Shown one piece after another: positions 1 through 45,322 of a stretch of DNA of 45,322 bases; position 1 is the first letter of the stretch, and each line of letters opens with the position of its first letter. A program made the position numbers and the translations under genes. Below the pieces are notes generated by a model that was not told where the DNA came from, did no database searches, and saw nothing but the letters and a program-made list of their open reading frames with translations. This DNA is from Dimargaris cristalligena. Lineage: Eukaryota. The stretch spans positions 1 through 45,322 of the forward strand of contig ML002304.1 in assembly GCA_003614675.1 (NCBI GenBank), in the 5' to 3' direction.

Positions 1-286
1 TTCTTGGAACCACACCATACAACTTCTTAGTATGAATTCCTTTTTTCTCAGTTTTATCAATATCCAACATGAAGGAGGTCTGGGAAGGCTGTGTCTTCCA
101 ACCTTCCAAGTTCTATATTTTGTTTTTATTTTAACCATTCATGACTATAGTTTAGCCAGTAGGTCAGTTTTTCCCCTATCTTTAGGTTTTTTATGTCCTA
201 CAATTATTGTAGCTTTAATCTTAGCTATAGTCATTTAGTTTGGTCAATTTCTTATATATACCTTAGTAGCGTCCCCTCAGTTAAAG

Positions 287-383
287 GGACAAGTTAGTTT
301 TGAGAAATGAATACATATCTGTTTTAACTTCACTGGACAAGTTAGTTTTGAGATAAATGAATAAATATCTGTTTTAACTTCAC
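287..383. repeat. Tandem duplication, about 48-bp unit x2, inside a decayed repeat
   Basis: ggacaagttagttttgaga(t)aaatgaata(c/a)atatctgttttaacttcac at 287 and 335. A related single copy lies in reverse complement at about 17870-17975. Confidence 0.85.
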
Positions 384-2280
384 CAGACAATACCAACAAT
401 TAACCTTTTACCCAGTTTTATTATTATCAGTTATTTTATTGCCATTACTTCTAATTGTTTTACTCTTGTTTACTTAGTTTGAATTTGTGGTATCTCTAAG
501 TACCAAACCAATTATACCATTTAACTATAGTATTTTCTTATAATGTTTTTATTTTGTTATTTCCCTTAATAACTGATGACACGAGACCATGATGTACAAC
601 ACAATGGACAACCAGGAATTCAGTGGCGACTTCCCCAAGGCCACCTCGGTCTCAACCCCCTCAAACCCAGCAAAGTCTAACACTCCATATTACATAATGA
701 AATATGGCAAGCCATCTAGTGGAAAGAAACCAGAGGTTCCCCCTCCTGCTGACTCACCCAAAGGCATGCCAGCGGAGTCCCTTAAATTGCTGGTAACACA
801 CCGGATGGGAGTAGGTAGATAACAAGGCAATAACAATTCTTATAATAAAATTGTTTTATACAGAATAAATAATCCTAGAGGTGATAAAAACTAGAAAAGG
901 GAGATAGTTGGGGGCAAAACAGGGAATGGAGGGTGCGGATTTTTCGATGCAAGCCAGTTGGACAATCGCTTGTCATGGCCGCCTCCTTTGAGCAAGCAGC
1001 TGATAGAAGATAAGATACACTTGGCCGCCCTCCTACTATAACCGAGATGGGTCAGGTTGGACCGGGGGGTTGTATACCATAGGTGGAGTCCAAGGGGGGA
1101 GAAGAGAGTGTGCTAACCAACTAATTAGTAAAGTATAAATTATGATTTTATTGTAATATAATGAACCCAGCCTTCCAGTTGGTCTATTTGGTTTTATATG
1201 TTCTAGGTCGGTCACTTCAACATGGTCAAGTTGGCGGCTATCGTTCACGCTGCATTAGGCATATGATCCTGAGATAGGGAGTTGCGTGATACGCTCAGGT
1301 CCCAGGGTGTTCCTTGGTCTGGCTGTTGCACTAGCACACAAAACACACTCTCTCATTTTGCGTCTTACTACAACAACCTACTCACCTCCACACGTAATTT
1401 CCAATTGTTGATGCTGCGTCACTGAGGTCTCCCAATACCGAACCAGATAACCAGACGACTGAACGGGCCAATACGGCCCCCCATTACACCCTGTTCCTGG
1501 CACATCTTGATAATATATCGGGGGTACAAATGCAGATAGCCACGGCGTAATGACACTGCATTCATCGTAGATAAGCCCTGTTAGAATACACAAGCGCATA
1601 AATTCTAGGACTCAACCCTTCCACAGAACACCTCAGGATCAGAAAACCTGTGTGCCCAAGCAATCAATACGACTGAAGCTAACCGGCAATTAAAAGAAGA
1701 ATCAGTATATAAGATCGAGTTGGGTAGATCAGAGGTAGTGCCGTGAAAACCTATATTTCGACTCACCACCATATGTAACTTTCTACCACCCCGCTGCCTA
1801 TTGTTAAATTGGGATTACCTAGTCTCGTCAACCTATCCGACTACACAAGTTACTGTGTGCTGCCATGTCCCTTTCTCTCCGCCAATTAGTCCAGCCATCG
1901 CTGGCCACTGTCCGCTTATTTGCCCCTGTTCCCAAGTAGAACTCTAGTGCCCCTCCCCCACTCAGTAATATCGGACCAACCCCCCGATTCAGTTCAATTG
2001 GTCTCTTCTACTCTCATAAATCGACCCACTATTTTTCTGGACCATTTTCGCAGCTTGCCCAAGTCACCCCTCTTAGCTCCCCGAACCAGTCCCCTCTTCG
2101 TGATTCCCCCTGACGCTTGTTGACGCTAACCCGATAGCCGACTAAGTACTACAACCACAGTCCACCCGAGAAGACACTGCGTTTACTATTTCTGCCCAAT
2201 ACCGACCTTCCTCTTTTCTCCCCAGACCTCCCCAGTGACCTACCCTGAGTTTTTCTGCCACGTTCTGGGAGCGTGCAGCG

Positions 2281-2507
2281 ACTGTTCACTGCTGGTTTTC
2301 CTGGTTCATCCACTCAAGCAGGTACTGCCACAGCGTCGCTGAACAGCGGACAACCCTCGAATAACAACGTCCGTAAACCGTAAGTAACACTCAATGTAGC
2401 TCTAGCCTGTCGGCCAACAGCGGCAGCTCCACCAGGATGCCATCAATAAACACGGCGGTAAATGGATCATTCGCCTTAAGAAGGGCATCGCCATGTGGGC
2501 GGCTTGA
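2281..2507 (+). pseudogene. Fragments of an eIF4E class II (4EHP/eIF4E2-like) gene
   Basis: 2436-2492 translates to DAINKHGGKWIIRLKKGIA, matching the recalled eIF4E2 motif WEDxxNxxGGKWIIRLrKGlA. 2287-2313 gives HCWFSWFIH, resembling the N-terminal HxWxFWFxH. Stop at 2505 and no complete gene. Confidence 0.75.
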
Positions 2508-2699
2508 ACCTCACTAACCATCTATTCTATTAATCATCTACTTGTAATACCCCGGCTGAAAGGAGATCATCTGTTAGGATCCAAGGAAATAGGATACATG
2601 GTATACACTCTAGCGATCGTTAAAGGGTGAAATACCAAGAATATTGACGCTCAAGACATTATCGATAGAGTCCGGGATCATGTTGCAGAAGAAATATAT

Positions 2700-2835
2700 G
2701 GGAGAAGTTCATTCAGGCTGTATAACGAAAAATACATTGGATGAGGCCAATATTACTGGTTAAAAGCTTTTCTCACATATATTCGACCATACACGTATTA
2801 TGTAAAACCTTAAACAGCTGGTTTGAATTTCATCC
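2700..2835 (+). mobile_element. 136-bp MITE copy 1
   Basis: Imperfect terminal inverted repeats of about 26 bp (gggagaagttcattcaggctgtataa ... ttaaacagctggtttgaatttcatcc), with ATAT on both sides. Confidence 0.85.
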
Positions 2836-2990
2836 ATATTCTTTTAGGCCTTAGTATACGTGAAGAGGGATACATTCAAGGACGGACCTTCCTACTGGTG
2901 AGAGTAAGTAGTCGATCAGATAATCTGAGAATTAGGATTCTTCCTGCCAATCCACGTCACTACGTTTTATCGAGGCCCACAGACTATTTA

Positions 2991-3392
2991 ATGTGTTATA
3001 ACACCGTTTTCCGTTACGGTTGTGGGTATCAGGATGCGATGTTATATAAGTGCACAAGAGCAAAGATTAGTGGACATGTATATAGAACGCCTGTAATCAA
3101 TTATTTAGAATTTGTGGCTACCGAATGTGGTCCGTGTGCGTTGCTGAGTCCGGATTTATCGTCATCGGATGTATCTACGGATAACGATAAAGAAGAACTG
3201 GAGATTAATTTCGCGGAAGAGCCGGCTAATCGCGCGGAAGAAGGACTTATTACCCCTCCGATGTCAGACGACGAAGAACTGGTGAATAATATCGCGGAAG
3301 AGCCGGCGAATCGTGCGGAAGAAAATCTTTCCACCCGTCCGACGTCAGACGATGGAGAAGAAGTGCCTCCGGTACCGGACGAAAAGCACTGA
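2991..3392 (+). CDS. Small Cys-rich protein (MC-x7-Y-x-CG[H/Y]...C...CxxC) with an acidic repeated tail; possibly a pseudogene
   Basis: ATG at 2991 in ORF 2823-3392: MCYNTVFRYGCGYQDAMLYKC...ECGPC, then two 27-aa acidic repeats. Possible 5'UTR intron gtaagt 2904 ... cacag 2982. Confidence 0.55.
   Translation: MCYNTVFRYGCGYQDAMLYKCTRAKISGHVYRTPVINYLEFVATECGPCALLSPDLSSSDVSTDNDKEELEINFAEEPANRAEEGLITPPMSDDEELVNNIAEEPANRAEENLSTRPTSDDGEEVPPVPDEKH
3192..3353 (+). repeat. In-frame 81-bp tandem repeat x2
   Basis: EELEINFAEEPANRAEEGLITPPMSDD and EELVNNIAEEPANRAEENLSTRPTSDD; units start at 3192 and 3273. Confidence 0.95.
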
Positions 3393-4082
3393 AGGGGTCG
3401 AATCGATCCAACCGGTTTCCGGCGTAGCAATGCTCTAGTTGGGTTTCTATCCACATCTTTCCCTGACATTGGTATGAGCGCAATGTGGACTAAGGCATAA
3501 CCCACTAGCCCCTGGGGTTTTTTATAACGGCTCGAGGTGCTGCAACTACCCGTCCCACCCCCTTTTTTCCATCGTCCTTTATTTATATAACTATTAATAA
3601 ATTTCTGTCTTAAAATCATTGATATTCAGCGGATCTACTGTTCCCCCAGAAGGGAACGTTTCTTTATTTATATAATTGTATAGGATATTGTATTGACGAT
3701 TCTATTCGTCCTAAAGGAATAAAAGTTTTTTTATGTAATAATAACTCACGTGAATAGTATAGCAGCCTTATAATTGGCCTGCAGTGACCGGGAAAGATTT
3801 ACAGTGATCTACGGTGATCTACGTCGCTCTTATTGGCGGGTAGTAGATGTCCCATATTGGACAATTTCTTTATCGTGTTACGTGTATAACGATAAGAGAC
3901 AATTTATAGGTAATAATAATTATGAGTAATTAGAAAGGAAACCTCCCGGAATCATTAGATGGGGCGGAGGTGTTGGTATATAGTAAAACGGTATCCCCAG
4001 GATGTTGCCTTTAGGGATATTGGCTTACTCATCATAATGCTGTTAAGGAATGATCCGCACTTTATAATAAATAAACATATTA

Positions 4083-4473
4083 TCCATAACATTGTTTGGA
4101 AGTCGGGGGACTGCCAGCTGCAAGTATATACAGTCCAGGAGGAACCTAGGTCAATAACTTGGTGGTATCGGCCCCAGTACAGGGAATAGTTATAAAATGG
4201 CAGATGTAGGATCTAAAAACAATATGGTTGCTGTGTTTATGAATAGAAGCCCGAATAGTAAACCTAGTAATACTTGGGGATGGTGGTCTCATTGTGCGAG
4301 TTGCATTTTATTTTAGTGATTAAGATAATGGCAAGCTGTAAAGCATGTTTACATTAGTTAGTGTACATCACTTTGTCAAATAACTGTCATTCTATTGTGG
4401 GTGCACTAATGAATAGGGTAGCGGGGTGCCCAGATACTTAATTCGAGGGCCACAGTATGTATAAAGAGAGAAA
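4083..4473. repeat. About 390-bp interspersed repeat, copy 1
   Basis: Colinear direct match to 11183-11569, sharing acagtccaggaggaacctaggtcaataac and ttcgagggccacagta. Confidence 0.9.
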
Positions 4474-4492
4474 TAGAAAAATGTCTGTCCTA

Positions 4493-7400
4493 TTATGCAG
4501 TTAGGCCCATTTGTCTTATCCGCCGTTGGTGACATGACAAATGAACTACAGTGGGCTCCGGTTTTCTACCGCCACTCTGTACGCCATTTTCGTCCAAAAA
4601 GGATAGCGTATTAGTGCTTACGCCAACCCCACTATTCGCCTGGAGTCCCTCCCCACTTCTGTCTTCTCCGCTGGATGAAGGGTCGGACCATTCGGCATCA
4701 GCGGCTGCCTCTTGCACAAACACGGTATTACCGATGCGTTTATAACAGAGTGGGCAAATTCGGTCGGGAGAAATAGCCACCCGCTGCTGCCGAATACGGG
4801 CCCATTGGGCCTGGACTTGGACTCGTTCGGCCACCATGAGGTTGCGCACAATGCGTTGGGTCTGGCGGTCGTGACTGAATGTACGCAGGGACTGCTCGAA
4901 AAAGGGATACAGCTTGTGAACAGGCAAGGCCGCGGGGATTAGGGTCAGGGCGGCTAGAGTATCCATATGGCGACCGTATTGCGACATGTGGCGAATGGCC
5001 TGGGTGAGGAACAGTCGGGCCATGGAAGGTGACGAGACCCTTGGTGATCCTTGGGTCTGTTCGTCCGCATTCGGACGTATAACTAGGTGGGGTTCGTCAG
5101 TGGCGGTGATGCTTGTGTTAGCATAATTGCTATTCGATGGCTGAAGATAGATGCGTAAGAGGATCAGGTAAATATCCGGCACTTCGCTCTGCTCATTACA
5201 ATAGGTCTCCGCTTGGGCAAAGTCGTGGAGTTGATACACTATAATTTCCAGGGCCTGCTCGTGTCGACCCATTCGGGAGAGGACTAGCGCCCGTTCTTGG
5301 TCGAGCCCCTGCACGGGTAGTCGGCCCAAAAGACGCTCGGGATTATAGTATTGGGACTTTCGGAGGAAAGCCCGCAGGCGCCATCGAATAGATAAGGTCG
5401 GGTCATCGGTGGTTGTGCTGTCCATGCCCTCGGGTTCATTCACCAACGGGGTGGCAAGGGAGGGCAGTTGTAGCACCCGGTCTAGGTAGAGGCAGGCTAA
5501 GTTGTGGTCGACGACGGGGTAAAGAGCTTGGACTGCCTGGTCCAATACGGGGATCGCTGGGCCACTCGGGGTGGCTGGAGGTGAGCGGGATAGGCGCCAT
5601 AAGGGCGGGAAATTACCTGATGTCGCACCGGTCGTCGCGGCTAGTTTGCGTTCGGGGGGCATCTGGGATCGGTGGGCATAGCTAGATGAAGTAGCATCGG
5701 CCTCCCCCGGCCCTAATGGTTGCGCCGACGAAGTTTGCGTTTGTGCATCTAGGTGGTCCTTCAGTTCCTGCTCGTAAGCCTCGAGGGCAAATGTGCGGAT
5801 GAATTCTAGATACTTGATGGCCCACTCGTCACCGAACTTCTGGAGATATTGGGCTATCCGTTCAACGGGTGATTTCAAATAGGCCATGGCGGGGCGGTTC
5901 TCATCGGCAAATATAAAGATACCCTCATCTGGGTCGCTCGTCATTATCCAGGTCGCATATTCCAGGATCAGGTCGACATGCTGGAGGGACAGCTTCTCCA
6001 GGTACTGGATGGTGGCGAAGGGTCCGGCTAGAGCACTGGGTACGTCAGTGAGGGTATCCGGATCGGTGGCAGTTTGGTGCAATAAATGCAGCGCTTTGCG
6101 ATGGAGGCCCTTCCCGAAATATAGGTCGACCAATTCCTGGTACATGTGGTGGTTTAGTAAGAGGCGCTCACTAATTTCAATTTCGCAGGCATTGTGGTGC
6201 ACCCGTACCAGAGGGCCAACTAGTCGGGGGTTGGTCATGAGGTAGGCCTTGAGCAACGTAGTATCGATCAATTGGGCCAATGGAGGGATAGGGACGGGAA
6301 TTGCAGCCAGTCGAAAGGGTATGTACTGAGTCAAGTAGTTCTCTAAAGGCGATGGCGTGGACTGGGGGGTAGGGTATATCGACCGGGTGTGAAATTCCAG
6401 TGTAGGTTGCTTGCGACTAACCGCTTGGGCGATCAACCGGCGCTGTTCCGTCAAATACCCCACTAAGAGAGATACTCGATCGCCGAGCTTCTGCTCAGCT
6501 AGTGCTGCCGACAGGCCGGATGACTGCGATTGACGAGACGCGGGTCGATTGACATTGTTGTGGGCCAATGCCGACGGGGAGTCTGTGGAATCTCTCCCAT
6601 CAGCCACAGTAGTAGTAGGTGGCGGAGTGGCGAGGGGTTCCACAATATCATCCTTACTATTCTCTTCGACACCTCCTTCATTTTCCCCGTCCCCATTTCT
6701 CACCTCCGACACCTCTCGATTGGAAGCTGGGGATGCAGGGCGATCCAGGCGCTCTCCAGCCAGAAATTCGTCAAGTCCCTGGGCGAATACCTGCACCACT
6801 TCACTAGGTATGATTTCCAAGTCCTGGAATAGGGTGAGAGAATCCTCGTAGTCGTGAGTCCAACATAAGTAGTGGGCGTAGAGAAACCGAATGCACTGGC
6901 TATATTCCGCTTTGGTGTCCACCAGGATGGAATCACTTTGGTCAATAAAGCTGAGGGCTTCGACGAATTCGTGTCGTTGAAGCAGCTGCGCGATCTGGAT
7001 TTGGTGGGGGAGCGGCATGAGTCGCCAGACGGTATGGGGGCCAGCCAGGTACAAATATTTGCCGCTTGAAATGCGCTGGGCGGCTAGAGGAAGAGCAAGC
7101 TGTTGGACCAGAGCCGACGTGTCTAGGTTGCGAATTTCTACCTGGCGGCCGCTGACGGCTACTACATATGGGTAGGCGTACCCGATAGCCTGGGGCCCTG
7201 TAGTCCACAGAAGGTCCGATTTGCGGGTAGGCCGGTCCCCTTTAACTGCGATACACAGGGTATGTTGGTCCCGGTTCACCAGAATCTCGTCATTGGGTAG
7301 TTTGGCAATAAGGGTATCCGAGCCCGGAGGGGCCGGACCCTGGGGGTCGTCCAGGGAGCCCGCGCCGGCTGAGGCAACGGCGGTAGATGCCGCCGACCCA

Positions 7401-8263
7401 CCCAGGGCCATATTGCTGAAAACGTTGAAGCCCATCGACCCCCATTTACCAATACTGGAAGTTGCGCTAGAGAAAACTGACGCATTTGATGTGGTGGTAA
7501 ACGCACCCATCTCGCCGGGAAGCAAAGGCCCAATGGTTCCGGTAGTGGTTCTTAAAAGATAGTACTCGGCACGTCCAAACCCAATACAGAGCTGATCGGG
7601 GGTGGCCCAACCCAGCACCCGTACCTGATGCGGGGTGGGGTATTCTTTCATTGTCACGTATTCGGCGTCTTTCCAGGTGAACACCAGGATCTTGCGACGT
7701 ACCGCCACGGCAATTCGACTGACTAGAGTCGGGATCCCTTCGGACGGGGACTGGCCCATTTCAATGCCAGTGTGGACGGCCAGGGCTGTCGCCCCGCGTG
7801 TGTTTTGAAGCTGAGTATTGTGACTAAGGATAGCCAGGTCGAAGAGGTGGACGTAACCGTCGGATAGAACCACGAGAAGGCCCGCTTCCTTAATCACATC
7901 GAGTTGTTCAATGGTCCGCCGTGTGAAATTCTTCTTGACCTCCACCAATTCTAAGGTTATTTCGGCGGGTATGAAGGAAGTATAATCAGTGGCGGTTGGG
8001 ACCAATCCCGTATCAAAGGAGAAGGGGTCCCAGGCAGAACTGCCACCGCCGTCGGTAGTGTTACTGGGCTTGGCCTGGTCAGTGACTTTGGCATTAGAGT
8101 CGACGGAGACTGAAGGTTCGGACGGCGGTACGTCTTTGACAGTATAGACCAGGAGTACACCGGTGTCCGTCCCAATCAAGAAGCGGTCGCCATGGGCTAG
8201 GGTGGAGGCTACCTTTAAGGGGAGCTGTTCAATGACCGGGAGAACCGCAAACGCGTCATGCAT
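4493..8263 (-). CDS. VPS39: Vacuolar sorting protein Vps39/Vam6 (HOPS subunit), single exon, 1256 aa
   Basis: MHDAF start and CNH-like N-terminus. Vps39 motifs IDTTLLKAYL and ELVDLYFGKGLHRKAL. C-terminal CPLCYKRIGNTVF...VVHLSC. Confidence 0.95.
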   Translation of the reverse strand: MHDAFAVLPVIEQLPLKVASTLAHGDRFLIGTDTGVLLVYTVKDVPPSEPSVSVDSNAKVTDQAKPSNTTDGGGSSAWDPFSFDTGLVPTATDYTSFIPAEITLELVEVKKNFTRRTIEQLDVIKEAGLLVVLSDGYVHLFDLAILSHNTQLQNTRGATALAVHTGIEMGQSPSEGIPTLVSRIAVAVRRKILVFTWKDAEYVTMKEYPTPHQVRVLGWATPDQLCIGFGRAEYYLLRTTTGTIGPLLPGEMGAFTTTSNASVFSSATSSIGKWGSMGFNVFSNMALGGSAASTAVASAGAGSLDDPQGPAPPGSDTLIAKLPNDEILVNRDQHTLCIAVKGDRPTRKSDLLWTTGPQAIGYAYPYVVAVSGRQVEIRNLDTSALVQQLALPLAAQRISSGKYLYLAGPHTVWRLMPLPHQIQIAQLLQRHEFVEALSFIDQSDSILVDTKAEYSQCIRFLYAHYLCWTHDYEDSLTLFQDLEIIPSEVVQVFAQGLDEFLAGERLDRPASPASNREVSEVRNGDGENEGGVEENSKDDIVEPLATPPPTTTVADGRDSTDSPSALAHNNVNRPASRQSQSSGLSAALAEQKLGDRVSLLVGYLTEQRRLIAQAVSRKQPTLEFHTRSIYPTPQSTPSPLENYLTQYIPFRLAAIPVPIPPLAQLIDTTLLKAYLMTNPRLVGPLVRVHHNACEIEISERLLLNHHMYQELVDLYFGKGLHRKALHLLHQTATDPDTLTDVPSALAGPFATIQYLEKLSLQHVDLILEYATWIMTSDPDEGIFIFADENRPAMAYLKSPVERIAQYLQKFGDEWAIKYLEFIRTFALEAYEQELKDHLDAQTQTSSAQPLGPGEADATSSSYAHRSQMPPERKLAATTGATSGNFPPLWRLSRSPPATPSGPAIPVLDQAVQALYPVVDHNLACLYLDRVLQLPSLATPLVNEPEGMDSTTTDDPTLSIRWRLRAFLRKSQYYNPERLLGRLPVQGLDQERALVLSRMGRHEQALEIIVYQLHDFAQAETYCNEQSEVPDIYLILLRIYLQPSNSNYANTSITATDEPHLVIRPNADEQTQGSPRVSSPSMARLFLTQAIRHMSQYGRHMDTLAALTLIPAALPVHKLYPFFEQSLRTFSHDRQTQRIVRNLMVAERVQVQAQWARIRQQRVAISPDRICPLCYKRIGNTVFVQEAAADAEWSDPSSSGEDRSGEGLQANSGVGVSTNTLSFLDENGVQSGGRKPEPTVVHLSCHQRRIRQMGLTA

Positions 8264-8817
8264 TATAGTGCGGTAGTGATAGTAGGCAGCGAGGTGAGGA
8301 CTGGGTATTAGGGAAAAGGATGGTTCTGGAGTATAGGCTAAAAAGACGAATGTTAATGAGGCTGGTGTGTATGACGGGGAATAATCAGTTCCAATGGAAG
8401 GTTAGTTGGAGTATAGGTGCGGCGCCGTCAGTAACCAACCCAAACCGCAAGTGGATAGACAGCGAAAGCGGCTAAATGCAATGGTGTGACTGTAATGCTA
8501 GAAACGACAAGCACAAATAAATCTACGGGTTGGATGAGAGTCATGTATAACAGTCTGTGGAAGGATACTGGTGTTTTCTCTGATAGACCTTCACAATGGC
8601 ATTTCAAACTCAGGCCATTGTCCTTTACTCCCTCTCAATTAACAAGTCGGATTGTACTGGGCCAGCCACGCCTTTATGTATTACTATACCGTTGTTGTTA
8701 ATAGATACATATTCCCGACAATACTACCTCTCAAAATGAATACTCCGTTATAAAGGAGTTGTCCAAAAGGCTTTAAAACTGGATAGGACACAAAGAAAAT
8801 ACGAATAAACTGAATAT

Positions 8818-8953
8818 GGGTGGAATTCAGTGCAGTTGAATAAGGTGTTGGATGATATACATACAGGTAAATGTATGAGAGATCCATTATTAACTAGTGG
8901 TGTTTGCCTCATTCAACAGATATATTGTTATACAGCCAGGTTGAACCTTTCCC
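8818..8953 (-). mobile_element. 136-bp MITE copy 2
   Basis: Exactly 136 bp, GGG...CCC termini, ATAT on both flanks, colinear with the other copies. Confidence 0.85.
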
Positions 8954-9419
8954 ATATGTAACATGATTAAATATTGAAGGAAAAAATTAGACACAGATCA
9001 CTGTGTTGGGCTATAGATACTCAGCAATATGCCAGTGATAAAAAGCAAAGATAGTATGCAGATTTATCAAGGAAATTTACAGTAGAGTATGTGGAAATAT
9101 AGGAAGGTAATAGCAATAGGGATGCAAATTGACCAAAGAAGTAGGAACATGCTAGCCAAACACCCTTCATTTAGTCAGTTTAGGTCATGTTGTGTCAGCT
9201 GGAAATGCATGACAAGTACAAGGCTTGACCTCACTGGCCATTGAAGCCTTGAGATAGCCCTAGTAGGACAACTGAGCAGTCCCTTATTCAGAATGTTTAG
9301 TTGCATTAGTGGGCTTCAGAAGTTGTAGTCATTGTCACTGGTGGACAAGGGACATCAATTGTTGGAAGCCCAGGTTTCTAAATAACCAGGTCCCTAGTTG
9401 CTATGGCCCCTCTGCATAT

Positions 9420-9555
9420 GGGTGAAGTTTGGCCCAGCTGTATAAGGTTTTAAATGATAACTGTATGGGATAATATATGGGAGATTTATTTTTAACCAGT
9501 CATATTTGCTTCATCTAACGGATTTTTCATTATACAACTCAGTTGAACCTCTCCC
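9420..9555 (-). mobile_element. 136-bp MITE copy 3
   Basis: Exactly 136 bp, GGG...CCC termini, ATAT on both flanks. Confidence 0.9.
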
Positions 9556-9559
9556 ATAT

Positions 9560-9840
9560 GATCCCTTGGCCATCTTAGCCCCATCATGAGACCATTTGGT
9601 AACATTCAGTATAGTATCACCCTTATCCAGTCTGGGATACCCTTCATGCTGGCTGGGGTGATATATAGTGCCAAAGGGTATAAAAGTGGCCACCTCCCCA
9701 CCTCCTATGGCCTTCAAATGATATCCTGATATATACCTTTTACTCACAGAATGCCATTTATTAAAAAAAATTAAAAGAAACTAAGAATGGGTAAACAGGG
9801 ACTAGCCTATTGCCAATCTGAGGTCACCAATAGTGAAGCC
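9560..9840. repeat. Interspersed repeat segment Y
   Basis: Direct match to 17185-17462, for example ggtataaaagtggccacctccccacctcctatggcctt. Confidence 0.9.
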
Positions 9841-9966
9841 TGTCACCCGGGTTATCCACTCTTAGTCCATCAAGAGTCCCGGGGGTAGGCTTCTAATGGT
9901 AGGTGGGGCTTTAGGCTTGGCTAAGTAGGCTACTAGTGTTAGGGAGGGCATAATACTAACTAAATA
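9841..9966 (+). mobile_element. LTR-like fragment starting TGTCAC, nested at the end of segment Y
   Basis: Reverse-complement match to 16168-16295. It begins with TG exactly where the 9.6 kb/17.2 kb alignment stops. Confidence 0.55.
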
Positions 9967-10429
9967 ATGCAAGTGTGGTCAACTAGGTGAGGAATGTTGT
10001 CACAGTGTGGTGGTATCAGGCCACTAAAATGAACAACAAAAATATATCAAAAGGGCAGGGTGGCTTCTCCAGGCAAACTGGTTTGTCACTCAAATGAAAA
10101 TATTAATAAAACCAACTGTGTAAAGTTTTAAACTAAAGTAATCCAATATGAAAAATACTTATTTGGGAGCTCAAAAGGTCAGTCCTTAGCAACCATAACT
10201 TGAAGAATAAAATCCAAATAACCAGAGTAGTAATAAAGATAGGTTTTATTATAAAAGGAAAGATACCCAAAAATTAATACTAAAATTTAAACCAAAGAAA
10301 TTGACACTAAAACTTGACACACAGAAAAAAAGAGGGGGAAAAGTTTCCCTTATATGCAAAAATATACACACTAATGCACAACTGATCATTTGCATGCATA
10401 GCCTGATCAAGTACATCGATGGTGCATAT

Positions 10430-10565
10430 GGATGAAATTCAAACCAGCTGTATAAGGTTTTACATAATACATGTATGGGTGAATATGTGGGAGAATAGCC
10501 CTTAACCAGTAATATTGGCCTCATCCAATGTATTTTTCATTATACAGCCTGAATGAACTTCTCCC
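10430..10565 (-). mobile_element. 136-bp MITE copy 4, closest to copy 1
   Basis: Exactly 136 bp with ATAT flanks; near-identical reverse complement of 2700-2835. Confidence 0.9.
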
Positions 10566-10569
10566 ATAT

Positions 10570-10898
10570 GAACTACATTTTTATTATTGTTCATTATTAA
10601 ACAAGGACCAATTCATTGTGTTTGAAGGCCGGGGATTTAAACAGGTATCACCCACTACAGAAAAGAAGGTGAGTATTGTTTATGAGATGGAAGGGCTATG
10701 ACATCCTTGATCACTCAAGGTCAATTGGCAAGCAAGATTATCCCATCCCCTATGAAATTAGTGGAACATGCAGCTCATTTGGTTTTAGAAGCTGAGATAA
10801 CTGAAAGGGACATAGGGCAGAAGCACCAGTAAATTCCATGTAGTTCCCAATAGTGGCTAATTTAGTATTGTCTATCTGCATCTGTTAATGCCATTATA
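10570..10898. repeat. Interspersed repeat segment X (inverted)
   Basis: Reverse-complement match to about 16853-17180, for example ggaagggctatgacatccttgatcactcaagg. Confidence 0.9.
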
Positions 10899-11182
10899 CA
10901 CAGTTTTATGCCTCAGTTACATAGTGGAAGTCACCTATTCAATATTCCTGTAAGTCCCAGAGTCGGGATTTTACCTTTTGCTAAAGAACGGTTGTCTACT
11001 CATTAGGCAAGTATTATCTTCCCCGATTGTTCCAATAATCCTTTATATCAGCACACTACCACTGGTTCATATGGTGGGTGGTAGTAGTGCTGTCTTCCTG
11101 CCATACCTTCACTGACTTGTATGAATAATTCTAAAATCGGAATTCCCAATTGGCCTATTATCATGATAGATTAACATTAACA

Positions 11183-11569
11183 CCCATATCATTGTTTGGA
11201 AGTCGGGGGCCTGGCCACTGTAAGCATACACAGTCCAGGAGGAACCTAGGTCAATAACCTGGTGGTATCGGCCCCAGTACAAGGAATAGTCATGAAATGG
11301 CAGATGTAGGATATAGAATCAGCATCACTGCTATGCTGATAATTAGAACCCCAAATATAAAATCCATGAGTATTAAGGGAAGGTGATCTCATAATGTGAA
11401 TTGCATATTAATGAACCAAATAATGGCAGGATGTAAAGTATGTTCATTTTATTTAGTGTACATTGTCTTTGACAAAGAACTTCCAGTCTAGTATTGGTGC
11501 ACTGGTGAATAGGGTAGTAGAGTACCCAGTTACATAATTCGAGGGCCACAGTATATATAAAGAGAGAAA
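11183..11569. repeat. About 390-bp interspersed repeat, copy 2
   Basis: Direct match to 4083-4473. Confidence 0.9.
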
Positions 11570-12311
11570 GAGAAGAATCATGGAATACTAGGGATACAAA
11601 GAAATAAAGCTGAATGTAAGTAGCTAGAGTACAGTAGGTACCCCCAAGTGATTAGTTTTATTAAACTGTAATTTTAATGGGGTAAAACATAAGTGGCTAA
11701 CATAAATGGTCTTATGATAGCAGGATAAATTAGCATAATTAGGTGATATAGGACAGGATAAAAGCCACATAGGAAGATATTCTTCAACAACATTATCCCC
11801 TTGAACCCATTTTGGCTAATCCAGACTACCAATATAAATAAGCTACCACCCACATTGTATTTGAGATTTTGGCCATTTCCCACTCTCATTGGGACTACCC
11901 CTTCCACTCCTTCAAATTGAACTTGCCCCCAAGTCAACTCTTTAACTCCAAAACCCTTACACATTAACATTTTCCCATTGGGAAGTCTGCTGCCTATGTT
12001 AACTGGCTGTGTCTCCCTTGACTATAGTCACTACCACTATTATTACAAAAACCCACAGGTAAACACATGTCTGCCTTAGCCACCAGTACTCCAATCAGGC
12101 AAGCAGCACCAGGCAGGCTAAGTCAACCTCTTAAATTGGCACAAATGAGATAGTGTACGTTTTTAGCCGTGTTTGCCTTGTAATACCCCTCCAAATTCAC
12201 TGTGGGCAACCACCAGGGACTAGCGGGAAAGTATCAGCAGTATTGTTAAGCACAATGCCGTGTTGGAGTGGGATGTCCTACGTTTCAATGAGTGGGAGGC
12301 CATTCTCTGGC

Positions 12312-12875
12312 AAATTAAACCTCATCAAAACCCGGATTCCCTTTGCGCAGTTCGCTAAGGCCAATAACCAATTCGACACCGTCAAAGAGGCGCGCAAAAT
12401 TGTTCAATGGAATTATAAACAACTCCCGCGGCAGCAGCAACCCCACCTGGAGCTGAAGGCAAGAGTGGCCCACGATATCCAGGAGGCCGAGAGGCCCAAT
12501 AACTCCATAGAGGGCATCATTCGGCGATCCAATCAGCAGTTTGAAAATGACCAAGTTCGAGACATCAGACGCCATGTGCGACGATCAGCGCAGCCGATTG
12601 GGCGAGATTAAGCACCGCGAGGAAGGCCACAAGCGCCAAATGGCCGAAATCGAGCAGGAGATTGAGCTGTTCCAACACGACTTTGGGGTGGGCCCTCCCG
12701 AGGATCCTACGGCCGACCTCACACACCAAATGAATGGGCTCGGACGGCAACTGCGGGGTATGCAGAGCCGAGTCGATGAGCTACAGGGCCAGTAGCAGGA
12801 TACCATGGCCTAATCGCGCAATGCCTGGCAACACATGGAGCCTAAGCAAACCGAACTGCAGCAGCTGGAAGACTT
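12312..12875 (+). pseudogene. SMC5: SMC5 coiled-coil arm fragment, frameshifted, with premature stops
   Basis: LNLIKTRIPFAQFAKANNQFDTVKEARKIVQWNYKQLPRQQQP aligns without gaps to the recalled SMC5 segment [43 protein letters not shown]. Frameshift near 12540, TAG at 12793 and a TAA shortly after. GC-rich, gene-like codons inside AT-rich repeats. Confidence 0.7.
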
Positions 12876-13002
12876 CGCACCAGCTGTATAAGACTTCAAA
12901 TGATTTGTGTATGGGAAAATGGGCGGATGCATGATTGTTAACTAAGAATATTTGCCATACCTGATTTATTTTTTCGGTATACAGCCTCATTGAACTTCTC
13001 CC
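12867..13002 (-). mobile_element. 136-bp MITE copy 5, diverged, left end merges into the SMC5 fragment
   Basis: cagctgtataag ... tatacagcctcattgaacttctccc. ATAT flanks are lost. Confidence 0.75.
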
Positions 13003-16000
13003 ACTTTATTGTGCTTCCTCTTCCTACCCCACTGCTTACACTATCATTTGGCTACTTGCATCATTCACATGTGTGGTTATTTTTTTACACTAACGGACAA
13101 GTTATTAATATCTCCTCAACCTAACATCTGAATAAAGGCAAGGTCTGCATTCCCGGTAGTTCGTCAGAGTGTATCCAGTTAGTGTCTGTTGAGATATCGA
13201 GTGGAAAGAGCAAGTTTTATATAAAGGAACATAAAATATGAAGTAGTAGGAGCGTTACGGACGCCAGTAAACTGGGAATCCAGGAAGTGCGGCCGATACA
13301 CCGTTTATATGGCTGGACCATCCTCAGAAAAGCATGTGGTAATGTCCGCATATATTGTTGCCGGGCCTACTGGGATGCGTATATACCATTCTGGTTGTCC
13401 ACTGGTACTTCCGATGTAACGGCCTCAGAAGCATCGGGGGTATCCAGGCATGCTGGATTTATGCACCAGCCAGAGTCGGCCCCTGCTCTGGCTGTGAATG
13501 CAATATGTCCATATGGTGTTGTAGTAATTTCGATATGTGTAGGCTATATATTGAAGAAGTTCTCTAATCACATCGGATCCAACAAGATGAAAATGCACAA
13601 CCAATCTTTTGATAGAAGCATAAAACACTTAGTAAATGAGTGGTAGCATACATATACCACTATGGCAATTTCTACGCATATGAAAAATGGGTTTATTAAT
13701 AATGAGCTTCATTAATGTGTATTAAAAGATCGAATGACATGATATAAATCAAAATAATATTTCCACCAAGGAATTGTAAATAGTAAAATACCGCCGCAAC
13801 CTCTTTGTTTGTATACCAGCCGCAGGTCAACCATCTCTGGAACAAAAGATGGTGTTCAATGGGAGTTGATTACTTTCATTATATAATCTGTGCCACATTC
13901 CAAGGAGCATTTTATAATTGGTACAGGGCTGAGTTCCAGTATAAATAGACTGGCATCACTCGGGGGTAGTTGTATCTCATCCAAAATACCAAAATACCAC
14001 AAATCTATCAGTATAATAACCGGCCAAAATTCTTTGCCAGTTACTATAATGATACCTCAGGATAACTTAACCCCGGTTTGTAGTGTTTGGGCCTGGCGGC
14101 CTAGGGTTGATAGGCGCCTTGGGTTGGCGGGTATCATAGTCCCGACACAGTATTGTTTCGGGAGTAAAAGCACTATCCTGAGAAGGACAGTCTAGAAGTT
14201 CTTTCATAAGCATTTCTGCCGAGACTTGGTCGCCCAATTGGTTATGGTGACCAGCGGAAGTGTTGTTGGCAGTAGCCAAGCCATGTTGGGTTGTTGGGGG
14301 AACATTGCTAATTAACATCATTGTTTTTCACGATAGTGGTCAGGTTTTGGCAGAAACGATAGAAATTATAATTGAATGGCTTGAAGGAAAGCAGGCTTGC
14401 TTTTTATATTCAAAAACCCTGACATCATGATTTCTTGGTTAAACACTGCCGATATCCATCCACGGTATGCTAACAATAGGATATTCTGGTATAATTGTGA
14501 CCAGTGGTGGAATACTCCCATCCCCCCTCCTTACCACCAGTCGTGTCTTCTAACAAAAGAATCAATGAAATATGGTATAAAAAAGCAACTGTGAATTGTC
14601 TCTTTGTTGACTTGTGGATTGACTGACCTTCATTATATGGTTTACATCTACGTTTCAATACACAATAGATAGAATGTTCCAATAGTTCCTCATTGGTGCT
14701 ATACAGGGTGGATTCGATTTATTCAGAAACTTCAAAGTGGTTTGCAATGGGGAACAGCAGTCTGATAATACTTTTATGACAGCTTCAGCATAGACACCCT
14801 ACTATTCCCGTAATTTATTTTGAATTGGTCATAGTGTAGGACCACAGTCAGCAATTGTAGTGGAGAATTATGAACTGGGCCATTGTGGTAGTTATCAATT
14901 TACGCTGGTGAAAATTGTGTAGTCGGTGGTTGAACAATATTATTGGGGTCAATATGTCCAGACTGTTGATTTACGAAGAGTTATTAATGGATATGGTTCT
15001 AATTAGTCTATTATATGAACTTATGGAAGAATTGCTTGGTACAATTACACTAGACTACTAGCGCCTCTCTCTTACATTCATAATATTCACATTACAACCA
15101 GCTGAAATAACTTCTGTAATAGTATTTTATGCCATGAAGTAGCCACCACGTCATACGAAATCCAGAAAACAACTGACAGGGAACATAGGGTGGGGTTTGG
15201 GAAATTCTAGATTTGGTAATGGCTGCCATATTAACTTGGTAAACCCATAGTACATTGGGGTTGATTATATAGCGCATCATAAAGATGCAGCTAATACATC
15301 CAGTGACACATAAACCACTTATGATGAAATTAATGTATATGTGCATTATGAATAGTTAGATTGTTAATCTCTTTACTTGGAGAACATCTGGACACCCACA
15401 TAAAATAACCATGTAAACTGCTATTGGGATTAGTGAGCAATAGTGAGTACTTATGGTTGTGACTAGTTGTGAATCCCCTTGATAGCCATAGAACTGGGAA
15501 GCTATAGTGAATAGTTGAGATTGGAAAAAAAAGGGGGAAACACAGGAATATGACTAGGCTTACTGCATCAATATTGATTTAACACATACTTATTAACAAA
15601 ATGTTATTGTAATGAAAGGCATAATAAAGGAATAAATATTATAGATTGATTATAGTAGAAATAAGTCTGAGTTACAACCCTCCTTCAACAGTATCAATAT
15701 TGTAAAGGCTACTGTCGGCCCTCCTGATCTAACTTTGTCTAGGCTTAACAATTGTCTGCCCTTATTAGGCCTTATAGCATTATATTAACCCTTCCATGGT
15801 TACCCCCAGTACTATGGGATTAGCATTTATCATATAACCATTCTCTTTCTGGACCCCAGCACTTCACACTAAACACTCAACCAGCTGATCCAAATACTAT
15901 TACAGTTCCCATAAGAGTCTTCCAAATACAAGGCCCATCTAGTTAGTCTATTTATCTATACCATAGTTTAGTAGTATCTTCCCTTGGGATCTCCCTCTGA

Positions 16001-16167
16001 GGTGGTCCCTACATATATATAACGAGGCCCCCTTGGGACTGGTTTGATTCCTCAGCTTATTTGTATCCCCTAGTTTATCCCAATAAACTCTATATAAACT
16101 TATACCTTTGTAATGACCAGTAAGTATGCCTGCTGCATGTCCCTTACATAAACTGATCACCTAAGCC

Positions 16168-16295
16168 TTTATTAGTTAGTACTATGCCCTATACCTAATG
16201 CTAGTAGCCCACTTAGCCAAGTCTAAGCCCCACCTAATGTTAGAAGCCTATCCTCGGGACTCTTGATGGACTAAGAGTAGTTAACCTAAGTGATA
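16168..16295 (-). mobile_element. LTR-like fragment, second copy
   Basis: Reverse complement of 9841-9966. Confidence 0.55.
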
Positions 16296-16852
16296 GTCAG
16301 ATAAGCATACTATTAATAATATAGTTTTTTTTGGAACTGGGTAGTATTTAGATTAGACATATAGAATTATATAGCCCTTAGATTATTAAGTTTCTTATCC
16401 CCTAAGAAATATTAATAACAAGGTTGGTGTTATGACAGGCTAGAAATAAGACCAGGTACCACAAGATGGTCAGGACTTCAAAGGATGGAAATAGGTTTAT
16501 TAGACTAGATACCAGATAGGCAAAACAAAAGAGAAGTTGTAAGCTAAAGAGCAAGCTGTGGGGGAATGGTTGTGGTTATATCCAAACTCCAGGGGCAGGG
16601 GAAGAATGATGATGACTAATAAATGTAAACCAGTAACTAGATAATAAGGGGAATAAAACATAGTAGGATAATGGGTATATATTTCTATAATGTTAAATAT
16701 TAATTTTACCCATTTATTGGTATGGGTTTTTTACTTATATGGCTGGTTATTCTTGTAGTTTGAATTAACCATTAATAACAACTCCTGACCCTGGGATCTT
16801 CAGGAATATTGCAATGGTGGTATCCACAATGCAGTCAAGTTGTAAAACTTTT

Positions 16853-17462
16853 TATAATGGTATGGGTAGTTGCAGATAGACAATATCAAATTAGCTGCAA
16901 CTAGGAACTATATAGAATTTATTAGTGCCTCTGCCTTATATCCCTTTCAGATGCCTTGGCTTCCAAAACTGAAGGAACCATGTGTTCCATTAATTTCATA
17001 GGGGGTGGGATAATCTCACTTGCCAACTGGCCTTGAGTGATCAAGGATGTCATAGCCCTTCCAACCCATAAGCAATGCTCACCTTCTATTCTGCAGTGGG
17101 TGATTCCCATTTAAATTCACAATCTTCAAACACAATGAAAAGCCTTTGTTTAATAATGAATAATAAAAAATGTGTGGTTCATATAACCACTTGGCCATCT
17201 TGACCCCACCATGAGACCATTGGGTGGTATTCAGTATTGAACCACCATTATCCAGCTTGGGATACCCTTTGTGCTAGCTGGGGTGTATATACTACTAAAA
17301 GGTATAAAAGTGGCCACCTCCCCACCTCCTATGGCCTTTAATTATTTTTTTACAGGCATTATCAACCAGAATAATGAATGCCATCAAACTAAATACTGGG
17401 AGCAAGGATCAGCTAAACAGGGACTATCCTGTTGCTGATCTGAGAGCTCCCATCATGAAGCC
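16853..17462. repeat. Uninterrupted X-ATAT-Y repeat containing the empty MITE target site (17181-17184)
   Basis: The left half matches the reverse complement of 10570-10898 and the right half matches 9560-9840. They are joined by a single ATAT. Confidence 0.85.
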
Positions 17463-18129
17463 TATCAAATGGCTTCTCAGGAAGGTAAGTTATGAAATTT
17501 GTGTTTATGTGTATATTGTTAGGCCAGTGTTTTGAGGCCCCTCCCTTCTGGGACTAAGGCTGGGATTGGACCCCTTGCTCTCCCCAGGATTGGCAGGGTC
17601 ACTGGACGTCAGGTTTGGAGGGCTCAAGGTACTTAGGTGAATCATGGAGAACTTGGGAAACGGTCCCTCAGCTATTCAGATTGGGTCAGAACTGTGCTCT
17701 GAGGTTGAACTAGGATACGGTGTGAAATGTTCAAAGAGAAGTGGTCCTACACTCCCATTGTCAGAGTTGGGTGCTGGAGGAGCCACAGTGATTTTGTGCT
17801 GAAAATAGGGTAATAAAAAAAAAAGAAACAAAAATTTGACTTCCGGTTGAAGTCCTTGACTGATGCTGGGTAAAATACTGAGTGAAGTTAAAGTAGATAT
17901 TTATTCTGAATAATAAAAAATTATCTCAAAGATAACTTGCCATTTTAAGGGCCAACCGGGGAGACTATATATATGTAAAATAATACTATGAACTTAGAAT
18001 TATACTACTACTTTAGGACATCATCCTCGGATGGACAGACAACTATAAAACCACAAAGGGAGAAACTGGTTGGGTCTTCAAGCTTGAACACTGTGGAAAA
18101 ATTGGGAAGAAAAGGATATGTGGAAAAAT

Positions 18130-18265
18130 AATGGAAGATAAATTTGCCTTGGATCCACCAGGGCATTTCCTGAATGTAACTGGTGGAAAGGAAGAATATG
18201 GGTAAATGGAAAGCAAAATTGCCTTGGATCCATCAGGGTGTTTCTTGAATGTAGTTTGTGGAAGA
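18130..18265. repeat. 75-bp tandem repeat x about 2
   Basis: gccttggatcca..agggy.tttc.tgaatgta at 18146 and 18221. Confidence 0.85.
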
Positions 18266-19377
18266 CTTCAATGTCGCTCCCTCGTCCCCGCATGGGTATT
18301 GTTTGCCGCAAAGGCATAACTATGTATCTGGAATGTACAGGTGTCATGGGGTGGAGTATAACAACCAATTAGTCTCATGGAAAAGGAAAATCATCCTGCC
18401 CCTGGCAGTACATATAGCATTGTCTATTGCTGTTTTCCTAAGAAATAGTGGGGTGAACCACTATTTATATATGCTTCTGGGTTATACAGTTTACCATATT
18501 ACAGTGTTTTAGATGACCATGTCCCATTTTCAATTTACAAAAACATCATCAGTGTCATCAATGGGGTGTTGGCTCATTATTTCAAAGAAATTGTAATAGC
18601 CACATCTCATTATGCTATTATTGTTATAGTTCCCTTCCAGTCAATAATAGATCCTATATTTGAGATGCTATTTTTATTAGTCTAGATTTTATTGGGCCCT
18701 CCTTACTTATCTCTTATTTTTATTTTGTATATTATTCCCTTACAGATAAAACACCTCTTCAGCTCCCAAAAGGCAGTAATGGATCCCCTTCTAACGCATG
18801 CATAAGGCTTTTTGCTACAATCATAAGGCAGTATTAACCGGGAACCGGGCCTTCCAGTACCAACCTGTCACCATTCCTTTCTGACCCAACTCCTAAACTC
18901 ACCAATGTGAAGTGGGCTTAACCTTGCCTGTACCCAAAATTCCATCGAACAGCCATAGTCGATTTACATTAACACCCATTACAGATACATCTATCCCTTG
19001 GACAACCACATGCTTGGTTGGTTCTCTTGATATCAACTGCAAAATTGCCTTCCCGGCCCATCTATGATTTACTCGTAACTTCTTCGTGATGATATTCGCT
19101 ATTGTATCTTTATATGCTTCAGTTGAACAGCGTCCCCCCAAAGGAAACTCACAGCCCCACAGTTTCCCTTCGGCTGGTCGGGTCAGTCTAGAATATATTC
19201 GACGCAGCAGCCCAGTGGTTGAAACATTACTTATTTTTGTACTAGGCATCATAGAGTTGCATAAAACTCCATACTTTCTACCTGTTTTCCATCTGTGAAC
19301 TTAATAAAACCTAAATTTCAAAGCATTGCGAACTGTGTTTCCGAATCGGATCCTTTAATTGTCAAATGTAAGCCGAT

Positions 19378-19471
19378 GGGAAAGGTTCAACTAAGTTGTC
19401 TAACGAAGAATTCGTTGGATGAGGCCCATTCTATTGGATAAACCCGTATGCAGCTGCACTAAAATTCACCA
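19378..19471 (+). mobile_element. MITE copy 6 with an internal deletion (94 bp)
   Basis: gggaaaggttcaactaagttgtctaacgaagaattcgttggatgaggcc ... cagctgcactaaaattcacca, followed by ATAT. Confidence 0.75.
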
Positions 19472-20084
19472 ATATGGTTCTCCTTAATAGCCTATAATAA
19501 TATATAGTCGTCTGGATACCAGCAGATGCCGCCTGGTACAGCTGTTTCTTTTTGTAGAGGACCCTACATTACCAGTCTCACATAAATACACCTGCAAACT
19601 ATAATCTAGTTATTCCAAGATTTATTTCTATCTAGCTGATCCCAATATATGCCTACGCCCTCATCCCCAATTATTGCCTGTGCCCTAGGCTGCCGTATAC
19701 TAATATCCCCCAATATGACATTACCTACTACTAAACACTAGTCGAGACCACCTGGTGATGAGTAAACTAGTGGCCAGCCATCGATGCCCAAAAAGCAACC
19801 AACTTTAAAGTCTGTTGTAACCAAGCCAACCGAAGGAGTGTGGTAATACATTTAGTTTTATCTAGTTGGCATATATTCAACTGTAACACCGTATTACACC
19901 GATGACGAGGTGAGCTGGTTGTCCTGGGTCGGTCGTGATACAACAATGCTAGTATTTCACCAACTATATCATTAAAAGTCTACCTCAATTAGGTGCGGAA
20001 AACCCAATATGAAAACGGAGGCGCCCAAACGTCGGAATAGATGGAGCGCGGCAAGGAGGCCAAGGAAAAGACAAGAGCCAATAG

Positions 20085-20220
20085 AAATTATAATCAGCCC
20101 GGCTGTAGAAGATTTTAAGTGATAAATGTGCGGAGAAATTGGTGGGCGATTTATTTTCAACTAGGGGCATTTGCCCCATCCAACTGGGTTTTCGGTATAA
20201 AGCCTGGCTGAACCTCTTCC
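20085..20220 (-). mobile_element. MITE copy 7, diverged
   Basis: ggctgtagaagattttaagtgataaatgtg ... ccccatccaactgggttttcggtataaagcctggctgaacctcttcc, colinear with the consensus. Confidence 0.7.
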
Positions 20221-21319
20221 ATAGGTGTTCCTCTTTCAGCCATTGGGAATTCTGGGAACCCTGACTGTGGCGCCAAGGGGCTTGGGGTCTCTACGGGAGG
20301 ATACGCTGTCCGCTCACTGTAAGTGAAGTACATGGGCCTAAGCGTAAATCTAGCGGATTAATTTATATACTTTAAATATGGATAGGGCCAGGCAAGCCAG
20401 GGCCCATTTGGCATTTGCCGCTACTTCCAAAAGTTAGGGTATGGCAGACAATGTTAGTTTTACGAAGGAATGTGCATATCTGTTGACCGAATACCACCGT
20501 ATCACCAGCAATGTTTCCGCATGACCCTACGGCTTAGAGAAAAAGGCTAAAGGCTTTTCCCTTGATAGTGTAAGCTATATGAGAATATCTATTCAAATTG
20601 GGTAGAACTGCGAACATCGGGGAGAGTCGCATAAATTTAGTGGGCCACATCCTCAAACCCGACGAGGAGAGGAAAAACAAATAAGTGCTTGTAATATGAT
20701 TTTCCTTTCTTGTCTTTTCCTCCTGCCTCAAAACATTAATCTATTAATGAACGCATTCGCTAGCGAATAGTAGTGTAAAAGCACCAGCCAACTACGAGAC
20801 TTGGTGGGCTTGCCGTCCCCCTGTGGCCCTTGCTTTTCCAATACCTGGGACCCTTCAACCGGTGCACAAGGGAGCCGGGGTGGCTCAAAAGCATCCAATC
20901 ATCCGCCACTAACCGTCGGCAACCGAACTATCCCTTCACAGTGCAAGGATGGCCAATGTCGATGGCAGAAATCCCAACCTGCACTCTTGTACAACGGTCC
21001 ATTCCTACAGCGGCCGTTTCCTGTTGAGGTTTCTTGCGGTGAACCAGCCATTTTGTTAATGCAATACTTTAATCCAATTATACGGGTAACTCAGGCCCCG
21101 TCAACCTTTTCCTCCGTTTCTCCAAGGCGAACCCAAAGGCAGACTAGGCCCCAATGGTATTTACATATATACCGCCCTCCAGCCACCCTGCGTTGACTCA
21201 TTTGCCTCAACCCTCCCCCCACTAACTTGCGATTATAGCAATTGCCCACTACCAACCCACTTTTTACATCACTCGTTTTCCATTCTGTCCATCTCTTTGA
21301 AACCTACCCGTTCTTTAGG

Positions 21320-23037
21320 ATGGCCATGAAATCCGTCTGCTACTCTGTCACCATGGTGGGAATGATTTTGGCACGCTGTGCCGTGGTCTCCAGTCGCCCT
21401 AGTGCCCCTGCCCGTGAGCATGTTTCACCTGTCTCGACTGGGGATTTATCGGCGGCACTGCCCCTACCCAGCGACACGACAGTCCACGCCTTAATTGACG
21501 ACTCCATATTGCGTCAAGATGCAATCCCCAGTGAAGTGGAAAACGCGAACGACAATTTTCAACCCAAGGACAAGCCCAAGAAACAATACGAAAATTTGCC
21601 TCGGGAAATTCGCCGAAATATGATCAATAACCTTGATGTTCGAGAGTTAGGCCAACTTTCTTTGGTATCCAAGACCGACCGGGCATTTGTATACTCTAGT
21701 TCAAAATTCCAGGCATTGGCTGACGTAAGTGAAATTGTCAATAGATTCTTAAATTAACCAAAGGTTGGTCAAGGATTGTGTTTTCGGGACTCTCTCGAAA
21801 CGATCAATGGCAGTCTTGCTCGGCTTTTCACCCTATCCCTTTCATTACACTGGCCCTGCAGTATGACTTCCCCCCATTAATAACACGAATAATATCTAAA
21901 TCAGTTATGTTTTATACAATGCCTGCCTCGCTTCCCTAGCAATATGAAGCTACTCGTAGTATTATAAGCAAGCTTACGTCGGAATCCAGTGACATAAACT
22001 GGGATGACGTTATCAAAAAGGTCATACATGTTGAATTTACCAATGCTGTATTCAGGCGGGTTTACGAAGAACTTGAGATGCGTGAAATCTCACCAACGGG
22101 TAGAAGAATTTTTACGGGCGAAGATTTGGAGATCGATGAATCAACTTCACAACAGAGGTCGTTTATCCGTGAATCTTTTTTTAGGAACAGCCCGGACTTT
22201 GAACCCTGTCTTCGGAAAATTTATTCCGACTGGTTCTACGTACGCCTTGACAAAATGAATCGGAGGCAGCTTGCGACTATGTTCCCACTAGTGGAAACAG
22301 CCATCGGTAGTGACATCGGTCAACTCTGGGACATCACCAAAAATCTGTTTACTTCCAATATTCCCTTTTCAATCACCGCGACCGTGGCTCCGTATAAGGA
22401 GTTGATCTTGGCCATGCGCCAAACTAGTAACCAGTACGGGAATCAATGGAAACCAACCAACGAAGAAGTTACAATACATTCCATTTCTGTAATTATCGGA
22501 GCATTGGTTGTACAGAGAAAGTTCAATTTACTGAAAGAATACATCGCCAAAATCATAAGCAGCGAACTTTTTGACGACGATTGGATAAATTTTGTCTACC
22601 TAATTGCCTTGGAGCTGGAATTGGACGGACTTAAAGACGATGGCATATCTAATTTTAGCGTATTCGGCCTGGACGCATATAGATGTGCTAACGAGTTGGG
22701 CTTCAAGCGTGCTGCCGAAGTATTGGCGAATGAATACCGATCAGAGGATGAGGACTGGTCACCAGACAGTCCAGTTCGCTGCGAGGATCATATTGCTTTA
22801 TATCGCCAAGTCAACATTAATATCAGTCGAGATGAAGATGAGCGGATGAAGGTATCGGTTTCCTATCTCGCCCACCGTTCCACCCTGCCTAATGAGCCTG
22901 CCTTATCAGGGCTGGTCTTCGAAGACACCAACGTGAGTAGAAAACTATTCGACGAGTGGCTCCTAAACAGTCATTATTATAGAGAAGACGCTGCGGCCGA
23001 CCGAGAGAAATATTCAAACCAGGCTATATCCGATTAG
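21320..23037 (+). CDS. Predicted secreted F-box-like protein, about 500 aa; exons 21320-21724 and 21940-23037
   Basis: Hydrophobic N-terminus MAMKSVCYSVTMVGMILARCAVVSS and F-box pattern LPREIRRNMINNLDVRELGQLSLVSK. A GTAAGT...TAG phase-0 intron joins the two ORFs in frame. Confidence 0.75.
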
Positions 23038-24477
23038 TTGTATACTATTTCCTATGCTCGGAATCCACTTTAATACCCGTACTCTTCAAGTCAAAACATC
23101 GGCTGCTAGCAGCTCTTCATATGGGCACTGGCCACCCTTCATCACTGAAAAGTGGGCCCATCTGGCCTTACCGACTTACTTAGTTACTCAGCGGTTTCCC
23201 CATGGTCGTTTACTCCTATCCAATATTTACAATACCAATTATACTAACCCCCCAGTTTTTCAGTTGACTTGGTTTAAATAAAAATTATATCCCTCCTTTT
23301 GAGACTTGACAGGGAAAACCAATTAGTTATTTATATTATACGGGTAGACAATAAACTTATTCGTTTAGCAGTCGAATTTACCTCGAATCCTGCAGAGAGG
23401 GGTGGTCCAGAGGAAATGGATAGGCTACGTTTGTACAGTCATATACAAATGCAGTGCTGGGTGACTCCGCCTTCGGTGTACTAGGACTGGGGATCTACGG
23501 AACGGCCTGGACTTCCTTCTCAGGACGTTTAGACGCCGCAATGGTAGTTCACCAGCTAGAAGGTATCGGGGGCGCAGGAACTCGCAGTGGACGATGGGTG
23601 GGATTGTAGGTAACACGTAATTAAAATGGCCGAAGTGTTGCTTGGAAAAAAAAAACGGATAATAAGAACTCCGAAATGTAAACGGTTGTTTTTTATGGCC
23701 TTCGCAGGACTGACTTCTTTTAGATGAAAATTCAAATAGTAAAAGAATGTTAATTGTGCCAAAAAAAACCTAGTTAAAAAAATATTTCAAATAACTAATT
23801 GGTTCACTGGAATTATATCAACGATAAAATAATCGCTGATTATTAATCACGATATTGATATATTAATTATGAGAGACGTTTGATATCAACCGCTGAAATC
23901 AATTATGGTATGTCGGATGGCACTACATATAGCAACATCGAATCTACTTGTGGATGGTAAATAGTTCACCACCACTATCCTGGTCAATGTAGTGCCCTAA
24001 CATACTATTAAATAGAAAAGGCGTAGGGCGGTCCAAGCGCCGTTATTGTAGTATATCCAGGATCCCGGAATGCAATGACCGATTTGTGCAAGTTTATTAC
24101 TACGAAGCAATCCTAGACAAACAGTAACTAAAAATTGGGGATAAGTTTACGGAATAATAAACCCCCTAGATAATACACCATCCGCAATGAATATATAGAT
24201 GAGGTTCGTATAAACTAAACGAGAGGTAGAGGGGTGTGAGTATATCAAACATATAGTAACTCCGAATGTGTATCTGCATGGCGTAATAAAGTTACAATGC
24301 AAGCGTAACTATGAGTAGATTGTACTCACTGACCACTACGGGATCGTACCAAGGCCCGCGGGCGGACTTGGGGTAGCTACTTGATGAAGTCGAGCTGTTA
24401 GCGTAAGGTGGCAATCCTCTATCACGATCCTTTCAAAAACCATCGCGATATCGTTAATATCGCGGTACTATGTCATC

Positions 24478-25134
24478 TCAATACATATAATAGCCTGAAT
24501 TAGGAAATGGGAAATTGACACCTAACTGCTCCAAGTCCGAGTCTGTGCCCGAATCCGAGTTCAGGTACAAGTCTACTGCGAGGTCCGAACCGGTGCCCGA
24601 GTCTAAGTCCGTCACCGGGTCCGTATCCGCGTTCAAGGGCAATTCCGAGTCTGGACCTGAACCCGAACGTAAATCCGAGTTCAAGTCCCCGTTAATGGGG
24701 TCCAACGGATCTAAAAATATTTGTCTGAAAGGAATCGTCGGGAAGGGGGAGGGAATCACGATCCCTTTAGTTCGGTTGGACATGTTTTCGACCATGGCCA
24801 TTATGGCCGAGGCCTCCCGCACATCATGGGTCGTGTAAATTAACATTGCGTCTTGGGAAAGCTGAAAGATGGGTATCGCCTCGTGGATAAATTCGACCGG
24901 TAAGCGCAATTCTTGTTCAGTCATGGTACCCGGTTCGTCTCCCGACCACGAATAGAATACAAAAATACTGTGAGTATCGAGAGTGGGGGCCACTGTATCG
25001 CATGGTTCAATGTCGATGATGCGGCCATGGCCGCTTTGACAATAGTCCTCCACGGCCGCCTTAATCCGGTCGTATTCTTCTTTACCGGGCTTATTTGGGG
25101 CCTCTGGACTGTACCCCGAGCGCGTGGAATCCAT
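24478..25134 (-). CDS. Hypothetical protein, about 218 aa, with a D/S/G-rich degenerate-repeat C-terminus
   Basis: Long GC-rich ORF with first ATG at 25134; no recognisable domain. Confidence 0.55.
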   Translation of the reverse strand: MDSTRSGYSPEAPNKPGKEEYDRIKAAVEDYCQSGHGRIIDIEPCDTVAPTLDTHSIFVFYSWSGDEPGTMTEQELRLPVEFIHEAIPIFQLSQDAMLIYTTHDVREASAIMAMVENMSNRTKGIVIPSPFPTIPFRQIFLDPLDPINGDLNSDLRSGSGPDSELPLNADTDPVTDLDSGTGSDLAVDLYLNSDSGTDSDLEQLGVNFPFPNSGYYMY

Positions 25135-27255
25135 GGCCAAACGAACAAAGGTGGGAGAGGGGGGTTGATAAAAATATATTTGATCTAAAGCCACCGGGAT
25201 TGGGCATTGGGTATGGGTGCGTAACCTAAATAAAAGGATTGATGGAGCGGCCCGGTATTGGGCAAGAAGAGACCTAATTATATTCCCCCGGGATTACCCT
25301 TTTCTTCTGTAACTCGCTATAATTCGATACCCAGCTAGACCCAACCCGCCAAACAATGGACTGGCTTGGCTGCGATGTTGGGATCTTTATGGGTCGTCAG
25401 CTGTAACAAGGTCCCGCACCTCCAGATTCAAAAATGCCGATTACCATAGTATGAGTGGACTCCAAAGCAGTCGAATAGGGTTTGGAATTGATTATACGTG
25501 GGAAATAAGTCGGAAAAATTTCAGTCAACTGTTAAACGGCTTTTCATCAAACGAGTGATTCATTAAACAGTTGGGCTAAGTCGTTCCCAAATGCGGGGTA
25601 TAGTAGGGAACAAAAAACTAGAATAGGGTTATTAACAATTTAAATTCCCAGTAGTGGGAAAATACTTCGCTTGGAAAGAACCCGGACGCTGATTGTTCAC
25701 ATCAATAGCTATATTTATCACGGACCTGCGGCTTTATTATGTATCCAATTTTCTGTATAAGGGCTTGTACCTGGGAAGCTGTCATGGAATTTAAATTATG
25801 CGCTTACTTTAGCGTTGATCTGTAAGCCAGTGAAGGCAGTTCGTGAGTGAATTCCCAAGGCGGGCTTTGATGTGACCATTGCACATTTTATTATCATTTT
25901 CGTTTTCAAACCAAGCCGTTGCCGTCCCTTCAGGTCAAAAACTACGAGCCAACAAATAGCCGAAAGTGGCCAAACTACTATAGTTGACTATAGTTTGTGA
26001 AGGGAATTTGGCATATCCACAACAAAGATGGAAGGCCGATCTTTGCCCTAGTTTAAGCCTTCTTATATTTCGGAACCATGTAGGTGGGAACCCCGCATTG
26101 TATTAAAACAAACTTCCAGTTCTTTGTGTCAAAGATAGTCCGCCTGCCAAGGATTGGTAAAAGGCCATGCGACTAGATGGGATGGAGGGCTGTGAATCAC
26201 ACGAACCCATGAAAAGGATCTGCGGGTAGACGTTATCCAATAGTCAGGCTAGACGAGCAAGTGATGGACTATGTCTGGGAACGAATTATACGTGTTGGTG
26301 TTTTTTTTTTAGTTGTTATTTTATGGGATGATATTTATAGACCAGATAGTCACTAAATTATATTAGTTTGCATTCCTATTTAGAGGAATTAGAACAATAT
26401 TAAAACGGAAAACCTGAATGGGTATACACATCAAGAACACGGAAGTATCAGGGATTCCGGCAGTTACCAAGAGCAACTGAATGACATATAATGCGAACAA
26501 ATGGTTACAAGAGCAGGGTGGTTAATGGTGAAGTTTAAAGAATAAATAATGGAAGAAAAAGTAACATGCTAGATGCTCTCTATCCGTAGGGAAATATTTA
26601 CGTTAAGGCGAGATATGACGTGCATTCCGAGATTTTAAGCACTTTATCCGGTATCGGCAATCTATCAGATTTGCCCAAGTCTATCAGGTCCATCACCTAG
26701 TATTTGAATGTCTGTAAATTAATTGTCCGATATTTTTTGACATCCCCTTCGTTCGCCGCAGTAAGGCATTGGCTACCAGCCGATCCCCGCCACCCTTGCC
26801 CTGCATAAGGATTGATCGGTTTCGGGATTGCGCTATTTTAAAGTACAGCGGTGTTCTAAATGAGGAGAATCGGAGGAAGAGGGTTTGTCATTATAAATAG
26901 TCCTAAAGAGGTGCCTACCGTGATTAGGATGAAACCCGTGGCTGTTAAATATAATTTGGTTGCGGAGGAAGTGATATACTTCATCCTATACGAAATTGCC
27001 GATAATTATTTGGAAGAGATGGGCAATGCTTGTTCAGAGATTTTTTAAGAAAATGGTGATTACAATAATGATGGGGTTTATTGGAAAGTAAAGAAGTGGC
27101 GAAGGGATTATCAAATATAACGGTTACCCCATCGGGTAACCTGGTGTTGTTATGGTGTGTCGAGGTTAAAATTGAGAAATATAAATGTTAAGAACCGAGA
27201 GGGAGTTAAAATACGAGATTAATCAGCTATAGACAAGAGGACGAGGCAGGGAAGT

Positions 27256-28290
27256 CTAGCTGCTGCTCGCTGTCACGGAAGGCTGGACGGTATCTTCGAC
27301 CATGGCGTCGTCGGTATTCTCGGCGGGTTTCTGGGCATCCCTGTTAAATATTTACAGGAAGAAATTAGCCGAGCAATGCGAATCGGGTTAGCTCAATACA
27401 ACATGTCTAATTTTCATTTTACCTCCGGCGATATGGGCAAGCTAATTATCATCGATAGCAAAATATAATAATGTAAATAACCTCTACGCATAAAACAGGC
27501 AACTTACCAGTGGATGTTGAAGCGAGTAACACGGGGCTTCTCGACCAAGATGTTACGGTGGATTTTGTCAAACTGGACGGTAGCCGGGGGATTTTCCTTA
27601 AGCTCCTCATCGATGTATTCGTTGTTGACGTAGTAGCCCACCCGGACAAACTCCTCACCCTTGTACGAGCAGGTCAGGATCACCACAGTGACACCCAAGA
27701 TGTCATCGGGCATAAGAGAGTCGGACTTGGGGGGGTCAGCCTAAATTGTAATAGGAGTGAGGGGTATGGAATAGTGGTAAGGAAAAAATCATACAGCGAA
27801 TCAGTATCAATAAATTAAGATGGCTGGGGTGGAAAACAGTCTAGAGATAGGATCGGATGGTCCGGAATTTGATCAAGGCGTTTAAGCTCAGGGACAGTGG
27901 GGCTAACTCCAGAAAGAGGCTCTAGGACGTACCACTAACGAGAATTTGTTGATACCCTGGGGCACGGGACCGACGAGCACGGACTCGAGCTCAAGATCCT
28001 CGAGGGAATTGTCGGTCGTTCCGACATAGATGAGCTTAAACTCAAGATCTACATAGTGGGAAAGAGATGCAGTCAGTAGAGCTAGGTTAGGCTGGGTCCA
28101 TGGGGGAATAGAGGGGTGGGACTGTCGAAAAGGGGGTAAACCCATTAGGGTTGCGTGTGCCAAGGCGGGTTTGCAACGTACCATCTTCGAGTTCCTTGTG
28201 GCATTCGAAGGTAACCTCGAGTTGATAGGGGTTCAAGAACGGGGTGGGGTTGTCGAGGAATTTGATGTCGGAGATGTTGACGAGACTCAT
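27256..28290 (-). CDS. ASF1: Histone chaperone ASF1, 180 aa; exons 28290-28182, 28048-27933, 27740-27508, 27340-27256
   Basis: MSLVNI...[30 protein letters not shown] and [15 protein letters not shown] introns keep the frame. Confidence 0.95.
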
Positions 28291-29796
28291 AGTGGCAGCG
28301 AAGGGGTGTGTGAGTGGGCGTGATTAGGGGGATAATGGGGAAGGACTCTATTAAAATGAACGGAGAAAGGAGTATAGTGAAAAGAAGTTAAAGAACATGA
28401 GAACAGAGGGTGGTGTGGTAGATTGGGAGTTATCGATGTAGGGCAAACAGGTGTTTACTTTACTAATAGTGGGTTTTAAAGCGCCACCTATTTTGCTTTA
28501 TAATATAGGCTGGGCGGGTTGGAAAAGGAGAGTGTTGGTTTAGAATATGTGTAGCACTTACCATTGACTCCAGTTGATTGGTGTAATCCCCTCGTCTATA
28601 GTTGTTTTTATTATGATTGTTGTTGTTGTCGCTAGGAGGATGCATACAAGCTGGTGCTGCTGCTGTATGGGGGGGGGGTATATTTAACTGGCTGTAGTGT
28701 GTGTGTCTCTCTTTCTCTCCCTCTCCTCTCTCCTTTTCTTCCGCCCCAGGCAGGGGCCGTCTGGTTGATTCTCTAAGCCTCTCCCAACCATAGTTCCCCC
28801 GTTTCAGAACCAGCCAGGGAGATTGGTCCAGAATTATCGACCCGTCCAGTTGGTATGCACCTCTGTCCTCCCACCCCTTCGACTTTGTTACACAGCGGGC
28901 CCTCTAGCCTTGTCACCCTGATTTTCCCATTCATCTTGACATGGGAGGGGCCTTTTGTTAAGTGAGGAGGCGGTTGTTATTATAATAATAATAATCCTGA
29001 AAATGCGATTACTGGCCGGTACCCCCTCCCTCTTCTTCTCTGCCTGCTTAGTCAACTACATATTCTAGGGTCACCCAATCATACTTGATATTGGGTCCCC
29101 TATATACGTATGTTGATCAGGTGGTGGGCAAAGAATCCCACCATCAGCTGGAAAGAGCGAACCGTCGCCGTGTGTATTATTTTATACTCCAAGGATAGTG
29201 GGTGCTACCTTTTACAGCCCCCCCCCCCTTTCCTTATGAAATCCGAGCGACTGCCATTGGGCAAGCGTATCACTGAACCTCCGATGAAGACTGCTTTTTC
29301 CTGACCCCGTCCAACTTTGGCCTGTATCTTACACTATTGCCAAATGCCCGCACCATTACATTGGCTCGGCGGTTATGATGAGTATATGCACGCACGCATA
29401 TACTCAATGGTGAGCAACTAGCTGCGTATATGCGTGCGCGGGAGCGAAAATATACACGTGCGGTAGCAGTTGCCGCTTAATCTAAAAAAACCAGAGGGAG
29501 TGGATTCTCCCGTTCGGATAAAGTGAACGTGATATTGAAGCCCCACTGGGCGCATACTATCTATCACCACATATCCATCATTCTCCAAAAGGTAAGTGCT
29601 GTGGGCGGGTCACTTCAACCTTTTGCTAGACCCCTCCTCACATCACCGTTGCTATACTTTTCCCCCTCTGTCTATAAAACCCGGCCGTGCTCCTATTATA
29701 CGGCAATCCTTTCACCCTTTGACCAAACCTCATTCCCTCCACATTCCCCCTCAAAGCACTACCTTTCACCGCCCTTCAACCCCACTTGCATTTAAC

Positions 29797-31437
29797 ATGG
29801 ATATCAACAAACTGTTCTCGGTCAAGGACAAGGTCGTTGTCATCACCGGCGGCAGTCGAGGGTAGGTCGCTCGCTAACCCCATTCCCCTCGTCAGTGTCT
29901 AGTATATCTGCTTATTCCAGAGTAGGTTACTTCCCTCCTGAACCCCTCCTACCTATCCTGCCCAGTGTTAACCCCCCCCTTTCTCTTTTCAACCTTGTCC
30001 TATCTACTTGGCCACTCCCTATTGGCTTCCCTTAGTATTGGCCTCATGATTGCCCAGGGCTTTGTCGCCAACGGCGCCAAAGTATACATATCGTCCCGTA
30101 AGGCCAGCGTCTGCGACGAGGTTGCTCGCGAGCTCAACAAACAGGGTAAAGTACTGATTACTGAGAAATATTAGCATGTATCTGCCCTCCTTAAATACAC
30201 CAATTAATTTGCCCTGTAATTACACTGCCGATTCCATCTTCCAGCAGTCTAGAGATGATGATAAAATGCAATGTCCGACCATACGGAGGTGTAGAAGGAT
30301 AACACTACCACATAGTAGAACATCCGCAACTGACCTGAACCGGTATCCCAATTGACTTATCCCAATTTTACACATATGCATACCACTGTATTATCTTGTT
30401 GATTTCTGTCAGGCCCCGGCCAATGCCTCAGCCTTCCCGCCGATATCCAAGAAATCGAGCAGGTTAAAAAGCTGGTCAGCGCCTTGAATGAGAAAGAGCC
30501 CAAAGGTAGGTTACCCATACAAAGTTATGATTTGATTTATGACGAAGCAGGCCCGGGCGACCATTTCGTATGGTTGGGTTGTCTTTGACATAATGCATGC
30601 TTGTATAATACCCCCCATCCATATAATATTGAGCAACGCTTAGCTGAAAATACGGCCAGCCCAGCATCACTAGCTAACTCTTCCATTTGACCTACTCTTC
30701 GCGATTCCGACCGTATCAAATACAGGTATCGATGTCCTTATTAATAACGCCGGAGGTGAGTATCGTAACAACGACCTTTATTATTTAGTATCGTATGCCC
30801 TAACTCATACCCCGGCTATTCTTTATAGGTCGACGCTCGCTCGTCTCTGTATTTAACTAACAAGTATCCACATTACACTCACTATTGACTTAACTATATT
30901 GGCTGAAATAATATTCGGTGGACCTATTTCATCTACCGCGTAGCCAACTGGGGTGAACCAATCGAGACGTACCCCGACAGTGCCTTTGACAAAATTCTGA
31001 ACCTGAACGTGCGCCGCATCTTTAGCCTGACGCAACTCTGTATTCCCATGCTTGAGAAGAAGAGTACGTTCCAGGACCCCAGTCGTATCATCAACATTGG
31101 TTCTATTGATGGTATCCGGATCCCCTCCCTCGAAACCTACGCCTACTCGGCTTCTAAAGCGGCCGTACACCACATGTCCCGTGTGCTAGCCTCCCACTTG
31201 GGCAAGCGTCACATCACCGTCAATAACGTGGCCCCCGGACCTTTTCCCAGTAAAATGATGGGCGCAACCCTAGAAAAATTTGAGGACGTTATTGTTCGCG
31301 GCATTCCCTTGGGTCGCGTCGGCCAGCCTGGTGATGTGGCTGGTGCGTGCATCTACCTTTCCTCTAAGGCTGGTGCCTACGTTAGTGGTACCACTATCGC
31401 CGTCGACGGAGGTGCGTTGGTTGCATCCAAGCTCTAA
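29797..31437 (+). CDS. Short-chain dehydrogenase/reductase (RhlG-like fungal clade) with PTS1; exons 29797-29861, 30036-30145, 30413-30505, 30726-30755, 30944-31437
   Basis: TGGSRGIG, NNAG, YxxxK (YSASK) and C-terminal -SKL. Four GT-AG introns are in frame. Confidence 0.93.
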
Positions 31438-31928
31438 CTAGAATGCCCTTTGGGGAACGATTACAATACCATTACGCATGGCATTGGCGGAATAAACACC
31501 ATATATCTCTTGTATTTATTTAGTCACATACACCTAGTAGTTTTTTCACCCAATGGTGAACATAAACCAATAAACCGTATAAACTTATGCTATACCAAGT
31601 CCATTATTATTACCAGTGTCCAGCGACTGATTTAAATAATAACACATGTTTATTTACTATCATTTGAATATCCCTGTTTGCCCACATCTGGACTCAGGAC
31701 GGCGCGCTTTGCTAAATAACCCCTATTTAACCCATTTGCCACGTATGCATATATAAAGGGCACTCTCTTCTGCCAATATTTATTATGGCCATAGTTATGT
31801 AATAATGGTACATCTGGGTGGAATCCAGCAGGACAAACGAGGAAAGCTATACACGTGGAGGAAATCTGGGATGGGCAGTGTATGAGTTAGAGTGACGGAG
31901 TATGGAGTTAGGAGAAGGCCCGAATTAA

Positions 31929-32279
31929 TTAACTGGGCGGAGCATTATCGGATTTTACCCTCTTGAGCTGTGGTCCCCGGGGAGAAGCTTCGGCTAGCTC
32001 AAGGTCCTCGACATGGGCAATGCTGTCGTTGTCGTCGTCGTCGTCGTCGTCGTTATCGTTGTCGATTTCCTCGTCCTCAAACCCATCCTGTTCGTCGACC
32101 ACACTGCCCTCGGCCTTCATTAGACTAGTTAAGTGGTCGTTAATAGCCGCCTGGGTTTGCAGTAGTTCATTCGATAGGGTAGCGAACGAGCTAATGGGGG
32201 CTTCGGTGTTCGTGGGGCAGGTGTACTCGCAATCCGAACCGCGGAAGTACCGGGCGGTGATTTTACCGAAAGTGGCCAT
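31929..32279 (-). CDS. GON7: EKC/KEOPS subunit Gon7-like protein
   Basis: Small acidic protein with ITARY...L..L...Q..IN..LT..M followed by an acidic tail, the Gon7 pattern. Confidence 0.65.
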   Translation of the reverse strand: MATFGKITARYFRGSDCEYTCPTNTEAPISSFATLSNELLQTQAAINDHLTSLMKAEGSVVDEQDGFEDEEIDNDNDDDDDDDNDSIAHVEDLELAEASPRGPQLKRVKSDNAPPS

Positions 32280-32982
32280 GGAAAATGAGGAAGTGGTGGT
32301 GGTGGTAAAAACAAGGTGTAGGGAGGGTGAGAAAAGTAGGGAAATGTTGTTAAAGAGGGGAGGAGTTTCACCCAGTGAGTAATGACAATGAAGCTACGCA
32401 TCCTAAGATTTTGGTATGCTATTTTAATGCTTATACTGTACACTACTTATCCATCTACGAATGGGTCCAAGTATAAGTGTCCCGTTTCGATAATTAGTAC
32501 CACCACGACCACCCAACCCCATTATTAGGGTGTATTTATCATGTGTTGGTCAGTGTATTGGGGTTTAGCCTTGAGGTTGTACTTTAATGGGTGACCTGGT
32601 GGGATTGTAGTTCTATGTAAGCATACTTCCTAGAGGCAGTGGGGCTAGAGTCGCTATTTCTATAAAAGGGCTATTAAACGGATACCCCCCTCACTAATAA
32701 GACGCAATAGCCTTAAAAATATTGGCCCTTGGTATTTAGATGGTTTTATAATGAATGGATTTGGTTGGGTAAGTATATCGTGTTCCGAGTTCTGGTCAAT
32801 CCGTTGTTTTCAATAAGGGGGCGATAGTCACTCTAATAGACGAATTAAACTGTTGATTAGAAAACTTCGTTAAATTAGTCAACCACCAATATTATTTATT
32901 GACAGTTTCCTGACCTCTCCTCCCCTATCTAATAGCTCATTAATATAGATTAAGTCAATCCCACCTACTTTATACCCCCCCC

Positions 32983-33013
32983 CGCCCAGTCGCCCAGTCG
33001 CCCAGTCGCCCAG
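32983..33013. repeat. (CGCCCAGT)n x about 4 in the divergent GON7/TIM17 intergenic region
   Basis: Read directly from the sequence; followed by AGCCAATC (CCAAT box). Confidence 0.8.
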
Positions 33014-33510
33014 GAAATTGGCGGCGGCCCACAGCCAATCATGTGATTAGGCCCATGTGAAGCCAGCGCGTTCTTTTTTTTCTTTTTCCAGCCTCTTCCC
33101 CCCCATTCCTTGCCACGCTGACTCGTCAATTTACCACCATATTTCTAGTCTAGCTGCGCCTATATTACCCAATCCTCGAGATTGCGTGTAAAATACGCAG
33201 TACGAGGAAGGCGGTAAACTCCACACTACACCAAGTCCCCATTATGTCCGTAGGGCTTATAATTGGGTGGGTCAATAATGGTTGATTGGGAATGGGAGAC
33301 GCACACCCAAAACTACCAACTGAAAACAAAGTGATCCACTGAAGTTTACTTACTATACCTCCTTCGTTACTTTTTCAACCTTTCCTCTCTACTCGGGCAT
33401 TCCCTATTTGTTTTGTGTGTTGGTCGACCACTTGTCCACCCCGTCTTGTTTTATTGCTTTCCTGAAACCACCCCATTCTTCTTTTCTTATATATACCCTT
33501 CTCAGTCAAT

Positions 33511-34227
33511 ATGCGTAGTTCCGATCATACTCGCGATCCCTGTCCCTGGGTTATCCTTAACGATTTGGGTGGTGCCTTCGCCATGGGGGCCATCGGTGGT
33601 GGAATCTGGCATTCGATTAAAGGTGCCAAGAATTCGCCAAAAGTAAGTCTCAGCAGCACTGCATACACTATATAACACATACACACCTGCATATACACTT
33701 GGTCTGGTTCAAATGGCCCTGTTCCCCTTGTTCTTGACCCCAGCCTACCTATTTATCGACCATTCCCCATACTAAAAACAACCCCCCTTCTGTATATTCG
33801 ATCCATGCTACGTCCTGATTATCTGTATATCTATTACGTATGTTTCTCTTTCTAGGGTGAACGCCTCGTTGGTGCTCTGACCGCCGTCAAAGCCCGTGCC
33901 CCCGTCCTCGGCGGCAATTTCGCCGTATGGGGTGGTATGTTTTCCACTTTCGACTGTGCCATGAAGAGTATTCGTCAAAAGGAGGACCCGTGGAATTCCA
34001 TCACCAGCGGTTTCATCACCGGTGGGCTTCTGGCCGCCCGTGGTGGTCTGAAAACGGCGACCGCCTCCGCGGTAGTCGGCGGTGTGTTGCTGGCCCTCAT
34101 CGAGGGTGTGGGTATCGCCTTTAACCGCATGATGGCCGAACAGAACCGGCCAGTGCGACCACAATTGCCCGAGGATGTCGCGGCTGGTTCCCCCGCCAAT
34201 GGGTCCCCAGCTCCCAGTTCGGCCTAA
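33511..34227 (+). CDS. TIM17: Mitochondrial import translocase subunit TIM17, 167 aa; exons 33511-33642 and 33856-34227
   Basis: [47 protein letters not shown] and KEDPWNSI. Confidence 0.96.
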
Positions 34228-35151
34228 GGTTAAGGTGGAGCCGGATCAAAAGAGGGTCCTCTGTACGCGCCCCTTTGCAGGGGTTTGTCTCTTGCCCCCC
34301 ACCTATATCATGCTACCTTGGTTCCCTGGTCCTTTATGCCCTAGAGATTAAACGGGTTCTAGCCATGGGAAGGCAGCGCTAGGCCAACGGGTATTTATCT
34401 TTTCAATTGGCAACCGTCGGTCTTGGCCCATTCTTGCCAAAGTTTGGCCATCCCTTACCACCCAAAATCACCGTAGATACCTCTCTCTGTTTCTGTCGTT
34501 TTGCAGCTATGTGCCCCTTCCTTTGGGCTGCTGTTCGCTAATTCTCTCGTTTCAGTCTTTGTAACAATTATATAATTTCACTATAAATGCATATACTTAA
34601 TTCACCATTGGAATATGAAGCATATGGGTAGCTAAATATCATTAATTGCCTAGTTTTAGTTTTGGGGGGCTTTATTAGTGGGCTATTGGTTAAATTTACT
34701 AATACTATATTTTCCAACTGAAGAATTGACACACCTTTTACATCGAAGCTTTTACTCGGAGACAGAGATTGGGGCTTGTCTGGATTATCACGTGATATCT
34801 AGGTGTGGAGTGGGGGGGTTCAATCCACCAAGTGGAGCTTAGCAGCCCCCCCTTATCCCCCCCACCCTCCCTTCCCCCCTCCGCTTGCGCAGTATGTGAG
34901 GTTCTATAGTGGGGAAACAGGCACCCACACCCACCACCCACCCATACATCCCCTCCCTTCAAGCAGATGAAATATTAGTGGTAACTTTATACGGGGGGAA
35001 ATTTTGATTAAGGCTCCAAGGAGGAAAAGCATCCAAGGTTGTGTATAAGAAAAATCGCTAGGCAGGTCCACTTGGGTTCTTCCTTTTACTCTACCTTTTA
35101 CGAACCACTTACCCTTCCCCTAAGTCTCGTAATCGCCCATAAATCGCCAAA

Positions 35152-36232
35152 ATGTCGAAGAGAGGTATGCCCGTCGTTTTATTCGATGATACACCGTAAC
35201 AGCCCACCTACCCCCTCGTTCACCCGTCACAACAACCGACGCGACGCTGACACCACAGGACAATGGTGATCCATCCGACACTTCGGGAAGCGACGAACAC
35301 GCCCATCAATACCCCGTTAGTTAAAGACGACGAGCGACGGACAAGCGCATCCGACTGCCCACATCTATCCATCCATCCATCCATCGAGCTTTCCCAGCGT
35401 CGGGTACGCACTCTCGTTGGTTTGTCAAACTCTTGTACATCCGATGTTTGAATCGGTGGGTTGGTAAAGGATAGGATAGGACACGGGTGTAGGAATGCAT
35501 GCTGCAACGGGGGGGGGGATACGATACCTTCGTCTATTCCGACTTCAAGGTCAATTGGTTTGACGGAATCCCTCATTCCGAGAAACGGCTGATTCCCCCC
35601 TATCGTTTTAACCGTCTTTCTCTAGTGTCGGTGTCTGGCGTCGTACTCTCGTTGCCCTAGTCGCTGGCTCTTGGCGGTATAGCCCCAACCCGTCTGATCT
35701 CTGGTTGTCGAATTCCCCCTAATTGATAGTTTTCTATCTCCCCACGCTATTCCACGCCATGCTAACCGTTGTCTACTTTTTCCCCACCCCATCTTACACT
35801 CTTACTCTATTTCTTCGTATAGGTCGCGGAGGAGCTTCCGGAAACAAATTCCGCATGACCCTTGGTCTCCCCGTCGGGGCTGTCATCAACTGCGCCGATA
35901 ACTCCGGTGCCAAGAACCTGTACATCATCTCCGTGTGCGGTATCCACGGCCGTCTGAATCGTCTGCCGGCCGCCGGTGTCGGCGACATGGTCATGGCCAC
36001 CGTCAAGAAGGGTAAGCCCGAACTCCGTAAGAAGGTCATGCCCGCCGTGGTCATCCGTCAGCGCAAGGCCTGGCGTCGTCGCGATGGTGTCTTCCTGTAC
36101 TTCGAAGACAACGCCGGTGTCATTGTTAACCCCAAGGGTGAAATGAAGGGTTCCGCCATCACTGGTCCCGTCGGTAAGGAGTGCGCTGATCTGTGGCCCC
36201 GTATCGCTTCTTGCTCCGGTACCGTCGTTTAA
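35152..36232 (+). CDS. RPL23: 60S ribosomal protein L23 (uL14); exons 35152-35164 and 35823-36232
   Basis: [37 protein letters not shown]...WPRIA, with a 658-nt GT-AG intron. Confidence 0.97.
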
Positions 36233-37285
36233 AGCGGGTGTGTGTGTATTTAAGAGTGATTCCAATAAATTTCCTCTTGTATTCCCCCCCTAGCCGTACA
36301 TGACCTCCACATCTTCCCCCATACACCAACCTACCTACCTATGCGCCTTCATAGCCTACCACACTAGTGTTTCGCCGTTTTGGCCTTCCCCTCCCCCCCA
36401 CTCTCGCCGATTGTTTGGTAACAGCGGTCGGTGTTTTCTATCCGTCACAACCCCCCCACACCCCGACTTTCATTAGTCACATCACCTTTGTGAAATATAT
36501 GCTCGTGGAATAAATCGTTATCTATATCACCGAATGTGCTGGGATGCGATTCACCCATACTTTGTTTCTCTCTTCCACCGCAATAAAATATTGTACTACC
36601 TAGTTGTGATGGACAGAAAAGCCCTTGTGATTAATTGTGTTAAAATTTGTTATAAGTACTCGGTGAATTAAGTTGGGAGTCGATTTGTTATTCGGTCATT
36701 TACGTTCTTCAGGAATATCATTCTGATACTAGCAGACGATCATTATAATTTAAATTCAGTAGGAGAGAGAGCTGTCAGTAGTGAACCTTTGAATATTTCA
36801 CATATTTGACTAGTACTCGCTCTGGCCCTTCGGGCCAAATAACAGGAAGTATTGAGTTAAATCGACGTAGGTATCGAATTTGAATTCTTAAGTGCATCTC
36901 AGAATGCTCGAGGTGCATTGTCATGGAAAATGAAAGTCCTAACTTTGTCAAGTTTACCCAATATGTCCAACAAACTGTAGAAGTAATTAAATAACCCGCC
37001 TCTAAACGCTATGCTATACCCCTCCTTAAACCAATAGAGTTTCCTCCTAGTTGTCCCAACCACTCATACCACTTGCTTCTCCTACCGCCAGTCGACGCGT
37101 TTTATTGATTATTGGTCCTCCGGGTTTTGGCGATTTCTCCTTTGGCCTCTCCACTATGCATTGGGAGTTGTGAGCTAGAGTCCCCCCCCCACCTTTCGAT
37201 CCAAGCGTACTTCCACTCCCGTACAGTTCGTGAACGCATATACCCATCCGCCGTATAACCCCCATTACCCCAGCCCCACCCCACC

Positions 37286-38706
37286 ATGCTAGGCTTGCGA
37301 ATCACCACCGCCGGCTTCTGCGCCTCTTCCTCCCCTGGCCGCCACCGGGTCCTTGCGGTGACGACGACTGGCCTCCGCCGGCATTCCACTCGCCCGGCCG
37401 TGCATCGGCCCGTCAGTGTAGCCCCCATGGTAGACGTTACCGACCGCCATTTCAACCACATGTGCAGCCTCATTTCCAACCGACCTACCCTGTACACCGA
37501 AATGCTCCACGCCCGGGCGGTGCTGGGTAAACGCGAGCAGCTCTACCAACTCATGGGTCCCCCAGTACCCGATCAGCTCGTGGTGCAATTAGGTGGCAAC
37601 GAACCCGAATTCATGGCCCGGGCCGCGGAAATTCTGGAAAACTATGGCGTACGAGCGTTGAATTTGAATTTAGGCTGTCCCAGCGAAAAAGTTCAAGTAA
37701 GTCTCGACCCCCACCCCTTTTTCATCGCCCTTCTTCAAATAATAGCAGGCCTGTATTTTGGTCTATACTCGCTTATGATCCTAGTATTGATTTTTGGGGA
37801 ATACTCTCCCCCCCCTCGCCTTCCATTATATATATATATATATATATGTTGATTGGGTATACACTAATCGATCAGATATATTCATACCCATGTTAGCACT
37901 GTAAATACGGGGCTGTGCTGATGAAAGACCCCGACTTGGTAGTGTCCATTTGTCGGGCCATTAGTGCCGTTTCTAGCCTTCCGCTTAGTATTAAATGCCG
38001 CATCGGTGTTGATGACTTAGACAGTCAGGATTTTTTGGACGATTTTATCCACCAACTCACCAGCCGAACCGCCGTCCGCCATGTGATTATTCACGCCCGC
38101 AAAGCGCTTCTCCAAAATATCAAAGCCAAAAAGAACCTCACCGTACCCCCCTTGAATTACGACCGGGCATATCGGCTCAAGGCGCGGTTCCCCGACCTGA
38201 CGGTGGATATCAATGGTGGCATTGCGGATTTAGCGACAGTCCGAACCCATTTAAAAGTCATGGACGGTGTCATGCTGGGTCGTAAAATCATGAAGGATCC
38301 CCTCTTTTTGCATGACTTGGCCTGCGATTTAGAGGGTACCGTGGCCGACCGGACGCGGCTTAGGGACCGGATTTTGCCCGTTTATTTGGCGTATGTCGAC
38401 CGGGAACAGATTGAGCATCGGGCCCGGTCCCTAAGTTTGCTGAGCCGTCCAGTCCATCATCTCTACGGTGATCGACTGGGTCGTATTTTCCGGGGTTTGC
38501 TCGGACGGCGGATAGCCCAGAAATCAGCCCAGTCGATGGCCTGTTCCCAATTAATTAGGGAGTGCCTGGAAGAGGCTTCCCTGCAGACCCAAACTCCGCT
38601 CATTGGCGCCCCAACAACAACATGGGCGGGTCCCGACCCTCTCGATGGCATAGCCGAGGCAGGACTGGAGCCGGTCGAACTCCTGGCTACTTCGGCATCC
38701 GCTTAG
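37286..38706 (+). CDS. dusA: tRNA-dihydrouridine synthase, bacterial DusA-like, about 406 aa; exons 37286-37696 and 37897-38706
   Basis: SVAPMVDVTDRH, LYTEM, QLGG, NLNLGCPS, KCRIGVDD, IIHARKA, PPLNY, INGGI and DGVMLGR. Arg-rich N-terminal extension. Confidence 0.88.
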
Positions 38707-39121
38707 GTATTTCTTTTTTGTTATAGTTGATAACTTCGCCCTGTCTAATATCATCCGTATATACTCTCTTAGATTACACCGGGTATCACTGTTAAGCGTA
38801 GGGACGTTTTTAATACATGGTTTTAATAGATATTCAAAAAATCATTCACCAAGACCTGGGCAGTATTGTATAATAAAAATACCGTTGTCAGCAGGTAAAA
38901 AAGTGTATTGCGTATCTACCTATGACTCATTACTAAAATAAAAATAAAAACAGCAGGGACGACCGGAAGTGGGTATCGGTCCCGATGAAGAAGCCAGTAA
39001 CCTCTTTTGGTTAAAGTAATCCCGGGAATGACATATTTGTTAACGTCATGGGGCAATGGATAGCGAAGAACGATGAAGAGGTGCCCGATATGTAGATTGT
39101 GATGGTCATCATCTTTACAAT

Positions 39122-40951
39122 TTAGGAAGACTCCCGTGCTTGAAAACGCCGTGCAGCGGCAAAGCCCGCCGCATAGTTGTAGAGGCGTGAATCGACCACA
39201 AGTTTCGGTGTGTAGTGCTGCGACAGGGCTGGGTTGCGGTATGGGTAAATATTGACAAATACTTTAATTAATCCCAAAGTTCAATGGCAGCTGGGGGGAA
39301 TATAGCCCGGATTGGGATAGTAGCAGGAGAAAAAAGGTCGAATTGTTTCAATGTTGATCAATTCACAGGAATGTGTTTATAGTTGTATAGAGAGGCATAG
39401 CTAGAAGAAAAAGTCATATTCACCTACCAAGTAGCGATTCCAAAAGGTTGTCCAATGGAAGTGTGATAGTTTGTAAGCTCCATTCGTCGTCTTCCAACTG
39501 GGTCTGTGGTTTCAAGTTGACAGGAAGCGTTCCGTCCACCTAGTATTATAGTATGTTGGTGAATTAATAAGCAACAACAAAAGCCGCAAAATACGGCTAG
39601 TATCGGTTCCCAGGTGAGAAGAGTGTTTCAAGCCGCCAAATCGCTTGTATTTGCCAGATGATCTATTTACGGCCGCAGCTATACTATGTAGAGATCCCAT
39701 GGTCTTACCTCTACTTCCACGATACAACACCGAGAGCTGGACATTCCCGGCTCACAGGTCATGGCCGGGCTTATGGATACCACTTGACCGACATAGCCCG
39801 TCTCCTCTTTTAGTTCGCGGAGTGCGGCCTGTTCAATAGATTCATTGCAATCAATCAAGCCTGGTTTGTAATTAAGTATGAGGCATTCGGCCCAAGACGA
39901 TGATTAAGCGCCGCATCGTAAATTGGTCATCGAATCAGATATATCATTGATTAGAATGGTGAGTTAGTGTTATCCATACCCCTTTGTTCACAAAGGGAGA
40001 CGAGTCAGTTTGGGCATGCGGAAAACATTCCAGCAAACACTTCCATTTACCTGCCCGCATTCGGGCGACCCATATAAGTCCCAGGGGGGAAGATTGTCTT
40101 GGGTGGCGGGAAGATTCAATGAAGTCATTAATTCGTAAGAGCAGGGGGGGGGAAGTGGACTTACCCGAAGGCCACTCGATAGTGTACTGGCCAGTGGCCG
40201 GCCGGAACTGGACCACCAATACAATGCGCGGTGGTTCCTGGGGTTTCCGGATAATCGCAATCATATCGGCCGCTATAGTTGACGGACGGCCCCATAGCGT
40301 AGACGGGTGCATGGAATAAAGAAGCCATACATATTAGTTTTACTAGATAGGCAAACCATGAAGGAGAGGGGATTGGTGCCTCCAATCAGGACGGCTAAAC
40401 CAAGGGGTCGTCATTATCTAGCGGTGCGGCAGGGCCATGCGTCTCTCTCCTCCTCCTCCCTTACCTTCAATGGGCTCCGTGGCCAGGGCAGTCCCGTCGA
40501 CTACTTTTTTGTTGTGACAGCGGTAGCAAATTTCATACTTTTGGGTGCGAAACCCGGTTCCGGTGAGCGACGGCGCTAAACTAGCCGAGGACTCGGGTTT
40601 AGTCCCCGAAGCACCGTTGGTAGTCGGTGGTGGATACGAGTCCAAAGCAACTAGGTGGCCCCGGCATGAAGTGGTCGCCGGGGAAGCCCGGTTAATAGCA
40701 ATGGAAGGAGTAGGAGGGGTGGGTGTTGGAAGGGTGACGGGATGTGTGTAGCTGATTTCAATTAAATCGAGCCATCGGCCACCCCCGAAATGCTGGCTGA
40801 ATTGCAGGCCCACGTCCGGCAAGTGGAGGGGCGGTATTTGGACGCCGGGGCGTAGCTCTAGGGGTGCAGGGGCGGGTAAGCCGGAGGGGGGCGGCACCAG
40901 GGCCGAAACAGTCTCGGCCTTTGTTGAACTGCATTGGTCGGGGTTTCCCAT
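39122..40951 (-). CDS. YSA1: ADP-ribose/ADP-sugar pyrophosphatase (NUDT5/Ysa1-type Nudix), about 321 aa; exons 40951-40465, 40272-40165, 39860-39709, 39539-39428, 39228-39122
   Basis: IVLVVQFRPATGQYTIEWPSG, Nudix box GLIDCNESIEQAALRELKEETGY and C-terminal VDSRLY. All five exons splice in frame. The ORF track shows only parts of it. Confidence 0.9.
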
Positions 40952-42867
40952 GACTACTAGTTACTAAACAGACTGGGTGAAATTCAAACGCGGGCAATGC
41001 GGCGGACTAAATGGCCGTATTAAAACAGAGGAATAAAGAAATAAAGCTCGCAAAGGCAGTGAGGGAGAAGGGTACAGTAATAGCAAGATAAAACCGATGG
41101 GTGTTTAGGCGGGCAAAGAAGCAGAGAGGCTGGCGCTGTTTGCTATGTGGAATATAGGATAGATTTAAGGGATAATACACACATTACTAGCATATATAGA
41201 AAAAAACCAGACCAGTTGTAAGGTGCCTGGGTTATATATATATATATATGCGCATGTTCCTACGGACCCGGAGAGTTCGTGCCCTCCTTTCCCTTACCGC
41301 AGATGGCTGTGGGTTCCCAGTCTGGATATGGATACGTCTAGTAGAGGCTGAATTCCTGGCCAGCCCGAGTCCGTTGGTATTGTTATGTTCACTGCGGTCG
41401 CGGAGAACCGGGTGATTTCCCCATAGTGCTTTTCATTTCAGCCTTTCTCCATCCCATTTATGTACAATGTCGATTGTTATCCATATTAGTATTGGGTGAC
41501 TCGACTACTGCACCCGATGAGAGGGAAGGGAGGGGGGATCTACCACCCCGTGTAAGGTAAATAGATAGAATAGCAGGGATGCTACTCGATGTTGGCGCGA
41601 TGTGATTGCGCAGGGCCGTCACAAACTGGGAGGGTGGGGTAAAGTCACGTGGGACTGCATCTAAACCCCAGTTGCTGGGATGAAACACAACTAAAATTGT
41701 CCTGCCATTAGACCAGTAGTAGTCGTTTAGCCAAAGGAAAGGTAGTGCCGGTTGTTTTTCTGTTAATAGTGTGAGTGAAGAGAGTCCGTTGGAAAAATTA
41801 GGGACAGCCCCCTCCGAGTTCAATTGGGGGGCTCATTACAAATGCGGCCTTTTTGTCACCTATTTGCCTTTTATAGTCAGATATTTCCCCCCAAGAGTAG
41901 CCGCATGTGGCTATTAACAAAAAAACCTTCCGATGCATGATGCAGCGCGACCTATTCAACTTGCACCGCCGCTGTTCGGTCGAAAACTTATAGCTCCACT
42001 CATTTAAATTATCATCAGGAAATTTAGCAATGGTTGGCACTAAAGCTTAGTACCATTAGTTTAAGCATAGACCAAGCGAGAAAACTTGATTTCCACGGAT
42101 GGATCGCTCATTAACTTAATGACACATCTTTTCGACTGTACTCCGTGATTACTCATTATTCGTTATGGGCGGTTATTGGTTTAAATGCCCTTCTATACCA
42201 ACACCATCTTCAGCCGACTTGGTCTGATTGAATATCAAAAAATTTCGTTACCATTAACTCAAATACATGTATTTCTCTCTGTTATCGACGGGATTTTAAA
42301 TATATATATTATTAACCCTGCTCCCAAGAGGGTCTACTTAGAAATCAGCCTTTAGGATCACTGTCATGGGGGCATTTCATATCCCCCCATAAATTGCTCC
42401 TCGCTACTATAGATTTTTTTGATTCATTTTTCCAGTCTTCAGTCTGCTTTCACTGAGTGGAATGCCACTAATAGCTCAACGGCGATCGTATTGTTTTCAG
42501 CTACTTCCATAGCCTCCCACCATTGGCTAGGAACTCACTTCAAGCCCACTGTTAATTAGTACCCACTGTCCATGGTACATTTTATTGTATTGCTTTAATA
42601 AGATCTTCAAGTGCACTGGGAGTAAATGTATTTTACCGAGGCATACTCAGTTCACATTATCAGTTGGCCGGTATCTTCCGACTCCTTCCAGTATATCAGA
42701 TTCGATGGTAGACCTGATATACGACGACCTCAAGCAAACAAAAACACAGCATAGACATGTCCCTTGCCTTAAACGATCACTTCATTTAATCAAGCCGAGC
42801 TCTGTTTATAGGTTGTAGGCCTCCGCATTCATTTTTACTGGTGAATGCTAAACGAACAGTCTCAAAA

Positions 42868-45322
42868 TCATACCCCATCACTTTCAATAAGGTCAACAAT
42901 GGCCCTAGTGACCGGGTGGTTGGCAATATCCAGCTGGGGATCCTGAATCTTCGCCTGAAGGAGACGGTCCATCAGTTTACGCAGGTAGTTCACCAGAACC
43001 CCGATCCGAGGCCAGGCCCGCAATTGAATCCAAGGGCCCACCCGGACAATTTTACGGGCGTGGTCGACTTCAATGGCACCACCGAAGAATAGCAGGGCAT
43101 AAATACCCACCACGGTAGCGTCCCGGAGGAAGATCTTGGTGGTCACGGATTTGCTGAAATAGACCACGAACTGGGACGGGATCCGATTGCAGTGGAAGAG
43201 TACCGACGATGGATGAAGGAAAACGCGATCTGGAGGGGAGGGAGTACGTATCAGAAATATATAAATATAGGTATATATATAAAAGGAGGTGGTGAGCAAG
43301 TCGATACTCCAGCAATAGGCACCACTAATATAGATACACGGCCACTAACGCTAAATCAGAAATCAACCTTGCCATAGGAATAGACTTACCTCCGTCACCC
43401 GTATAGTACCGCAACTGCTTAGCCTCGGCCTCGCGTTGAACGGTACCCGATACGCTCTGTTCGTATTTTTTGTCAGGTAGGCGGACGTGGACCACATTAG
43501 GATACAGACCAGCCAATATTACCGCCTGGACCAGCGTTTCCTTATCGGCCTGTCCATTGAGTCCCGGATCGTCCGCGATCCGGGTCACACCGGCGGGCAC
43601 GAATCCGATAGTTTTTAGTCCGTCTAACAGGGACCGTTTGAACTGACGGATTTCCAGTAAAACCGGGTAGGACAGATAATTCTCCCGGGCGTACTGCCGG
43701 GCGGAGCCACCGGACTTGCGACCCTCTTTGGACTGCAGCTGTTCCCACTGCTGAACGAAATGGGCGTCAGCGAGCAAATCGCTGGGGGTGGTCGATCCCG
43801 CCACCACTTGCCGGCGCAAGTTGATCACGTCGTCACGCTTATCCATCGGTATCCCTCGGAACGGCGACCCCAAAGCCAGGAGGGCCGCGACCGTCAGACC
43901 GGGTTCGGTACAGCGGAAGAGGGTCGCGAAGATGAGCATTTTGGCCAAGCGAATATCGACGGGGAGGGCCGAAACGTGTTGACCTAGGGTGGTTAACACT
44001 CCCGTCACCGAATCCAGGAGCGACATTTCGGTCAACAGCGCCAAGGCCCGGTCGATGGCGCCCATCGGAGGTGGATTCAGAGCTTTTTGCAGGAAGGCGC
44101 CCACGTCCGGCCGGCCTAGAGCCTTGATTTGCAGACTCAGCTGCTCCAGGGAAGTCCGCAGTAGTTCGGGTTGCTGGTGGGCCGCCATGGTGTGCTCCTG
44201 GCTGTGGTGCGTAAATAGTTTGAAGCAAATACCGGGCTGGACCCGACCCGCCCGCCCCTGGCGCTGTTGACAAGCCGCCCGGGCGGCCCAGGTTTCGACC
44301 AGGCGGGTGAGCCCCGTCTCACTATCGTACTGCGTTTCCTTTAGCCGACCGGAGTCGATAACGTAGACGATGTCATCGATGGTAATACTGGTTTCGGCAA
44401 CATTGGTGGCCACCACCACCTTACGGCGACCGGCCGTCGGGGCCCGGAAGACGCGGCCTTGTTCGGCGGAGGAAAGGTTGGCATGTAGCGGAAAAATATC
44501 CCAGGCCGATCCTTTTGGGTTCTCGCGCTCTAATGCGTCGATACAGGTGCTGATCTCACGAACTCCGGATAAGAAAATAAGGATGGCCTCTTGGCGGTTC
44601 TGGGAATACTGGTCAATAAAGAGGACCAGCTGGGCGATCCAGCCGTAGTCCACTTGGCCCCGGCCATTGTCACCATCTAGCTGGCATAAAGCCAACGCCG
44701 CCGATTGGGGTAATCCGGTTTTAGTGTAGGGCCGGATCCTCTCTTGGTCTTTCTCGGACAGCTGTCGGTCCCGGGATCCCTTGTAGGCCGAAGGGAACGG
44801 CGGGGACCCGCCCGTTGCCTTCTGTAAAGCCCCACCTTTCCATTTAGTCGCCAACGTATCGGCCCGGAAAAGATCTTCGGGGTATACCTGGGTAACCGGG
44901 TAGGTAAAGCCCGGAATGGCCAACGCCACCGGAGTCCCGAAGTAGAGTTTGAACTGGTCACTATCAAGCGTAGCACTCATCAGGATGACACGCAGGTCAG
45001 GGCGCTGGGGGATTAGTTCCCGGAGAATAATAAGCAAGAAATCACTATCTACCGATCGCTCGTGAACCTCGTCCACGATGATACAGCTCACCGAGGCCAG
45101 GGTAGGGTCACTAAGTAGCATGCGCAACAACACCCCGGTAGTGCAGAACTGAAGGCAGGTGTCCGGACCAATGGTGGATTGACCCCGCACGGCAAAACCC
45201 ACGGCTTGTCCGAGGGCTTCACAGCGTTCGTCCGCCACTCGCTGCGCCACACCAACTGCACTGATCCGTCGCGGTTGCGTACAAATAATCTTGCCCGATA
45301 ACCGCAGGGACTGCGGACCCGA
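42868..45322 (-). CDS. DEAH/RHA RNA helicase (DHX57/DHX36-like), 5' part outside the window; exons >45322-43390 and 43229-42868
   Basis: CTQPRRISA, DEVH, SAT, ATNVAETSITI, QRQGRAGRV, an HA2 region and the OB-fold motif VFLHPSS. Confidence 0.93.

Follow-up and report, generated by a model that had tools for sequence, protein, structure and literature searches.

A single ATAT target split between the right ends of two MITE copies in Dimargaris cristalligena, probably through a like-end deletion-inversion

In the fungus Dimargaris cristalligena, two 136-bp MITE copies in the same orientation, M3 and M4, hold the two halves of a single, duplicated ATAT target on the same (right) end. The target lies in a decayed host repeat, H, of which three pieces (Z, X and Y) are found here with the middle piece alone reversed, and each left MITE flank lacks its partner half. 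We consider it probable that one transposase reaction on both right ends, a deletion-inversion of the Tn10 type, made this structure. The window is the whole stretch of DNA analysed, i.e., positions 1 to 45,322 of contig ML002304.1 (assembly GCA_003614675.1), and the locus studied spans 9,420 to 17,462. Its features are as follows.

9063..9415, minus strand: Z, downstream piece of H, the outer left flank, not inverted
9416..9419, no strand: site c, the ATAT at the left end of M3; its partner half, W, is missing
9420..9555, plus strand: M3, MITE copy, 136 bp
9556..9559, no strand: ATAT target a, duplication copy 1
9560..9840, plus strand: X, H sequence forming the target's right half; the inverted block begins here
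9841..9997, plus strand: A, a 588-bp solo-LTR-like repeat inserted in H, of which only the initial ~157 bp are present
9998..10425, plus strand: R2, an 861-bp solo-LTR-like repeat inserted in A and broken at an internal ATAT, with only its first half remaining
10426..10429, no strand: site b, an ATAT native to R2, at the left end of M4; its partner half, Q, is attached to none of the MITE ends here
10430..10565, plus strand: M4, MITE copy, 136 bp; the inverted block ends here
10566..10569, no strand: ATAT target a, duplication copy 2
10570..11578, minus strand: Y, H sequence forming the target's left half, the outer right flank, not inverted
16780..17521, plus strand: uninterrupted H paralogue with a single ATAT (17181-17184); an empty-state reference, not the ancestral allele

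An earlier note on this DNA had described an ATAT without a MITE at 17181-17184, the right end of M3 followed by ATAT (9556-9559) and X, and the right end of M4 followed by ATAT (10566-10569) and inverted Y. All of this is borne out by the sequence, and the alignments stop at the ATAT. To its right, X matches the empty site at 47/60 bases (7/30 on the MITE side), and 10/14 bases adjoining the ATAT match on the Y side (5/30 on the MITE side). We also searched 102 distinct MITE copies for partners in an unbiased way, which confirmed that both site halves sit on the same MITE end: the right ends of M3 and M4 were mutual best partners (scores of 36.0 and 30.5), while the 12 partnerless ends scored 12.5 or less. 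Both duplicated target halves are thus on right ends, and a left-plus-right pairing on the halves was not seen. All four junctions are MITE ends, and there is no flank-to-flank junction with a footprint. This is a single event, which counts against the like-end route; no second like-end case was found among 25 assessable ends (C1266 fell outside the assessable set in this MITE-flank comparison).

The 17.18-kb site is uninterrupted, as previously proposed, and single read contigs spanned it in 4/4 runs. It does not represent the ancestral state, being one of six H paralogues and 73–79% identical to the pieces at 9–11 kb: X shares 73% identity with 17180-17478, and Y shares 79% with 16780-17184 (406 nt). 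We scored the X/Y copies for a MITE at the ATAT and found six uninterrupted copies. X and Y have the 17-kb paralogue as their nearest relative in common, and their relatedness ranks over the six copies correlated when transversions were used (0.83, p 0.04) and less so with all substitutions (0.60, p 0.21). Because the 17181 site is one of six H paralogues rather than the ancestral allele, the interval at 10.6-16.8 kb (5.8 kb at 10.97-16.78 kb) lies outside the event and was not shuffled, contrary to the earlier suggestion; what was rearranged is ~1 kb of dead repeats. A match between 9841-9981 and 16154-16296 is a separate LTR-like repeat and is likewise outside the event.

The non-target flanks had been called unrelated, which is only half true, since the left flank of M3 belongs to H. 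Z aligns to H ~700 bp downstream of X (C1620, 223/333 columns, z 29; C1307, 125/196, z 9); an equally close relative of Z lies outside this H subfamily (C78, 68%) and another is oppositely oriented (C2203). X is oriented opposite to both Z and Y, and Y is colinear with other H copies up to 11578. With a downstream piece of H on the left of M3, the inversion is limited to 9560-10565. The ATAT of site c occurs in this H copy only, other copies having GCAT or GTAT; this, like the two relatives of Z, speaks against the like-end route. The ATAT of site b is read through uninterrupted in 12 other R2 copies. For each of the two left flanks the partner half is lost, ~1.5 kb in all: R2 and A are truncated and W is absent from an assembly that may be incomplete. 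In the genome-wide junction pattern, the control C457 is the one place where Q, the continuation of R2, abuts a MITE end. About 990 candidates for repeat A were found in the genome. Open stretches of H had no Pfam match, H matches in 20 further stretches contained no long open frame, and one stretch yielded no protein relative (61 candidates, none passing).

The element has the features of a MITE: it is short (136 bp) and non-coding, bears TIRs (26-bp inverted ends, imperfect across 80 full copies), duplicates its target and is abundant, with ~1000 relatives in the genome (1002 and 997 candidates, 40 of each scored). ATAT flanked both sides in 66/75 copies of one set and 72/86 of another. These data support the proposal that ATAT is a 4-bp duplicated target. 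Other matched pairs were CTAT, ACAT (twice) and ATTT, of which the CTAT pair alone tells a 4-bp duplication apart from one of the central 2 bp, for which the ends would be TG..CA; a 2-bp AT duplication is excluded by the empty R2 sites. M3 and M4 are 79% alike and belong to different subfamilies. Over its full length M3 differs from its closest sister at 4 positions, all CpG decay, and M4 differs from its own (C88) at one. The right ends of M3 and M4, in register, share 19/26 positions (11/12 at the start), a likeness that favours the like-end route. Left and right ends are 18-19/26 identical with a common motif at 18-26, and differ at end position 4 (T in 78/80 left ends, A in 80/80 right ends). 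Such fixed differences suggest that the enzyme may discriminate between ends.

We enumerated 48 two-MITE ancestors, and exactly one, with M4 and M3 paired by their right ends, yields the product in one step. This ancestor would have had the order Y-ATAT-X-[LTR A-[LTR R2-M4-Q]]-W-M3-Z, in which M4 and M3, products of separate insertions, stood in opposite orientation with their right ends inward. A transposase would have cut both right ends, the ~1.5 kb between them (the rest of R2, the rest of A, and W) would have been lost, and the two right ends would have been joined to opposite strands of an ATAT ~0.9 kb outside M4. The predicted outcome is that X-A-R2-M4 is inverted, the ATAT duplicated and the MITEs left in direct orientation. 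The flipped piece and the lost DNA thus most likely arose because a transposase paired two like ends. The single step is a parsimony argument, and the ancestral allele was not seen among the contig pieces listed from 4 read runs. Like-end transposition of two MITEs, one of the explanations offered before, therefore fits best as an inside-out deletion-inversion, not as a moved composite.

As described for Tn10/IS10 (PMC2723962), deletion-inversion removes the central DNA, joins the inside ends to an adjacent target and inverts a segment together with one element, so that the elements end as direct repeats. The locus shows each of these marks, with duplicated halves on like inside ends, direct elements, an inverted segment and DNA lost between them. 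It differs from Tn10/IS10 in that the elements are two independent 136-bp non-autonomous MITEs, 79% alike and from different subfamilies, in a fungus; in that the target is a fixed ATAT; and in being known from its product only. We found no like-end events by MITEs or eukaryotic transposons in the literature, as covered by main texts and few subscription journals.

The main alternative, which we regard as possible but unlikely, is a transposase using ordinary left-plus-right pairs in more than one step. A reversed-ends deletion-inversion might have been followed by flipping or replacement of M4 at the same palindromic ATAT; a macro-element running from the left end of M3 to the right end of M4 might have re-inserted inverted, an adjacent deletion trimming it later; or a third MITE, since lost, that abutted M4 or M3 might have taken part in a single-chromatid event. 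Our two-step search, limited to two-MITE ancestors, returned 8 routes that avoid like ends, and canonical one-step routes exist if a third abutting MITE is allowed. Abutting copies do occur (one tandem pair among the close pairs listed, and a tandem joint in 2 read-contig runs), M4 is the younger copy, and the fixed differences between left and right ends also favour ordinary pairing. So do the published eukaryotic cases considered here, all of which pair a 5' with a 3' end. Reversed-ends transposition of maize Ac/fAc (bioRxiv 10.1101/2021.03.08.434479) resembles our locus in that facing ends are cut, DNA is lost, the flank is inverted and the target is duplicated at both breakpoints; as described there, however, its starting point is two direct copies, of which one contributes a 5' and the other a 3' end, whereas here the same end is on both halves. 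In single-chromatid transposition of rice Ds (PMC3239180), two elements in inverse orientation give rise to an inversion next to a deletion, but the reaction is reported to pair 5' and 3' ends and to leave a flank-to-flank junction with a footprint, which is absent here, so that a third, lost MITE is required. Every left-plus-right route depends on one more coincidence: a deletion that stops at one particular ATAT of roughly 20 (there are 36 per 2690 bp of H and 16 per 861 bp of R2), a flip at or second hit on the same site, or an abutting pair in inverted orientation, of which the listed close pairs contain no example. In favour of the like-end route, that list held 3 inverted pairs with right ends inside, <250 bp apart, which could serve as its substrate; against it, an exact-pattern search of the assembly found no 136-bp element with a right end on both sides. 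Another MITE with mismatched flanks (C363) indicates that second-step deletions are not very rare; of two further loci, C340 had looked non-reciprocal but proved to be an ordinary insertion lying 5 bp from an LTR, and C681 is a nested MITE.

Recombination between MITE copies had also been proposed. Ectopic recombination of inverted MITEs, with one breakpoint changed later by insertion and deletion, is very improbable. Inverted transposons do yield inversions in Drosophila and rice (PMC2775673, PMC3239180), with a transposon copy at each breakpoint in the case of Galileo, and ~1000 MITE copies are available. However, this route predicts opposite, chimeric copies and no loss, as described for Galileo (PMC2775673), while here the copies are direct, both partner halves are lost, and M3 and M4 each match their own sister along the whole length and are not hybrids. 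No solution of the one-step or two-step enumeration (the latter for two-MITE ancestors only) involved recombination. A reciprocal inversion in which the left ends shared one site was rejected because the left flank of M3 is not the R2 continuation.

Repeated targeting of one site does occur elsewhere in this genome, in that 2/14 copies of the R2 LTR were hit independently at one homologous ATAT, and H copies are clustered within this contig. We considered whether the homologous ATAT had been hit in two adjacent H copies, in opposite orientations, with each copy then losing its left-end half, but give this little credence: no MITE was found at site a in the other H copies retrieved (0/6), and the route needs two hits plus two deletions and leaves unexplained why Z, X and Y form a single copy with a reversed middle.

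Least probable of all is an assembly or amplification artefact: the assembly is fragmented (2220 contigs) and a cross-paralogue joint (17300 to 9677) appeared in 1/4 runs, but Z|M3 was bridged without differences in 4/4 runs from 2 samples, no joint connects Y directly to X, and the flanks of the closest sisters, including C88, are unrelated to this locus, for which reason a flank swap between near-identical sisters was rejected. Path swaps through near-identical MITEs should moreover keep left flanks on left ends, and so could not place both halves on right ends. Among the 32/4577 contig pieces listed, M3|X, R2|M4 and M4|Y were not bridged, which speaks for an artefact and against the like-end route, although the stretch 9457-10691, with no bridging piece among those listed, gives no evidence either way.

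Sola1-type MITEs (PMC3845634) are described as short and non-coding, with a 4-bp AWWT target and ends starting GG, and our MITE shares these traits. Neither an autonomous partner nor a transposase with these ends was found, and in PMC5751038 fungal Sola1 is described as rare, with no report from this lineage. Lone end-like motifs at C363 and C189 had no second end or transposase. C1712 holds a broken DUF7869 gene with no MITE end at either terminus; we take DUF7869 to be linked to Sola. A literature search for DUF7869 gave no match, and an Atlas search of the remnant returned only DUF7869 or unnamed clusters. A 22-nt match to the left end of M4 inside C1712 (E 0.016) lacks an ATAT, points away from the gene and was put down to chance.

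The event touched no gene; only dead repeats were rearranged. Deletion-inversion itself is known from bacterial Tn10, and what is new is the placement of the left flank of M3 in H, the inversion at 9560-10565 and the ~1.5 kb partner loss. An inversion that has a MITE at both breakpoints is as a rule attributed to recombination. If like ends were used in making this product, which is dated by nesting, end polarity would not be strict for this MITE family. The signature of such an event is clear and can be scored in fungal genomes: the copies are direct, one and the same end carries the reciprocal halves, and the other end has orphan halves. More speculatively, an ATAT-specific, probably Sola1-like transposase of this early-diverging fungus might pair right ends even though the MITE subfamilies differ by 21%, and any inverted pair among ~1000 MITEs could then act like Tn10, deleting and inverting adjacent DNA or carrying cargo; this locus would in that case document like-end transposition as it took place naturally in a eukaryote, and would be one such case of many in the genome.

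The earlier note had described an empty ATAT at 17.18 kb and two MITE junctions, M3|X and M4|inverted Y, and all three were borne out in the sequence. The 17.18-kb site is a paralogue within a decayed multi-copy repeat, H. Of nine H matches, six are uninterrupted at the site, two are the halves at the M3/M4 locus and one ends at a contig end just before it. ATAT is present in 6/6 uninterrupted copies.

9063-9415: Z, left flank of M3
9420-9555, + strand: M3, MITE copy
9560-9840: X, one half of the ATAT target (site a) in H
9841-9997: A, solo-LTR-like repeat, truncated
9998-10425: R2, LTR-like repeat nested in A, truncated at ATAT site b
10430-10565, + strand: M4, MITE copy
10570-11578: Y, other half of site a
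16780-17521: uninterrupted H copy (17-kb paralogue), ATAT at 17181-17184

The MITE is a 136-bp unit with GG..CC ends. Two genome-wide searches returned 1002 and 997 candidates; scoring covered 40 from each. ATAT lies on either side of 66/75 full copies (72/86 in a larger set), and four copies carry matched pairs of other tetramers (CTAT, ACAT twice, ATTT), among which only the CTAT pair tells a 4-bp from a central 2-bp duplication. Because an AWWT target is given as a Sola1 hallmark in the excerpt of PMC3845634, the family is Sola1-like by target; a partner transposase was searched for and not found. The sole DUF7869 match in the assembly is a broken, intron-containing gene that looks DDE-like (survey sequence L158, C1712:2659-3109). 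The termini are imperfect 26-bp inverted repeats sharing a motif at positions 18-26; at positions 4 and 8 the left and right ends carry different fixed bases, a distinction conserved across subfamilies. M3 and M4, 79% alike, belong to separate subfamilies; M3 differs from its own sister by four CpG transitions and M4 from its sister by one base, and this comparison revealed no sign of crossover in either. CpG-decayed positions common to M4 and its C88 sister (L002, C88:32823-32967) suggest that a copy moved after methylation and mutation. Six MITE pairs closer than 250 bp are inverted (L004, L028, L100, L101, L103, L108) versus one direct tandem and two nested, and direct close pairs may be purged.

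We ran a blind partner test on 102 MITE copies drawn from 177 overlapping sequences, and at least two empty homologues were available for 25 ends. Ten ends (five copies) paired with their own opposite end, while the right ends of M3 and M4 paired mutually. The only pairing of the M4 left end was with a different MITE at the same LTR site on C457; this element (L047, C457:19617-19760) and the MITE at 10426 are of different subfamilies and sit in the same orientation at the same homologous R2 ATAT. Twelve of the 25 ends had no partner. Adjacent or nested insertions account for those on C340 and C681 and for one on C419; the C363 end is a genuine mismatch. There, L126 (C363:987-1122) borders on its right a repeat that breaks off at ATAT, and its left flank is unrelated, making this a second MITE-bounded rearrangement; its partner was searched for and not found.

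Two truncated LTR-like repeats fill the X-to-M4 interval. Of the outer one the initial 157 bp are present; the other, inserted within it and interrupted at an internal ATAT of its own, is represented by its first half. A genome-wide pattern search for a MITE end joined to the R2 continuation returned only the control on C457. The pieces run Z(-) M3 X(+) LTR LTR M4 Y(-). Because Z matches a stretch of H lying ~700 bp downstream from X (C1620, z 29; C1307, z 9; 17-kb paralogue, z 4) and shares Y's direction, the locus appears to be a single H copy that has a reversed middle and lacks ~1.5 kb (reference copies give 413 + about 430 + 718 bp). There is a slight indication that X and Y have the same nearest relative. 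Against the clean single-copy reading, a C78 copy is equally close to Z (68%), and a relative of Z lies in the opposite orientation on C2203.

We enumerated ancestors built by simple insertions, allowing concerted two-end events, same-subfamily recombination, adjacent deletions and in-place flips. Only 1/48 two-MITE ancestors reached the product in one step. In it, M4 and M3 would have been inverted with their right ends inside, and a single step would have joined both right ends to site a. Some eukaryotic transposases, such as those of mariner-type elements, accept two identical ends. We consider this like-end route (pairing of two right ends) the probable origin of the M3/M4 product. Counting against it are the conserved left/right end differences, the failure to find an element bearing two right ends in the assembly, and the absence of a second like-end case among the 25 assessable ends. 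The single-step product is the same as the Tn10 deletion-inversion described in part of PMC2723962: the central DNA is lost, inversion of one element leaves the pair as direct repeats, and both elements are joined to the target.

Multi-step routes using ordinary left and right ends are rather improbable, and our weights for the two readings are rough odds, not measured rates. Eight two-step routes dispense with like ends, and a third, now-lost MITE directly abutting another would allow left+right routes in one step (24 solutions in 480 ancestors per subfamily, like-end and canonical pooled). The multi-step routes stay viable because flanks are also mismatched on C363 and one homologous ATAT can be hit more than once (2/14 LTR copies). 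Pairing of a 5' with a 3' end is what the excerpts consulted describe for maize reversed-ends events (bioRxiv 10.1101/2021.03.08.434479, which cites aberrant impala transposition in Fusarium) and rice single-chromatid events (PMC3239180). Recombination was used in none of the enumeration solutions listed; its products are opposite and chimeric copies in the section consulted of PMC2775673.

The region is present in five runs from two samples; we compared four, as contigs only, three of them possibly from the source sample. Z|M3 (zero differences) and the empty paralogous site were bridged in 4/4 runs, and one of the four held a cross-paralogue joint sharing 38 letters. The junctions M3|X, R2|M4 and M4|Y were not among the 32 of 4577 contig pieces listed, and no direct Y-X joint occurred in the read contigs of the four runs. 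An assembly artefact is unlikely because a mis-resolved MITE keeps its end polarity.

The window is the whole of contig C97, in an assembly of 30.65 Mb and 2220 contigs, and holds eukaryotic genes including Vps39, a DEAH-type helicase and Dus. CpG is depleted across the repeat block at 9-19 kb, where several 1-kb bins have an observed/expected ratio of 0.06-0.15. Because H copies carry the Vps39 3' end and 3' flank (78% over 666 nt; window 4067-4944, C2217:1336-2001, C2203:1-216), H appears from sequence to have captured host DNA from the Vps39 locus, which may be why C97 holds three H pieces. Elsewhere within H, a pair of LTR-like A copies makes up one 1.14-kb imperfect palindrome (L082, C1475:335-1477). 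A tandem pair of 81-bp copies, 83% alike, lies at 3192-3353 within overlapping ORFs that have no Pfam match. Adjoining the repeat block, a gene split by introns (21242-23037) matches F-box weakly and resembles a secreted-protein family member.

In the literature searched we found no fungal case of two MITE subfamilies pairing through like ends; the class of event is already known from bacteria and plants. The locus is a real, small, transposase-style deletion-inversion within dead repeat DNA.
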